Source of the DNA: Candidatus Latescibacterota bacterium
Lineage (GTDB): Bacteria > Latescibacterota > UBA2968 > GCA-2709665
Assembly: GCA_965219455.1 (NCBI GenBank)
Contig: OZ244744.1
Location: 3,040,001-3,104,000, forward strand
Direction: 5' to 3'
DNA: 64,000 nt
Part shown: in pieces, positions 1 to 64,000 of the stretch
Layout of the letters: each line of letters begins with the position of its first letter
Numbering within the stretch: position 1 is the first letter of the stretch
Notes under the pieces: model-generated
Databases searched by the model: none
The model's input: only the letters and a program-made list of their open reading frames with translations
What the model was told of the DNA's origin: nothing
Position numbers and translations under genes: made by a program

Positions 1-1
1 G

Positions 2-364
2 TCTAGCACCGAGGTGAACCGAGCGCGCAAGACGATAGATGGCGCGCGAGCCGAAGCAGTCGCGGCGCTTCGCGGCGCACGGTACTTCGTGCAGCAGGCC
101 GACTGGCTACAGGAACGGTTTCCCGATGCCGAACTACAGGACGTGGAAGGGCTGGTAAAGCGGGTCGATCGTAACGAGATCGAGACACACGACTGGAGCC
201 TCACACCCGGCCGCTATGTCGGCGTAGCGCCCGAAGAGGAGGACGAGGATTTCAACTTCGAAGAGGCGTTGCGGTCGATCCACACCGGTCTGCAGGAACT
301 CAATGATGAGGCGGCACAACTGGCGGCGCGAATCGCCCGGAACTTCGAGGAGCTGGGGGCGTGA
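2..364 (+). CDS. hsdM: Type I R-M methyltransferase subunit, C-terminal part (5'-truncated by the window)
   Basis: C-terminal HsdM signature 'EIETHDWSLTPGRYVG...EEDEDFNFEEAL'; stop overlaps the hsdS start (GTGA); frame is open to the window edge. Confidence 0.9.
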   Translation, partial: SSTEVNRARKTIDGARAEAVAALRGARYFVQQADWLQERFPDAELQDVEGLVKRVDRNEIETHDWSLTPGRYVGVAPEEEDEDFNFEEALRSIHTGLQELNDEAAQLAARIARNFEELGA

Positions 365-1518
365 CGACCTATCTTGGCTCAAAGCATTGGAAGCCAGCGG
401 TTTTGCAGGACCTCGTGTTCCTTCAGCGTGGATTCGATATCACCAAGGCACAACAGAAGATAGGACATGTACCCGTTTTTTCTTCTAGCGGACTGAGTAG
501 TTGGCATAATGAGGCTCGGGCACAGGGGCCGGGCGTCATCATCGGTAGAAAGGGAACTCTTGGTTCAGTGCACTATTCCGAAGGTGATTACTGGCCGCAC
601 GACACAACGCTTTGGAGCAAGTCGCTCCGGGGAAACAGTGCGCGCTACGTCTACTATGCATTAAGATGCCTTGGGCTTGAGTGTTTCAACGTTGGTGGAG
701 CGAACCCAACACTGAATAGGAACCATATCCATAATCTGCCCATCTACATTCCAGAAAGAAGCGTCCAAGATGACATAGTCTCAATTCTCTCCACCTATGA
801 CGACCTGATCAATAACAATCGTCGCCGGATTGCTATGTTGGAAGAGGCTACTCGGCTGCTCTACCGTGAGTGGTTCGTCCACTTTCGCTTTCCCGGCCAC
901 GAAAATGTAAGGATCGTTGACGGTATTCCAGAGGGATGGGAAAAGCGATATCTTGGAAACATTGTTTCTACACAATATGGCTACACAACATCGGCGTCGG
1001 ACGAAAGTGTCGGTCCTAAGTTCCTACGCGGAACCGACATAAATAAACGCTCGTTTATCGATTGGGCAAGTGTTCCTTACTGTTCAGAGCAAGGGCTCGA
1101 TATTGACAAGTACGCTCTCGAACCTAGTGACATTCTCGTGATTAGGATGGCTGACCCCGGAAAGACCGCTATTGTTGAAAAGAGAGTCCGCGCCATATTT
1201 GCTTCATATTTGGTGCGACTTAAGATCTTGAATCCCTGTGACGTCCCGCCTCTTTACATGTTCATGACGCTGCAGGATAATCGTTATCAAAGCTTCATCG
1301 GGGCTTCAAGCGGGGGCTCTACTAGGAAGAGCGCAAGTGCAAAGTTGTTGACTGATTACCATTTTTTGATGCCGTCAAAGACCCTGCTGCAGCTCTTCGT
1401 CGAGCATATCTCGCCTATGCGTAAGATGATTACGAAGCTTGTTGACCAATCCGCAACGGCCGCTGAGGCACGGGACCTCCTCTTGCCGCGCCTGATGAAC
1501 GGGGAGATTACGGTTTGA
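361..1518 (+). CDS. hsdS: Type I R-M specificity subunit
   Basis: Two TRDs separated by the conserved 'YDDLINNNRRRIAMLEE...LYREWFVHFRFPG...IPEGW' spacer; ends 'RDLLLPRLMNGEI'; lower GC than its neighbours. Confidence 0.95.
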   Translation: MTTYLGSKHWKPAVLQDLVFLQRGFDITKAQQKIGHVPVFSSSGLSSWHNEARAQGPGVIIGRKGTLGSVHYSEGDYWPHDTTLWSKSLRGNSARYVYYALRCLGLECFNVGGANPTLNRNHIHNLPIYIPERSVQDDIVSILSTYDDLINNNRRRIAMLEEATRLLYREWFVHFRFPGHENVRIVDGIPEGWEKRYLGNIVSTQYGYTTSASDESVGPKFLRGTDINKRSFIDWASVPYCSEQGLDIDKYALEPSDILVIRMADPGKTAIVEKRVRAIFASYLVRLKILNPCDVPPLYMFMTLQDNRYQSFIGASSGGSTRKSASAKLLTDYHFLMPSKTLLQLFVEHISPMRKMITKLVDQSATAAEARDLLLPRLMNGEITV

Positions 1519-2321
1519 ACGAGGATGTCTGGAAAGAATACAAGAACCAGGATTCTTCACAGCTCGAGGTGAGCAATCGCGATCTAGCAATGTATGTGAT
1601 CGGTGAGCGCGATCTCGAAGCACAATTGCTCGCGATCACGAGTTTGCTTTGCCGGAACCAACAGGAGGATGAGGCTCTCGCAGCGAAGATCAAGCAGCTG
1701 GATGAAGATGTCCGCGCATACGCACGTGGGAATGCAATGTACCAGATGTATCTTGAAGATCGGTGGGGAGATGCACTGCATCACAGTGTTTTTCAAGATG
1801 CGGCCCACAGTATGGCGGCCGTGGGCATGTTGGCGCCGTTCGTTGAATCGCTTTTCGCCTCTATCTTCAGTGGTCTGCGGAGAGAATACAAACTAGCCAG
1901 CAACAATACCTCACCTGATGATCCCAGGATTGCTGCCTCCCAAAATGAATTCTGGGACCCTCGTTTTGTATTCAACCGTGGAGGGCGCAGTCGCGGTATT
2001 GTTGCCGGTATCGAGCAACTCGCGCGTACAACCGGGCTGTCGGAATATTTACCCTCTGGTTACGTCAAAATGCTGTCGGCACTATTTAAATATCGTCACA
2101 AGATGTTTCACCTTGGTTTCGAGTGGCCACGCGAAGAGCGGATCAAGTTTGACAATCACGTCCGGTCTGGGAAATGGCCTGCTGAGTGGTTTCGGAAGGC
2201 GACAAGAGACGACAAACCCTGGATTTTCTACATGAGCGACGAATTAATTACACACTGCCTTAAAACAATCGATGAAGTACTTGAAGGCGTGGGTGCGTAT
2301 TTTCGGGAACGACAGGATTGA
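1515..2321 (+). CDS. Hypothetical protein with a HEPN-like R-H-x3-H motif, inserted between hsdS and hsdR
   Basis: 268-aa ORF; TTG start overlaps the hsdS stop with GGGGAG at 1501; contains 'PFVESLF' and 'KYRHKMFHLG'. Confidence 0.75.
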   Translation: MNEDVWKEYKNQDSSQLEVSNRDLAMYVIGERDLEAQLLAITSLLCRNQQEDEALAAKIKQLDEDVRAYARGNAMYQMYLEDRWGDALHHSVFQDAAHSMAAVGMLAPFVESLFASIFSGLRREYKLASNNTSPDDPRIAASQNEFWDPRFVFNRGGRSRGIVAGIEQLARTTGLSEYLPSGYVKMLSALFKYRHKMFHLGFEWPREERIKFDNHVRSGKWPAEWFRKATRDDKPWIFYMSDELITHCLKTIDEVLEGVGAYFRERQD

Positions 2322-2348
2322 CGTAAAAGGCACATGTGGGGCACTGGT

Positions 2349-5300
2349 ATGGCCGTAACGGGAATCAACAGTGAGGACAGGTTAGTCCAAGCGACGTTTG
2401 CCGGGTATCTGAAACGGCGGCTGGGCTGGGATAGCATTTATGCCTGGAACGAGGAGACTTTCGGACACGAAGGTACCCTTGGCCGTGCCGATACCAAAGA
2501 AGCGGTGCTCATCCGCGACCTGCGCGCGTCACTGGAACGTCTGAACCCCGCCCTTCCGCCCTCCGCCATCGACGATGCCATCCGCGACCTGACAGTTTAC
2601 GACGCCAGCCGCTCGATGTTGCAGCACAACCAAGATTTCTATCGGCTTATTCGTAGCGGGGTACATGTGAATTACAGGGACGCGCACGGGCACCCGAAAT
2701 CTGCCCGCGCCCGGGTGATCGATTTCGACAACAAACCCGGCTCGAACCGCTTTCTTGCCGTGCGCGAACTGAAGCTCACCGGCATCCGTACGCCTAATTA
2801 CAACCGCCGCGCCGATCTGGTCTGTTTCATTAACGGCCTCCCCCTGGTATTCATCGAACTGAAGGCGGTCTACAAAAACATCCGGGAGGGCTTCGACAAC
2901 AACCTCACAGACTACATGGACGAGAACGTCATAGCCCATGCCTTCCACCACAACACCTTCTTGATCGTGTCGAACGGCGACCGCGCACGGTACGGTTCGA
3001 TCACCAGCCAATGGGAGCATTTTGCCGAGTGGAAGCGGCTCGACGAGGGCGACAAGGGCAGCCTGGAAGCCGAGTTACTGCTGAACGGCATGCTGGCGCA
3101 AGGTCGGTTGTTGGACATCGTTGAGAATTTCATTCTGTTCGACGTGAGCAAGCCCGGCGCCACGAGGAAGGTGATCGCGCGAAACCATCAGGTACTGGGC
3201 GTCAACCGGGCGGTCGCGTCCGTGTCGCGTCAGGAAAACCTGAAACGCAAGTTCCCACCCGAACAGCGCGTGACGTATAGAGTCATGGAATTGCCGCTGG
3301 AATACCGTGAGCCGCGTCAGTACTCTCCGTCCTCAAGGATGGTCGCCGAGGCGAGGTCACCCTACATCCCAAAGGGACCGGTCGACATTATTGAGCGGGC
3401 GGATCCCGAATTGGGCCGCCTTGGGGTATTCTGGCACACACAGGGAAGCGGCAAGTCCTATTCCATGGCGTTCTTCTCCGAAAAAGTGCGTCGGAAAGTG
3501 GAGGGTAATTTCACGTTTCTGCTGATGACCGACCGAAACGACCTCGACGGTCAGATTTACACCACTTTCGTCGGTTGTGGTATCGCCGACGACAACACAC
3601 CGCGAGCCGCGTCCGGAGACCATTTGGAAAGGCTGTTAAAGGAGAATCACCGCTACGTCTTCAGTCTGATCCACAAATTCAACAAGGATGTGGACCCGAA
3701 ACAACCCTACAGCGTACGCGACGACATCATCGTGATTTCGGACGAGGCACATCGCACTCAGGCGGGGCGGCTGGCGCGAAATATGCACCTTGCACTGCCG
3801 AACGCCTCCTTCATCGGCTTCACCGGAACGCCACTCTTCAAGCAGGACGAAATCACCAAACGCATCTTCGGCAATTATGTCTCCCGTTACGATTTCAAGC
3901 GGTCCGAGGAGGACGGGGCGACAGTCAAGCTGATCTACGAGAACCGGGGAGAAAAGTTGGGTGTGGCGCGGACGGATCTTAACGACCTTATCGCGGCCAA
4001 GATCGAGCAGGCCGAGTTCGATCCTGACCAGGAAGCGTTGCTCGAGAAACTGCTCGGTCAGGACTACGAGGTCATCACTGCAGATGAACGGCTTGACAAG
4101 ATTGCGGCCGATTTCGTGGATCACTGCGCGGTCCGGTGGGAAGCGGGAAAGTCGATGCTGGTCTGCATCGACAAAATCACGTGTGCCCGCATGCTTCAGT
4201 TGATCGTTCCGCGATGGCAGGATAAGGCGGCACAGGTCCGGTCCGCCGCCGATGGGAAAAGCGCCCAAGCGAAAGCCACAAGCGACGAGATCAGCCGCGC
4301 CGCGCTTGACGAGGAGGCGCATCGGCTGGCAGCTCAAGCGATCTGGCTCGAGAATACAATCATTGAGATCATCATCAGCGAGGCGCAGAACGAGGTCAAA
4401 GACTTCGCGAAATGGGACTTCAATATCATCCCTCACCGCGCCCGTATGAAACAGGGTTTCGAGACCGCCGACGGGCAGCGGGTGGATGTAGAAACCGCGT
4501 TCAAGGACCCGGAGCATCCCTTCCGCGTCGCCATCGTCTGCGCGATGTGGATGACAGGGTTTGATGTCGAGTGCCTTTCGACGCTCTACATCGATAAGCC
4601 GATGAAGGCGCACACGCTGATGCAGGCGATCGCGCGTGCGAACCGGGTGTACCCCAGAAAGGATTTCGGCCTGATCGTGGACTACAATGGCATGCTGAAG
4701 AGTCTGCGGGAGGCGCTGGCGCAGTATGCGCTGGGCGATGACGGGACCGGTGAAGCGGAGGTCGTCGCACCGATCGAGGAGCGTGTGCAGGCGTTGATCG
4801 AGGCAATCGAGGCGACGGAGGCGCATTTGCGCGGGCTCGGCTTCGACCCTGCCACGCTCGTCGGATCAAGCGGTTTCGAGCGCATAACGGGGCTGAAAGA
4901 TGCGGTCGAGGCCGTCTATTCCAGCGACGAGGCCAAGCGCCGATTCGAGATTCTCGCCCGACAGGTGTTCATCCGCTTCAAGGCATTGCTAATGGAGCCG
5001 TCTGCCTATCCCTTTGCCGAGCGGCACGACAATATCGAGGCGATCTACAAGAAGCTGACCGAGGCGCGCGATACAGCGGACGTTACAGAACTCCTAAAGG
5101 AGTTGCATCGGATCGTCAACGAGGCAATCCGCACGCAAGCGCCTGGAGATGATCGGGCTGAGGGTCTGACCTTCGACCTCAGCCGGATCGACATGAAAAA
5201 GCTACGCGACGAATTCGCGAAGAACGTCCGACACAAGGCGACGGCGATTCAGGACATCCGAGAGATCATTGAGCAGAAGCTTGCCGAACTGCTGGCACAC

Positions 5301-5765
5301 AACCCTATGCGCATGGATTTTCAGCAGAAGTACGAGGAAATCGTCACCGCCTACAACCGGGAGAAAGACCGCGTCACAATCGAAGAAACCTTCCGTCGTT
5401 TGACGGAACTCATGGAAGAGTTGGATGAGGAGCAGAAGCGCGCAGTCGAGGAAGGACTTACTGAGGACGAACTCGCGTTGTTCGACTTGTTAAAGAAGGA
5501 TAATCTGGCAAGGACCGAACGGGAGCGCGTCAAACAGGCCAGCCGCGAACTGCTGGCGTCCATTAAGGCGCGTCTGTCGAAGCTCGATCGTTTCTGGGAA
5601 AAGGAGCAGACCAAGGCGGATGTCAAGGTGTTCATTCTAGACGAGGTTTTCACCAGCCTGCCAACGCCGCCATTTACCGTCGAGGAGAAGAACGCAGCCG
5701 CGGAAGAGATCTATGCACATGTCTGGCAGCAGGCCATCAGCGGAGAATTCGGGAGAGCGGCGTGA
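2349..5765 (+). CDS. hsdR: Type I R-M restriction subunit
   Basis: Nuclease motif 'RRADLVCFINGLPLVFIELK'; helicase motifs 'WHTQGSGKS', 'DEAHR', 'GFTGTP', 'TGFD', 'QAIARANR'. Start 2349 preferred over 2334. Confidence 0.96.
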   Translation: MAVTGINSEDRLVQATFAGYLKRRLGWDSIYAWNEETFGHEGTLGRADTKEAVLIRDLRASLERLNPALPPSAIDDAIRDLTVYDASRSMLQHNQDFYRLIRSGVHVNYRDAHGHPKSARARVIDFDNKPGSNRFLAVRELKLTGIRTPNYNRRADLVCFINGLPLVFIELKAVYKNIREGFDNNLTDYMDENVIAHAFHHNTFLIVSNGDRARYGSITSQWEHFAEWKRLDEGDKGSLEAELLLNGMLAQGRLLDIVENFILFDVSKPGATRKVIARNHQVLGVNRAVASVSRQENLKRKFPPEQRVTYRVMELPLEYREPRQYSPSSRMVAEARSPYIPKGPVDIIERADPELGRLGVFWHTQGSGKSYSMAFFSEKVRRKVEGNFTFLLMTDRNDLDGQIYTTFVGCGIADDNTPRAASGDHLERLLKENHRYVFSLIHKFNKDVDPKQPYSVRDDIIVISDEAHRTQAGRLARNMHLALPNASFIGFTGTPLFKQDEITKRIFGNYVSRYDFKRSEEDGATVKLIYENRGEKLGVARTDLNDLIAAKIEQAEFDPDQEALLEKLLGQDYEVITADERLDKIAADFVDHCAVRWEAGKSMLVCIDKITCARMLQLIVPRWQDKAAQVRSAADGKSAQAKATSDEISRAALDEEAHRLAAQAIWLENTIIEIIISEAQNEVKDFAKWDFNIIPHRARMKQGFETADGQRVDVETAFKDPEHPFRVAIVCAMWMTGFDVECLSTLYIDKPMKAHTLMQAIARANRVYPRKDFGLIVDYNGMLKSLREALAQYALGDDGTGEAEVVAPIEERVQALIEAIEATEAHLRGLGFDPATLVGSSGFERITGLKDAVEAVYSSDEAKRRFEILARQVFIRFKALLMEPSAYPFAERHDNIEAIYKKLTEARDTADVTELLKELHRIVNEAIRTQAPGDDRAEGLTFDLSRIDMKKLRDEFAKNVRHKATAIQDIREIIEQKLAELLAHNPMRMDFQQKYEEIVTAYNREKDRVTIEETFRRLTELMEELDEEQKRAVEEGLTEDELALFDLLKKDNLARTERERVKQASRELLASIKARLSKLDRFWEKEQTKADVKVFILDEVFTSLPTPPFTVEEKNAAAEEIYAHVWQQAISGEFGRAA

Positions 5766-6727
5766 TGGGCCGGGTGCCTGACCGCGACGCGGCGGGGGCT
5801 CTGGACCGCGCGAAGGGGGCGCTGGTCGGGCTCGCGCTGGGCGACGCGCTCGGCACGACGCTCGAATTCGCCGGGAGGGACACAAGGCCGCCGGTTACCG
5901 ACCTGGTGGGTGGAGGCCCGTTCGGCCTCGCCGCAGGGGAGTGGACCGACGATACGAGCATGGCCCTCTGCCTCGCGGAGTCGTTGCTTGAACGGGGCGG
6001 GCTCGACGTGAAGGACCTGATGGTACGGTTCCTCCGGTGGCGCGAGGAAGGGCATAACTCGGTCACCGGCGTGTGTTTCGATATCGGCAATGCCACCGCC
6101 GGCGCGCTCCGATCTTTTCGGGAAACCGGGGATCCGTTGAGCGGCAGCACCGATCCGCGCAGCGCCGGCAACGGTTCGCTCATGCGGCTCTCGCCGGTGG
6201 CGATCCGCTGGTGGCGCGACCGGGCGAGGGCAACGGCGGCCGCCCGCTTGCAGAGCCGAACCACGCACGGCGCCGCGCAGGCCGTGGAGGCCTGTGCGCT
6301 CTATGCCGAACTGCTGGTCGAGGCGATCGCCGGGGCGCCGAAGGAGACTGTCCTGCGCGCCAGAGACTGGAGCGGCGACGCCCAGATCGCCCGGGTGGCC
6401 GCGGGGTCGTGGCGCGCCAGGGAGCGCGACGCCATTGCGTCGTCGGGATACGTACTGCACACGTTCGAAGCGGCGCTGTGGTGCGTGGACAGATCGGAAT
6501 CCGTTGAGGACGCCCTGATTCTGGCCGCCAATCTTGCCGATGACGCCGATACGGTGGCCGCCGTCACCGGTCAGCTTGCGGGCGCGCTGTGGGGCGTGTC
6601 GGGCGCTCCCGCCGCGTGGCTCGACAAACTGGCGTGGCGCGGGCGCCTGGAAGCGCTCGCCGCCGGCCTGTTCGACGCCGCCAACAGCGAGCGGAGCGGC
6701 CCGGTGGGTGAGAAACTATCCCATTAG
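5762..6727 (+). CDS. ADP-ribosylglycohydrolase (DraG/ARH family)
   Basis: Motifs GDALG, WTDDT, GNGSLMR and DADT all intact; start overlaps the hsdR stop. Confidence 0.93.
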   Translation: MMGRVPDRDAAGALDRAKGALVGLALGDALGTTLEFAGRDTRPPVTDLVGGGPFGLAAGEWTDDTSMALCLAESLLERGGLDVKDLMVRFLRWREEGHNSVTGVCFDIGNATAGALRSFRETGDPLSGSTDPRSAGNGSLMRLSPVAIRWWRDRARATAAARLQSRTTHGAAQAVEACALYAELLVEAIAGAPKETVLRARDWSGDAQIARVAAGSWRARERDAIASSGYVLHTFEAALWCVDRSESVEDALILAANLADDADTVAAVTGQLAGALWGVSGAPAAWLDKLAWRGRLEALAAGLFDAANSERSGPVGEKLSH

Positions 6728-7642
6728 GCTTCCATACCGCAACCCCACGGCTTTCTTCACGACCTCCAGGGTTCGCTGGCCCTCGATCCTCGCCTCCGAC
6801 CCACCCAGATGCAGAACATCCCCGACCAGGCTTCGACTGCCTTCCAGCTGTGTCCCTGCGGTCCGAAACGGCTCCTGTTTGGCATCCGACTTGCCTCCCG
6901 CGGCCTGCTCCGAGCTTGCAGGCGGCAGGCTGTGATCCATGTGTGTGGTACCCATCCCCGAGGGTTCCGCATCCGTCCGCGGCGCCCGCGCCGCGCTATT
7001 CGTCCTCGTCCGAATACTCCCGTCGGCATCCGCAAGCCCAACCGTATTTGAGTGACTCATGCGTATTCCGGTATTTCCGCGGGTTCCATTCATCTGTAGG
7101 CTTTGCTCGAACCCGGGCAACGGAAAGACGGTCCCGAATTTGCGATTGAATCGACGTGCTACTTCCCGGCACAGATTCGAGCGCATCCGCTGACCGGGTC
7201 CCGCCGCCACAATCGAAGGCCGGAATAGCAACACGGCGGCCGGTTGAAAGACCGGATAACCGCCAAACCCAGGGATCGGCGAGCGACTCGCTGCATCCCG
7301 CTTCCGCCGTGCTTCCGGATCGCCCGCATGGGCCGGCAGCGGTATCGAATAATGAAGAATCATCGCCAACTCCGCGAGTTGCGGAACCTGCGACTGCAGA
7401 AAACAGACGCTTCGCTCCGGATCGAAACCCGCAGCCAGAAGATCCGTGACCAGTTTTCGAACATTCGATTCCATCTTACGTGGATGTTCCCGATCCATAC
7501 GCAACGCCTGGTAGTCGGCGATCATGAAAAAACAACGTGCTTCCGCCTCTCGACCAATCAAGTCTTTCAGGAATCCGATCAAGTGCCCCAGGATCATTCT
7601 TTCCGTTGGCCGGACACCAGCCAATACAATAGAACGTCTCAT
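6716..7642 (-). CDS. Degenerate tryptophanyl-tRNA synthetase paralogue
   Basis: Colinear with TrpRS (GVRPT..LGH, FFMIAD, LQSQVPQLAEL, REVARRFN) but HIGH=ILGH, QAAD=QPAA, GxD=GPG, KMSKS=RMSHS. Open 308-aa frame with an AAGGAG RBS. Confidence 0.8.
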   Translation of the reverse strand: MRRSIVLAGVRPTERMILGHLIGFLKDLIGREAEARCFFMIADYQALRMDREHPRKMESNVRKLVTDLLAAGFDPERSVCFLQSQVPQLAELAMILHYSIPLPAHAGDPEARRKRDAASRSPIPGFGGYPVFQPAAVLLFRPSIVAAGPGQRMRSNLCREVARRFNRKFGTVFPLPGFEQSLQMNGTRGNTGIRMSHSNTVGLADADGSIRTRTNSAARAPRTDAEPSGMGTTHMDHSLPPASSEQAAGGKSDAKQEPFRTAGTQLEGSRSLVGDVLHLGGSEARIEGQRTLEVVKKAVGLRYGSLMG

Positions 7643-7728
7643 TCTGAATACTCCTTATCTTCAAATTTCTTTTATTGGAAAACGGGTCGGCGCCCCGGGC
7701 GCCGCGTTGGGAAATGCAGTTTGCCATG

Positions 7729-7769
7729 AAAAAAAAAAGCCGCGATCCACCTCCAGGTGAACCGCGGCT
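7729..7769 (-). terminator. Intrinsic terminator of the second Trp attenuator
   Basis: Minus strand AGCCGCGGTTCAC-CTGGAG-GTGGATCGCGGCT, a 13-bp stem, followed by a run of about 10 T. Confidence 0.85.
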
Positions 7770-7857
7770 ATAGCCATACATTCAGGCACAGATCATCCGG
7801 TGGCGGACGCACGGCTCCCGTTGCGCAATACCACCAGCGCCGCATAGAAATTGCCAT
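7768..7857 (-). CDS. Trp leader peptide 2 (MAISMRRWWYCATGAVRPPPDDLCLNVWL); an in-frame ATG at 7902 gives a 44-aa form
   Basis: Tandem TGG TGG at 7836-7831, directly upstream of a terminator that precedes a TrpRS-like gene. Confidence 0.7.
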   Translation of the reverse strand: MAISMRRWWYCATGAVRPPPDDLCLNVWL

Positions 7858-7904
7858 TAATCCATCCAGAATGACGTTCCGCCGTACCATGCGTATCCTC
7901 ATAA

Positions 7905-8975
7905 TTATGGGATCTGTTGCTCCTGTTTCCGCATCCGCTCCCGGCCCTTCCTCGATATGCGGTTCCAGACACCGGTGAGCCCCATCGCTTTTTTCATTGC
8001 CTTCAACGTGTCATCGGCGACCTCTCGAACCCGTAGCGTTCCCTCGTACAGAACCTTCTCCACGTACCCGGGATCCGCTGCGTATCGCGCCCTTCGCTCC
8101 CGAATCGGGTCCAGAAAATCGTTCAGCGCCCGAGTCAGCTTCTCCTTCACCTCCACGTCGCCGACTTTCCCCGTGCGATACCTTGCCTTGAGATCCGCCA
8201 CTTCCTCCCGATTCGGGTTGAATGCGTCGTGGTAGACAAACACCGGATTCCCTTCCACATTGCCGGGGATATCGGCCCGCACCCGGTTGGGATCGGTGAA
8301 CATTCCTCGCACCTTTTTCTTAACCGTCTGTGCATCGTCAGACAGAAATATCGCATTGTCCAGGCTCTTGCTCATTTTGGCCTGGCCATCGGTACCCACA
8401 AGAACCGGGACCTCACCGATCAGGGCGTCCGGAATCGGGAAGACCTCCCCGTAGTAGCTGTTGAACCGCCGGGCAATTTCCCGGGTCACCTCCACGTGCG
8501 CCAGGTTATCCCTTCCCACGGGAACCAGGTGCGCCCGGGGCGTCATAATATCCGCCGCCTGCAAAATAGGGTATCCGACAAGCCCGAACGGGATCGCCTC
8601 GTCGTCCAACCTGGCGGCGCGGGCCATATCCTTGATGCTGGGCAGGCGCGCGACTCGCGGCAGGGTCACCAGCATCTCGAAAAACAGATTCATTTCGTAT
8701 ACCGCATGCACCGCCGACTGCAGGTATATGGTCGATCTGGACGGATCGATGCCCACCGCCAGGTAGTCCAGCAGCATCTCCCGTACGTTCTCCCGCAGGG
8801 CATGGATATGTTCCTTCTGCGGCCGGGTCGTGAGCATGTGCAGGTCCGCAACCAAAAAGAAACATTCGTATTCGTCCTGCAGCCGCACCCGGTTTTTCAA
8901 CGAGCCGACGTAATGTCCCAGGTGCATCCTCCCCGTGGGCCGGTCTCCCGTCAGGATCCGTTTCCGTTCGTCCAT
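7905..8975 (-). CDS. trpS: Tryptophan--tRNA ligase
   Basis: TGDRPTG, HLGH, YPILQAADI and KMSKS intact; GGAGGG RBS before ATG 8975. Confidence 0.97.
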   Translation of the reverse strand: MDERKRILTGDRPTGRMHLGHYVGSLKNRVRLQDEYECFFLVADLHMLTTRPQKEHIHALRENVREMLLDYLAVGIDPSRSTIYLQSAVHAVYEMNLFFEMLVTLPRVARLPSIKDMARAARLDDEAIPFGLVGYPILQAADIMTPRAHLVPVGRDNLAHVEVTREIARRFNSYYGEVFPIPDALIGEVPVLVGTDGQAKMSKSLDNAIFLSDDAQTVKKKVRGMFTDPNRVRADIPGNVEGNPVFVYHDAFNPNREEVADLKARYRTGKVGDVEVKEKLTRALNDFLDPIRERRARYAADPGYVEKVLYEGTLRVREVADDTLKAMKKAMGLTGVWNRISRKGRERMRKQEQQIP

Positions 8976-8988
8976 TGCGATTCCCTCC

Positions 8989-9021
8989 AAAACAAAAATC
9001 CCCGCCGTGGACCGGCAGGGA
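8989..9021 (-). terminator. Intrinsic terminator of the trpS attenuator
   Basis: Minus strand TCCCTGCCG-GTCCA-CGGCGGGGA followed by TTTTTGTTTT, just before the trpS RBS. Confidence 0.85.
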
Positions 9022-9050
9022 CGCTCATCTCTTGACTTTGAATCCTTTGT

Positions 9051-9128
9051 TCAGCACGCAGGCAGCCGGTCGGTACGATGGGTATCGTACCGCCACCAGC
9101 TTCTGGAAATTTCAATGTGCGCAGCCAT
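9051..9128 (-). CDS. Trp leader peptide 1 (MAAHIEISRSWWRYDTHRTDRLPAC)
   Basis: 25-aa ORF with an AAGGA RBS, tandem Trp codons at 9098-9093, and mutually exclusive protector, antiterminator and terminator pairings. Confidence 0.85.
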   Translation of the reverse strand: MAAHIEISRSWWRYDTHRTDRLPAC

Positions 9129-9166
9129 CTCTTTTTCCTTTAGACAGAATTGTGAGGAACCGGTCA

Positions 9167-9195
9167 ACGATATCGAATTCTCATTCCCCTGTCAA
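9167..9195 (-). promoter_or_regulatory. Sigma70-type promoter for the trp leader/trpS
   Basis: TTGACA (9195-9190), 17 nt, TATCGT (9172-9167). Confidence 0.7.
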
Positions 9196-9247
9196 GCAAA
9201 TTCTGCTTTTTCCGGTTTCTCCACGTGCGATTCGTCCGACGCAACGG

Positions 9248-10240
9248 CTACGTCCCGTCCCTCAACAGTTGCGCCATTTCCACGGCAAAGTAGGTCAGAA
9301 TCATATCCGCGCCCGCCCGCTTGATGGACGTCAGCGTTTCGACCATGGCGCGCTCCTTTTCCACCCATCCCCGCTGTGCGGCCGCCAGGACCATCCCGTA
9401 TTCGCCGGACACGTTGTACGCCGCAATGGGCGTGTCGAAACTCTCCTTCGCCCTTGCGATGACGTCGAGGTACGGCAGCGCCGGTTTCACCATCACCACG
9501 TCGGCTCCTTCCTGGATATCCAGTGCGATCTCTTTCATCGCTTCCCGAACGTTCGCCGGATCCATTTGATACGTCTTCTTGTCCTTTGGTACGCCACGGG
9601 CCTTCACCGGCGCGGACTTCAGCGCCCCTCTGAAGGGACCGTAGAAGCAGGATGCATATTTGGCGGAATAGGCCATAATGCCAACGTTGCGGAACCCAAG
9701 GTCGTCCAGCGCCACCCGGATGGCGCCAACGCGGCCGTCCATCATGTCCGACGGCGTCACCCAATCCACACCTGCTTCGGCGTGGGACAACGACATTCTG
9801 CACAGCACCCCGACACTCTCGTCGTTGGCGATCTCTCCGTCGATCAGCAGCCCGTCGTGCCCGTGCGTGGTATACGGATCCAGCGCCACGTCGGTCTGCA
9901 CGCAGAGGTCGGGAAGCGCAGCCTTCAGCGCCCGGACCGCCCTCTGGATCAACCCGTCCGGCTTGTACGCCATCGTGGCGCGCTCGTCCTTCTCCTCCGA
10001 ATAGCCGAACAGGTTCACGCCGCAGATTCCCAGGCCGAACACCGTCTCGCATTCCCGTACGAGTTCGTCGACCGAAAACCGGAACTGCCCCGGCATCGAG
10101 TCAATCGGCTCCCGCACGTTAACGCCTTCCGTGACAAACATGGGATAGATCAGATCCCCTGCGTTCAATACGGTTTCCCTGACCAGTGTCCGAATGGGCT
10201 CCGTGCGTCTCAACCGGCGGGGCCGATAGGTCAGTTCCAT
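9248..10240 (-). CDS. hemB: Porphobilinogen synthase (Asp-rich, non-zinc type)
   Basis: RPRRLRR, DVALDPYTTHGHDG, SDMMDGR, YSAKY, YGPFR, MVKP, AYNVSGEY. Confidence 0.97.
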   Translation of the reverse strand: MELTYRPRRLRRTEPIRTLVRETVLNAGDLIYPMFVTEGVNVREPIDSMPGQFRFSVDELVRECETVFGLGICGVNLFGYSEEKDERATMAYKPDGLIQRAVRALKAALPDLCVQTDVALDPYTTHGHDGLLIDGEIANDESVGVLCRMSLSHAEAGVDWVTPSDMMDGRVGAIRVALDDLGFRNVGIMAYSAKYASCFYGPFRGALKSAPVKARGVPKDKKTYQMDPANVREAMKEIALDIQEGADVVMVKPALPYLDVIARAKESFDTPIAAYNVSGEYGMVLAAAQRGWVEKERAMVETLTSIKRAGADMILTYFAVEMAQLLRDGT

Positions 10241-10356
10241 AGTGTCACCCTTCGATTCGCAGCAGCGGCCTCGGGACCCGTCTAATGGCATCGCCGACAG
10301 CCCAGGTCGAACATTGTGGAAATTGTCTCGCGCGATGACGATCCACGCACAGTCAG

Positions 10357-10384
10357 AATGTAACCTCCCAGGTTCCGTTGTCAA
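10357..10384 (-). promoter_or_regulatory. Possible sigma70 promoter for hemB
   Basis: TTGACA, 16 nt, TACATT. Confidence 0.5.
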
Positions 10385-10518
10385 CCCCTGCGTATCCGGG
10401 AGAGATCAACGGCATCAGCGGTTGGCGGAAGCAACGACGCCGGAATTTCCTGACGGGGCCACACAAGACTGGCTTAAACACAATGCCAATCGATGAAAAA
10501 TCGTCGCATGAAATGCGA

Positions 10519-11001
10519 TCATCGTTGAACGACAACTTCCTTTCTCAACACAGAACCGTTGGGCTGGGACACCAGGAAGATCCAGGCGCCAACCCTCAAA
10601 GGCGGATAAATCTCGAAGGTGTGGTGTAATTCCACCATGTTGGCGGTACAGAAATCATACGACCAGACCCTTCCCCAAACGCTTATTTTGTACCCGACCA
10701 GATCGATTCTGGTTGTGTCAAAGTGGGAGAATTCGTGGCATCCATTGTGACCAACCCAGCCCTGAAATCGCACGCGCATGGTATCGGTGACGGCGAATGG
10801 AGATGTCGTGGGCATCAGCCTCGTTTGTTCACCGCTATCGGGTACGAGGACTTTCACGGGTGACACAACTGAAACGCTGTCGACTCTGATTTGAAACACT
10901 CGATAGTCGCGCTCCGACTTTAGGGGGTAGTCTTCACAATTCTGACTGGCGAGACCCACGAGGATCGTCAAGGAAATGAAGGCCACAAATCGGTTCTGCA
11001 C
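10519..11001 (-). CDS. Putative lipoprotein, paralogue 1 of 3
   Basis: GTG start with GAAAGGAG RBS; hydrophobic leader then Cys (QNC-EDYP); shares CHEFSH...RID...VWG...PPLR.G.W..LVSQP.GSVLRKE with paralogues 2 and 3. Confidence 0.8.
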   Translation of the reverse strand: MQNRFVAFISLTILVGLASQNCEDYPLKSERDYRVFQIRVDSVSVVSPVKVLVPDSGEQTRLMPTTSPFAVTDTMRVRFQGWVGHNGCHEFSHFDTTRIDLVGYKISVWGRVWSYDFCTANMVELHHTFEIYPPLRVGAWIFLVSQPNGSVLRKEVVVQR

Positions 11002-11253
11002 GCCGGTCGCTCCTTTCTCGTCCCTTTTCTTATGCGCTGTCGCCGGCATCGCGTGATCGGGCTGACGGGGCTTGTCGCTCGAGGCAATATGCTATGCCGC
11101 AGAGTATCGTGTAAGCGGCTGCGGGAGCAACTGGCTTTCCTTACTTTCCTGGTCTGCACCAACCGGCAACCGGCCGGGATTATCGGGATGCCCGGCATTA
11201 AATGATCCTCGGTGCTTCAATTCAGGGCCCGCTACCGGAGAAGACTCCAGGAT

Positions 11254-13356
11254 CTATTCAGTAGACTTCGGGAACAGAACAATCGGTGGACCCACGGCGG
11301 TCAGGATACCGTGGTAGTTTGTGTAGCCATCATCTCGCACTGGAATTTCGGGCGCAGCGCCCGGACTCACCGTCGTCGGTTCGCTCCCGGTCCGGGTCAC
11401 GACAAAGGACTCGCTCTCGATGTGCCCCTTCAGAATAGTCGCCGTCGAGTCGGAAATGCTACCTGCTTGTACCGCCAGATTGACGGTCATATCGAAAGGG
11501 GCGCCCTCCGCGACCCGGGCGACCACCGTCGCCGGTCCTGGCGCGGATGTGTTCAGGTTGTCGGTGCGCTCCAACTCTATCGTCAACGTAAAGGGAGCCC
11601 CCGGGTTATTGCCAATCGATAACAACCCCAGGTTGTACAGACCAGAGAACATGCCCTCGGGTAGCGTGCTCAAATTGTTGTCACTAAGCACAAGTGCGCG
11701 CAGGCTGTCAAGGCCCGAGAACGCAGCCGCAGGCAGAGCTATCAGACTGTTGTTAAATAGCCAGACCGCTTGCAACTTCTTCAGGCCCGAGAATACGCCC
11801 TCAGGCAACGTCGTCAGTTCGTTTTCGCTGAGCATCAGAACTCGCAAATTGGAAAGGCCGGAAAAAGCGCCTCCTTGTACCGTGCTTATAGCGTTTCGAA
11901 AAAGCGACAGCGTTTCCAGCCTACCCATCCCATTGAATACACCGTCAACCAGTGTACCCAATTCGTTATCTTCCAGCATCAGGGTGCGCACGCTGTTAAG
12001 GCCGGCAAACGCACCCGCTGGCAGTGTGTGCAGGACATTTTTCCGTAGTTCCAGTCTTTCCAGACGGGTTTGGTCGGAAAACAGACCCGCAGGCAGCGTG
12101 CCCAGAGCATTTGCATCAAGAAACAGGCTGCGAAGTGCAGACAGGCCGGCAAAGACACCCACCGGCAGTGATTCCAGGTTGTTGTTTTTGAACACCAGCG
12201 TACGCAGGCTGTCCAATCCGGAAAACATACCTACCGGCAGCGCACTGAGAGAATTGTTCTTCAGGCTGAGCCTTCGTAGACTGGCCAGATCGCTGAAGAT
12301 GCCTTCAGGCAGCGTTTCCAGATTGTTTCCGGATAGCGCCAATCCCCTCAAATTGGACAATCCTGAAAACGCACCTTCGGGCAGCGACGTCAGTCTGTTG
12401 TAGCGAAGCTCCAGGATCTTCAGGCTGTCCAGGCCTGCAAATGTACCTTCCGGAAGCGTCGTGAGATCATTGCTGGAAAGCTCCAGACCCTTCAGATTAG
12501 AGAGGTTGGCGAAATCACCTTCCCGAAAGCCGTTAATGCACTCGTAAACCAGAACCAGGCCCTGGATCGACGCGAGGTGCTCCCGTGTTACGAGGGCGCA
12601 ATTGTCCACGTCCGATAGCGCTCTCAGGATGGCGTGGCGCACCTGTGACGTCCGGCCGCAAATTGCGCCATTGCTCTCGCCTACCAGCTTTCCGAAATTA
12701 CCCGCAAAGATTACGAAATCGCCAAATCCAACGGTGTCATCGTCGTCCAGATCAAATCCCGCATCAAACTGCTCATCGCCAGACGATCTACCAAACGCGC
12801 CGGCGAAGGCGATGAAATCTGCAAATCCTACCCGTCCATCGCCGTCAAAATCCGATGCAACGGCACCTTCAGGTCCAGTGTCATCGACATAGTCGGGACA
12901 GTATCCCAGGGTGCCGATCTGATTGGGTTCCGCGAATTCGACTCCCGGAAGGTGTTGCAGTTCTTCGGATATCGCTGCCCGGTCCGCGCCATGGGGAAAT
13001 CTTATCTTGTATGTTCTGCTGGATTCTGCGTCAGGAAATACTTTAATCAAAATCTCCGGCGCGTGCCTGTCGAGCGCATTCCTTAGAGCCGGATGGACAT
13101 TCTCGAATTCGTGCCATTGCGCAACGGTCTTACCTTCCGGAAAGTCCATGATTCCGGGCGCGACCGCGATCAGTACTTCCCGGGCGGCGTCCTCGAGTGT
13201 CGACAGCAGAGCCGCAGGGGTCTCACTCGGCGGCACATAGGGACGCTGCGTGTCGTTGGACGCGGATAGATCTGCATACCATACGAGAATAAGACCCAGC
13301 ACGACGATGCAGAATGGCAGGGAAAGGAGAACCGGGATGTTCGAAGCAGATTTCAT
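11254..13356 (-). CDS. Exported leucine-rich repeat protein with a dockerin-like EF-hand pair
   Basis: N-terminal hydrophobic segment; DFDGDGRVGFADF and DLDDDDTVGFGDF; 13 tandem 24-aa LRRs (LxxLPxGxFxGLxxLxxLxLxxN). Confidence 0.92.
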   Translation of the reverse strand: MKSASNIPVLLSLPFCIVVLGLILVWYADLSASNDTQRPYVPPSETPAALLSTLEDAAREVLIAVAPGIMDFPEGKTVAQWHEFENVHPALRNALDRHAPEILIKVFPDAESSRTYKIRFPHGADRAAISEELQHLPGVEFAEPNQIGTLGYCPDYVDDTGPEGAVASDFDGDGRVGFADFIAFAGAFGRSSGDEQFDAGFDLDDDDTVGFGDFVIFAGNFGKLVGESNGAICGRTSQVRHAILRALSDVDNCALVTREHLASIQGLVLVYECINGFREGDFANLSNLKGLELSSNDLTTLPEGTFAGLDSLKILELRYNRLTSLPEGAFSGLSNLRGLALSGNNLETLPEGIFSDLASLRRLSLKNNSLSALPVGMFSGLDSLRTLVFKNNNLESLPVGVFAGLSALRSLFLDANALGTLPAGLFSDQTRLERLELRKNVLHTLPAGAFAGLNSVRTLMLEDNELGTLVDGVFNGMGRLETLSLFRNAISTVQGGAFSGLSNLRVLMLSENELTTLPEGVFSGLKKLQAVWLFNNSLIALPAAAFSGLDSLRALVLSDNNLSTLPEGMFSGLYNLGLLSIGNNPGAPFTLTIELERTDNLNTSAPGPATVVARVAEGAPFDMTVNLAVQAGSISDSTATILKGHIESESFVVTRTGSEPTTVSPGAAPEIPVRDDGYTNYHGILTAVGPPIVLFPKSTE

Positions 13357-13832
13357 CGCGCGACAACTTCCTTTCGCAACACAGAGCCATCGGGCTGGGA
13401 CACCAGTAAGATCCAGGTGCCCTTCCTCAAGGGCGGATAAATCTCCAAGACGTGACGTAATACTATAAGTAACTGGAAACAGCCAACACCCGACTGTTCC
13501 TTACCCCAAACGCTCACTTTGTACCCGGCCATATCGATTTTCGTTACGTCAAAATGGGAAAATTGGTGACAACCATTGGGACCGATCCAACCATGAAACT
13601 GGACTCTCAAGGTATCTGTGACGGTCAATGGAGACTTCGAGGGCAGCCACCAGGTAACTTCACCATAACCTGGTCTGACGACCCTCAAGGGAGACACAAC
13701 TGAAACGCTGTCGACCTTTATCTGAAAGTACCGAAAATCACGATCCGACTTCAGCGGGTAGTAGTCGCACGCCAGGCAGGTCAGATTCACCACGATTGTT
13801 AAGGAGACTGAAGCCGCGGTCCTTCCTTTCAT
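13353..13832 (-). CDS. Putative lipoprotein, paralogue 2 of 3
   Basis: Lipobox-like LAC-DYYP; GAAAGGAAAG upstream; stop overlaps the LRR gene start (ATGA). Confidence 0.85.
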   Translation of the reverse strand: MKGRTAASVSLTIVVNLTCLACDYYPLKSDRDFRYFQIKVDSVSVVSPLRVVRPGYGEVTWWLPSKSPLTVTDTLRVQFHGWIGPNGCHQFSHFDVTKIDMAGYKVSVWGKEQSGVGCFQLLIVLRHVLEIYPPLRKGTWILLVSQPDGSVLRKEVVAR

Positions 13833-14006
13833 GACCGACTTTCCTTTCGGCTGAACCGGTAAGGATTCAGTTTCTGCAAATTCCCCGCGTCGGACTTGCC
13901 CACTTTCTCCTGACCTGGCGATGGAGACTCCCGACCGAACGGAAAAGAAAAAACGAGGTAAAGCAGGTTTGAAGCGGCAAAGTGTCAGGCGAGTCCGGGG
14001 TATCCA

Positions 14007-14480
14007 TTACCGGATCACAGCCTCCTTTCTCAACACAGAACCGTTGGGCTGGGACACCAGGAAGACCCAGGCGCCAACCCTAAGTGGCGGAAGAAAATTC
14101 AGGACGAGGGTTCCCCTCATCCTCAAGGCCGGGGCTGCACAGCCTCTATTGGGACGGATATCTTCCTTTCCCCATACGCGCACCCTGTATCCGATCGGAT
14201 CGATTCTGGTCGTGTCAATATGAGAAAATTCGTGGCAAGGAGAAAACTCGTAGTTCCCCTGGGGGCCTATGCTGCCAAAAAAGTGAACCCACATGGTGTC
14301 ACTCACCGCCAGAGGCGCCCTGGTGTCATTCGCCCCATAACGCGCCGTAACCGTCAGACTGTCTACCTTGATGAGGTAAGGTCGAAAAACAGGATCGGAC
14401 CCGGAAGGATAGTCGCATCCCGTGCCGGACAGACCCGCGAGTATCGTCAGCGTGACCAGAGTCGCGACCTTTCCTGCCAT
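14007..14480 (-). CDS. Putative lipoprotein, paralogue 3 of 3
   Basis: ATG 14480 with AGGAG RBS; leader ending GTGC-DYP; same conserved core as paralogues 1 and 2. Confidence 0.82.
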   Translation of the reverse strand: MAGKVATLVTLTILAGLSGTGCDYPSGSDPVFRPYLIKVDSLTVTARYGANDTRAPLAVSDTMWVHFFGSIGPQGNYEFSPCHEFSHIDTTRIDPIGYRVRVWGKEDIRPNRGCAAPALRMRGTLVLNFLPPLRVGAWVFLVSQPNGSVLRKEAVIR

Positions 14481-14642
14481 GGCCGATGCTCCTGTCTTTA
14501 ACAGTCTTACATCGAACGTACGGTCGGGCGGGGTCCTTCGTGGATTGAACGGCGGCGCTACGCCCAACCATCCGCCGCAATTAAAAAAAACTGAATTATA
14601 TGTTTCCAGGCAAGGGGGAAGTCGATTTTCACACCACAGTAC

Positions 14643-14759
14643 GCCTGCGTTGACGGCGCGCACCTGGAAGGTGTATGTGGTTCCGTTCGTCAGGCCCGTC
14701 TTTGTGTATCTCGTCGTCGTGGCGCCGCTACCGGATATATTCGTCCAATCCGGGGACCA
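14643..14759 (-). pseudogene. Fibronectin type III domain remnant
   Basis: Translates to WSPDWTNISGSGATTTRYTKTGLTNGTTYTFQVRAVNAG, the C-terminal half of an FN3 domain; no start codon. Confidence 0.75.
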
Positions 14760-14838
14760 GGTCGTTTTCCGCCATGAGCATTGCGATACTCGGATTCGTT
14801 TCTCGGGAGGTTCCGGAAAGGACCCTGAACCGATGCAA

Positions 14839-14867
14839 TTGACATTGCAGGACGAGACCTCTATATT
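14839..14867 (+). promoter_or_regulatory. Near-consensus sigma70 promoter with a palindrome over the -35
   Basis: TTGACA, 17 nt, TATATT; TGCAAT-TGAC-ATTGCA at 14834-14849. Confidence 0.6.
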
Positions 14868-14872
14868 TCAAA

Positions 14873-14991
14873 ACGAGGGCCGCATCCTGTCTCAGAGCGC
14901 AAAAGCGCCGGGGACAAAAAGGGTGTGCGCCTTCCTGGAGGACCGTCGGTTTTCGACTCTGGCCGGTCAGGGAACCGACGGTCTCTTTATG
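14873..14991 (+). ncRNA. Candidate structured small RNA
   Basis: Follows the promoter; long hairpin 14875-14934, then a terminator-like hairpin 14941-14983 with TCTTTAT; no credible ORF starts inside it. Confidence 0.4.
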
Positions 14992-15298
14992 TAGCGGTAT
15001 AGTACCTCAACGACGAATTACAATGCGTGTTCGTGCCAGGTGCGAAACACAACGCGAAAAATATAACTATTAATCATTCTTAATGCAAATATTAATATAT
15101 TTACGTTTTAATCTACTTTTTCCGTATTTATACACATACATGACAGCATGTCGTCTGCAATCTATTGCATGTCGCACGCGAAGGTTTCCGCGTAAATTGG
15201 ACAAGAGGCGATGGAACGGTTCACATCGTCGCGCAAGCCGGCACAGGTAGCACCGGCTTCGAGCAAGCAAAGGGCCGAGGAATCCCGGAATCGACGCT

Positions 15299-15464
15299 TA
15301 ACAGCCCGTTGAAAAAGTCCATCTGGGCTGCGTCCGGCCCTTGTGGCCGAATTACTGCGTTGCACTCCCTTCCCGAATCCCCCGATTCGACGCGGTCGCG
15401 CGCCTTGTCTTCGGTCACAATGACTCGGCCTCGCCTACAGAGCGACTTTATCAACGGACTGTTA
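15299..15464. mobile_element. MITE with 21-bp terminal inverted repeats
   Basis: TAACAGCCCGTTGAAAAAGTC ... GACTTTATCAACGGACTGTTA (2 mismatches); TTAA at both ends; related copy at 36422. Confidence 0.75.
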
Positions 15465-15662
15465 ACCTTGATTCGTCGTTTTTTGGGGACCTTAAATCGA
15501 ATATACACAGAAGAACAAAGGCGATTTGACGTCGGAGTTCCAGGATGTTTAAGGTCACTGGACGTGAACGGAGAAAACGTCCAATTGGACGACCTCAATA
15601 CCCCGTTTCTGCAGCTTTCGCCGTGGTGTCGCCTTGTTGGATTTTTGGAATTAAGGCTAATT

Positions 15663-15799
15663 GCCACAAAAGGCACAAAAACAGCTATCCTGTTGCAGGG
15701 CGTATAGCCGAGAGACAACGAAATAACTGCAGGATCACGGAGTTACGACACACGCCGTTTCGCACCGATACCTTTTGTGCCTTTTGTGCGTTTTGTGGC
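15663..15799. repeat. Short element bounded by inverted repeats
   Basis: GCCACAAAAGGCACAAAA ... TTTTGTGCCTTTTGTGCGTTTTGTGGC. Confidence 0.6.
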
Positions 15800-15953
15800 C
15801 AATTTATCGGTTATCTTTTTTCGAATTGAGGTTAAATGCAGTGGAATGCAAAGGCAATACATGCCATCGTTCATCCCAATTCGGACAGATCCAATTCATT
15901 CAGCCATCGCCGGCGCGGGCGATTCGATCCCGCACACGAAAAGGGAGCCATCC

Positions 15954-18281
15954 ATGGACCTTGCTAGATTCCAGGACGACACGGTAATCTCGGAACAGCT
16001 TCTTGTCGAATCCGTGCACGAAGAGAACGTCGATCTACCCGTGGACGCGGGGGATTGGCGCCGCGTGAATGAAATTCGCGCCGACGTCCTTCTCCCGCCC
16101 AACGCGGACGGCCAGATCCGGTGCCGGTTGACGTCGGGCAATCGCACGGAGGGCATGAGCGAGGACGATGGTTATCAGTTCAACGCCATCGTCTCCCCGC
16201 GCGGCGGCAACATCTGGGAGGGATGGCGGGAATTCCGGTTCCCCGCCGGGTGTTTCTATACGCAGGGGATGCCTTCTGGATGGAAGCAAACGAGATCGGC
16301 AACGGTGAACGGGCCTGAAGGAAGCCGGTTTCGCAACATTCGCCTGGTGGAACGCGACGTCACGTCTGGCCCCAGGTTGACGGATGAGCAACTCATCGCG
16401 GAACTGAATCTAAATCACCCCGGCCTGGAAGCGGCAAAAGGGGCATCCGCCGGATCTGTTTTGCCTGAAGTCGCGGCATATTTCCGATCCGGCGACTTCG
16501 ACCGGGAACTGATTCGGAGTGAACAGACGCCGACGGCCGATCTCGATCAGGCCGATCGAATCCTGGAAGGCCGGGTCCTGGGCCAGGACTGGTCCGCGGA
16601 AATCGACTGGGAAGCCAATCCCACCGGCTATATCGAATGGACCCTTGCCATCCACTATCTCCTGTTCCTCAGGCCGGCAATCGACGCGTTTTGGGAAACC
16701 GGACAGGCGAAATACGCAAAGGGTATTGAACGGTACATCGCGGACTGGATGCGGCGCTGCCCGGTACCCTGCGGCGTTCGTGCCGGCGGATACCCCTGGG
16801 GCCATTCGCTGGTGGTGGCCATTCGTCCCTTCAGCACGCTCGTGGACGTCTTCCGCGTCCTGTGCGCATGTCCGGAAACCGACGACGCCTCGATAATTGA
16901 CATGCTCAAATCCATTTACGAGCACCAAGCCTACCTGTTAAAGTTCCAGTCCTATCCGCCCTCCAACAAGACCATTGCGGAAGCCCGCACCATTGGCGCG
17001 CTGGGCTGCGCTTTTCCCGAGTTCAGGGACGCCGCATCCTGGCGGGAAGAGGGATATCGCAGGCTGCTGGACGACATGCGCATACAGGTGATGGCCGACG
17101 GGGCATCGTACGAACTCACCCCGGGTTACCAGATGGGCATTGCCACCTGGTTCCTGGAGTCGTTGCAGGTGGCGCGGAAATTCAACCATCCGCTCGACCC
17201 CAAACTGGAGGCCGGCATTCGATCGATGTTCGACTGGTGCGTGGCCATCACCCGACCGGATTTCACCCATCCCTCCGTATCCGACGCCGGAAGCCTGGAT
17301 TCGAAATATGCAGACTCCCTCGTTCGCCCCGGCCGCATTTTCGACAATCCGGCCGCGGTATGGGTGGGCACCGATGGTCGCGAGGGCGCCCCGCCCGCCT
17401 ACAGTTCGATCGCCCTCCGGGACTCGGGCTACTTTATTATGCGAAGCGGCTGGGATCGGAACGCCCGATATCTCTTCTTCGAGGGCGGCCCCTACGGACG
17501 CTGGCACCAGCACGAAGACAAGCTCAGCTTCGAAGTCTACGCGCATGGCACCCCCTACATTGTGGATCCCGGCATCACGTCTTATTACACCAACCCGTGG
17601 ACCCGGTTCTATACCACAACGCAGGCGCACAATACCGTCCTTGTGGACGGTCGGCCACAGGCGCGGGGCCGCAATCAAACCATCGAACAGTGGACCGAAT
17701 CCGCGCGCGATACGACGTTCTGGCATTCGGATGACCATTCCGACGTCGCCGTGGCAAGCTATGACGCACCCTACGCGGACCTGGATACGCCGGTCCGGCA
17801 CCGCCGAGCCGTGCTTTTTGTCAAACCGGACTATTTCGTCATTTTCGATGAGCTGACCGGCGAGGGCAGGCATACGTACGAGGCGTTTTTCCACTTTATG
17901 CCGTTCCGTCTTCTTGTTGATCCCGACACCGGCGCCGTCCGTACGGGGCGCATGAATGCGCCCAACCTGGAACTCCTTCCCCTGGTCAGGATGACGCCCC
18001 GGTTGATTTGCGGCCGGAACGAACCGGTGCAGGGCTGGTTGGCCATCGGCGGGCAGGACGTGCCGGCGCCCGTGGCCGTCTACAAGAGACGGACCCAACT
18101 CCCGTTCCGAACAGGATACGTGATATACCCGTTTGGCGCAGACCGCGTCACCGCCGGAATCACGACAAAAACCATCCGACGCGCGAACGTTTGGACGGTC
18201 AATATCGACCATGCCGGCGGTGGACGGGACCGCGTGCGCATGGACTGGGATGACGAACGGGGACCGGTATTGCTGCGGTGA
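15954..18281 (+). CDS. Heparinase II/III family polysaccharide lyase
   Basis: DGASYELTPGY, SGYFIMRSGW, HQHEDKLSFEV, VDPG, AHNTVLVDG, HRRAVLFVKPDYFVIFD; AAGGGAG RBS before 15954. Confidence 0.9.
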   Translation: MDLARFQDDTVISEQLLVESVHEENVDLPVDAGDWRRVNEIRADVLLPPNADGQIRCRLTSGNRTEGMSEDDGYQFNAIVSPRGGNIWEGWREFRFPAGCFYTQGMPSGWKQTRSATVNGPEGSRFRNIRLVERDVTSGPRLTDEQLIAELNLNHPGLEAAKGASAGSVLPEVAAYFRSGDFDRELIRSEQTPTADLDQADRILEGRVLGQDWSAEIDWEANPTGYIEWTLAIHYLLFLRPAIDAFWETGQAKYAKGIERYIADWMRRCPVPCGVRAGGYPWGHSLVVAIRPFSTLVDVFRVLCACPETDDASIIDMLKSIYEHQAYLLKFQSYPPSNKTIAEARTIGALGCAFPEFRDAASWREEGYRRLLDDMRIQVMADGASYELTPGYQMGIATWFLESLQVARKFNHPLDPKLEAGIRSMFDWCVAITRPDFTHPSVSDAGSLDSKYADSLVRPGRIFDNPAAVWVGTDGREGAPPAYSSIALRDSGYFIMRSGWDRNARYLFFEGGPYGRWHQHEDKLSFEVYAHGTPYIVDPGITSYYTNPWTRFYTTTQAHNTVLVDGRPQARGRNQTIEQWTESARDTTFWHSDDHSDVAVASYDAPYADLDTPVRHRRAVLFVKPDYFVIFDELTGEGRHTYEAFFHFMPFRLLVDPDTGAVRTGRMNAPNLELLPLVRMTPRLICGRNEPVQGWLAIGGQDVPAPVAVYKRRTQLPFRTGYVIYPFGADRVTAGITTKTIRRANVWTVNIDHAGGGRDRVRMDWDDERGPVLLR

Positions 18282-18310
18282 TATGGTCATCTGAAGGTCT
18301 TCAAAAAACC

Positions 18311-18346
18311 GAAAAGGACGGTCCGTTAACGGAATCCGTCCTTTTC
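18311..18346. terminator. Probable bidirectional terminator
   Basis: GAAAAGGACGG...CCGTCCTTTTC between convergent genes. Confidence 0.7.
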
Positions 18347-18429
18347 TCTTCGATCTTGAACCACACTCTCATGTGTGGATGCGGGCCCGTCTGTGAAGGC
18401 CTCTCATTTGTTATTGACTGTCGCCTGGA

Positions 18430-20391
18430 TCAGGTCGCATCATCCGTCTCCGTCAGATGCGCCTTCCGCGCCTCCTCGACCTTCTCGGGTGGAATCGGCC
18501 TGGAGAGCCCCACATAAAATGCCAGGTACCACATGACGAAAATTCCGAAAACAAGCATCAACAACTGCCATACCCACAGCGAAGGCAGGCCGAACGGGCC
18601 CCACGTTGCGGGCTGGTTGGGATCGCCGAACAGCGAATTTCCCACCACGGCAAAGGGTCCGAAACCCACGAGGAACCACACCACGGTGAGCAGCCATGCC
18701 ACGGGAACGTGCCTGCGCCGTTCCGGAGAAATTCCGGAAACCGCCTGAACGAAGCGGTGGTGGTTTGCTTTTTTCTCCCGGTCCTCGCCGGTCTCCGGCC
18801 ACAGGTAGGAAACCAGCCCGGCGACCAGCAGATTGAAGAAAATTCCCCAGCCGGCACTGTGAATCGTCAACGGGTACGCTCCCCAGGGCGCGTCTCCGAT
18901 CGACGATGCAATGCGCTCCGGAAGGAACAGCTGCATAAATCCCATAATCGCAGGCAGGATCTCCGCAACCGTGCGGTCCGTGAGTGTGACAGCCACGAGT
19001 CCCGCCACCAGCCCCCACACCACACCCCGCCGCGTGAAAAAGCGGAAGTAACATAGCCCCATCAGGGCCGGATACATCTGAAACCCGTACGCCACGGCCA
19101 GACCGCCCAGCATCACGATGGCCTGTGTCGACTTGGCCGCGACAAAAAGCGCCGCGAGCGTTACCAGAATCACAAAAATGCGGCCGTAGAGTTTCTGCAT
19201 ACTGTCCGACGCGTCTGGCGAAATATAGCGCCGATAAAGATCCCGGGTTACCATCCCGCTGAACGTCGACATATACGCCGCCCCGGTGCTCTGCATGGCC
19301 CCCAGCGCACACACAGCCAGCAATCCCACCAGCCACGGGTAACTGTCCGAAAGCAAGTTGATCAACTGGGGCACCAATTTCGGCCGGCTCACCTCGTCGA
19401 AGACCCCGTTGGCCAGCAGCACATTGCCGCCCAGCCCCTGAAAAATGGTAAAGGTAAAAAGGATGATCCCGATGATTAGCGAAGAAGCCACCACCTGCTG
19501 CCAACGGAACGGTTTACTGCTGCGGTTGGAAAAGGCCCACATCGAAAACGCGGGCGAAGACTGGATGCCCATCAATGCGAACATATAAGTCATGCACATC
19601 ATGCCGGTCCAGACGCCGCCGACCGCTTTCGACCCCGCGGAGACAATTTGAATTGAGCCGGGAAGCGCCACGTAATGTGAATGCCCCGCGGCCGTCAGTC
19701 CCTTTCCCGAAGCCAGGTCCTGGCGAACAAGATTCCCGACACCCTCGGTGAAAGCGGTCCATCCACCGGCAAAATGAACGGCGACGAAACCCAGTGTGAC
19801 GATCCCGAGCGCCAGAAGAATGCACTGCGCGCAGTCTACGTACGCCACGGAACGCAGCCCGCCGGCAGCCACATAGATCATCACAATGGCGGACAGGGCG
19901 AACATCCCCACTTCGACGCTTATCAGATCATTGGAAAGTACGTTGAACAACGACCCCGAGGCCCGCAACTGAACGCCCAGATAAGGCACGCTGAAAAGAA
20001 ACGCCACGAGCACGGTCAGCAAACGGATCGTATCGCCCCCGTAATAGTGAGAATACATCTCGCCGGGCGTGATATGCTGAAACGCCTTGCCGATCAGCCA
20101 TTGCCGTCTCAAAAAAAGCACGCCCGTTAGCGGGATCGTCAACGCATAAAAGGAAGCAAACGCATAGGGCAGGCCCGCCTCCAGAATCAGGCCCGGATGA
20201 CCCACAAAGGTCCAGCCAGAAAAACTGGTGGCCGTGGCGGCGAGCACAAAAACCCAGACCCCGATACTGCGACCGGCCACGAAATAGTCCGCGGAGGTAC
20301 GCGATCGCAGCGCCCCCCGGAACCCCCAGAAAAGACAATAGGCCCAGTAAATGCCCACAAAGATCAACAACCAGATCAGTTTGGCTTCCAC
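18430..20391 (-). CDS. Sodium:solute symporter family protein
   Basis: DYFVAGRSIG, SFSGWTFVG, GGLRSVAYVD, AMQST; many TM helices; GGAGGG RBS. Confidence 0.93.
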   Translation of the reverse strand: MEAKLIWLLIFVGIYWAYCLFWGFRGALRSRTSADYFVAGRSIGVWVFVLAATATSFSGWTFVGHPGLILEAGLPYAFASFYALTIPLTGVLFLRRQWLIGKAFQHITPGEMYSHYYGGDTIRLLTVLVAFLFSVPYLGVQLRASGSLFNVLSNDLISVEVGMFALSAIVMIYVAAGGLRSVAYVDCAQCILLALGIVTLGFVAVHFAGGWTAFTEGVGNLVRQDLASGKGLTAAGHSHYVALPGSIQIVSAGSKAVGGVWTGMMCMTYMFALMGIQSSPAFSMWAFSNRSSKPFRWQQVVASSLIIGIILFTFTIFQGLGGNVLLANGVFDEVSRPKLVPQLINLLSDSYPWLVGLLAVCALGAMQSTGAAYMSTFSGMVTRDLYRRYISPDASDSMQKLYGRIFVILVTLAALFVAAKSTQAIVMLGGLAVAYGFQMYPALMGLCYFRFFTRRGVVWGLVAGLVAVTLTDRTVAEILPAIMGFMQLFLPERIASSIGDAPWGAYPLTIHSAGWGIFFNLLVAGLVSYLWPETGEDREKKANHHRFVQAVSGISPERRRHVPVAWLLTVVWFLVGFGPFAVVGNSLFGDPNQPATWGPFGLPSLWVWQLLMLVFGIFVMWYLAFYVGLSRPIPPEKVEEARKAHLTETDDAT

Positions 20392-20542
20392 AACGTCCGT
20401 CCCTCCGGCGGAAATGTAGAAATAGTGAAGAACAGGCCCGGCAAGGTATGAATAAAGGCACTGCTACGCAACGAGTAAGTGACCGAACGCAGCCGACCGT
20501 GACAGTCGCAAGCGAGCAGCCGTTGTGTCCGCCGCTTTACAG

Positions 20543-21826
20543 CTACCACGCTGTCAGCGATTCCGTGAACAGCGCTGCCAGATCCGCTTCGCCGGCGGGC
20601 CTCGGCGACAGCTTGGTCACGCGATGCTGGGGCAGCGTGCCCTCCACCAGCGCCGGCACATCCGTTTCCGTAAACCCGATCGCCGAAAGTCCGTTCGGCA
20701 TTTCAAGCCGCTTCATCAGCGCCACAATGCGATCCGCGAGTACCTCGCCCGCCTCCGCCTCGGGGTCGCTCACCTCTGAAATATCCGCGCCCAGCAATGC
20801 CGCGGCCTTGAGATGTCGGTCCGGGCAGGCCGGCCCCGTAAATCGAAAGGCCGCCGGCGCGTTCAGGAAAACCGACATCCCGTGAGGTACGATGGGATGA
20901 TCGCTCACCAACCCCTCGGGCTTGAAATCACGCACCATACCCGACACGGGATAGGACATCCCGTGAGGCAGATGAACGCCCGCGTTGCCGAAGCCCATAC
21001 CCGCCATACTCGAAGCCAGAATCATATTCGACCGCGCCTCGTCATCCTCCGGATCCGCAACCGCGCGCACGATATTTTCGGCGACCAGTTCGATGGCCCT
21101 GACCGCCCACATATCGCTGATCGGATTGGTTCCCTGGTATGCCGGCCGCAGGATCGGCCGTTCGGGCAAGGGCCGCTGGTCGTACGGAATCGCCGTATAG
21201 GACTCGAGGGCGTGGCATAGTACGTCCAGTCCCGTAGACGCTGCCACAACCGGCGGCATTGTCCGCGTATTCTCGGGATCCACAATGCCCAGCGTGGGTT
21301 TCAGGCGACGGTGCGCAATGCCGGTTTTCACGTGTTTTTCGGAGATATCGAATATCGTGACTCCCGTGGTCTCGCTGCCCGTTCCCGCGGTCGTCGGAAT
21401 CGCGATCAGCGGCTTGAGTGCCCCGGGTACCGGCTTGCCGCTCCCGATCGGCGCGTTCACGTACGCGTAGAAATCATCGGGATAGGTGGAATAGAGGTTC
21501 GCGGCTTTTGCCGTATCGATTGAGGAGCCCCCGCCCACCGCGAGAAAAGCATCGAAATTTCCATCCAATGCAAAGTCAATCGCCTCCTGAAAAGACACGT
21601 CTGTCGGCTCTACCCGGACCCGATCGAAAAGCGCGTATTCGACTCGCTCGCTTGCGAGGGCCTCGACCACGGTGCGCACCGGGGGCAGTTCCACCAGGTT
21701 GGGGTCCGTTAACAGCATCACCCGCCTGGCGCCCAACTCGGACAGATCCATTCCCACTTCCCGCGTGGCTCCCGGGCCGAACCGCAAATTCGAAGTCCCC
21801 ATTTCAAACGCGAAATCTTTCTGCAT
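20543..21826 (-). CDS. Hydroxyacid-oxoacid transhydrogenase (Fe-ADH family, ADHFE1-like)
   Basis: VGGGSSIDTAKAANLY, NAPIG.G, PTTAGTGSE, DVLCHALESYTA, RPAYQG.NP, GVHLPHGMSYP. Confidence 0.92.
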   Translation of the reverse strand: MQKDFAFEMGTSNLRFGPGATREVGMDLSELGARRVMLLTDPNLVELPPVRTVVEALASERVEYALFDRVRVEPTDVSFQEAIDFALDGNFDAFLAVGGGSSIDTAKAANLYSTYPDDFYAYVNAPIGSGKPVPGALKPLIAIPTTAGTGSETTGVTIFDISEKHVKTGIAHRRLKPTLGIVDPENTRTMPPVVAASTGLDVLCHALESYTAIPYDQRPLPERPILRPAYQGTNPISDMWAVRAIELVAENIVRAVADPEDDEARSNMILASSMAGMGFGNAGVHLPHGMSYPVSGMVRDFKPEGLVSDHPIVPHGMSVFLNAPAAFRFTGPACPDRHLKAAALLGADISEVSDPEAEAGEVLADRIVALMKRLEMPNGLSAIGFTETDVPALVEGTLPQHRVTKLSPRPAGEADLAALFTESLTAW

Positions 21827-22056
21827 TGCGTTCTCCTGTAATCAGAAATGGCAAAGATCGAACGGAAATAGCGCGCCTTCAACCTTCCTGTTCGAAACGC
21901 GCGGGGTTGTTATTTTAAGAAAATGCATGGATCGAGGCAAGGATTACAGGGAAGAAGCCGTATACGGGCAGTGGCAGCGTACAATTTTCGCATGGAACTG
22001 CGTTCCGGGCGGATGGTCATTGAAATCGGAGCGACATAGAGTCTCCCCCATCCACT

Positions 22057-22440
22057 AACGTCCCCTATTCCCTTGCCCTTTTTCTTGCATCGCCCAAGAA
22101 AAAGGGCGAAAAAGAAGGGCGCCGCTCAGACGCCGCGGGACTGCTTTTCCGCGAATCGCCTCAGGGGCAAAGACCTGCGTCGATGGCCTGCCAGGATCGT
22201 GGCGTCCACAAACCTTGTTGCTGAACGGATAAGCGCGGAAAAGCCCCCTCTCCGCCACCGGGCGGGCGAGAGGACAACGTGAAAAGCCGCACACGTTCTC
22301 GCGCCGTTGTTGAATTCGTAGGGGCGACTCTCAGAGTCGCCCACGTTGTGGCGAGCATATCGCTGATTGGCGTCGCCTGGCCGTATCGCTAACCGGTTTT
22401 GGCTGTCTGCTGAATGCTCTACGCTGACAGCTGACTGTCG
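22057..22440 (+). repeat. Intergenic repeat family A, copy 1 (contains a REP-like palindrome at 22318-22344)
   Basis: TCCCCTATTCCCTTGCCCTTTTTCTTGCATCGCCCAAGAAAAAGGGCGAAAAAGAAGGGCGCCGCTC head, CGCCACCGGGCGG module and GCTGACAGCTGA tail; recurs at 34405 and 40071. Confidence 0.85.
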
Positions 22441-22571
22441 TCACCGACCTACACGCCTGCGCCGCTGCAGGACTTTCTCGCAGACGTGATGGCTTTTGTT
22501 TATCATGACGTGTGTATCTGCACAAGTCGTTTGCGTGCCCTTCCGCCACTCACTTATTGGACGACAATCCT

Positions 22572-24542
22572 GTGGCTCGTGAAGACCCCCCGAGAATTCG
22601 CAATCTTGGTATCCTCGCGCACGTCGATGCCGGCAAGACGACCGTAACTGAGAATATGCTGTTTCTCAGCGGCGCCATCCGCTCGCCTGGAAATGTCGAC
22701 AAAGGGACAAGTCTCTCCGATGCGCTCGACGTGGAGAGGCGGCGAGGGATCTCGGTCCGGGCATCGGCGCTGTCATTCGAGTGGGACGGCGTGAGGATCA
22801 ACCTGATCGACACGCCGGGGCACGTCGATTTTTCCGCCGAGGTCGAGCGATCTCTGCGCGTGCTCGACTGCGCCGTGCTCGTTCTTTCCGCGGTCGAAGG
22901 CATCCAGGCTCAGACGGAATCGATCTGGGCCGCACTGGAAGCGCTGAGCATACCCGTCATCCTGTTCGTGAACAAGCTGGATCGGATGGGCGCGGATACG
23001 GCCAGGGTCGTCGATGATCTGAAGCGCCGATTTTCACCCGACGTGATTCCGGTCAATCAGCCGGAGAAGGAAGGCGAACCGGACGCGGGAATCGTCGATC
23101 TCGATCCGGACGGTCTGACCGCCCTGACAGAGAGCGTCGCCGCGAAGGACGACGTGTACCTGGAGCGATTCCTGAACGAGGAGCCAATTTCACGAGCGGA
23201 GATCGAGAAGGTGATCGCGGCTTGCACGGCAAAGAGAGAGCTGTTTCCCATACTCTGTGGCGTGGCCAAGAACATGATCGGAACGGAGGAACTGCTGGGG
23301 AAGATCGTGGCCTGGTTCCCCGATGCGAATGCCGACGACTCACGTCCGGCCTCCGGTGTGGTGTTCAAGCTCGACCACGATCCGAAACTTGGGCGGATCG
23401 CCGGCGTTCGTCTCTATGCGGGACGACTCCAAAACAGAGATATCATCCGGAATGTCACGGCTGATCGCGACGAGAAGATTACGCAGATCAAGAAATCCTT
23501 TCTCAATCGATATGAGGACACAGGCGTCCTCTCCGCCGGCGACATCGGTTTCTTCTGCGGGATGCCGGAGGCGAAGATCGGCGACATCCTGGGCGACCCG
23601 GGCCCCATCCCCGGGTCCTACGAGCTCGGAGAGCCTCTGCTGTCGGTACAGGCTATCGCGGAAGACGAGGCGGATCACTCTCGACTGGCCGGGGCGCTGC
23701 AGCAGTTGTCGAGCGAAGACCCACACCTCAACTTCACGTGGTTCGAGGATGAACGCGAACTGCACGTGAAGATCATGGGTGCGGTTCAGGCGGAGATTCT
23801 GAAGGAGATGCTCGATGCGCGCTTTGGCATCAGAGCGCGGTTCAATGACCCGATGGTCATTTACAAGGAGACACCTGCTTCGGTCGGACACGGCATTGAG
23901 CGCTACACGATGCCGAAGCCGTGTTGGGCCATCGTGAAGTACCGGATGGAACCGGGCGAGCCGGGAAGCGGTGTTGTTTATTCGTCACGGGTCGGCGTCA
24001 ACGACATCAAGGCCCGATATCAGAAGGAGATCGAAAGATCGATCGAGGACGCGCTCAGGCAGGGAATCAAGGGATGGGAGGTCACGGATCTGAGGATCAC
24101 CCTGGTGGAGGGGAGCGATCACGTGTTGCACAGCCGCGCGGGCAATTTCAGACTGGCAACGAATATCGCCTTGTTGAAAGGGCTGACCGAGACCGGGTCG
24201 ATTCTGCTCGAACCGATTCTGGCGTTCAAAATCTCGGTGCCCGAAACCTACATTGGAAAGATCACGTCGGATATCATAAATGCGCGCGGTACCTTCGATC
24301 CGGTGGAGGCTGACGGAGGTGCGTTATCGATTACAGGACGATTACCCCTGGCGACTTCGATGGACTATCCGATCCGGCTGAACTCGTTGACAGGCGGAAC
24401 GGCGAAGTTCTCCTTCAAGTACGGCGGATATGAGCCCTGCCCGCCGGGCGAGGGCGTCGTGCGGCCCTACAAAGGGATATCGCCGCTGGATCGGGCGAAG
24501 TATATCTTGAAGATGCGCGGGGCGGTAACGGAAGCCGTTTGA
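22572..24542 (+). CDS. TetM/TetO-like (EF-G-like) translational GTPase
   Basis: AHVDAGKT, RRGISV, DTPGH, NKLD, EDP, YKETP, LLEP, and an RPP-like C-terminal extension PLDRAKYIL. Start uncertain (22512-22572). Confidence 0.88.
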   Translation: MAREDPPRIRNLGILAHVDAGKTTVTENMLFLSGAIRSPGNVDKGTSLSDALDVERRRGISVRASALSFEWDGVRINLIDTPGHVDFSAEVERSLRVLDCAVLVLSAVEGIQAQTESIWAALEALSIPVILFVNKLDRMGADTARVVDDLKRRFSPDVIPVNQPEKEGEPDAGIVDLDPDGLTALTESVAAKDDVYLERFLNEEPISRAEIEKVIAACTAKRELFPILCGVAKNMIGTEELLGKIVAWFPDANADDSRPASGVVFKLDHDPKLGRIAGVRLYAGRLQNRDIIRNVTADRDEKITQIKKSFLNRYEDTGVLSAGDIGFFCGMPEAKIGDILGDPGPIPGSYELGEPLLSVQAIAEDEADHSRLAGALQQLSSEDPHLNFTWFEDERELHVKIMGAVQAEILKEMLDARFGIRARFNDPMVIYKETPASVGHGIERYTMPKPCWAIVKYRMEPGEPGSGVVYSSRVGVNDIKARYQKEIERSIEDALRQGIKGWEVTDLRITLVEGSDHVLHSRAGNFRLATNIALLKGLTETGSILLEPILAFKISVPETYIGKITSDIINARGTFDPVEADGGALSITGRLPLATSMDYPIRLNSLTGGTAKFSFKYGGYEPCPPGEGVVRPYKGISPLDRAKYILKMRGAVTEAV

Positions 24543-24610
24543 ATCAATTGTCAGGAATCAAGGAGGCAGCGCGAAGCGTCGGCCTGAAACAGCGCAGATA
24601 GCTTGATGAA

Positions 24611-24900
24611 TCAAACCCGGCTTCCCATCCCGGTTCTTCGTTGCCGACTGCGTACGTCGGATCGGACGTTGTCGGTCATGTCCTGAAGTGTGAGTGGACG
24701 CCGTTTGCGAACGGCGTTCGATTTCACATCCTGGCTAAGCATCTTATCGGGATTAAGGTCTGGGCTGTAGGCCGCCAGGAAGATCAGCCGGATGTTGGGC
24801 GCGTGTTTGTCGATCCACTTTCGTGTCTTCCGGGAGCAGTGGACCTGATGTCGATCCATAATCAATATAGATCTTTCGATCCGATTGCCGCTTGAGACGG
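24611..24900 (-). pseudogene. IS630-family transposase C-terminal remnant
   Basis: LIMDRHQVH...IRLIFLAAYSPDLNPDK (decayed YSPxLNPxE motif); N-terminus missing. Confidence 0.8.
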
Positions 24901-24950
24901 CGGATGAAGTCCATTTCTGCCTGAAGCATGACGCCTCAATGGAGTGATAT

Positions 24951-26387
24951 ATGCTCGGTTGCCTCATACGGAAAGAGATTCTGGATCACATATTGAGCCT
25001 TCGGTTTCTGATACTGTCAGTGATCGGAGCGCTGGTAATTTTGCTCAGTCTCTATAGCGGCTACACGTACTATCAGTCCAGCCTGGAGAACTACCGATTG
25101 GCAGAAGCGACGACCGAAAATCGCATCCGACAATTGTTGGATTGTGACGATTGGTTGGAGTTAGACGCCATGGGATTCAAGATTCACAAGCCGCCTACAC
25201 CTATGAGCATTTTTGTTCGTGGATTGGAACCGGCACTCGGGCGAACGGTTCTCATTTCCGGAGGCGGAAAACAATTGCCTGCCCGTAGCCCCGAGTCAGT
25301 CGAACCGTCCCTTGGGGTGTTTCCTCTCCTGGACCTGGGGCTTATTGTCCAGATTGTACTAAGCCTGTTTATTCTGTTGTTGACCTACGACGTCGTCTGT
25401 GGAGAAAAAGAAAATGGCACACTACGTTTAATCGACGCCTTTCCAATGTCGAAGGCATCATTACTTCTGGGCAAGTTCCTGGGGGTTTTGATCCCAACGC
25501 TCGCTGCCATTTTTCTGCCCTTGCTACTTGGTTTGGCTGCTGTCCTGATGGCCCCCGACGTAAAGTTCACAGATTTGGAACTTACCCATCTGGTGCTCAT
25601 ATTATTCACCATTGGAATTTACCTCTGCGCCTTCACAGGTGCGGGAATCTTTGCTTCCTGTCTCGTGGGACGCTCAGCCACCGCATTTGTCGTCCTGCTC
25701 AGCTTTTGGGTGGTCACCGTTGTTGTGCTACCCCGTTTGAGTCTCATCGTCGCGGATAGCGTCAGCCCGGCACCTTCCTTTTACAATCTTATCACAGAAA
25801 AGGCAGCCGTTGCAATGGCCGACCTGGAGGCGCGTTACAAACGTCACCGCAATTGGCAGCAGGACTATCAGCGAGTCAACGGCATTGAATGGCGTGAGAC
25901 TCCGGAGGGCCGGGAGGCATACCAACTCTTTTTCGCGCAGACGCGGCGTGAAGCCCGGGCGCACACCTTCGACCGGTGGGACCGTCTGGACGAAGCCTTT
26001 CAGAACCGGTACAACGCTCGGCTGGATTTGGCCATGTACCTGGCACGGCTTTCGCCAACCTTTGCCTTCAACAACGCAACCGTCCGGCTGGCCGGCGTCG
26101 GCTGGGAGCCTCAGCACAGGTTCAAGGCGGCAGGCGAGCGGTTCTGGAAGAAATACCGCGCGTGGTTCGCCCGGACGAAGACCCGCGACCGCCTTAGACT
26201 CGCTCACCCCGGGAAATACGGGGCATATCAGTGGGACGTCTCCGACATGCCCCGGTTCATCTTTCAAGAACGCTGGCACGGTGAAGACGTGCGGTCCGCT
26301 TTGGTGGACATTGGCATCCTCGCCCTGTGGTGCATCATATTCTTCGCCGGCGCCTTCTTCGCCATCCTGAGGTATGATGTGAGGTAA
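24951..26387 (+). CDS. ABC-2 type permease
   Basis: LIRKEI, YDVVCGEKENGTLRL, LLGKFLG; ends LRYDVR. Confidence 0.88.
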   Translation: MLGCLIRKEILDHILSLRFLILSVIGALVILLSLYSGYTYYQSSLENYRLAEATTENRIRQLLDCDDWLELDAMGFKIHKPPTPMSIFVRGLEPALGRTVLISGGGKQLPARSPESVEPSLGVFPLLDLGLIVQIVLSLFILLLTYDVVCGEKENGTLRLIDAFPMSKASLLLGKFLGVLIPTLAAIFLPLLLGLAAVLMAPDVKFTDLELTHLVLILFTIGIYLCAFTGAGIFASCLVGRSATAFVVLLSFWVVTVVVLPRLSLIVADSVSPAPSFYNLITEKAAVAMADLEARYKRHRNWQQDYQRVNGIEWRETPEGREAYQLFFAQTRREARAHTFDRWDRLDEAFQNRYNARLDLAMYLARLSPTFAFNNATVRLAGVGWEPQHRFKAAGERFWKKYRAWFARTKTRDRLRLAHPGKYGAYQWDVSDMPRFIFQERWHGEDVRSALVDIGILALWCIIFFAGAFFAILRYDVR

Positions 26388-26499
26388 GGGGCTGAAATGT
26401 GAAAGGGGCCGCTCCGCCCAACCTCCAAATTCCATTAGCGTGGGGTTCCCCAGGAGGTCCATACGCCGTCTAATGTCTGCCAGGTTCAGGGAGTCACTG

Positions 26500-27912
26500 A
26501 TGTTCAGCCACCTTATCCAGAAGGAACTTCGCCACTATATACTCGATTTCCGTTTCGTTTCTATATTCGTTCTCTGCGCGTTGCTCTCGGTCCTCAGTGT
26601 CTATGTGGGTGGCCAAAAATATCGCCAGCAGCTACGGGAGTATATGACGGTCTCTCAGAGTAACCAGAACAGGCTAAAGACCACCCTGGAGAAAGGATAC
26701 ATATACAATTTATGGTGGTTTGGTTACAATTGGAACCGGAGACCCGAAGTACTCAGCCCGCTGGTATATGGCCTCTCCGGAAAACTAGGCCAGGAAGTAA
26801 ACATTCACGCCCAGAGACCCGTGGAGTTCGAGGGTAGTTCTTTTGAGACTGATCCCGTTCATGGCCTCTTTGGTGTTCTCGACCTGGACTTTATTGTAAA
26901 GGTTGTCCTTAGCTTGTGTGTTCTGTTGTTAACCTACGACGCGATCTGTGGCGAGAAAGAAGCAGGGACATTGAGGCTTTATGCCTCATTCTCCGTATCG
27001 CGGTCCCGGCTAGCTCTTGCTAAGCTTGTCGGATCAACGCTGGCGATAGTCGTTCCCCTTGCATTTGCCTTCTTGCTGGCCTCGGCCGTGTTGGCGCTCT
27101 CTCCAGGAATAAGCCTGAAGGTGCAGGATTGGATGAGGATAGTGTCCCTGATGGGTGTCTTTGTCCTCTATTTAATGGTATACATTGCCTTCGGGCTTTG
27201 GATATCTGCTTCAACCCACCGCCGAATGACGGCCTTTCTGAGCCTTCTGGGTCTGTGGACCATCTGGAATTTTGTAGTTCCGGACATAGCGGTACGCTTT
27301 TCCCGTCGTCTGTCTCCGGTAGAAAGTATCTACGATCTGGAAAAACAGATCGACACAATACGCTGGGAAATTCGGACACGCAGAGTGGAAGAGCTACGCG
27401 CTTACCGGGAACGCACAAGTGTCCAAAACTGGGATGCTCTTACAGGTGCACAGCAGGAAGAGGCTGAAACTGTGCGCCGTACAGCGTTCAAGACGATTCG
27501 TGAAAAGTGGAACCTGCAATACTATCGCAGAATGACGGATATGCAAGCAGTTCGGCACAGCCAGATGCAACGGCAGCAGGCTCTCCTTGCCGTACTGTCG
27601 TCTGTCTCTCCACTAGGCGCGATCAGTTTCACTTCGATGGACCTGGCCCGCACCGGACCTATTCAGCAAGCGCGGATCATAGAGGTGATAGGCCCACACC
27701 TGGTTTATCTGGGAGCATTTATCCCGGAAAAGATGGCACTACCTTCTGAAATCCGTGACCTGACGGACTTTTCCCCGTTTACCTATCGGGACACAGACAC
27801 ACTCGGGGATTGCATCTCTCGGAACGCATTGTATATTCTGAACCTGGTGCTCCTGGCACTGGTGGGTTTTGCCGGGGCGTATGCGGCTTTAATGAGATAC
27901 GATGTGAGATAG
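26500..27912 (+). CDS. ABC-2 type permease (paralogue)
   Basis: LIQKEL, YDAICGEKEAGTLRL; ends MRYDVR; GGGAG RBS. Confidence 0.88.
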   Translation: MFSHLIQKELRHYILDFRFVSIFVLCALLSVLSVYVGGQKYRQQLREYMTVSQSNQNRLKTTLEKGYIYNLWWFGYNWNRRPEVLSPLVYGLSGKLGQEVNIHAQRPVEFEGSSFETDPVHGLFGVLDLDFIVKVVLSLCVLLLTYDAICGEKEAGTLRLYASFSVSRSRLALAKLVGSTLAIVVPLAFAFLLASAVLALSPGISLKVQDWMRIVSLMGVFVLYLMVYIAFGLWISASTHRRMTAFLSLLGLWTIWNFVVPDIAVRFSRRLSPVESIYDLEKQIDTIRWEIRTRRVEELRAYRERTSVQNWDALTGAQQEEAETVRRTAFKTIREKWNLQYYRRMTDMQAVRHSQMQRQQALLAVLSSVSPLGAISFTSMDLARTGPIQQARIIEVIGPHLVYLGAFIPEKMALPSEIRDLTDFSPFTYRDTDTLGDCISRNALYILNLVLLALVGFAGAYAALMRYDVR

Positions 27913-28018
27913 GTGGCAGGAACAGAGAGTCCGTTGGTTGTTCTGAGTAATGAATGAAAATCGGCGAGCCGTCGCGGGGAGTCTTGATATCAAAATGGAT
28001 CCAGCCGAGCCGCAGCAT

Positions 28019-29536
28019 ATGAAAAAAATCCTCTTTCCCTTGCTCATCTCGATGTTTTCGATCCTGTCCTTTGCCCTTCCCGGTTACGGTCAATATTTCA
28101 CTGAACGCAACGACGAGACCTATCTGATTCTCGCCCTGAAAAAGCAAAAAGCCCGTTTCGACGCCGCCAGGGTCGAATACATCGCGGCCGTGGAACTTAA
28201 ACAAAGAAATCTGATCGCGCTGAACGAATTTGAACGGATCAAAACAAACTACATAAACGAAGAGATCAGCTACCAGCAGGCGATGCTGCGGGTGATCTTC
28301 GATCAGCCCCATATCCTCATCGAAGAAGCGGTCAAATACCAGGCCGAAGACGGCAAAAAGCGCGTGCGGCTCACCCTCAGAAACACCACGGGCGGCGTGG
28401 CCGATTACGAAAAGCTGGTGCAAACCGATGAGAGCGTGTTCGATCCCGCGCTCCAGCCTGACAAGATCAATAACGTGTTTATCTCTCTGCACGAGAGCAC
28501 GGAAGCCGGCGCCGTCGGTCCCATCATCAGCCAGCCTTACGAAGACAAGATTGAAACCCTGCGCTTCGGAGATTCCGCCCGGGTCGATTTTCTTCTGCTC
28601 AAGGACGTGGAGGAAGTGATCGTGAGCATGACGTATGCGGGCACGACCGACCGGAAACATATCTACCTGCAAAAAGATGCCAGTGCCAACCGGGTGATTG
28701 TCTCCTCGCCCAACTTCTCCCAGGAGTCCTATCTGGGCGAAAGCGCCACCTACTCGCTTGAACTGGAACGTTTCTCCAACGAAAACGACGTCTTCCGTCT
28801 GGCCGTGGTCAACCTGCCCCGCCAGATCACGTACAACTTCCTGGACCCCACCTCGGTGCAGATCCAGCGACTTTCTCAAGTCAACTTCACCCAGGGCGTC
28901 ACCAGCAAACAGCTTGCGCTGACAGCCTACCTTCCGGAACGGTCGGACGCTCAGGTGGAAATCGACAAAACCATCACGTTCTACGCGCTGGTGCTGCCCC
29001 AGGAAGTCTGGCGAGACGTGCAGACTTTAGACAGCAAGTCGTTCACCGAAAAAGAGGTCGACGGTCTCAACGCCGGTAAAGTCAAACTGGAACTCATTCC
29101 GCGGGGCGTCGGCCGCATCGAAGTCCGAGCATTGAATCTGTACCATGAAATCCGAACGGATGAAGACGTCTCCATGGACATCACCGTCCTCAATGATGGC
29201 ACGAGGCGGCTGGACAACATTCGCATCCGCACCAATATGCCGCCCAACTGGCAGTCAGACATCCAACCCGACGTCATCTCCGATCTGATGCCCGCCAAAG
29301 AATCCATCGTCAAACTCCAATTCCTGCCGCCCGAAAACGTCGACGTCGGCGACTACGAAATTCAGATCCAGACGCAGGCGCTGGCGGACAACCGTCCCGT
29401 GGAAACACAGGACAAAACCGTGCGCATCCACATCAGCGCCCTGACCAACCTCTGGTTGAGCGCGTCCCTCGTTTTGTGCGTTATCGGCGTGCTCGTTGGC
29501 ATCGTCTGGTATTCAGTCAAACTGACGAGACGTTAA
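28019..29536 (+). CDS. Exported, C-terminally anchored protein with an Ig-like NEW3-type domain
   Basis: Signal peptide MKKILFPLL...; helical region; 'VLNDGTRRLDNI...PPNWQSDIQP...PPENVDVGDY'; C-terminal TM helix followed by KLTRR. Confidence 0.75.
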   Translation: MKKILFPLLISMFSILSFALPGYGQYFTERNDETYLILALKKQKARFDAARVEYIAAVELKQRNLIALNEFERIKTNYINEEISYQQAMLRVIFDQPHILIEEAVKYQAEDGKKRVRLTLRNTTGGVADYEKLVQTDESVFDPALQPDKINNVFISLHESTEAGAVGPIISQPYEDKIETLRFGDSARVDFLLLKDVEEVIVSMTYAGTTDRKHIYLQKDASANRVIVSSPNFSQESYLGESATYSLELERFSNENDVFRLAVVNLPRQITYNFLDPTSVQIQRLSQVNFTQGVTSKQLALTAYLPERSDAQVEIDKTITFYALVLPQEVWRDVQTLDSKSFTEKEVDGLNAGKVKLELIPRGVGRIEVRALNLYHEIRTDEDVSMDITVLNDGTRRLDNIRIRTNMPPNWQSDIQPDVISDLMPAKESIVKLQFLPPENVDVGDYEIQIQTQALADNRPVETQDKTVRIHISALTNLWLSASLVLCVIGVLVGIVWYSVKLTRR

Positions 29537-29549
29537 GCCCTGACCCCTG

Positions 29550-29732
29550 GTGTCCCGTCCCAGAAAGTTGTCACCATTCATCCGTCGGTTCATCCCGTCT
29601 CGCGGCGTTGCCTTCCCTCGCCGACCTTGCGTAGGTCGCCTCACTCAGGCGCTGGTTCCTGAGCCTGTCGAAGGATGCCAGCCGGGCGACTCGGCGGCCG
29701 AATTTAGGCAATCTTTTTCCGGGACAGAACAC
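29550..29732. mobile_element. MITE family B copy
   Basis: Ends GTGTCCCGTCC ... GGACAGAACAC(TAG); internal similarity to 38659-38854. Confidence 0.75.
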
Positions 29733-29846
29733 TAGCCTTCGCTCCTGCCAGAAGACGGGCAGCAATTCTGTTGATTGGCGGGTTATATTCCTTTCCCCGC
29801 CAAGGAGGGAGGAGGCGGGCGCGGGTTCAATACAAAGGAGGCACCC

Positions 29847-30599
29847 ATGATTGAAGCCATCGATCTGACGAAGCGGTACGAAGACGGGATACTGGCCCTG
29901 GACCACCTCAACCTGAAGGTCTCACCGGGAGAAATCTTCTGCTTGCTGGGCGCCAACGGCGCCGGAAAATCCACCGCCATCAACCTGATGCTCAACTTTA
30001 TCGAGCCAACCGAGGGCACGGCCAAAATCAACGCCATCGATGTCACCCGTGAACCCCTGGAAGCCAAGAAGTACGTGGCCTACCTTTCGGAAAACGTCAT
30101 GTTGTACGGCAACTTCACTGCCCGGCAGAACCTGGACTTTTTTGCGGGGCTGGCCGACAAACAAACGGACCGGGATGGCTATTACCGGATCCTGAGACGG
30201 GTGGGCTTGCCCGAAAGAGCCTTCGAGCAGCGGATCAAGGAATTCTCGAAGGGGATGCGCCAGAAGGTGGGCATCGCCATTGTCATAATTCGGGACGCGC
30301 CCGCGGTCATCATGGACGAGCCCACGGCCGGCCTGGACCCGCAGGCGGGCGCGGGATTCCTGGATCTTCTGGAAGAACTGAAAGGCGAAGGCAAGTCGGT
30401 CTTCATGTCCACCCACGACATTTTCCGGGCGCGGACGCTGGCGGACCGCGTGGGCATTATGAAGTCCGGGCGTCTGATTTTTGAGCGCACTCGCCAGGAA
30501 CTGGAAAACGAAGACCTCGAAAAACTCTACCTGGATTACATGTACGGCACAAATGACGGCGGGCAGGAGCGGACCGGAAGCGCGCCTGCCCCAGACTGA
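29847..30599 (+). CDS. ABC transporter ATP-binding protein
   Basis: GANGAGKS, FSKGMRQ, DEPT, STH; AAGGAGG RBS. Confidence 0.95.
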   Translation: MIEAIDLTKRYEDGILALDHLNLKVSPGEIFCLLGANGAGKSTAINLMLNFIEPTEGTAKINAIDVTREPLEAKKYVAYLSENVMLYGNFTARQNLDFFAGLADKQTDRDGYYRILRRVGLPERAFEQRIKEFSKGMRQKVGIAIVIIRDAPAVIMDEPTAGLDPQAGAGFLDLLEELKGEGKSVFMSTHDIFRARTLADRVGIMKSGRLIFERTRQELENEDLEKLYLDYMYGTNDGGQERTGSAPAPD

Positions 30600-30682
30600 A
30601 GCCGAAGCCCGGGCGACCCATGGGTCGCCCGGGCGAAAACCTGAAACGTGACACATTTTGTGGCTCATCCCCTGGTTTTCCT

Positions 30683-30721
30683 CCCCCTTTCCTTTAGGAG
30701 AGGGGGCCGGGGGGAGAGGTC
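30683..30721 (+). repeat. REP-like purine/pyrimidine module
   Basis: CCCCCTTTCCTTTAGGAGAGGGGGCCGGGGGGAGAGGTC; also near 31880, 33170 and 49770, partial near 58500. Confidence 0.8.
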
Positions 30722-30928
30722 TCGCTTTTCCTGACTCCAGTCAGCTCATCGCTGATCACTGCTTCCCGCCGTGCGAAAAACCCCTTGTTCCGTCTGACGA
30801 AATCGAATATACTCCCGTTCGCCCTTTCGCCGCCTCATTACCGCTGCGATTCCGCCCCATGTCGCGTGAGGCTCGAGTGCCTCGCCTTCATGCCGCGTGG
30901 TGTCGTGGCGTTCCTGTTTTCTTATCTG

Positions 30929-31717
30929 ATGCAAAACCCACCCATAATTACCGTAGAGAATGCGTGCAAGACCTTTACCGGAGACCGCGGGGAGGTGCAG
31001 GCCCTGGACGGCTTCGATATGGCCGTGCGGGAAGGCCAGTTCGTTTCCATTGTAGGTCCCAGCGGCTGCGGCAAGAGCACCCTGCTGTGGGCGATGGCCG
31101 CGCTCTGGCCGCTTACGGCTGGAAGGATAACCGTTAACGGCCGGGAGGTCCTGGAACCCCGGCGCGAGATCGGCATGGTCTTCCAGACCTCCAACCTGCT
31201 GCCGTGGCGGAACCTGCTGCAGAATATCCGTTTTCCATTTGAAATCATGCGGGAAGATCCCGAACGCTACCGGGACCGCATCGACGAACTGATAGAGATC
31301 ACGGCACTGAAGGGCTTTGAACGTCACTATCCGCGCGAACTCTCGGGCGGCATGCAGCAGCGGGCTTCCATCGTCCGGGCGCTGGCGTACGACCCCGGGG
31401 TTCTGCTGATGGACGAACCCTTCGGCGCTTTGGACGCGTTCACACGGGATGAAATGAATCTGATGCTCCTCAACATCTGGGAACAGTCCCGTAAGACCAT
31501 CGTCTTCGTCACCCATCAGATCCCCGAAGCCGTCTACCTCTCAGACCGGATCTACGTGATGACCCCCCGTCCGGGCAGGAACTCAAAGATCTACGACATC
31601 GATCTGCCACGCCCCCGCCCGTTATCCGTTACGGCCGAAACTCATTTTTTCGAGATCGTCGCGGAAATCAAACAGACCATTTTCCATGACGTACAGAACG
31701 ACACCGCGTCGGCCTGA
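30929..31717 (+). CDS. NitT/TauT-family ABC ATP-binding protein
   Basis: GPSGCGKS, LLPWRN, LSGGMQQR, DEPFGALD, VTH. Confidence 0.95.
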   Translation: MQNPPIITVENACKTFTGDRGEVQALDGFDMAVREGQFVSIVGPSGCGKSTLLWAMAALWPLTAGRITVNGREVLEPRREIGMVFQTSNLLPWRNLLQNIRFPFEIMREDPERYRDRIDELIEITALKGFERHYPRELSGGMQQRASIVRALAYDPGVLLMDEPFGALDAFTRDEMNLMLLNIWEQSRKTIVFVTHQIPEAVYLSDRIYVMTPRPGRNSKIYDIDLPRPRPLSVTAETHFFEIVAEIKQTIFHDVQNDTASA

Positions 31718-31733
31718 CCAAAGCCGGCCACGT

Positions 31734-32035
31734 GCAGCGGAGCGCAAGACCTACCCCCTTTCCCCCTTCCTGAAGGAAGGGGAGAACTGTCATTGGTTCA
31801 AGCCAGATTGAACGATAAAGAACCACGCGACATATTGTGATCGCGCGACACTACGGTTCTGCTCCCCCTCTCCCCCCGGCCCCCTTTCCTTTAGGAGAGG
31901 GGGCCGGGGGGAGAGGTCACGGCGCTGACGTCAACTGATTGGGTTTTTGATTCAAGCTGACGGCTTATAGCTGATAGCTGTATTTGCTGCTTCTGGACGG
32001 CCGAATTTCGGCAATCTATTTCCGGGACAGAACAC
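31734..32035 (+). repeat. About 300-bp composite repeat, near-copy of 49644-49924, ending in a family B right end
   Basis: Shared GCAGCGGAGCGCAAGACCTACCCCC... through ...GGACAGAACAC. Confidence 0.85.
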
Positions 32036-32054
32036 TTCGCCTCGGGTTCGCTCC

Positions 32055-32855
32055 ATGCCTTCTAAGGACGAAAAGCAACCCCTCAACTGGTCAGCCCTGA
32101 CCTCCGTGAGTTTCGCCGGCGTTCAGATCGCCGCGATCGCCGGTGTGGCGCTGGTCGTCGTGGCGGCTTCCGAACTCCTGGTCCGCGCCTGGGACGTCCC
32201 GTCCTATGTGTTCCCGCTACCGAGTGAGATCGCATCCGCGCTCTACCGGACCTTCCCGTTGATCTGGCCGCATCTCGTGGTCACGCTTCAGGAACTCGGT
32301 CTGGGATACGCTATCGGGGCTGTCGTCGGCATTCTTCTGGCCGCTCTCATCACCCAGTTTCCCTTTGTGGAAAAAATCGTTACGCCGTATATCCTCATTC
32401 TGGTCACCACGCCCATGCTCGCCCTGGTGCCCCTGCTGATCCTCAAGTTCGGGTTCGGCCAGACGCCACGGGTTATCGCCGTCGCTCTCGCGGTCGGCCC
32501 GATGGTGATGATCAACGCCGCCACGGGCTTCCGCAGAACCGACCTGGCAAAAATCGCCCTCGCACGCTCGTACGGCGCCACGACATTTCAGATTTTCCAC
32601 AAGGTCCGCTTTCCGCTCGCTCTGCCGATGATCATCGTCGGACTCATGGTGGGAGGCATCTTCGGCCTGCTGACCGCGATTGGCGCGGAGATGGTGGGGG
32701 GCGGTTCCGGCCTGGGCAATCGCCTGGTGTACTATTCCTCCCTCGCACGCATGTCCAGCTTTTTCGCCGTAATTATCCTGATTGCCGCGATCGGCATCGG
32801 GCTTTACGTCGCTTTTTACCTGATCGGAAAGAAATGGGCGAATTGGGAGAATTAG
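32055..32855 (+). CDS. NitT/TauT-family ABC permease
   Basis: VFPLPSEI, EAA-like ARSYGA, KVRFPLALP, AEM..G..GLG. Confidence 0.93.
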   Translation: MPSKDEKQPLNWSALTSVSFAGVQIAAIAGVALVVVAASELLVRAWDVPSYVFPLPSEIASALYRTFPLIWPHLVVTLQELGLGYAIGAVVGILLAALITQFPFVEKIVTPYILILVTTPMLALVPLLILKFGFGQTPRVIAVALAVGPMVMINAATGFRRTDLAKIALARSYGATTFQIFHKVRFPLALPMIIVGLMVGGIFGLLTAIGAEMVGGGSGLGNRLVYYSSLARMSSFFAVIILIAAIGIGLYVAFYLIGKKWANWEN

Positions 32856-33207
32856 TGTTCCGTCCGGGAAATATCTAACCATTCTTCCAACCCCAAACGT
32901 CCCCTATTCCCTTGCCGTTTTTCGAATGGCCGGGAGACGCAAGACGGGAGAGATTGCCTGCCCCGTGAGGTTTCAGTTCAGACCGGAGGCATAGAGGAAG
33001 GGCAGATCGGGCAAGGATTTCTTCTACCGTCTACCGTTTCACGTCTTCCCGCTTTTTCACGAAGGGCGCCGCTCGGCGCGGGGCCGGACCTACCCCTAAC
33101 CCCCTTCCTGAAGGAAGGGGGAACGATGATTGGTCAATATATCGGCGAGGCGACTCTTAGTTTACCTCCCCCTTTCCTTTAGGAGAGGGGGCCGGGGGGA
33201 GAGGTCC
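32855..33207 (+). repeat. Composite repeat tract (family B left end, partial family A, REP-like modules)
   Basis: GTGTTCCGTCC at 32855; AACGTCCCCTATTCCCTTGCC; GAAGGGCGCCGCTCGGCGCGGGGCCGG; CCCCTTCCTGAAGGAAGGGG; the GGAGAGGGGG module. Confidence 0.75.
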
Positions 33208-33248
33208 CGCTTTCGCCAATCGCCAGGAATCAACAAGGAGGTCTTCAG

Positions 33249-34361
33249 ATGAACAAAGACACCCTCACACGCCGCCAGTTTCTGGGTTATTCATCCGCCA
33301 TGGGCGTCCTGTTTTGTCTTCCGGCAAACCCACTCAGCGCTGGCGAGGCCGACAAAATCGTCTGGGTTTCGCCCCGTGGGAACCTGGAAGTGATGGACGA
33401 CTTCAACCTGTGGGTCGCCCACGAAAGGGGCTACTTCAAGGAGATGAACCTGGACGTCGTGTTGCAACCCGGTCCCACGGAAGCCATGGCGGTTACCAAA
33501 CTCGTGGGCCAGAAACAGGCCGACATCGGTTTTCCGTCTCCCGGCGTTCTGCTGTCCAGTGTCGACGCGGGTATCCCGGTTGTGCTCGTCTGGGAAATGG
33601 TGATGAAGCAGGTCTTCGACTTCGCCCTGCCCGAAGACAGTCCTATTGCGAAGGTCCAGGACCTGGAAGGCAAAACCATTGCTGTCGCCTCCGAAGGATG
33701 GCGTGTGATCATTGACCCCATCCTGGTGGAAGCCGGTGTCGATCCCAAGGCCGTGACCTACCTCAACGGCGGCCCGCAGTGGGGGCAGATGGTCGCTCTC
33801 GGCCGCGCGGACGCGGGACTTGCATGGCGAGGGCTGGCCGCCCAGTGGAAGGCCCTTGGAATGAAGCTCAAGTTCCTTGTCGGGATGGAGTTCTCCAATC
33901 ATCCATCCAACGGATATGCCATCCACCGCGACGACCTGAAGGACGAAATCCGCGTCGACGTCTGGACGCGCTTCTTCAAGGCCAATTGCCTGGCCTACGA
34001 GTTTACACGAGCCAATCCGCGCGCAGCAGGTCAGATCACCTACGGCCGCTTTCCGGACTTGCGCGAACAGATGGCGCCCCAGCTTGCGATGGATTCCATG
34101 CTCGAGTTGGGCACCATGTACTTTGACGGCGGCCGCGTCGGCAAAGGATACGGATACAGCGACCTGGAATCCTGGCAGGCCTACATCGACACCGTGCACA
34201 AACTTGGGCAGATCGAGAACCACTACAAGGCCGAGGACGTCGTCAGCAACGCCTTCGTCAAGGAGGCCAACAACATCGACAAGGCGCGCGCCCGTGCGGA
34301 AGGCAAGGCCTTCAAGCTCAACGATCAGTTTAAGGATCTGAAAGTCAACTATCCGGTGTGA
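33249..34361 (+). CDS. ABC substrate-binding protein (SsuA/THI5-like), Tat-exported
   Basis: TRRQFLG Tat motif; VAHERGYFKEMNLDV; DLEGKTIAV; AAGGAGG RBS. Confidence 0.9.
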   Translation: MNKDTLTRRQFLGYSSAMGVLFCLPANPLSAGEADKIVWVSPRGNLEVMDDFNLWVAHERGYFKEMNLDVVLQPGPTEAMAVTKLVGQKQADIGFPSPGVLLSSVDAGIPVVLVWEMVMKQVFDFALPEDSPIAKVQDLEGKTIAVASEGWRVIIDPILVEAGVDPKAVTYLNGGPQWGQMVALGRADAGLAWRGLAAQWKALGMKLKFLVGMEFSNHPSNGYAIHRDDLKDEIRVDVWTRFFKANCLAYEFTRANPRAAGQITYGRFPDLREQMAPQLAMDSMLELGTMYFDGGRVGKGYGYSDLESWQAYIDTVHKLGQIENHYKAEDVVSNAFVKEANNIDKARARAEGKAFKLNDQFKDLKVNYPV

Positions 34362-34404
34362 GTGTGAAAAGCCGTGAAGGGGAAGAATCTTCCCCACCCC
34401 CATG

Positions 34405-35128
34405 ACGTCCCCTATTCCCTTGCCCTTTTTCTTGCATCGCCCAAGAAAAAGGGCGAAAAAGAAGGACGCCGCTCGGCGCGGGGCCGGTTTTTCCGTGAAC
34501 CACATCAGGGGAACAAATGGGATTCAGGTGCCCTGAGAGCCCCTCAGGTGTACCAATACACCGGTGCTGGACGGAATAGCACGGAGAATCCGCCTCCGCC
34601 CGCGCAGCGGGTGACCTGTTGTTCCGGTGATTCTACGGGACAACAGGGGACGTCTGTTTCTGGCGTTCGAGGCTGATGGTGAGCGGCGCGTTTCTTGCCG
34701 CGAACAAACCCCCCACTTCGCCACCGGACGGCAGCAAGTTTGACCGGAATGGACCGCCGCGTGGATTTGCGGTTTTCCCGCTGTTTGTTGTTAGCTGACT
34801 GCTGACGGCCAATTGCTGCTCGCTACTCAGGTAGCAATATGGTTGTCTCACGCGATTCCTATACGGAGCAATACCAGAGCAGAGCGCGCGGTTCCGTTCA
34901 GCACCCAGGATCGTTGATTTTCTGTGGCCGGCAGGGCTGATGATCATGTGCATCCCGTGTGGCAATTCGCGCAATGCATATGGCAGGCCCCGCGCCCAGC
35001 GGCGACTTTTGGTTCCTTTTGGTCGCTTCAAAAGGAACCCGCCGGAGGCAGGGAATTTGGGGAGATGTGGATGTTGAACTTGGGTTTCGCCTTTGGCTGA
35101 CGGCTTACTGCTGATAGCTTATAGCTCC
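34405..35128 (+). repeat. Repeat family A copy 2 plus a downstream composite tract
   Basis: Family A head at 34405, CGCCACCGGACGG near 34720, GCTGA tails, GGTTCCTTTTG...CAAAAGGAACC hairpin near 35010, and an ATGTGGATGTTGAA module shared with about 39995. Confidence 0.75.
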
Positions 35129-35199
35129 TCGCTCACGGGATACCAATCCTAATACGCTCGGAATGCCTTGCGAGAGGACTTTCATAGGAGACACTGACG

Positions 35200-36381
35200 A
35201 TGGCCGATGAAGGCAGCGCGAAATATCCCGGTATCAGGATCACCGCCGTGGACACCTTCCTGGTGGAAGGCAACTGCTGTTTCGTGAAGATCAGTACCAA
35301 CGAGGGGATCACGGGACTGGGCGAGGGCTCGATCAGCGACAACAAGGTGGGCACGATCGCCCAGTGCATCAAAGACCTGGAGGGCCACCTCATCGGCAAG
35401 AATCCCACGGACATCGAGTATCTTTGGCAGGGGCTCTACCGCTGGAACCGCTGGCACGTGGGCGTGCTTTTCAGCACCGCCCTCAGCGCCATCGATATCG
35501 CCCTGTGGGATATCCTCGGAAAGATCGCGGGCCTGCCGATCTACAAGCTCCTCGGAGGCGCCGCGCGGGACAAGGTCCGCATCTACGCCGGCGGCAGCGG
35601 GAAGTCGGGCGTGCAGCGCGCCCGGAGCATGGGATGCAATGCCGTCAAGACGGGGCCGCCGGTGACCAGGGTCGACGACCCTCTCACCGTGCCGATGCCC
35701 TGGGACCTGAAACGGGCAGCCCGGCAGATCGAGGAGATGCGGGTCGAAGGGGGAGATGACTTCGACATCCTCATCGACGCCCACGGCCGGCTGACGCCGA
35801 CTATGGCGCTGGAGTATTGCAAGGCCGTGGAGCCCTACCGCCCCTTCTGGGTGGAGGAACCGATCCAGGTGGAAGGATCGAACGACGCCCTCGAGTGGCT
35901 GAGCGACCGCACGACGGTGCCCCTGTGCATGGGCGAGCGGAACTTCACCAAGTGGGGCTTCCAGGACATCATCGCCAAGCGCCTGGTGAGCTACCTCAAT
36001 CCGGATATCGTCCACTGCGGCGGCATCTCGGAGTTCAAGAAGATCGCGGCCATGGCGGAGGCGCAGTACATCCAGGTTTCTCCCCACATCACCTACAGCA
36101 GGGTTGGAGTCACCGCCGAGATCCACATGGGCCTGAACTGCCCCAACAGCGTCATCCAGGAGATGGCCTCCTACGCGGACGACCCCACCAGGGAGACGAC
36201 CGACTGGAGGGACGACCTGTTCTACGGGCACCGGTACCGGATCGAGGACGGTTTCGTGACGTTGCCCGACACCCCCGGTCTCGGACTCGAGCTGAACGAG
36301 GAGGTAGCCCGGGCGCATCCCTACGAACCGCAACTCCGCGAGGAACTCAGGTACGAGGACGGGTCGGTGGAGGACAACTGA
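35200..36381 (+). CDS. Mandelate racemase/galactonate dehydratase-like enzyme (enolase superfamily)
   Basis: ITGLGE, SAIDIALWDILGK, IDAHGR, WVEEP, MGER, PDIVHCGGI, PGLG. Confidence 0.92.
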   Translation: MADEGSAKYPGIRITAVDTFLVEGNCCFVKISTNEGITGLGEGSISDNKVGTIAQCIKDLEGHLIGKNPTDIEYLWQGLYRWNRWHVGVLFSTALSAIDIALWDILGKIAGLPIYKLLGGAARDKVRIYAGGSGKSGVQRARSMGCNAVKTGPPVTRVDDPLTVPMPWDLKRAARQIEEMRVEGGDDFDILIDAHGRLTPTMALEYCKAVEPYRPFWVEEPIQVEGSNDALEWLSDRTTVPLCMGERNFTKWGFQDIIAKRLVSYLNPDIVHCGGISEFKKIAAMAEAQYIQVSPHITYSRVGVTAEIHMGLNCPNSVIQEMASYADDPTRETTDWRDDLFYGHRYRIEDGFVTLPDTPGLGLELNEEVARAHPYEPQLREELRYEDGSVEDN

Positions 36382-36421
36382 AGAGCGAGAAGTCGAAGCA
36401 CTCTCTGACCGGCTGAAGGGG

Positions 36422-36480
36422 TAGCAGTCCGTTGAAAAAGTCGCTCTGCAGCCCGGATGGACTTTATCAACGGACTGTTA
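36422..36480. mobile_element. Collapsed 59-bp derivative of the 15299 MITE, inverted orientation
   Basis: Same 21-bp IRs; interior reduced to GCTCTGCAGCCCGGATG. Confidence 0.75.
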
Positions 36481-36510
36481 GTTCATTTATTGACCCACGC
36501 TTGTAGCCAA

Positions 36511-38637
36511 TCAAGTATTCATCACTACCGCTGCATGGCTATCCGGGCCGCAAACCCCCGCGCTGTTGCGCGCCTTGAGCCGCAGTTGGTTCAGGCCTTC
36601 GTGCAGTCTCCACTCCAGCGAGGGGTCTGTTTGTTCGCTCCATTCGGCTCTGTCGATCTGCACCAGAAATGCGTCAAAGCAAGGCGTCTCGGTATCCACG
36701 TCCACGCGCAGGACATCCGGCTCGGCGGTTTCGCTCAAGTAGAGTTCCGTCTGGTTGAGCGGGGGACTGAAATCCTGCCAGCGCCTGGTGTGTTGGGGAT
36801 ATTCGCGTTTGCGGGGGAACACATCGCTGTAGAAGCAATAGAAGAGATCGCTTCCCCAGTTGCTGGAGAGTCGCCACGGTAGCGGCCAGGGCCGGCTGAC
36901 AAAGTCGTTGCGCCGCACCATTTGCAAGTGTCCTTTGAGCATCAGGTGCTCCGGCCCTCCGCTCAGGTCGTCAATCGAAAAAGCATTGTCGCCCTGGCGA
37001 TAGGCAACGCGCGCGGCACGGAGCATTTCGAGGTCCGGCAGGCGCCACTGGATGGGATATTCCCAGGTCGCCGGTCCCGGCATGATTTCGGCCAGGCGTT
37101 CGCTGATTTCCACCAGACTCAGGGGAATGCCCGTGTCGGGATCGTAAATGTAGTAATCGCGCGTCGCATCCAGGAATATCCACTTGTCGAACTCGTTGGA
37201 CCATACTTCGGCCACTTCGTGCCCGTACGTGTGCTTGGTGGAGATGTTGACCCAGCGGGCCGGAAAGCCCATGGCCAGACAGGCGGCGATTAAGGTCAGG
37301 TTACAGTAGAGGCAGTGGCCATCGCGTCGGCGTTTCCGGTCGTCGCCCGGCAGACCGGGGCGTCCACTTGCATCCCTATCGAGTCGAGGCAGATCAAAGT
37401 AATTCCATTGGTAGGCATCCAGGCGACCGAGCGGCACTTTGTAGGCCCAGTGCATGAGTTGCAGCTGGGCTTCGAACTCAGTCGCCGCGCCTGAGACCAT
37501 CGCGTCCAGTTCAAAGCGGTGGCGCAGTTCGTTCAAGCGGGCGAATTCTTCGTGGACGTAGGGTAGGGATGGACGGATGACGCGACCGTTGCGGAACCGG
37601 AGAAGGTGGTAACGTCTATTGGAGCGGTGCTTGTGCTCGCGGCACTTCGCTTCAACGGAAATACCTTTGAATACCGGCGTCACCAGCGGATTGTGGGCGT
37701 ACATGACAATCTTGAACTGCAAGTAGCGTCCAGCAGGAGCGCACCATGTCCTGGAGAAATTCGCTACGGACTCGAAAGGGGACCACGCGGCCGCTGTAGG
37801 CACTGGATTGTCGCCCAGACGCGCCTCTATTTCTACCTGGCTTCCCTCGGGCACATCCACCTCCCATCCTACCCGGCACGCTTCGATGTCGAGCAATTTC
37901 GCTATTCTTTTTGTATCCTCTCCTGTAGCCAGGTCGATCACCGGCGAGACAAAGGTGCCCTGCGGTACGCTGCGATCCAGACTTAGGCGGATGGTGTACT
38001 CCCCGTCGATTTCATCTTTCCAGCCCAGGTGCTCAAAATCCCAGGTACGGCCTCCGTCCCGGCTCTTGGCGCTGCGGTCAGGGTGGCAGAGCCGCGTTTC
38101 AGAGCCCCGCTTGTATTCTCCATCGGCTGCCACCATGATTTCCCAACTGGTCTCCTCCGATTCGGCCCACAGGACGAACTCATTGGTACCCTGCCGCAGG
38201 GCGCCCACCGGCACGGCCACCACGAACCAGTTGTCGAAGTGCGAGCCTCCCCAGTCGGTGGTGTAGTAGTGGCGGGCAGAGGGGTGGGCTATCTTGCTCG
38301 GAGGGCGGATCAAGTGGTGACCATTGATGGAGACGTGGAGTGCATGGTCATTGTCGTCCATTTCCCGTCCGTTGAAGATCAGATAGGCGGCTATGGCGCG
38401 AGGATCATCCAGGACCAGATCTTTGCGCGCCATCACGCCTTCCTGCAATTTCTCAAACCACGACCGGTCCTCAGCGCCCTGGGGCCGGCCGATGGCTGGC
38501 GCATCGTCTTCGACCAGGAGCATATCATTGAGAACGATAGCCTTTTTCAGCTCGCAGTATCGGAGTTGATCGAACTGACCTCGTACTTCGAGCGCCGTGG
38601 CATCGAGCGCAAAACTGAAACTGCTCTCTATCGACAT
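36511..38637 (-). CDS. Large protein with a transglutaminase-like domain
   Basis: GHCLYCN, MGFPARWV, GHEVAEVWS...WIFLD (Cys-His-Asp); Asp-box-like SRDGGRTW; GAGGAG RBS. Confidence 0.8.
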   Translation of the reverse strand: MSIESSFSFALDATALEVRGQFDQLRYCELKKAIVLNDMLLVEDDAPAIGRPQGAEDRSWFEKLQEGVMARKDLVLDDPRAIAAYLIFNGREMDDNDHALHVSINGHHLIRPPSKIAHPSARHYYTTDWGGSHFDNWFVVAVPVGALRQGTNEFVLWAESEETSWEIMVAADGEYKRGSETRLCHPDRSAKSRDGGRTWDFEHLGWKDEIDGEYTIRLSLDRSVPQGTFVSPVIDLATGEDTKRIAKLLDIEACRVGWEVDVPEGSQVEIEARLGDNPVPTAAAWSPFESVANFSRTWCAPAGRYLQFKIVMYAHNPLVTPVFKGISVEAKCREHKHRSNRRYHLLRFRNGRVIRPSLPYVHEEFARLNELRHRFELDAMVSGAATEFEAQLQLMHWAYKVPLGRLDAYQWNYFDLPRLDRDASGRPGLPGDDRKRRRDGHCLYCNLTLIAACLAMGFPARWVNISTKHTYGHEVAEVWSNEFDKWIFLDATRDYYIYDPDTGIPLSLVEISERLAEIMPGPATWEYPIQWRLPDLEMLRAARVAYRQGDNAFSIDDLSGGPEHLMLKGHLQMVRRNDFVSRPWPLPWRLSSNWGSDLFYCFYSDVFPRKREYPQHTRRWQDFSPPLNQTELYLSETAEPDVLRVDVDTETPCFDAFLVQIDRAEWSEQTDPSLEWRLHEGLNQLRLKARNSAGVCGPDSHAAVVMNT

Positions 38638-38658
38638 ATTTGAATACTCCTCTGGCAA

Positions 38659-38854
38659 GTGTCCTGTCCCAAAGCTACCTCACCATTCGGCCGCCTGCCT
38701 GCGCCAAGCAACGCGCGGCAGGCAGGTCCCGCGGCGTTGGGCCGACCTTACGCAGGTCGCCTGCGTTCAGGCGCTGGGTCCTGAGCCTGTCGAAGGATGC
38801 GAGACGGGCGACTCGACGGCCGAATTTTGGCAACTTATTTCCGGGACAGAACAC
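38659..38854. mobile_element. MITE family B copy
   Basis: GTGTCCTGTCC ... GGACAGAACAC; carries CCTGCCTGC..GCAGGCAGG and CCTGAGCCTGTCGAAGG modules. Confidence 0.75.
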
Positions 38855-38864
38855 TCGATCCTGG

Positions 38865-39920
38865 TCATCTCCACGCCGCGCGCAGCAAGCGGACCCAGTT
38901 TCCGTGCATGATGTCGGCAACGTCGGTCTGCGAGTAACCGCGTTTTTCGAGGATGGCGGGAATCTTCCGCAGGTCGGCGATGGTGTCGAGATCGGAGGGG
39001 CACTGCTCCTTGCCGTAGCCGCCGTCCAGGTCGGTGCCGATGGCGGCGTGGCGGGAACTCCCGGTTAGCTGGCAGACGTGGTCGATGTGGTCTACCGCGG
39101 TCTCCAGCGTGATGCCCGTGTTGTCCATGGCTGCCGGGTCCCACAAGGGGGAGATCATCCAGATGTCCATGGCTGTGCCAATGACGCCGCCGCGCTGCGC
39201 CAGCATTTTGATCTGTCGATCGTCGAGCTGGCGGTCGTGGTCGCACAGGGTCCGACAGCAGTTGTGCGTGGCCAGCGCGGGACCGGTGAAAATCTCCAGG
39301 GCTTCCCAGAATGCCTGCTCGGCCAGGTGGCTCACATCGAGGATTATCCTGGCCGCCTCCAGGGCTTCGAGCATGGGGCGGCCCCTGGCCGTCAGGCCAC
39401 CGGGAGCCTGGGTCCCGTGTGAGTAGGAGCTGACCCCGTAGTGACACAAGCTCACGATCCGCAGGCCTTCATCCCACCACGCGGCTACCTGTTCGGGCGC
39501 CACAATGCCGTCCGCCCCTTCCATGCTGAGAACAAACCCCAGCGGGGTCGTCTGCGGATCGTTGTCCCACTCGGCCAGATGGGCGTCGAGTTCAGCGCGA
39601 TCGCGTATCTGGCGCAAGACTCCCTTGGCCTCCATCAGGCGGTAGTAGGCTAACTCGCCCTTGCACCTGGCGTAGGCAATGTCCTGGGTGCGCACCCCGG
39701 GAAAACGCTTGCCCATCGAAGCAAGCCGACAGCCCATGGTGACGAAGAAGAGGCCGATCCCGCCGCGCCGCAGTTCGGCGAAATTCACCACGTTCAGGCC
39801 GCGGCCCTTCTGCGCCATTCCGGCCTCGGCCTCGCGTATTTTGGCGATGGGCTGGAGCAAGTCCCGGTCCCATTCGAGCGCGTTGTAGGCGATATCGAGG
39901 TGGGCGTCGACGATCAGCAT
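38865..39920 (-). CDS. Membrane dipeptidase family (peptidase M19)
   Basis: DAHLD, SMEGAD, DVSHL, THN, DHIDH, GTDLDG, GNW. Confidence 0.93.
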   Translation of the reverse strand: MLIVDAHLDIAYNALEWDRDLLQPIAKIREAEAGMAQKGRGLNVVNFAELRRGGIGLFFVTMGCRLASMGKRFPGVRTQDIAYARCKGELAYYRLMEAKGVLRQIRDRAELDAHLAEWDNDPQTTPLGFVLSMEGADGIVAPEQVAAWWDEGLRIVSLCHYGVSSYSHGTQAPGGLTARGRPMLEALEAARIILDVSHLAEQAFWEALEIFTGPALATHNCCRTLCDHDRQLDDRQIKMLAQRGGVIGTAMDIWMISPLWDPAAMDNTGITLETAVDHIDHVCQLTGSSRHAAIGTDLDGGYGKEQCPSDLDTIADLRKIPAILEKRGYSQTDVADIMHGNWVRLLRAAWR

Positions 39921-40070
39921 GGAGGTTCTCCCATCAATAATATTCTGGCGAATTTAAAAGCCGGTTTTGTCCGCCGAAGGCAGGGGCCCTAGGGAAATGT
40001 GGATGTTGAATCTCGTATTTTGTTCTTTTTTCGTTCTTGCTTTCTCTTTACTTCTTCCCCGCCCTCTAAA

Positions 40071-40382
40071 TTCCCCTATTTCCTTGCCCTTTTTCTTGCT
40101 TCGCCCAAGAAAAAGGGCGAAAAAGAAGGGCGCCGCTCGGCGCGGGGCCGGTTTTTCCACGAATCTGGCCAGCGGCGTTAACGAACGATTGTGCCCTGCG
40201 TACGCATATAGCTTCACGGAACTGCAGTGGTGGACGGATTAGCGTGGAAAAACCCCCAACACCGCCACCGGGCGGCCGTGAAGGGTCCTCTTCAAGGATT
40301 GCCGATAGGTTCCATGCCTTTACCGCTTTTCGCTGACAGCTGAAAACTGATGGCTGACAGCTTACGGCTGATAGCTGACGGC
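40071..40382 (+). repeat. Repeat family A copy 3
   Basis: Same head, CGCCACCGGGCGG module and several GCTGA(C/T)AGCT tails. Confidence 0.85.
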
Positions 40383-40405
40383 TTTTTTCCCCGGCTGCCG
40401 ATGTA

Positions 40406-41899
40406 TCAATTCCTGATTTTTTCGAACAAGGCCTCGACCTCCGCCTCCTTCTCCTCGCTGCGCTTGCTGATATAACCCTCGCCGAAGTAGATGACCAGTG
40501 CAACCAGGATCTCCACCCCCGTGTATAGTTCGAACCTGTCGGTGAACTGAATCATGATGAAATAGGTGATCACACCGCCGATAAACGACAGGATTGCACC
40601 CCGCGCCGTCGGGCGTTTCCATATCATACCGAACATCAATGGGATCGCGATGGGCGACAGGAGGCCGCCGAACAGTTTTACGGTGAGAGCAAACACCTTA
40701 TTCATTCCCTGACTCTGGGAGATCACAATTGCCGTCACCACAACCGCGATGCCGAAAATTGCCGTGATGGTCATGCCCGCCCTGAACAACGCCCTGTCAT
40801 CGATCTCCGGCCTGAAATTGCGCTGGTAGAAATCCTTGGTGAACACCGCGGCAAGCGCGTTGATATCGCTGTCTATCATGGACATGGTCGCGGCAAACAT
40901 GGAACATACAAGCAGTCCGATCAGCCCTGGCGCCAGCGTCGACAGTATTTTCTGCGTGACAAGGATATATGTCTGATCCAGATCGAAGCCGGCGACCGGC
41001 TGGAGCGTGACCGGATCGAAGTATTCGGGCATCAGCAGCGGCGCGGCCCACGCGGGGACGAAAATGACGATGGGATAGAACAGATAGAGAATCGCCGACA
41101 GAAGCGCCGCCTTCTGGGCATCCCTCGGCTTTTCCACCGACACGAATCGCTGCGCCAGTCCCCAGGTGCCCCCATTGTAGCTGAAAATGATCACAACCAA
41201 ATAAACCAGCCAGAAGCTCACGCTGATTCCACCCGAAGCATTGAAAAAGCCGGCGCGCTCTCGGGGCAGGCTGTCCCACATCGCGTTCCAGCCTCCCACC
41301 ATATCCAGCGCGATAAACAGCACGGCCAGACTCATGACGAGTTGTACCACGAACTGTACCAGGTCCGTGAGTACAGTCGCCCACAACCCGCCTATAAACA
41401 CGTAGGCGATGGTAATCAGACCCGAAACGACGATAACAGGGACTACCGCCCAACCGGTAACCACATGGACGACAATTGAGATTGCGAACAACTTGATCCC
41501 GAGGTCGATGAACTTGATGAGAATTCCGGAAATCGCGATCAGACCTCTCACGGAATTGCCGTAACGCGCTTCCAGATATTCCACTGGCGTCAGGACTTTC
41601 AACCTCGACCATCGCGGCGCCCAGGCGAGGCATCCGATCACCAGCGCCACGAACACGCCAAGCGAAAACAGGGTCCACATGCTGAACCCCGTGACCGCGG
41701 CACGTCCGGCAAAACCCACGAACGCGACCGCGCTATATCCCGACACATGGTGTGAGATGGCCGCCATCCACCAGGGCAACCCGTGCCCCGCCGCGAAGTA
41801 CTGTTCCACGTTGCCGGACTTCCGCTTTGCCAGAATTCCGATCCAGGCCATCAATGCGGCGTAGACCGCGATTACGGCATAATCGGTTAGTGTGAGCAT
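40406..41899 (-). CDS. Sodium:solute symporter family protein
   Basis: YFAAGHGLPWW, EYLEARYG, GGLWATVLTD, AQRF, AATMS; GGAAGGGG RBS. Confidence 0.93.
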   Translation of the reverse strand: MLTLTDYAVIAVYAALMAWIGILAKRKSGNVEQYFAAGHGLPWWMAAISHHVSGYSAVAFVGFAGRAAVTGFSMWTLFSLGVFVALVIGCLAWAPRWSRLKVLTPVEYLEARYGNSVRGLIAISGILIKFIDLGIKLFAISIVVHVVTGWAVVPVIVVSGLITIAYVFIGGLWATVLTDLVQFVVQLVMSLAVLFIALDMVGGWNAMWDSLPRERAGFFNASGGISVSFWLVYLVVIIFSYNGGTWGLAQRFVSVEKPRDAQKAALLSAILYLFYPIVIFVPAWAAPLLMPEYFDPVTLQPVAGFDLDQTYILVTQKILSTLAPGLIGLLVCSMFAATMSMIDSDINALAAVFTKDFYQRNFRPEIDDRALFRAGMTITAIFGIAVVVTAIVISQSQGMNKVFALTVKLFGGLLSPIAIPLMFGMIWKRPTARGAILSFIGGVITYFIMIQFTDRFELYTGVEILVALVIYFGEGYISKRSEEKEAEVEALFEKIRN

Positions 41900-41968
41900 A
41901 GCCCCTTCCTGTAAAAACAACAACTCAGAATACCGGTTTCATGGTAGGTCCACCCTCGGTGGGTTCAT

Positions 41969-43705
41969 TCACCAACCGATGGCATACGACGTAGAACGTG
42001 GATCTGCACCGCCGACGCGTGTGCCCGTCTCAGGATCAACTGTAATCGCACACACCCGGCTGACCCCTGCGCTCCAATCGTCATCATCTTTAACGAGGTG
42101 CCCGCGACCTCGCAACGCCTCACGCACCGGTGGGGAGATGCGGGCTTCAACCGTTACCTCGCCGGGCAATGATCCGTGGGGCCAGAACGAATTCGGAAAA
42201 CTGTGACTGATGACACGGGGGGCCTCGATCGCTTCCTGCGGTTCCATTCCGAATTCAATGATATTGAGGAACACCTGCAGCATCCCCTGGACCTGTGCAT
42301 CACCACCGGGACAACCAAAGGGCATAAACGGCTTTCCATCTTTAAGTACCAGTGCAGGGTTCGGGGTGAGGCGTGGACGCTTCCACGGCTGCAAACAGGA
42401 GGGATGCGCCGGATCGAGCCACGTCTGCGTACCCCGTCCCGAGACGGGAAAACCCAGGCCCGGAACGACCGGGGACCAACCAACGACGTCCGAAGGGGTT
42501 GCCGAAAACGCGTTGCCCTGTTCGTCCACCGCGCAAAGGTAACTGGTATCGCTCTCCCAATGTGATATACGCTCCGGTTGCGGGCGATCCGGATCCAGGG
42601 TCGGGAAGGGACCGTTTTTCCCACGCGGTTCCGGATGGAATGGCCACGGATCACCGGCGGGCGGCATGTCACGAGCAGCTCGTTGGGGGTCAATGGCGCC
42701 CCGTCTTTCAGCGGCATAGCGCTCATCGAGCAGACCCGCCATCGGCACCTGCACAAAATCGGGGTCGCCGAAGTACGCCTCCCGATCGGCAAACGCCAAT
42801 TTGAGTCCCTCGATAATTGTGTGGAGATAGTCCGCGGATTCGTGCCCCATCCTCTGCAAGTCAACCCCTTCGAGAATCTTCAGCGCCATGTTCAACGTTG
42901 GCCCCTGACACCAGGGTCCGCAGGTATATACATCATAGCCTTTGTAGGTGATGTGCGTCGGTGGTTCGACCCGAACCGAAAATGCAGCGAGATCTTCGTA
43001 GGTCAGCAGCCCCCCCTCCTGCGCATGGAAATCGGCAATTTCCCTGGCAATTTCACCCCTGTAAATCAGATCGCGCGCGGCTCTGATTCCCGTTTCCCGA
43101 TCCCCCCCTGCCCCTCGTTCGGCGTCGATCATCCGCTGGAAGGTGTTCGCCAGATCCTTCTGGAAAAAAATTTCCCCGACTTGTGGAATATGTCCACCGG
43201 GATTAAAAACAGCAGCCGTCGATGGCCGATCTCCCAGCTCCCCGCTGACAAAGGCGTGGAACTGATCATCGACCGGATGACCGTTTTCGACGAGGTCCAG
43301 CGCGGGCTGGATGACCTGTTCAAAGGTCATGGTGCCAAACCGCGCCAACGCCGTCAACCACGCATCGGGCGATGCCGGTGTAAGGGTTCGCAAGATTCCG
43401 GGGGGCAGGTCGCTCCCGTGATATTTTCGGAAGTAGTCGATGCTTGCCGCCTGGGGCCAGCGTCCGAGTCCGCTGATGGTTTCAACGGGTGCGCCCGAAC
43501 CCGGGCAATAGATAATTGGTGCAACACCGCCAAAATGGGTGGATCCCGGTTGAAGCACGTTGATACAGATACCGACGGCGACACCGGCGTCGGCAGCGTT
43601 GCCGCCGTTTTCGAGGATACGGACCCCGCCCATGGTTGCGAGATAGTGCAACGACGAGACAACGTACCGTTTCCCGCGGACCGACGGGCGATGACTTTCT
43701 GGCAT
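41969..43705 (-). CDS. ggt: Gamma-glutamyltransferase family protein
   Basis: GGNAADAGVA, KLAFADR, nucleophile 'DTSYLCAVD', PGGD, ADPR; start MPESHRP with AAGGA RBS. Confidence 0.9.
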   Translation of the reverse strand: MPESHRPSVRGKRYVVSSLHYLATMGGVRILENGGNAADAGVAVGICINVLQPGSTHFGGVAPIIYCPGSGAPVETISGLGRWPQAASIDYFRKYHGSDLPPGILRTLTPASPDAWLTALARFGTMTFEQVIQPALDLVENGHPVDDQFHAFVSGELGDRPSTAAVFNPGGHIPQVGEIFFQKDLANTFQRMIDAERGAGGDRETGIRAARDLIYRGEIAREIADFHAQEGGLLTYEDLAAFSVRVEPPTHITYKGYDVYTCGPWCQGPTLNMALKILEGVDLQRMGHESADYLHTIIEGLKLAFADREAYFGDPDFVQVPMAGLLDERYAAERRGAIDPQRAARDMPPAGDPWPFHPEPRGKNGPFPTLDPDRPQPERISHWESDTSYLCAVDEQGNAFSATPSDVVGWSPVVPGLGFPVSGRGTQTWLDPAHPSCLQPWKRPRLTPNPALVLKDGKPFMPFGCPGGDAQVQGMLQVFLNIIEFGMEPQEAIEAPRVISHSFPNSFWPHGSLPGEVTVEARISPPVREALRGRGHLVKDDDDWSAGVSRVCAITVDPETGTRVGGADPRSTSYAIGW

Positions 43706-43848
43706 ACCAGTTTTTCCTTTCGAAGGGCATTGACTTTCAAGAATTGCGATCGAACTCGACCGGGTACCTGCCCACGATACCATCGGTAATCCCACGGGCG
43801 AACGAAGTCTGGACGGAGCTGCCCGCCACGCCGGCGTTCCCGATCTGC

Positions 43849-44607
43849 TCAGAACACACCCGGGATGAGGGCATGGCGGTTGGGCGGGTAGTCCGGGAAG
43901 CGTTCCAGGTACCAGCGGTGATTGCTGCGTGCCCGGGGGGCCAGATTGGCGACCGTATAGACGCAAAACGCGAGCCCGGCGAGCGACCACGTGGCGAACG
44001 CCCAGCCCGTCCATTCCAGAATCTCGCCGAGGTAGTTCGGGCAGGAGACGTATCGGAAGGCTCCGCGTTCCGGGACGACATAACCTGTCTTCCCGTGTTT
44101 TCGCAGGCTGAGCAGGATATTGTCGCTGTGTAAGTTCAGAACGATGCCGCCGATAAAAACCGCCACGCCTATAAGGAAACACGGGTTGATTAACCACGAA
44201 ACACCGTACTCGACGAAGTGGGAGACAAACCGGGCGTTGACGTAAGCGTTCAGCACATTGATGAAGAACCCCGATCCAACGACAACAAGCGGCATTCTTC
44301 GCCCGGTCCGGGTCCGGAACGGGTAGATGAGCGTCCGGTTCAGGTAATGGCTCTGCCACATCGCCAGGAAAACCAGCGACAGGAGGCTGCACCTCGAGCT
44401 CCCTTGCAGATAGACGAACAGGAAGAAGAAGACCGCCGGACATTCCATGCCGATCCAGCCCGCCGTGCTGGAGACGGTCGGCCCCCAACCGTATCCCGGA
44501 TAGTGGCGGCCGTAAGGCGCTGGCGTCCTGAGCAAATACAGGAAGGTCCCGCCGGCCAAGCCGAATATGATCCACACCAGCAGGCGGTAGATGTCCGGCT
44601 CCGTCAT
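43849..44607 (-). CDS. Steroid 5-alpha-reductase family membrane protein
   Basis: APYGRH, WIGMECP, HYLNRTLIYPF, NLHSD.IL.LR, VSCPNYLGEILEW, NLAPRA..NH.WY. Confidence 0.92.
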   Translation of the reverse strand: MTEPDIYRLLVWIIFGLAGGTFLYLLRTPAPYGRHYPGYGWGPTVSSTAGWIGMECPAVFFFLFVYLQGSSRCSLLSLVFLAMWQSHYLNRTLIYPFRTRTGRRMPLVVVGSGFFINVLNAYVNARFVSHFVEYGVSWLINPCFLIGVAVFIGGIVLNLHSDNILLSLRKHGKTGYVVPERGAFRYVSCPNYLGEILEWTGWAFATWSLAGLAFCVYTVANLAPRARSNHRWYLERFPDYPPNRHALIPGVF

Positions 44608-44654
44608 ATCAGCCGTCCTGCATCAGGATGAGATTGGTACGGAACTTGTATTTG

Positions 44655-45656
44655 TCAATGCGCGTCCTCCACGGTATTCGGGAGTGTTCGGACCCACCTT
44701 TCAGACTGGTCCCACAGGCGTTCAGCGGCGACTTCGTCCTGGCTGTCCACGGTGGGTTCCACGATGCCACACCGCTCGTAATATTTCCCGCCCTGCAATG
44801 CCCTCGTGCTCGCACACATCACGGTGGTTTGCGCGCCGGCATTCGGGGTCAGCAGGACCAGTGAGGTCAGCGCGGAACTGATTCGATGCGCAGCCTTGCC
44901 CATCCGGCCCCGAAACGCCTGCGGCAGGGTCAGGTTGGTCATTACGACTCCCGGATGTACAGCCACCGCGTGCAGGTTGCATGATTCACCAAAACGTCTT
45001 TCGATTTCACAGGCCATGTGAATCATCGCCAGTTTTGACAGGCCGTACGCGTCCCAGGAGTGGTAGAGCGCCATATCGGTGAAAAGGTTTTCGTTCCCGA
45101 CCCGGTCGTGGAGGCCGGAGGACAGGTTGACCACCCGTGCATCGCCGCTTTCGAGTCCACTTCGTTGCAGGAGTGGAAGCAGCGCCCAGGTCAGGTGAAA
45201 GGCGCCGAGATAATTGGTCCGCCAGTGTATTTCGCGGCCATCTTCGGCTAACGGGGGCTCCTTACGCGGCGTGAAGGTCTTCCTGTGAATGCCCGCGTTG
45301 TTTACCAGCACATGGAGTTTATCCTGGTGCTTTTCGCGATACCTTGTGGCGAAGCCATTGACGCTGTCCGGATCGCAGAGATCCAACCTGTGCGCCGTGA
45401 TGTTGTTCTCGCTGGCGCCGATCTTTCGAAGTTCATCTTTCAGCGACGATTCCATTAGAGGCACATTGCGCACGCAGGTCGCCACGACCGTCGCACCCCA
45501 GCTTGCCAGGATCCTCGCGGTTTCGAACCCGAGGGAATTCGGCGACGCCCCGGTTACGATCACGTGGCGGTCCGTCATATCGACCGGCGTCGCCGACGGT
45601 TGACGGGTGCACAGCTGAATCAGATGCCTGGTGAATTTGGACAGGATTCGTGGCAT
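44655..45656 (-). CDS. SDR oxidoreductase (retinol dehydrogenase/WWOX-like)
   Basis: TGAS..LG, NNAG, NLSS, YGLSK, VHPG. Confidence 0.92.
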   Translation of the reverse strand: MPRILSKFTRHLIQLCTRQPSATPVDMTDRHVIVTGASPNSLGFETARILASWGATVVATCVRNVPLMESSLKDELRKIGASENNITAHRLDLCDPDSVNGFATRYREKHQDKLHVLVNNAGIHRKTFTPRKEPPLAEDGREIHWRTNYLGAFHLTWALLPLLQRSGLESGDARVVNLSSGLHDRVGNENLFTDMALYHSWDAYGLSKLAMIHMACEIERRFGESCNLHAVAVHPGVVMTNLTLPQAFRGRMGKAAHRISSALTSLVLLTPNAGAQTTVMCASTRALQGGKYYERCGIVEPTVDSQDEVAAERLWDQSERWVRTLPNTVEDAH

Positions 45657-45760
45657 GTTTCTGTGTATGCTGACGTAGCTCCCGCGATTTCGTCCCAGGG
45701 CTTCACTGGCTTCCTGCAGTCTGATTTCGTTTTCGAGGTCAACCGCGGCAGGCCCGACGC

Positions 45761-46618
45761 TCAGAAGTTCGCGCGGTAGTTGATTGCCTGCAAGTTTACG
45801 TGACGTCTTACGTCCCCTGGTAGCTGGAAAAGCCCGGGTTTCTGGCGGAATTCAAAGAGCCGGTAGAGATGGAATGCGTTCGCGTTCGCCTTGGAGAATC
45901 GGACCTCGCCGGCGCTGATGTAGAATGGCGTTAGCTTGCCGTAACGTGTCGTTTTGACCTCGATGAATCGATCACGTCCGCTGACTTCGTACGACCGGAT
46001 ATCAAAGCCGGCACGGTCGCCCACGGTTTTGGAGACCTGCTCGACGTTTCTGGCCAGGCGGTCCTTGCCTTCACGCAGCAGGCGGGTGCGCTCAAACTTC
46101 ATGACCAGTGCTTCTCCGGCATCTCCGAGAGATCGATTCAGCGCTTCCATCTGGAGATAGTTGATCGGTGGGCCAGGTTGGCTGGAAACTACGTAATCAA
46201 TCGATCCCTCACCTACCGAACCAGAAGCAGGCACAGGCGGATCGACACCGATACCGAGCACATCGACCACTGTGAAACGGTCCTGGAGTGCCGTGACATC
46301 GGCTACGACCAGGTCCTCAAGCGACGAAAGGTGCTCGCGCACCACGTCCCTCAGCATGTGCTGGATGTTACGGAGCGGTTTGTAACCGTTGATGTACGGG
46401 AACCCCAACTCGATCAGGACTGCGCTGATGTTCTGATGTTTGCGCTCTACCGCGCCATGTGACCGGTCATCCAGCCGCGCACGGAGCGCCCTATTGCGGG
46501 CGGCTTTGTTATAGGGTCCACCGGAAAGTTCCGAAGCCAGCATATCGAAATAGTCTCGAACAGTGGCTTCGACCTCCTGTCGGCTCCAACTGCTAAGGCT
46601 CGGCACATTCCCCTTCAT
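45761..46618 (-). CDS. DUF3883 (NO VEIN C-terminal) PD-(D/E)xK nuclease
   Basis: GDAGE, GFDIRSY, FIEVKTT, FYISAGE; N-terminal 'WS..E...DYF.ML...KHQNISAVL' domain. Confidence 0.85.
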   Translation of the reverse strand: MKGNVPSLSSWSRQEVEATVRDYFDMLASELSGGPYNKAARNRALRARLDDRSHGAVERKHQNISAVLIELGFPYINGYKPLRNIQHMLRDVVREHLSSLEDLVVADVTALQDRFTVVDVLGIGVDPPVPASGSVGEGSIDYVVSSQPGPPINYLQMEALNRSLGDAGEALVMKFERTRLLREGKDRLARNVEQVSKTVGDRAGFDIRSYEVSGRDRFIEVKTTRYGKLTPFYISAGEVRFSKANANAFHLYRLFEFRQKPGLFQLPGDVRRHVNLQAINYRANF

Positions 46619-46670
46619 GACGATTCCAGAATCCCGCGCAAGTCATCTGTGATATGATTTGTTATTTGAG

Positions 46671-47885
46671 TTACTCTGACGGGACCTCTACAACATAAAT
46701 ATCAAAAGTCCTCTCGGGGCTGGAGAGAAAGGCGATTTTCCTGCCGTCAGGCGACCAGGCCGGAGTGTACTCGGCAGTTTCTCTATTCGTTAATCGTTTG
46801 ACATTCGTACCGTCAGCGTTCATTACTAAGAGTGGGCCGTCTCCCTCAGCTGAGTAAACGACTCTGGCGCCGTCCGGCGACCATGCGGCATCTACCCACA
46901 AATCATCCCAGATATCCTGAGAGGTCAGGCGAGTGACCTCGCTACCGTCAGCATTCATCACATACATATCGCCATAGTTTGTGCGGGCATTGTCGCGCCT
47001 TGACCAGAAGGTAATTCTTGTTCCGTCAGGCGACCACGTAGGCAGAATGCTACCTTCGGTATCTGCGGTGAGTTGCGTAACCGTTGCCGACTCAACATCC
47101 ACCACAGAAATCACGGCGAACCTATTTTCATTGGAATCAACACCTATAGACATAAAGGCGATCTTTTTACTGTCGGGTGACCAGACCGGAAGCCAATCCT
47201 GGACAGTACTGTTCGTTAGCCGTGTGAGATCTGCGCCTTCCGGACCCGCCACGTAAATTTCAAAGTTCCCGTCCTGGTTGGAAGAAAAGGCGATCCTGGC
47301 GCCGTCAGGTGACCAGGAAGGGTATATATCTTCTGCGTCATTATTTGTAAGGCGAGTGAGACCTTCACCATTTGCACCTACCTTATAGATCTCTGCATTC
47401 CCGTCCCGAGCAGAGGAAAAAGCGATGTGCTCACCGTCCGGCGACCAGGCTAGCGTCGTGTATAATTCGGTATCCACTGCAATTGAAGTGGCTAATCTTA
47501 TTGAATCACCACCATCCGCATTCATCACCCACAACTCCGGATCTTCAATACCGGAGAGATAAGCAATCTTTCGGCCGTCCGGCGGTGACCACGTGGGATG
47601 TAATTCGATGGTCTCGCTATTCGTCAAACGGGTGAGTTCGACAACACACGGTTTACCGAACAACCTCGCGAAGGCCAGAAAGTCGGCCAGATTAATTGCG
47701 CCATTGGTATCCAGATCCATTGCAGCGTTATAACCCGCTTCACCCTGCTGACCCCCAAATACAACGGCGAAGGCAAGAAAATCAGCGAAGTCAACCCGCC
47801 TGTCGTTGTCGAAGTCACCTGGACAACCGGAAGCCGGGGCTGTGATAACCAGGACCGCGAAGAGGACAACTGATCTGAAAAACAT
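46671..47885 (-). CDS. Secreted TolB-like PD40 beta-propeller with an N-terminal dockerin-like EF-hand pair
   Basis: Signal peptide; DFDNDRRVDFADF and DLDTNGAINLADF; seven WSP(P)D repeats. Confidence 0.9.
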   Translation of the reverse strand: MFFRSVVLFAVLVITAPASGCPGDFDNDRRVDFADFLAFAVVFGGQQGEAGYNAAMDLDTNGAINLADFLAFARLFGKPCVVELTRLTNSETIELHPTWSPPDGRKIAYLSGIEDPELWVMNADGGDSIRLATSIAVDTELYTTLAWSPDGEHIAFSSARDGNAEIYKVGANGEGLTRLTNNDAEDIYPSWSPDGARIAFSSNQDGNFEIYVAGPEGADLTRLTNSTVQDWLPVWSPDSKKIAFMSIGVDSNENRFAVISVVDVESATVTQLTADTEGSILPTWSPDGTRITFWSRRDNARTNYGDMYVMNADGSEVTRLTSQDIWDDLWVDAAWSPDGARVVYSAEGDGPLLVMNADGTNVKRLTNRETAEYTPAWSPDGRKIAFLSSPERTFDIYVVEVPSE

Positions 47886-48070
47886 AAATGGCTCCCTAGT
47901 AGAAAACCAGATACCTATTAATATAGTCTGAATTACAAGTAAAAAAAGGTAGTTTCCTTACACAAGTCATTGTATTATATTATGGTTAGCCCAATAACCA
48001 AACAACAATGAACTTGGAAGAAACTACCGTGGAAGGGCAAGATAGACATCAAAGGCTGTCTTGCGCAAGT

Positions 48071-48227
48071 GTTTCGGGCGAGCCGGTAAAAGCCGCCTTC
48101 GCCAGCAGTCCTGCCTGCGCCGCTACCGTCGCGGCAGGCAGGCATCTTGACGAGCGACAGCGGGGCGATGCTGCTTCGCAAGGTGGCGTCCAGGATCGGC
48201 ATTTTGTATCGGATCGTTGAGGCGATA
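48071..48227 (+). pseudogene. IS1380-family transposase N-terminal relic interrupted by a 33-bp palindrome
   Basis: VSGEPVKAAF[48110-48142]ILTSDSGAMLLRKVASRIGI resembles the F.GG.LTSD.G.LLLR motif. Confidence 0.6.
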
Positions 48228-48404
48228 ACTGTTAGAATCGGCTTTAAATTAAACAGTAGCAACGGTATAAAGGTGGACACTTTCGTGAAGAATGGGTTGT
48301 AGGAAGAAGAGAAGCTCTGCCTGTGCGTGCTGCCTCACGCACGCAGCCGGGGCCGAATCCAGGCAATTAATCCGTGGACAGAACACGAGGGAACCGGAGA
48401 CAGG

Positions 48405-48576
48405 ATGCGAAAGGTTGAAAAGCACCAACACGGAACGCCGTGTTGGGTTGATCTGGCGACAACTGATTTGGCTGGAGCGAAAGCGTTCTACGCCGGGTTA
48501 TTCGGTTGGGAGTATGTGGACGAGGAGATGGGGGAGATGGACATCGGGGTCTATTCGATGGCGATGCTGGACGGGT
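48405..48576 (+). pseudogene. Truncated VOC/glyoxalase family gene
   Basis: GTPCWVDLATTDLAGAKAFYAGLFGWEY; similarity ends after about 57 aa. Confidence 0.8.
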
Positions 48577-49015
48577 CTGCGACGGCGGATCGTGAACTCA
48601 CGCCCTCCCACCCGTCAAAATTGACACCACCTGAGGGACTGCCTCTTCCACGCTTTCATCCACTTTAGCGCCTTCCATGGGTGCAGCGTGCGCACGCAGT
48701 TCGATATTCCGGTAGCCCGCGACGCCGTCAAGAGTACTGGACCAGGCGCCGGCTCCGCGAGGCCTGATTCCGGCTTCCAGTTCCTTTCGAGGATACTCCC
48801 ATATCAGGTCCTTGCCGCGGTAGCGAACCCGGTCCCCCGCCTTCACGTCGCTCATCCTCATCCTGCGGTGTACACCGAAGTGAATCAGCCTGTGATGGAC
48901 GTCGTCTGACTGCGGTCCGGAGGCCTCCCATCCCTCAACCAGATAGTTTCCCGTTGCATGCGACAGGCTGAATCCATCACCATCGCGTTCGATCATTGGT
49001 ACTCTTCCTGCGGCC

Positions 49016-49335
49016 GTGATGTAGGCGGTTGGTATGCCTCTCATCTCGAACTCCAGCATATCGTGCAAACTGCACGAACTGGCGCCGCATCAATCCACAA
49101 CGCCCATAACAAGCCCGTCGCACCGTGGAACGATTGCCTCCAGAAGCTTCTTCGTGCAGACGCGGTAGGGGGATGACTTTTTCCAGGGTCCCACCACATT
49201 CGCGTTGTACTCTGCCGCGAGCCGCTCCCCAACAGCATTGAGAACGGCTCCCGCGGTACGCTTTCCCGGGTCCAGAAGTCCGATCCTGGCGTCATTCAGG
49301 CGGGTCAGGCGGGATGCGGGTTCAATTCTTGACAC
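49016..49335 (-). CDS. UGSC-type selenoprotein candidate (UGA at 49092-49090), 3' part replaced by unrelated sequence
   Basis: IGLLD.GK...WKK...CD.LV.GVVD-TGA-CGASSCSLHDMLEFEMRGIPTAYI continues in frame across the UGA; AAAGGAG RBS; SECIS-like hairpin. Confidence 0.7.
49053..49089 (-). promoter_or_regulatory. Bacterial SECIS-like hairpin
   Basis: Just 3' of the UGA: CCAG-T-TCGTGCA-GTT-TGCACGA-TATG-CTGG, with GU in the apical loop. Confidence 0.6.
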
Positions 49336-49481
49336 AGGTCTTCTCCTTTCTGATCTTACCTCTCGGTTAACGTCCGAAATGTCAGCGTATAGGGCAAGTC
49401 CCGGGCCTGGGCGCGTTCGAGCGCTTCTACCCTAGATTCCCGGCCTAATATAGCCGAAGAAAGGTCCGATGTCTGCTAAAA

Positions 49482-49924
49482 GTGTCCTGTCACAAAGATA
49501 TCTCACCATTCTCCCGCCGACTCATCTTGTCTCGCGGCGTTGTTAAAAGACGGTGAGACGGAAGACGTAAGCCGTGTTAGTTACTTTCCCGTACCACTCG
49601 TCCGCTAATGGACACTCGTTGTGCGAAACGAGAAGTGGATTGGGCAGCGGAGCGCAAGACCTACCCCCTTTCCCCCTTCCTGAAGGAAGGGGGGAACTGT
49701 CATTGGTTGACGACATAACGACAGTTAAAGAATCCACGCGACATATTGTTACGGGTCAACGCTCGTCTCCCCCTTTCCTTTAGGAGAGGGGGCCGGGGGG
49801 AGAGGTCACGGCGCTGATGTCAACTGATTGGGTTTTTGCTTCAAGCTGACGGCTGAGAGCTGAGAGCTGTTATTGCTGCTTCTGATCGGCCGGATTTTGG
49901 CAAACTATCTTCCGGACAGAACAC
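49482..49924. mobile_element. Long MITE family B copy with nested modules
   Basis: GTGTCCTGTC ... GGACAGAACAC; 3' 280 bp matches 31734-32035. Confidence 0.75.
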
Positions 49925-49993
49925 AAGTTGGCGTAATCACCCCTGGTCGCGTTTGCGCGACCGAAGTAGCCGAGCGAATTTGAGGAGGTCTTA

Positions 49994-50731
49994 ATGTTAA
50001 CTGACGAACAGGTCCGGCAGTTTCGAGAAGATGGGTATCTCGTTTTTGAAGCCCTGATACAAGGCGAACGATTGGCCTGTTACAAGCGCGTGTTTGATGA
50101 ACTGGTTGCAGAGGGGCGTAAAATGACCGGGGAGACGCCGCACTGGGCGCTCGAGTTGGACGAACGCGGTAAACCCCGGGCAGGTTTGTTGCACAAAGTT
50201 CAGGGGGTTTGCGTGGTCGATGCCCGCGTGTTGAAACTGGCGCGTGAACCGGCGATTTTAGACCGCGTCGCAGGTTTGATTGGTGAAAATATCGATGTGT
50301 TTGGCACCAAGTTTTTTCCGAAGTTGCCCAACGGCGGCACGTCAACGAGCTGGCATCAGGACAATTTTTATTTTGGCACCGATACGGATCGCATTGTCAG
50401 TTGCGGAATTTATCTGGAAGATTCAGACGTGGAGAATGGGTGTCTGCGGGTGGTACCCGGCAGCCACCGGACAGGCGAGATTGTCACGCACCGCAAAAAT
50501 CCAGGCAGGCATGGCAGTTGGACGGAGGTCGATGATTCGCGGTCCGTGGATCTGGTCATTCCCGCCGGCACGGTTGTTCTGTTTTCCGCCAATCTCTTGC
50601 ACGGCGCCTATGATAACCACAGCAATCGCACGCGCTACAGTACGGCCTGGCATTATCTGCCGGAGGAACTCAATCCGGAAAGGTTTCCAAAGGGAAGTTA
50701 CGAAGATCGACACGTGGCGCGTAAGCATTGA
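49994..50731 (+). CDS. Phytanoyl-CoA dioxygenase (PhyH) family Fe(II)/2OG enzyme
   Basis: FREDGY, WHQD, NGCLRVVPGSH, LLHG, N.S.R.R; GAGGAGG RBS. Confidence 0.93.
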   Translation: MLTDEQVRQFREDGYLVFEALIQGERLACYKRVFDELVAEGRKMTGETPHWALELDERGKPRAGLLHKVQGVCVVDARVLKLAREPAILDRVAGLIGENIDVFGTKFFPKLPNGGTSTSWHQDNFYFGTDTDRIVSCGIYLEDSDVENGCLRVVPGSHRTGEIVTHRKNPGRHGSWTEVDDSRSVDLVIPAGTVVLFSANLLHGAYDNHSNRTRYSTAWHYLPEELNPERFPKGSYEDRHVARKH

Positions 50732-51023
50732 GAAGCGGGGTCCGGGGGCTGGTCGGTGTGTTGATGAACTGCCCTGAAAGGTTGCCAGTTGTACCGCGTT
50801 CCGCTGATTCGTGTAGGGCTGCCGGCGGTGCCCCTTCAGACGGCCCCGCCTCAGCCGCAATTCGAGTTCGCCGCTTAACCTCCTCCGCGATTCGCACCCT
50901 GCCCCGCGAGCCGTAGGGAGGAGTAGACCCTACGCTGCCCGGTTGATCCCTGAAACGCGCCGATATTTTCCGCAACGGTACTGAGAGAAATCCCGAAAGA
51001 TCAGGTGCGAGGAAAAGCGTCTA

Positions 51024-51074
51024 TTTCATAATATAGCTTGTTTCCCAGGAAGCGAAACATTATATTTAGTGAAA
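51024..51074 (+). promoter_or_regulatory. Promoter with an inverted-repeat operator upstream of the AbiE-like pair
   Basis: TTGTTT, 17 nt, TATATT; TGTTTC-N9-GAAACA inside a larger imperfect inverted repeat. Confidence 0.55.
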
Positions 51075-51098
51075 CGACTTTAATAGCGTAGGAGATCC

Positions 51099-52178
51099 AT
51101 GCCTCTCCCAGACAAACAGCCGCCGACCGCAACACAGGTCGCGCGCCACGTCGAAAGCGCTCTGGCTGAACGAATTCCGTCCGGCTGGTCACTTTCCGCT
51201 CGGACCAGGGCGCCTGCTGGTCGCTACCAGGTGGATCTGCTGGCAGAGATCGCGTCACCCGCCGGAGCTACCGCGGTCCTTGCCATTGAGGTCAAGCGCA
51301 CTCTGGAACCACGCGGCGTCCTCCATGCGATCGAGCAACTCACCGCGATCACGGCCGGCGCGATGCCTCGGGCGGTACCTGTGGTAGCGTCATCCTACCT
51401 CTCCCCCCGCGCCCGTACTCTCCTTCGTGAACGAGATGTCGGCTATATCGACACTACGGGCAATGTTCGCATCGAAGCTTCCAGGCCGGGGCTGTTCATT
51501 TCTGCCGACGGGGTTGATCGTGATCCCTGGCCAAGGGATCACAAGCTACAGTCGCTGCGGGGCCGGGGTGCTGCACGTGCAGTGAGGGCCATCATCGACA
51601 CAATTCCCCCGTACGGTGTCCGAGAGCTGGCCCAGTCCACCAGCGCGTCGGCGCCGACCCTGTCGCGCGTGTTGGACTTGCTCGAACGGGAAGCCATCGT
51701 GACCCGCGTACGAGGAGGAGTATCCGCCGTCGATTGGAAAGGCGCGATCAGGCGGTGGACTGAGGATTACGACCAGACGGACTCGAACACGTCTACGATG
51801 GCTCTTGAGCCACGGGGGATGTCGGCTCTCGAGAAGAAACTCCGCGCGACGAAGCTCGCGTACGTCGCCACCGGCGCGTTCGCCGCCCAGCGATTCGATC
51901 CGATTGCCCCGGCAGCACTGGCGGCCATCTACGTCACTGACTCGATCGAGTTCATCCAGCAACTGGATCTTCGGGAGACGGAAGCCGGCGCCAACGTGGT
52001 GATTCTAGAGCCTCTCGACCCCGTCGTCTTTGATCGGGCGGTCGACCGTGACGGCCTTCGTTGCGTCGCTCCCAGCCAGCTCGCCGCGGACCTCCTGACC
52101 GGTCCGGGTCGCGAACCATCGCAGGGTGAACACGTACTGACGTGGATGGAGAAGAACGAACATGTCTGGCGCTTCTGA
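51099..52178 (+). CDS. AbiEi-like antitoxin/regulator (restriction-like N-domain plus wHTH)
   Basis: VDL...IEVK, YLSPR, GYIDTTGN, HTH 'GVRELAQ...PTLSRVL', GANV, QLAADLL..PGR; AGGAG RBS. Confidence 0.75.
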   Translation: MPLPDKQPPTATQVARHVESALAERIPSGWSLSARTRAPAGRYQVDLLAEIASPAGATAVLAIEVKRTLEPRGVLHAIEQLTAITAGAMPRAVPVVASSYLSPRARTLLRERDVGYIDTTGNVRIEASRPGLFISADGVDRDPWPRDHKLQSLRGRGAARAVRAIIDTIPPYGVRELAQSTSASAPTLSRVLDLLEREAIVTRVRGGVSAVDWKGAIRRWTEDYDQTDSNTSTMALEPRGMSALEKKLRATKLAYVATGAFAAQRFDPIAPAALAAIYVTDSIEFIQQLDLRETEAGANVVILEPLDPVVFDRAVDRDGLRCVAPSQLAADLLTGPGREPSQGEHVLTWMEKNEHVWRF

Positions 52179-52990
52179 CCCTCTGTACGTACGCGCGCAC
52201 TGCGCTTCTCGACGCCGCCGAGGCGCTGGCCGAACAGCTCGATGCCGTCGTGCTCGTCGGCGCTCAGGCCGTCTATATCCACACAGGGGATGCGGATTTC
52301 GTCGCCACAGCTCCGTACACGACCGACGCCGACTTCTGCATAGCGCCAGAACATCTGAACGACACGCCTCTTCTGGATGAACTGCTGACCGCGCGCGGGT
52401 TCTCGCCCGGTGAGCATCCCGGCGCCTGGCTCAGCCCAGACCGCATTTCCGTTGACCTCATGGTCCCCGTAGTGCTGGCCGGAGCCGGTTCAAGGGGAGC
52501 CCGCCTGGGACCCCACGGCAAGAGAGTTGCAAGGCGTGCCAAAGGCCTGGAGGCAGCGCTTGTCGATCGGAAGCCAACAGTGATCACATCACTCACGCCA
52601 GGCGTCGAACGATCAGTCACAATGCTTGTCGCCGGGCCGGCGGCGCTTCTCGTCTCCAAGATACATAAGATCGCGGAGCGCACGGGCGCCGGTGATCGCA
52701 TCACGGACAAGGACGCGCTTGATATCCTGCGTCTGCTGCAGGCCATAGATACTGAAGCACTCGCGCAAGGCTTGGTTTTACTTGCGGCCCACAAGTTCTC
52801 CACGGAGGTAACAGCCGAAGCGATGTCCCAGCTCACGTCGTTGTTCGGTAGCCCACACGATGTGGGAATACGCATGGCGATCCGCGCCGCCCGCCCCAGC
52901 GTCGAGCAGGATGTGATTGCCGCTTCGTTCGCTGTACTCGTTTCAGATTTACTCGCCGCAACCGATAGACTGCTCGTTAACAGGCACTGA
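52162..52990 (+). pseudogene. AbiEii-like nucleotidyltransferase toxin with an apparent 2-nt frameshift near codon 12
   Basis: LVGAQAV, TTDAD, VDLMVP, K..K, KDALD motifs; the RBS-supported ATG 52162 is out of frame with the gene body at the CG run 52192-52198. Confidence 0.7.
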
Positions 52991-53002
52991 GGAAATCCAC
53001 GA

Positions 53003-53100
53003 ATGCTCAATAGAGGCTCTCAATGGAACCTGCGGGATCCGCATATCCATACTCTTATTAAGCAACCGGTTCGACGGAGCCCAACCGCGATGCGTGGAAG
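53003..53100 (+). pseudogene. N-terminal relic of a PHP-domain/ATPase (Ppl/TrlF-like) gene
   Basis: MLNRGSQWNLRDPHIHT resembles RGS.W..WD.H.HT; GAGG RBS; decays immediately afterwards. Confidence 0.55.
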
Positions 53101-53178
53101 GGCCCTGGTGAAAGTACAGTCGTCGTACTGGTTCAGTACGAATTGTCACAGCATCGCATGGATAAAAATGTGAACACC

Positions 53179-53886
53179 TCAGGTGTTTTGCTTCCTTAAA
53201 ACGCATGTGAATTTCTCTTTGTTCAAAACTGAATTGACAACCTGAAACGGAGATGCTTTCAGTTCTGCTATGAGATCTTCAGCGAAGAAAAAATGCAGGT
53301 AATTTGGTGATCCAAATGCAAATCCGTCCCCTTCTTCCAGGGTGTTATAGTTGAGAGCAAATCGATGATGGTTGTCATCGTATACCTCCTCGTAATTCTT
53401 CAGTACAGAATCCAGCACTGTCTGAGACATTAAAACTTCGCCATTTGGATATAACACACGCGAGATCTCTTCCAAGAAAGCGATTCTTGATGCGCGGTGG
53501 GGGACATAACAGTATACGTTTCCCATAAATGCAGCTGCAAATGATGTATTGGAAAAAGGTAGCGTCGGCATTTCATATTGTAGGAATGTCACGTCGATGG
53601 GTTCCTTTGCAGCATTTCGCCGTGCCTGTTCAATCTGCTTTTTTGCGACATCAATACCGGTGACGCTATATCCAAGCCGCGCAAGTGCGAAGCATAGTCG
53701 TCCTGTCGCACATCCGATGTCTAACAGGCGGCTGTCTACAGGGTACTTTCCAATAAACGCTTGTTCTTCCTCCCTGATACCGATTTTTAGTTCTTCTTTT
53801 CGGATTTCAAGTTCTGCAGGATCGTTGTACTTTTCCTTTACAGAGTCCAGTAATCTTTGGGATTCTTGTGAAATTTTAGCTTTCAT
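53179..53886 (-). CDS. Class I SAM-dependent methyltransferase
   Basis: LLDIGCATGR, VTGID, LPF, RVL.PNG; low GC. Confidence 0.9.
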   Translation of the reverse strand: MKAKISQESQRLLDSVKEKYNDPAELEIRKEELKIGIREEEQAFIGKYPVDSRLLDIGCATGRLCFALARLGYSVTGIDVAKKQIEQARRNAAKEPIDVTFLQYEMPTLPFSNTSFAAAFMGNVYCYVPHRASRIAFLEEISRVLYPNGEVLMSQTVLDSVLKNYEEVYDDNHHRFALNYNTLEEGDGFAFGSPNYLHFFFAEDLIAELKASPFQVVNSVLNKEKFTCVLRKQNT

Positions 53887-53932
53887 GTGGAAGTTTAGCT
53901 CCCGTTGCTTGAGTCGCCTGGCCCCCGACTGA

Positions 53933-54835
53933 TTACCTCAGTCCATTGATTTCGTATCTTGAAACAAAGTTCCATATCAGCGCGCTTGTATTGGAGCCGT
54001 CGTAGTTGATATCAAACCAGACGTGTCCTCCGTCGATAACCTTATAGTGGTCAACAGAAGTATTGTCGTCTCCATCTGTATAGGAATAGCGTTCGATTGT
54101 TATTGCACCATCAGTCGCGCGATTTACCGTGGGAGTCGCACCGGTATTATTGAAACCTGTCCAATATGCAAGCACGTCGTCAATTGATTTTAATCCTTCA
54201 GTCCCGCCACCATAGGGGACATAGGCGTCCGATGTACCATGGATGTTTATCATGGCCGTGGGGTGTGACGGACTGCAGTTGTAATATGTTTCCTCCATCA
54301 TTGTTCCTGCAACGGATCCTATAGCCGCTATTTTATCACTATGATAGCAGGCAAGTGAATATGAAAAAAAGGCGCCATTTGAGTAACCACAGGAATATAC
54401 GCTTGCCGGGTCAATTTTGTAATTGGACGAGATTTCGTTGATCAGCGCTTCCACAAAGCCGAAGTCATCCGCATCACTTTTGTTGTCATCTGACTTTAAG
54501 CCGGCATTCCAGTGCGGGTCTCCATTCAGCAAGGTACCTTGAGGATAAACCAGAATAAAATTCCCTGTATCCGTCAATGACCGCATATCTGCGAAATTCA
54601 AATATTTGTCTGCGGTCTGACCAAATCCGTGAAAGTTGAGCATCAGTGGGACGCTAGCATCTCCATCATAAGAATCCGGCACATACACGATATATTCTCT
54701 TGTTATTCCGTTATGGGACAGTGTTTGTGCAAATAATCCTGCTGTAGCAGGTGCATCGAGTGGCACGTCGTCATTTCCTGAGCAGGAAAACAGGCTTGAC
54801 AATGCCACAGTGACAACAAAAAAAAGCCTCAACAT
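53933..54835 (-). CDS. PHB depolymerase/LpqC-like esterase, probable lipoprotein
   Basis: REYIVYVP, NFHG, VYPQG, DDFGFV, GYSNG, IHGTSD, GGH.W; lipobox-like LFSC. Start may be 54871. Confidence 0.88.
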   Translation of the reverse strand: MLRLFFVVTVALSSLFSCSGNDDVPLDAPATAGLFAQTLSHNGITREYIVYVPDSYDGDASVPLMLNFHGFGQTADKYLNFADMRSLTDTGNFILVYPQGTLLNGDPHWNAGLKSDDNKSDADDFGFVEALINEISSNYKIDPASVYSCGYSNGAFFSYSLACYHSDKIAAIGSVAGTMMEETYYNCSPSHPTAMINIHGTSDAYVPYGGGTEGLKSIDDVLAYWTGFNNTGATPTVNRATDGAITIERYSYTDGDDNTSVDHYKVIDGGHVWFDINYDGSNTSALIWNFVSRYEINGLR

Positions 54836-55706
54836 CAAGGCGGTCCCAAAGTTCTGTTTTGTAAGTATCACACGATTCTTCCGGTGATTTGAAATCCTCC
54901 CCCAACCCCTTAACGTCCCCTATTCCAATGCCCTTTTCGAAAGGCGGGGAGACGGAAGAGGGTAGACGCAAGAGCACCACGCTTCACATCACAGGGCACA
55001 CGCTACCCTAAGCAATTCTCTTCCCTTTAGATATTGCGAGAGTCCTGTCGCGGACGCCTCGTATGACAGAGTTACCAACACCTCTAACGTGACTTAGTCT
55101 GCCAACACCGATTTTGTTTTTGACAGATCCACCGGTTTTTAAAATTAACACTCTTGATAGCGCGCGAGGTATGATCAAGGTGGCATGTGGTGCTTCTTTT
55201 TAGGTATCGTGATGGGTGCGTGTAGTCAGTCCGGCGGTAGTTATCGCGCTCCCAAACCCTTTCCACAGACACCAAAGAACCACTTGGAAAGGAGACCCAA
55301 AACACTAATTACATACCCCGTCCGAAACCCCACAATCGCCACTTCCAAGTGGCCTGATTAGACCTTACAGTCAGACTTTCAGGCAAGATGCTTTCATGTT
55401 TCTTCATGCTGCCAGCTAACGAAAGGCGTTGAAATGTCCTCTCCGCATCAGCCGTCGCAGGCCCTTCGGTGCTTCGACAACGCTTCGACAAGCTCAGGGC
55501 AAGCCTCAGGGACATCAAGATCACGGACCGGCTCGGCTTCTGCCTGCCTGTCTGCGGACGCAGGCAGGCGACTCCCCCTCAACGGGGAGTGATTAGACCA
55601 CTTAACGGGCTCGCGCGTTCAATGTGCCGCCTATTTGGTTGCTGCTGAGTACAGCGAAGCCGCGTTAGGGCGATCAGTGACAAGGTTATGTCACCAATAT
55701 GCGGAC

Positions 55707-55744
55707 AAAAAAGAACGCCCTGGACCGGAGTATAACCCAGGGGC
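55707..55744 (-). terminator. Probable terminator for the low-GC gene trio
   Basis: Minus strand CGCCCCTGG...CCAGGGCG followed by TTCTTTTTT. Confidence 0.55.
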
Positions 55745-55770
55745 GGACAATGCGTGAATATGTCTCTAAA

Positions 55771-56274
55771 TCAATCCCTCCAGCGAGTTGTCTTCAAGAA
55801 CCATTCCCACTCCTTTTTTGCTTCTTGATACTCGGATCTCATAGTGTCGATGGAGTCTACCGGAGCGCCTTTTATCTCCATATTTTCTAGTTTCAATCTT
55901 AAAAGTTCTGTCTGATTCATAAGACTAAAGCCCTTAATATGGATGAGGTTATTGGGGACGTCAAGATTTCTGTATTCCCAACTGAGCAGTTTATAACGAG
56001 CTATAGAAAGAGAATCAGCCGGCACTTTGAAAGTAAGTACAAGGTCTTTCGGATAGCGAAAACCCGTATATAACTTTATGGGTCCTGAATATCGTCGAAA
56101 AAGGGCCAAAATGTCGCCAAACTCTGATACCCATTTTTCACATCGTTCGACACTAAGTAGAAAATCACGCCGAGAAAATTGTTCAGGTTTCACATAGGAT
56201 TCATCCATATTTTCTACAGCCGTACTGGGAGACCAGGAAAGGAGGAATACCAAGAGGAAGATGAATTTTTTCAT
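55771..56274 (-). CDS. Secreted hypothetical protein
   Basis: Signal peptide MKKFIFLLVFLL; GGAG RBS; 5 nt downstream of the previous gene. Confidence 0.75.
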   Translation of the reverse strand: MKKFIFLLVFLLSWSPSTAVENMDESYVKPEQFSRRDFLLSVERCEKWVSEFGDILALFRRYSGPIKLYTGFRYPKDLVLTFKVPADSLSIARYKLLSWEYRNLDVPNNLIHIKGFSLMNQTELLRLKLENMEIKGAPVDSIDTMRSEYQEAKKEWEWFLKTTRWRD

Positions 56275-56279
56275 AACTC

Positions 56280-56879
56280 CTACTCCCTCGCTATTCGGGC
56301 TTGCTTTATTAAGGCGCCTTCAACGGCAGAGAGGTCAAATTTGAAGGTCCATTTATCCAGGTGTTTTACTACTTCTGAAGGGTGCTGGCCCGGTTTTCGT
56401 TTAGGGAGTTCCCGTAGAAATACATAGAGTGTACGAAATTCACCAGTCTTTAATTGCCGGAGCATAGGTTTCGAATCATGGGCCGAGAACAAGAGAAGAT
56501 TACGATTTTTGTAATATTCCGTAAAGGTACAAGGGAATATCCCCATTAATTCCGAACCATGCTTAGTATTTAACCGAAATACGACATCTTGAGTGAATTC
56601 ATTTTTCTGTTTGGGATTAACAAAACGGTCATATGGGTAATCAATAACAATGAAGGTAGGTGCGATAAGAAGTGTGCAATGAAGCGGATCTGCTTGATCC
56701 TTAGCGTCAAATCGATACCGAGAACCAATCTCACCCCGTTTTTCCAACAAAGTTACTTCTTCGAAAGGCGCACGTGTCCGAGTCATCGTCCAACCCGAAT
56801 CAAGTGTATCAGGAAGACTCGCCAATGCGTGATGATCAGCAAAAATCACTAGAAACAGCAATAGGATCAGGCGATACAT
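56280..56879 (-). CDS. Secreted hypothetical protein
   Basis: Signal peptide ending ALA; operon-like spacing; low GC. Confidence 0.75.
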   Translation of the reverse strand: MYRLILLLFLVIFADHHALASLPDTLDSGWTMTRTRAPFEEVTLLEKRGEIGSRYRFDAKDQADPLHCTLLIAPTFIVIDYPYDRFVNPKQKNEFTQDVVFRLNTKHGSELMGIFPCTFTEYYKNRNLLLFSAHDSKPMLRQLKTGEFRTLYVFLRELPKRKPGQHPSEVVKHLDKWTFKFDLSAVEGALIKQARIARE

Positions 56880-56910
56880 TTAGTCCACACCTATTCGGTG
56901 ATTGTGTCTT

Positions 56911-58347
56911 TCAAAACGGACAATAGCCCTGCTCAATAAAATGGTAGGAACGGACGGCCGCTTCTCGAACAGCTAATTCTGGATCATTCATAATCAGTTC
57001 TTTTAAAAGAGTCATTATTTCTTCACCACCGTAATATATAAACAAACTGACTATTTGCGCGCGGGTAGCATTATTTGAAGAACGAGCCGCCTGGAGCAAT
57101 GCCTCTCTTATCTGATTTCTTCGTTGCTCGCTAGGGGACCCGAGCAACCCATGGTGTACTATCCCTGTGCGAAGCATTTTAACTAGGGTTTGTTGGCGAT
57201 CAGGAAACTGATGTTGCAGGAGGATCTTTGTGATACTCTCAGTCACCTGCTCAGAAGAATGGTCTAACCACACACCAAATTCCTCTAGAAAAGTAACAAA
57301 ACGTTCGTCTGCCTGATCAACAATCATAGCGTAAAGCGCCCTACTTCGTACCGAATCAATCGCTGAGGATTTGAAAACAGAATAGCGAAGGTCGTGGGAT
57401 CTAGCTGAATCGATATAGTGATTTGTTATTTTCAATAATAATTGTCGATATGGCTCCGGCCACTGTTCTTGCGGCAAGGTGTTCAAGTTATCGATCAAGG
57501 TAAAGGCGATCCAAAAGTCCATCGGTACGCTCACGCGTTCCCAATCTTCCAGTTGTTGTAAGCGTGGGTATTTAATCTCTGCAAACCATTCTGACGCTTC
57601 TGGTATCACTTTTATAACATTCCAAGCCTTATTGCGTTCACGTAATCTTGGTGCATGTCTACTGACCGAATCTAATATCGCGAACATATGCCGGTCAGCC
57701 GAGTCTGAAAAATTACTTAGAGCTTCCAAGGCTGTTTCTTTAGCCCTTCCATTGCGAACTACGTGTAGCAATCCCTTCTTGATCTGTTCCCACTCTTTCC
57801 CTTCCTTTAATAGGAATGGTCCTTCTTTGAACATCTTTTTAAAGGTATTTATGGCATAGTATTGATAGTGCCAATTATTGTCGTGATACAAGGCTCTTGC
57901 AGTAGCCTCAACAGCACCTGCACCAATAGCGACTAAACCATCAATGCTTTTATTTGAACCATGGTGCAACCAACTTGCCAGAAAAGGCGCAAAACGAGCA
58001 TCTTCTTGTCTCCCAGCTAACGCTACAAACTCATATTCAAGCTCCATGTTTGTATCGTAGTCAGGTCTTCCTCGTTCTCCCCAATCTACTTCGCTAGGAT
58101 TCCTCTGCAAGGCGGTACGTATTTCATTATATTTTTCTAAAGTCTCCAGCAAAAAAACCCTGGCATGCTCCGGTAGGGGTGGCAAATATATACTCATTTG
58201 ATATAGTACGTCGTACACCGTGCTCGCGTTTCCATCTCCCAATGCTGTTCTCCACTCATGTACCTGTTCTTTGGATATAAGTTCATCCGCTTGTATCGTC
58301 AGCGGCGTGAGGCCCACAATAACAATAGCAAATACGGCAATTCGCAT
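56911..58347 (-). CDS. Secreted HEAT-repeat-like helical protein
   Basis: Signal peptide MRIAVFAIV...IQA; 'TRAQIV..', 'DPELAVREAAV'; internal repeat EDARFAPFL / ADERFVTFL. Confidence 0.7.
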   Translation of the reverse strand: MRIAVFAIVIVGLTPLTIQADELISKEQVHEWRTALGDGNASTVYDVLYQMSIYLPPLPEHARVFLLETLEKYNEIRTALQRNPSEVDWGERGRPDYDTNMELEYEFVALAGRQEDARFAPFLASWLHHGSNKSIDGLVAIGAGAVEATARALYHDNNWHYQYYAINTFKKMFKEGPFLLKEGKEWEQIKKGLLHVVRNGRAKETALEALSNFSDSADRHMFAILDSVSRHAPRLRERNKAWNVIKVIPEASEWFAEIKYPRLQQLEDWERVSVPMDFWIAFTLIDNLNTLPQEQWPEPYRQLLLKITNHYIDSARSHDLRYSVFKSSAIDSVRSRALYAMIVDQADERFVTFLEEFGVWLDHSSEQVTESITKILLQHQFPDRQQTLVKMLRTGIVHHGLLGSPSEQRRNQIREALLQAARSSNNATRAQIVSLFIYYGGEEIMTLLKELIMNDPELAVREAAVRSYHFIEQGYCPF

Positions 58348-58636
58348 CACACTATTCCCTGCGTTTAAAAGAGACCGGCAGGATAACGCCGAAAACGGGA
58401 GGCTTCGACTATTGGTTCTCCGGACACGGCTACTTACTGTCATAAATTCCAGGCTTACCAGTCTCACAGTAATCCTACGGAAGCCATTTTGCTCTGCTCT
58501 CCCTTTCCTTTAGGAGAGGGCTTCGAGGGGAGGAGGTTTAGCTGACGGCTGTTGGCTGAGTGCTGCCGTTGGGGTGCTTTTCGTCGGCTCGGTCAACGAT
58601 TCACAGGCTCCCTGCAAGGACTTCGCGGGGCCCCTC

Positions 58637-59292
58637 TCAATAAATGCCGGGAATAATCCGGTACTTCACCCGCGCCTGATATTCCGCCCACTTTTCGGGG
58701 CCGTATTTCTCGGCACAGCGCCTGTCGTCCTGAACCTGACGTATGGTGAACAACGTGACGATGAAGACAAAGTAGGTCCAGGCCCAGAGATTGGTGAAGT
58801 GGCCGAACACCAGGGCGATTGACAGGGAAAGAAACCCCTCGCCCAGGTAGTTGAAGTGGCGGGCGACACCCCATAGAACGCTGCACAGGATCTTGCGGTC
58901 ACCGGCCTCAATAGATTCAGGCTCGATGAGACCCAGAAACTTGCGCTCCGGCCATCGCTTGAACGTGTATTTCTGCATATTGGCGCCGCGCGAGATCCCC
59001 CACCCGACCAGAAACAGCGCAGGCGTTCCGATGAGCCAAAACTTCGACCACGCCGGCGAGAATCCGGGGTCCGGGTAAGCGGCCATGGCCCACAGCGCCA
59101 GGAGCGCATTCTTTATCCTGCCTTGCGGCTGGCTGAACACCGCTACGACTGTAAAGATAGTGGTGAAAACCGTTCCGCCGGCCACGGCATAGATCGATGA
59201 CCGGTAGAACCAGTCGCGCGTCAGCCCGGTGAGCTCGAACGCCCACACGATCAGCGCGATTGTAAATACCAGAATACCGTTCAGCCGTTAGT
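58637..59292 (-). pseudogene. ERG4/ERG24 (sterol reductase) family gene, 3' part
   Basis: RLNG, RGANMQK, LWGVARHFNYLGE, DDRRCAEKYG..W.EY..RVKYRIIPGIY. Confidence 0.88.
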
Positions 59293-61179
59293 CTCTAATT
59301 AAGCGGGTTTTTTGAGATTTTTATGTACAAAAGTACCGGAAAGACTTATCTTAGTTGGAGTTAGAAGTATCAGACAGTCTGTTGATACACCAACGAAGGG
59401 GGTCTTTCCGGTGAAGAGAATATCGGTAAAAGAAAGCCGCAGGAACAGTGTTAATTGTGGGCGCAAGGTACGTACTCGGCAAAAGCTTGGCGGTCGTTTT
59501 TGTGCACAAGGCAAGCCGATGTTTGGCAGCACCTATGTGCATTACGAGGTCAGCGCGCAAGCAGCAGCGATGAGCTGCGGTGGCATTGCGGCCGTGCATC
59601 GTCTGGTGACCAAATTGGGATTGGTCGAAGAGATAGACGAGAAGTTGAAGTTGTTGAAGGTTCATCTGCCGTATCATGAGTCGGATCACGTGTTGAACCT
59701 TGCCTACAACGTGATGTGCGGTGGCACGCGTCTGGAAGACATCGAGCGTTTGCGGCACGACGAGGCCTACATGAATGCGTTGAACGCGAAGCTGATCCCG
59801 GACCCGACGACTGCGGGCGACTTTACGCGTCGCTTCACGGAAGCTGACGTGATCGGGCTGATGGACTGCATTAACGCGGTACGGTCTAAGTTGTGGCGCA
59901 CGCGGGCCGCCAGTTTGCTTTCTTCGGTAGCGTACATCGACGTGGATGGCACAAGCGCCCCAACGTATGGGGAGAAGAAGGGCGGCATGGACATCTCCTA
60001 CAAGGGCGTGTGGGGGTATGCGCCCCTGATCGTATCGTTGGCCAATACCAAAGAGGTGCTGTATATCGTCAACCGTCCGGGCAACGCGTCTTCTCACCAG
60101 GGGGCCGCCCCCTGGATCGATGCGTCCATCCGGGTGGTGAAGCCCCACGCCAAGCGCGTGTGCCTACGCGGCGACACGGACTTTTCGCTTACGGCTCACC
60201 TCGATCGCTGGGCAAAGGACGTCGATTTCATCTTCGGGATGGACTGCAATGACGCCTTACGAACACGGGCCAAGGCCCTTGACGAAGCCAACTGGCAGCG
60301 CCTGCACCGACCTCACGCGCCCCAGAAAAGGCAGCGGCGCGACAATGAGAAGCAGCGTATCGTCAAGGCGCGGGGCTACCTCAAGCTGGCGCTGAACTTC
60401 GAAGACGTGGCCGAGTTTGACTACCAGCCCGGCAAGTGCAAACGCCCCTACCGCGTTGTGGCGCTGCGAAAAAACATCAGTAAGGCCAAAGGTGAGCAGA
60501 CCCTCTTCGACGAAATCCGCTATTTCTTCTACATCACCACGCGCGACGACCTGACGCCCGCCGAGGTCGTCTTTGCTGCCAACAAACGATGCGACCAGGA
60601 AAACGTCATCGAACAGCTCAAGAACGGCGTCAATGCCCTGCGCGTGCCCTTGTATGACTTGATCAGCAACTGGGCCTACATGGTCATCGCCGCGCTGGCC
60701 TGGAACATCAAGGCGTGGTTTGCCTTGATGATGCATCGAAAAAAACACCGCCGACACTATATCCGTATGGACTTCCGGACCTTCCTCTCACACATCATCC
60801 TTTTTCCCTGTCGTGTCGTGCGACACGCCCGAAGCACCACCGTGCGCATCATCGGCTATCAGCCGTCACTGAATAGACTCTTGAGCGCCTGGGCTACCAT
60901 CGAACGCACCGGCTTCACATGACACCCGCACGAACCGTCATCACATACCACGGGATCCACGACGCCCACGGCGACGTAACGGACAAATACGCCTACACCA
61001 CAACCAGACACCAACAACACACCCCTAACGCTGCGCTTTACCACACCAACTTACACTCCACAAACCTCAAAACGACCTCCCGCGCACCTCAATAGACAAC
61101 ACACATACGTCATTCAACCACAACGTCGCACAAATCTGCAATTCTGTTCACCAAACACCAATACTCGCTTATTTTAGGG
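59293..61179 (+). mobile_element. IS1380-family insertion sequence with a 5-bp TSD (TTAGT)
   Basis: Imperfect IRs CTCTAATTAAGCGGGT / (rc) CCCTAAAATAAGCGAGT; TTAGT at 59288-59292 and 61180-61184. Confidence 0.9.
59411..60922 (+). CDS. IS1380-family DDE transposase
   Basis: PYHESDHVL, PDPTT.GDF, IDVDGT, LRGDTDF, R..QEN.IEQLK, NWAYM. Confidence 0.93.
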   Translation: MKRISVKESRRNSVNCGRKVRTRQKLGGRFCAQGKPMFGSTYVHYEVSAQAAAMSCGGIAAVHRLVTKLGLVEEIDEKLKLLKVHLPYHESDHVLNLAYNVMCGGTRLEDIERLRHDEAYMNALNAKLIPDPTTAGDFTRRFTEADVIGLMDCINAVRSKLWRTRAASLLSSVAYIDVDGTSAPTYGEKKGGMDISYKGVWGYAPLIVSLANTKEVLYIVNRPGNASSHQGAAPWIDASIRVVKPHAKRVCLRGDTDFSLTAHLDRWAKDVDFIFGMDCNDALRTRAKALDEANWQRLHRPHAPQKRQRRDNEKQRIVKARGYLKLALNFEDVAEFDYQPGKCKRPYRVVALRKNISKAKGEQTLFDEIRYFFYITTRDDLTPAEVVFAANKRCDQENVIEQLKNGVNALRVPLYDLISNWAYMVIAALAWNIKAWFALMMHRKKHRRHYIRMDFRTFLSHIILFPCRVVRHARSTTVRIIGYQPSLNRLLSAWATIERTGFT

Positions 61180-61368
61180 TTAGTTGCGGGGCTCGCCGGT
61201 CTCCGGATTGATGACGTAGCCGGGAACCCGTTTTCCAGGCCGTATGAGCTGCGCCAGGAAAAACACGGCGAAGATCACGAGCGGGGTGAAATACCCCGCA
61301 ATCGCTTCCGTCCCTGAAAGTTCGAAAAGGTGGCCAATACCGAGCCATTCAATCATCGTCGAATGCAC
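61180..61368 (-). pseudogene. ERG4/ERG24 family gene, 5' part
   Basis: ...PGKRVPGYVINPETGEPRN joins in frame to RLNG once the IS is removed; GGAGG RBS. Confidence 0.85.
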
Positions 61369-61483
61369 CTTCCTCCAGTGACGGGGTCATTCTCGATGAT
61401 AGTCTCCATCAGCTTGCCGGAGGGGAGTCGACGGTGGTAAGTTCGCGGGCCGCCGGCCAACGCAAAGAGCAGTTTGGCCGTGT

Positions 61484-61957
61484 TTAACCGGACTCGCGCA
61501 GCGCCCTTAGCACCGCCGCGCCGTGCTCGGCGGGCCGGGCCCGTTTCCAAACCCTGGTCAGTATTCCATCGGGGCCAATGATGAAAGTCGACCGCGTCAT
61601 TCCCTGGAACCGACGACCATAGAGGACTTTCTCACCCCATGCGCCATAGCGCGTGGCGACGGTTGCTTCGTCATCTACCAGCAGGGGAAACGGCAGCCGT
61701 TGGCGTTCGCGGAAATCCCGGTGCGAATCGGCATCGTCTCTCGAAACACCGAGCACGATTGCACCCTCGGCCAGGATTTCGGCGTGATGATCCCGAAAAG
61801 AGCAGGCCTGAGTCGTACAACCCGGGGTCTCATCGCGCGGATAGAAGTAGAGGACGACCGTCCGGCCCCGGTATCCGGCCAGCGAATGGATGTTGCCGTC
61901 CTGGTCCGCGAGCGCGAATTCCGGGGCAACGTCGCCTGCCCCCAGCGTGATTGCCAT
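61484..61957 (-). CDS. bcp: Peroxiredoxin BCP/PrxQ
   Basis: LYFYPRDETPGCTTQAC.FRD, GVS.D, RSTFII. Confidence 0.95.
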   Translation of the reverse strand: MAITLGAGDVAPEFALADQDGNIHSLAGYRGRTVVLYFYPRDETPGCTTQACSFRDHHAEILAEGAIVLGVSRDDADSHRDFRERQRLPFPLLVDDEATVATRYGAWGEKVLYGRRFQGMTRSTFIIGPDGILTRVWKRARPAEHGAAVLRALRESG

Positions 61958-62126
61958 CGTGGTCCCTTCTTATACTACCTTCAACGAATATGCGCTGCAG
62001 GCCGAAGTGCGGCTTCGGGACGAATTGCTCTACGTCAATGACGCGTTGTCGACTGATGCCCTGCATTCCGCGCCTATCTCGGCTCCTCGGATGCTCGGAT
62101 GCCGCCGTGGCGAGCACCCGATGAGA

Positions 62127-64000
<1,874 letters not shown>

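Follow-up and report, generated by a model that had tools for sequence, protein, structure and literature searches.

In Salmonella, the mgtCBR leader carries two ORFs that sense different signals, and the tryptophanyl-tRNA synthetase (TrpRS) of T. maritima (2g36) holds a [4Fe-4S] cluster. According to PMC1262725, classical attenuators are predicted upstream of trpS/trpS2 in Streptomyces, and pheST is found among the leader-peptide attenuators of gamma-proteobacteria. PMC9437257 reviews indolmycin resistance of S. coelicolor TrpRS1 and describes auxiliary TrpRS, namely D. radiodurans TrpRS II (2a4m/1yi8) and S. coelicolor TrpRS1, that retain aminoacylation activity, as well as non-catalytic paralogues of aminoacyl-tRNA synthetases (aaRS), such as HisZ, the regulatory subunit of ATP phosphoribosyltransferase, and the pseudo-dimeric double TyrRS of trypanosomatids. 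A literature search found no attenuator of the kind described below in print for Latescibacterota.

Here we analysed a 64-kb stretch of DNA (the window) from a Candidatus Latescibacterota bacterium, for which an earlier note, made from the letters alone, had described two Trp-codon leader/terminator units in series, one before an intact trpS and one before an eroded TrpRS-like gene. All elements of this layout were found, on the minus strand, at the positions given below. The reading that we favour, in which two ribosome-mediated Trp attenuators in series control the trpS operon and the second gene encodes a retained non-catalytic protein, has a probability of roughly 0.6 for both claims jointly.

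Transcription would begin downstream of hemB (10384-9248) at the putative trpS operon promoter TTGACA-17-TATCGT (9167-9195; 10/12 matches to -35/-10). It is the sole such site within 6400-9700, where no second promoter-like site was found, and is not significant alone because shuffled sequences average 1.2; the same sequence is kept upstream of leader 1 in relatives. Leader peptide ORF 1 (9051-9128, ORF reading) has 25 codons, MAAHIEISRSWWRYDTHRTDRLPAC, with AAAGGA upstream, Trp-Trp codons at 9098-9093 and a TGA stop. This leader lies upstream of trpS throughout one Candidatus Latescibacterota family, and an alignment of 16 sequences showed that the ATG ORF, Trp-Trp(-Trp), an AAGGA/GGAG-type site and the TGA stop are kept in 15 relatives, the remaining one being incomplete in the extracted region. 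Directly after the Trp codons comes hairpin 1:2 (GGTACGAT/ATCGTACC, 9091-9072), in which 4 of the 8 pairs covary and 85% of cells are paired across the same 16 sequences. Next comes the strand GACCGGC (9071-9065), the antiterminator, which is able to pair with GCCGGTC in terminator 1; this pairing is present in 96% of cells, against 3-55% for slid controls, and includes one covarying pair (G-C to A-U). Terminator 1 (8988-9022), a terminator-like hairpin with its stem at 9022-8998 followed by a T-run, is paired in 95% of cells (16 sequences) and ends ~13 nt upstream of the trpS ATG; covariation is seen in leader 1 and at both terminators.

From this arrangement we infer a classical trpL-type attenuator. 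When Trp-tRNA(Trp) is short, a ribosome stalled at the Trp-Trp codons would cover the 5' arm of hairpin 1:2, and the GACCGGC strand thereby freed would pair with GCCGGTC of terminator 1, so that RNA polymerase reads into trpS; control of trpS by leader 1 would then amount to homeostatic feedback on charging capacity. The gene itself (7905-8975, 356 aa, PF00579 E 1.3e-78, start taken as ATG 8975, with TTG 8990, the listed ORF start, as an alternative) encodes the housekeeping TrpRS. As had been claimed, it is intact, with HLGH and KMSKS in place, and no other intact TrpRS is among the three PF00579 matches of the genome, namely TyrRS, this TrpRS and the paralogue.

Leader peptide ORF 2 (..MAISMRRWWYCATGAVRPPPDDLCLNVWL, 7768-7902) starts at ATG 7902 or 7890, 2-14 nt past the trpS stop, and, with no second promoter-like site, the paralogue should be expressed only if both terminators are read through. 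The ORF contains Trp-Trp at 7836-7831 and Pro-Pro-Pro-Asp at 7806-7795 and ends with a TAG (7770-7768) that overlaps terminator 2 (7728-7769) at its foot; this terminator has a 14-bp stem (7769-7738) followed by T10. Leader 2 precedes 32 of the 32 paralogue loci examined and was recognised by eye at three further ones in genera g5 and g9. A script scored the frame with Trp-Trp(-Trp) and Pro-Pro-Pro as kept in 30 of the 32 sequences; the two misses were script artefacts, and both have the same sequence. Loop lengths differ by multiples of three. The inner 10 bp of terminator 2 are paired in 99% of cells and include two covarying pairs (32 sequences). Between terminator 2 and the ribosome-binding site of the paralogue lies a GC-rich hairpin (GCGGCGCC CGG GGCGCCG.., 7686-7705), which is kept in L005-L007. 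An HMM of each leader matches itself alone in the 5.84-Mb genome, which agrees with the earlier view that neither leader is a recent copy of the other. The contigs of the RNA library are from relatives, ~92% identical.

In leader 2, UGGUGG of the Trp codons would pair with CCACC of the Pro codons. A ribosome stalled at Trp-Trp would leave the Pro-adjacent segment free to pair with the 5' arm of the terminator, whereas a ribosome past the Trp codons, possibly slowed by Pro-Pro-Pro-Asp, would occupy that segment and let the terminator form; we infer this antiterminator and the Pro brake. Folding of the pre-terminator transcript with the Trp codons masked gave pairing of the freed segment with the terminator 5' arm in 10 of 10 leader 2s. 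Under thermodynamic folding terminator 2 persists even when the Trp codons are masked, so antitermination must be kinetic. For two clade-specific antiterminators, paired in 84% and 65% of cells, no covariation above shuffles was found, and covariation is also absent from the Trp:Pro hairpin (32 sequences), because the codons fix its bases. In most relatives the ORF extends through the terminator; since it reaches or crosses the terminator, the classical picture needs an extra assumption, namely a ribosome lagging at the Pro run. The paralogue would be made only once both checkpoints are passed, that is, under pronounced Trp-tRNA shortage.

The same pairing of UGGUGG with CCACC, the recurrence of GGUGG in terminator 2, a small RNAalifold hairpin whose loop presents ACCACC (one covarying pair) and the lack of covariation support for the leader-2 antiterminator would also fit leaders to which tRNA(Trp) or a protein, e.g. 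TrpRS or the paralogue, binds directly, in the manner of a T-box or ThrRS operator, with the Trp codons as a by-product of base pairing rather than being read by ribosomes. This is very improbable. An Rfam search gave no T-box or other family at E values up to 10, both leaders have an ATG and an upstream purine-rich site, and the frame is kept despite differing peptides, with loop-length changes in multiples of three. In addition, L034, L036 and L062 carry synonymous Pro-codon changes that break the pairing and keep Pro-Pro-Pro, leader 1 matches the classical three-helix scheme with covariation, and the trpE operon of this genome has its own leader ORF, rich in W, Y and F, with a terminator. 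Two ribosome-mediated Trp attenuators in series very probably control the trpS operon.

The second gene (6716-7642) encodes a 308-aa TrpRS paralogue, 30% identical to trpS (PF00579 E 5.1e-21). The earlier description of eroded motifs, an open frame and a strong ribosome-binding site was borne out: AAGGAG at 7656-7651 is a strong, conserved site, and HIGH, GxDQ, KMSKS and the Trp-binding Asp have each changed, with ILGH for HIGH, GPGQ for GxDQ, QPAA for QAAD and RMSHS for KMSKS. The paralogue retains 56 of the 105 columns that are invariant among 20 intact TrpRS. To judge from these motifs, it cannot aminoacylate tRNA. The best Foldseek matches of its model are TrpRS structures; the protein retains a Rossmann core as well as the last two helices at the C-terminus, and residues 104-128 and 182-253 are predicted to be disordered (pLDDT of the AF2 model), suggesting a protein kept as a folded Rossmann core with a C-terminal helical hairpin.

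One function that such paralogues could serve is that of a pocket-retaining sink or sensor for Trp analogues inhibiting TrpRS (indolmycin/chuangxinmycin type) or for Trp/Trp-AMP, induced as charging falls and giving resistance by titration rather than through a resistant enzyme. For antibiotic-resistant auxiliary TrpRS, the same logic of induction through a Trp attenuator is described in PMC1262725 and PMC9437257, and in the sister family deleted forms of the paralogue retain HLGH, GPDQ and QAAD. However, the pocket residues are altered in the window's paralogue (ILGH, GPGQ, QPAA), HIGH differs again among the other copies of the genus, and no gene for biosynthesis or resistance was noted near the locus, which leaves this role improbable.

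A stronger competitor, though still unlikely, is that the paralogue is a relic in the course of being lost, with activity lost, selection relaxed and a functionless protein; its open frame would persist by inertia or because translation helps the transcript, and the second attenuator would now mainly terminate trpS. The alteration of 49 of the 105 otherwise invariant residues and the two predicted disordered stretches are in line with this, as is its distribution. The gene is missing from 9 of the 14 other genomes of the genus; the paralogue is dispensable. The four genomes without it that were inspected, the closest relative among them, bear deletion remnants of three kinds: leader 2 with the terminator behind it, kept directly before the convergent neighbour (G014), half of leader 2 kept (G013, the closest relative) and ~40 nt kept (G002 and G008). 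Selection is also weaker than on the housekeeping gene: in the species pairs of the genus, dN/dS is 0.28-0.46 for the paralogue and 0.05-0.09 for trpS of those pairs, a 4-6-fold difference, and the middle 78 codons are neutral (dN/dS 0.46-2.2, limits spanning 1).

Against a relic, all six copies in the genus are open and carry in-frame indels alone at dS up to ~1, the strong AAGGAG site is kept, and both ends of the protein are constrained, with dN/dS of 0.27-0.47 over the N-terminal 177 codons and 0.07-0.37 over the last 53, the bootstrap 95% limits lying below 1 in 16 of 16 pair-by-region tests. As the constrained last 53 codons lie downstream of the neutral stretch, the frame must have been kept through the middle. 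In the sister family the dead, deleted forms are as constrained as the full-length ones (dN/dS 0.12 vs 0.10 over 236 shared codons). The paralogue is no pseudogene and is under purifying selection. The earlier note had taken orthologues with intact HIGH/KMSKS, combined with dN/dS near 1, as the mark of simple decay; distant orthologues with both motifs intact do exist, yet the dN/dS estimated for this branch stays well under 1, unlike in that scenario. We regard a retained non-catalytic protein as probable.

For its function the earlier note had proposed a decoy, a heterodimer partner or a regulator. What this protein does may involve dimerisation, and the role that we tentatively favour is that of a non-aminoacylating partner of TrpRS or of itself. 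The predicted TrpRS-paralogue complex scored 0.70, compared with 0.00 for the best of three controls, a mark that 58 of 80 solved complexes attained, as did 2 of 110 mismatched pairs; contacts agree to at least 74% between runs, with a partner pLDDT of at least 61. This score may reflect model memory of solved TrpRS homodimers. Conservation at the predicted interface does not exceed that of the other structured residues (11/37 vs 53/174 invariant), and interface residues 123-132 fall in a stretch that is disordered in the AF2 model.

On alignment, the paralogue has its origin in the D. radiodurans TrpRS II/T. maritima four-Cys type of auxiliary TrpRS, full-length members of its lineage matching TrpRS II at E 4e-88. 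As read from related loci, the KMSKS loop and the Cys cluster, together with most of the anticodon-binding domain, disappeared from this lineage on several occasions, by in-frame deletion or erosion: the loop and most of that domain are deleted in frame at 12 of 32 related loci, and at least five distinct junctions, all in frame, were found. The trpS of the sister family lacks a leader, and the paralogue is preceded there by two tandem Trp-Trp leader/terminator units at 20 of 25 loci. The window's paralogue would be a degenerate representative of an auxiliary-TrpRS lineage that spans the phylum, is controlled by attenuators and lost the catalytic loop repeatedly.

Compared with known systems, the locus resembles trp-type attenuators, as described in PMC1262725, in its tandem-Trp ORF, its alternative hairpins and a terminator directly before a synthetase gene, and leader 1 follows their 1:2/2:3/3:4 scheme. 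Unlike them, it has two serial units per transcript, flanking trpS. Leader 2 differs further in that its Trp codons pair with Pro codons of the same frame and its ORF reaches or crosses the terminator, where the classical stop lies between regions 1 and 2. Like the tandem attenuators of Salmonella mgtCBR (PMC3641672), it has two short ORFs whose translation would control downstream transcription; unlike in mgtCBR, both units carry Trp codons, and they are separated by the essential trpS in this genus and directly tandem in the sister family. As with D. radiodurans TrpRS II and S. coelicolor TrpRS1 (PMC9437257), a second, conditionally expressed TrpRS gene would accompany the housekeeping one, but the window's copy, unlike these active enzymes, lacks HIGH, GxDQ, the Trp-binding Asp and KMSKS. 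The four Cys of T. maritima TrpRS (2g36) align with those of the full-length paralogues, whereas the window's copy has a neutral, low-complexity stretch in place of this segment. HisZ and the double TyrRS likewise combine an aaRS fold without aminoacylation motifs with a presumed role in protein-protein contacts; unlike these, the present paralogue is derived from TrpRS, lies under Trp attenuators and belongs to a lineage that lost its catalytic parts repeatedly and independently within one phylum.

The earlier note had read, in series on the minus strand, a promoter, a Trp-Trp leader and terminator, an intact trpS, a second leader and terminator, and an eroded TrpRS paralogue, and this order was found to be accurate, with each element at its assigned position, in the sequence, the ORF list and consensus scans. 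Downstream of hemB (10384-9248, minus strand, as are all operon coordinates here; PF00490), a promoter-like TTGACA-17-TATCGT site (9195-9167, consensus scan) is followed by the 25-codon leader 1 ORF MAAHIEISRSWWRYDTHRTDRLPAC (9128-9051) with AAAGGA upstream, by terminator 1, a hairpin with a T-run (9022-8988, consensus scan), and by the housekeeping trpS (8975-7905; PF00579, E = 1.3e-78), in which HLGH and KMSKS are both present. The leader 2 ORF, ..MAISMRRWWYCATGAVRPPPDDLCLNVWL, starts either at the ATG at 7902 or at that at 7890, 2 nt or 14 nt past the trpS stop, and ends with the stop codon at 7770-7768. Terminator 2, a 14-bp hairpin with T10 (7769-7728, consensus scan), then precedes the ribosome-binding site AAGGAG (7656-7651) and the 308-aa ORF of the paralogue (7642-6716), which has 30% identity to trpS and matches the PF00579 catalytic domain over residues 2-223 with E = 5.1e-21. 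Each leader thus combines tandem Trp codons with a start codon and a ribosome-binding site, and an intrinsic terminator stands before each regulated gene. Between terminator 2 and the ribosome-binding site of the paralogue lies a conserved GC-rich hairpin followed by CCCGTTTT (7686-7705), possibly another, weak terminator or an element for processing or stability.

The genome is a single contig of 5.84 Mb with three PF00579 matches, namely TyrRS, trpS and the paralogue. Over 12 nt (6716-6727), the 3' end of the paralogue overlaps that of an ADP-ribosylglycohydrolase gene in convergent orientation (5762-6727; PF03747, E = 1.1e-68), and the deletions by which sister species lost the paralogue end near this gene. 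Judged by translation only, a 1143-aa ORF at 2334-5765 (plus strand) resembles a type I restriction R subunit, and the product of the ORF at 11254-13356 (minus strand) reads as a leucine-rich-repeat protein of 700 aa whose N-terminus is signal-like.

The whole upstream region, from promoter and leader ORF to hairpins and terminator, recurs between hemB and trpS in the family of the window (f1). An ATG-initiated ORF of 23-31 codons with a conserved TGA stop was scored in 15 of 16 aligned leader 1 sequences, the sixteenth having been truncated on extraction; the Trp codons of this ORF read Trp-Trp or Trp-Trp-Trp, and Trp-Arg-Trp in one of the 15. In the 16-sequence alignment, the hairpin directly after the Trp codons is paired in 85% of cells, with four of eight pairs changed on both sides, and terminator 1 is paired in 95% of cells with no covariation. 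The putative antiterminator, formed between GACCGGC just 3' of the hairpin and GCCGGTC in the terminator, is paired in 96% of cells, against 3-55% for slid controls, and includes one G-C to A-U change. By reading, without a count, the hairpin can also be extended over the second UGG and part of GACCGGC. Read from its sequence, leader 1 is a classical 1:2 / 2:3 / 3:4 attenuator. At one locus of another genus, g2 (L029, genome G019), the leader 1 ORF and hairpin 1:2 are apparently deleted, leaving a promoter-like site and the terminator before trpS; the loss may be genuine or stem from misassembly, and if genuine it would place trpS behind an unopposed terminator. In a relative of the window's genus g1 (L081, genome G014), an insertion of about 150 nt separates terminator 1 from the start of trpS.

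The core of leader 2 precedes the paralogue in all 32 loci surveyed (the window and L034-L064) and was recognised by eye at three further paralogue loci of the genera g5 and g9. Its ORF pattern was scored by script in 30 of the 32 sequences; the two misses are due to an earlier out-of-frame TGGTGG, and both sequences resemble their neighbours. In this pattern an ATG lies 7-18 codons ahead of Trp-Trp(-Trp), which is followed after 6-8 codons by Pro-Pro-Pro (Pro-Gln-Pro in one sequence), usually with Asp next. The peptide before the Trp codons is wholly different among lineages, with the frame kept and all indels in multiples of three. At the RNA level, UGGUGG(UGG) and CCACC(ACC) form a helix that is 88% paired, in which covariation is impossible because its bases are fixed by the codons. 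Synonymous Pro-codon changes at three loci (L034, L036 and L062) weaken this Trp:Pro pairing yet keep Pro-Pro-Pro, a small hint that the peptide of leader 2 may matter too. For terminator 2, pairing holds in 99% of cells, and two of the pairs covary.

An antiterminator for leader 2 was sought by folding with the Trp codons masked. Plain minimum-free-energy folding kept the terminator in all seven leaders folded, so that thermodynamics alone yields no antiterminator. When the transcript was folded before the 3' arm emerges, the freed segment paired with the 5' arm of the terminator in 10 of 10 leaders, this segment being GGGAGCCGUGCG in genus g1 and CCGG-AUAUC-UGGCG in the sister family f2; covariation in these two clade-specific pairings did not go beyond that of shuffles. 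RNAalifold on a trimmed leader 2 alignment mis-registered the Trp region and returned only the terminator and a small hairpin with an ACCACC loop. In both clades the freed segment lies within the footprint of a ribosome at the Pro codons, and a ribosome that has moved past the Trp codons would therefore cover it.

The leader 2 stop codon overlaps the foot of terminator 2 in the window, and in most relatives, among them L034, L036, L046, L048 and the majority of f2 loci, the ORF stays open in frame across the terminator. Because the ORF reaches the terminator, termination under Trp-replete conditions would require a ribosome that lags behind the polymerase, and a pause at Pro-Pro-Pro-Asp would, we infer, supply this lag. 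More speculatively, with the Trp codons paired to in-frame Pro codons, a polyproline pause could replace the stop codon of the classical attenuator. In one study (PMC4824070), the ribosome reportedly represses a terminator located a few bases past a stop codon. In the ORFs that read through, GGUGG of the terminator supplies one more Trp codon (..PRATGRWRAFF.. or ..WRWPRFTWKWIAAF..), and in several leader 2 ORFs an additional in-frame Trp codon precedes the terminator stem by 8-25 nt. A T-box riboswitch gave no covariance-model match over 6400-9700 at E values up to 10, and the Rfam scan of that stretch at the same limit returned chance-level matches only, the best being a Burkholderia sRNA at E = 0.34. 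Searched with nhmmer against the whole genome, leaders 1 and 2 matched only themselves.

A consensus scan found no second promoter-like site between trpS and the paralogue; together with the position of leader 2 at the trpS stop, this implies that RNA of the paralogue should have passed both terminators. The arrangement in f2 differs. There, trpS follows an HNH-like gene and has no leader, and the paralogue is preceded by a separate TTGACA promoter, behind which two leader/terminator units stand in tandem (e.g. L040:2060-2500). The first of these units, a Trp-Trp leader of another kind together with a terminator of its own, was found in 20 of 25 loci. Two checkpoints ahead of the paralogue thus form a conserved theme. 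Homology of this first f2 leader (leader A) to leader 1 was not established by nhmmer, which gave E values of 0.035-0.76 only. Contigs of relatives from four metatranscriptome runs (8-9% of sampled words) are 90-95% identical and cover leader 1 and trpS, with none over the paralogue; as they stem from other organisms, they have no bearing on expression, or its absence, in the organism of the window. Elsewhere in the genome (G000:C1:2220480-2220930), a trpE-G-D-C-F / tyrS / trpB-A cluster, whose gene names are guesses from ORF sizes and one Pfam match (trpA), carries, upstream of its trpE-like ORF (2220926), a promoter-like site with TTGACA, a short ORF with many W, Y and F codons (..YGFSWRGYFYRSYRWYYRE..) and a hairpin with T9, which together look like a leader-peptide attenuator sensing several aromatic amino acids.

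The catalytic motifs of the paralogue were compared in an alignment of 22 relatives' loci, the window and three trpS sequences. HIGH, which reads HLGH in 20 of 20 intact enzymes, is ILGH in the window and NLGH, ILRH, HRGH or HQRD in the other five g1 copies, and KMSKS is RMSHS, in a stretch where dN/dS does not differ from 1 and pLDDT is below 50. The GxDQ motif and the Asp of QAAD, which have roles in ATP and indole binding, read GPGQ and QPAA in the window; the other five g1 copies keep the Asp. Across a set of 20 intact TrpRS, 105 columns do not vary; the window paralogue keeps 56 of them, and its changes include the HIGH His, the GxDQ Asp, the QAAD Asp and both KMSKS Lys. The anticodon-binding domain is incomplete: in an AF2 model only its last two helices (253-307) are confident, and of the 33 columns invariant in intact enzymes that fall in the disordered stretch (182-253; alignment columns 191-294), nine are kept and 24 changed or absent. 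The model is also confident for the Rossmann core, with pLDDT < 50 at residues 104-128 and 182-253, and the best Foldseek matches of this model were TrpRS structures (E about 1e-11).

Among the 32 loci, drawn from a search of 40 relatives plus one representative per species, the paralogue takes three main forms. Thirteen loci hold a full-length form of about 332 aa with HLGH, GPDQ, KMGKS and four Cys, and one more holds a 327-aa four-Cys form without a match to the KMSKS pattern used. Twelve hold a deleted form of 233-248 aa, most of which keep HLGH, in which an in-frame deletion has taken the Cys segment together with the KMSKS loop and has left little of the anticodon-binding domain. The remaining six, all of genus g1 and including the window, hold an eroded form of 269-308 aa that spans the full enzyme with eroded catalytic motifs. 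The genera g5 and g9 add more paralogues of the deleted and the eroded kind. Deletion junctions of at least five kinds were found, all in frame. In a quick tree search with 36 paralogues, the deleted forms of 248 aa fell into a polytomy with the full-length sequences next to them, so that the 248-aa junction may have arisen once or more often. The full-length forms match TrpRS II of D. radiodurans best (E = 4e-88), and their Cys pattern C-x20-C-x6-C-x2-C at residues of about 235-265 (L037-L045, L047, L049, L050, L055 and L056) aligns with the four Cys of the T. maritima TrpRS 2g36, which binds a 4Fe-4S cluster. Housekeeping trpS has no Cys at the aligned positions, and the Cys segment is the one deleted or eroded in the dead forms.

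Selection was estimated as pairwise NG86 dN/dS, in which far pairs are near saturation. Across 15 pairs of six g1 species, the whole paralogue gave 0.28-0.46, compared with 0.05-0.09 for trpS in the same pairs. Along the gene, the first 177 codons gave 0.27-0.47 and the last 53 codons 0.07-0.37, both with bootstrap limits below 1 in eight of eight pairs, and the middle 46-58 aligned codons gave 0.46-2.2 with limits spanning 1. This neutral stretch is the segment deleted in other lineages. Over 236 shared codons in f2, the median was 0.10 for full-length and 0.12 for deleted forms (45 pairs each). Loss of the catalytic loop has therefore not freed these genes from selection. The window paralogue is the most eroded and least constrained member. 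Within g1 the gene is present in only five of 14 other genomes, and four of those lacking it, when inspected, showed three different remnants: leader 2 and terminator 2 intact in G014 (L081), half of leader 2 in the closest relative, and about 40 nt in the other two. This absence from most genomes of the genus, with the remnants, argues against an essential role of the paralogue there.

What the protein may do was approached by structure prediction. The predicted TrpRS-paralogue complex scored 0.70, against 0.00 for the best of three controls, and so passed a mark that 58 of 80 solved complexes and two of 110 mismatched pairs also attain, a pass that may show only likeness to the TrpRS homodimers already solved. 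The runs gave at least 74% contact agreement with a partner pLDDT of at least 61, and placed the interface at residues 44-58, 82-104, 123-132 and 296-306 of the paralogue. No enrichment of conservation was seen at this interface, where 11 of 37 residues are invariant, compared with 53 of 174 in the rest of the structured part. Given the solved homodimers and this lack of enrichment, we put the probability that the paralogue acts as a dimer partner at about 0.3; it may instead be a ligand sink, have no function, or serve something unforeseen.

A bolder extension of the dimer-partner reading, which we regard as a long shot, is that attenuator-gated dead TrpRS copies are 'anti-TrpRS' subunits forming a positive-feedback switch into growth arrest or dormancy. 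TrpRS, a class Ic enzyme, binds tRNA across its dimer, so that a TrpRS heterodimer whose other subunit has neither the KMSKS loop nor the anticodon-binding domain would be inactive in charging, and a protein made only at a shortage of Trp-tRNA would lower charging further. If true, such a switch would have to stay tightly off, which would explain two serial attenuators, and it would also explain the repeated loss of catalytic parts while the fold and the C-terminal helices are under selection.

Whatever the function, serial Trp attenuators, either flanking trpS or directly in tandem, offer a natural two-checkpoint design whose dose-response is measurable. The paralogues form a phylum-wide TrpRS lineage that repeatedly drops the catalytic loop, the Cys cluster and the anticodon-binding domain by in-frame deletion and stays under purifying selection as strong as that on the intact enzyme (dN/dS about 0.1), and they are thus a natural experiment on the role of an aminoacyl-tRNA synthetase (aaRS) core that no longer charges tRNA. 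Where databases name these paralogues at all, the name is tryptophan--tRNA ligase, and metabolic models reconstructed for these uncultured bacteria would be misled by it.

Attenuation by leader peptides is textbook matter, as are auxiliary aaRS genes, and the attenuator of S. coelicolor trpRS1 has reportedly been studied experimentally. A literature search found nothing in print on TrpRS of Latescibacterota and, by title or abstract, no description of a dead TrpRS copy under an attenuator. What appears new is the combination of two serial Trp checkpoints, a Trp:Pro codon hairpin and a lineage repeatedly shedding catalytic parts under selection. Both auxiliary TrpRS enzymes and non-catalytic aaRS paralogues are known (PMC9437257), and attenuators have been predicted before Streptomyces trpS genes (PMC1262725), which leader 1 resembles in placing a classical scheme before a TrpRS gene. 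Tandem attenuators are known from Salmonella mgtCBR (PMC3641672). For the logic of a regulatory subunit, HisZ, which forms a complex with its partner enzyme, offers the comparison, the corresponding complex here being a predicted one.
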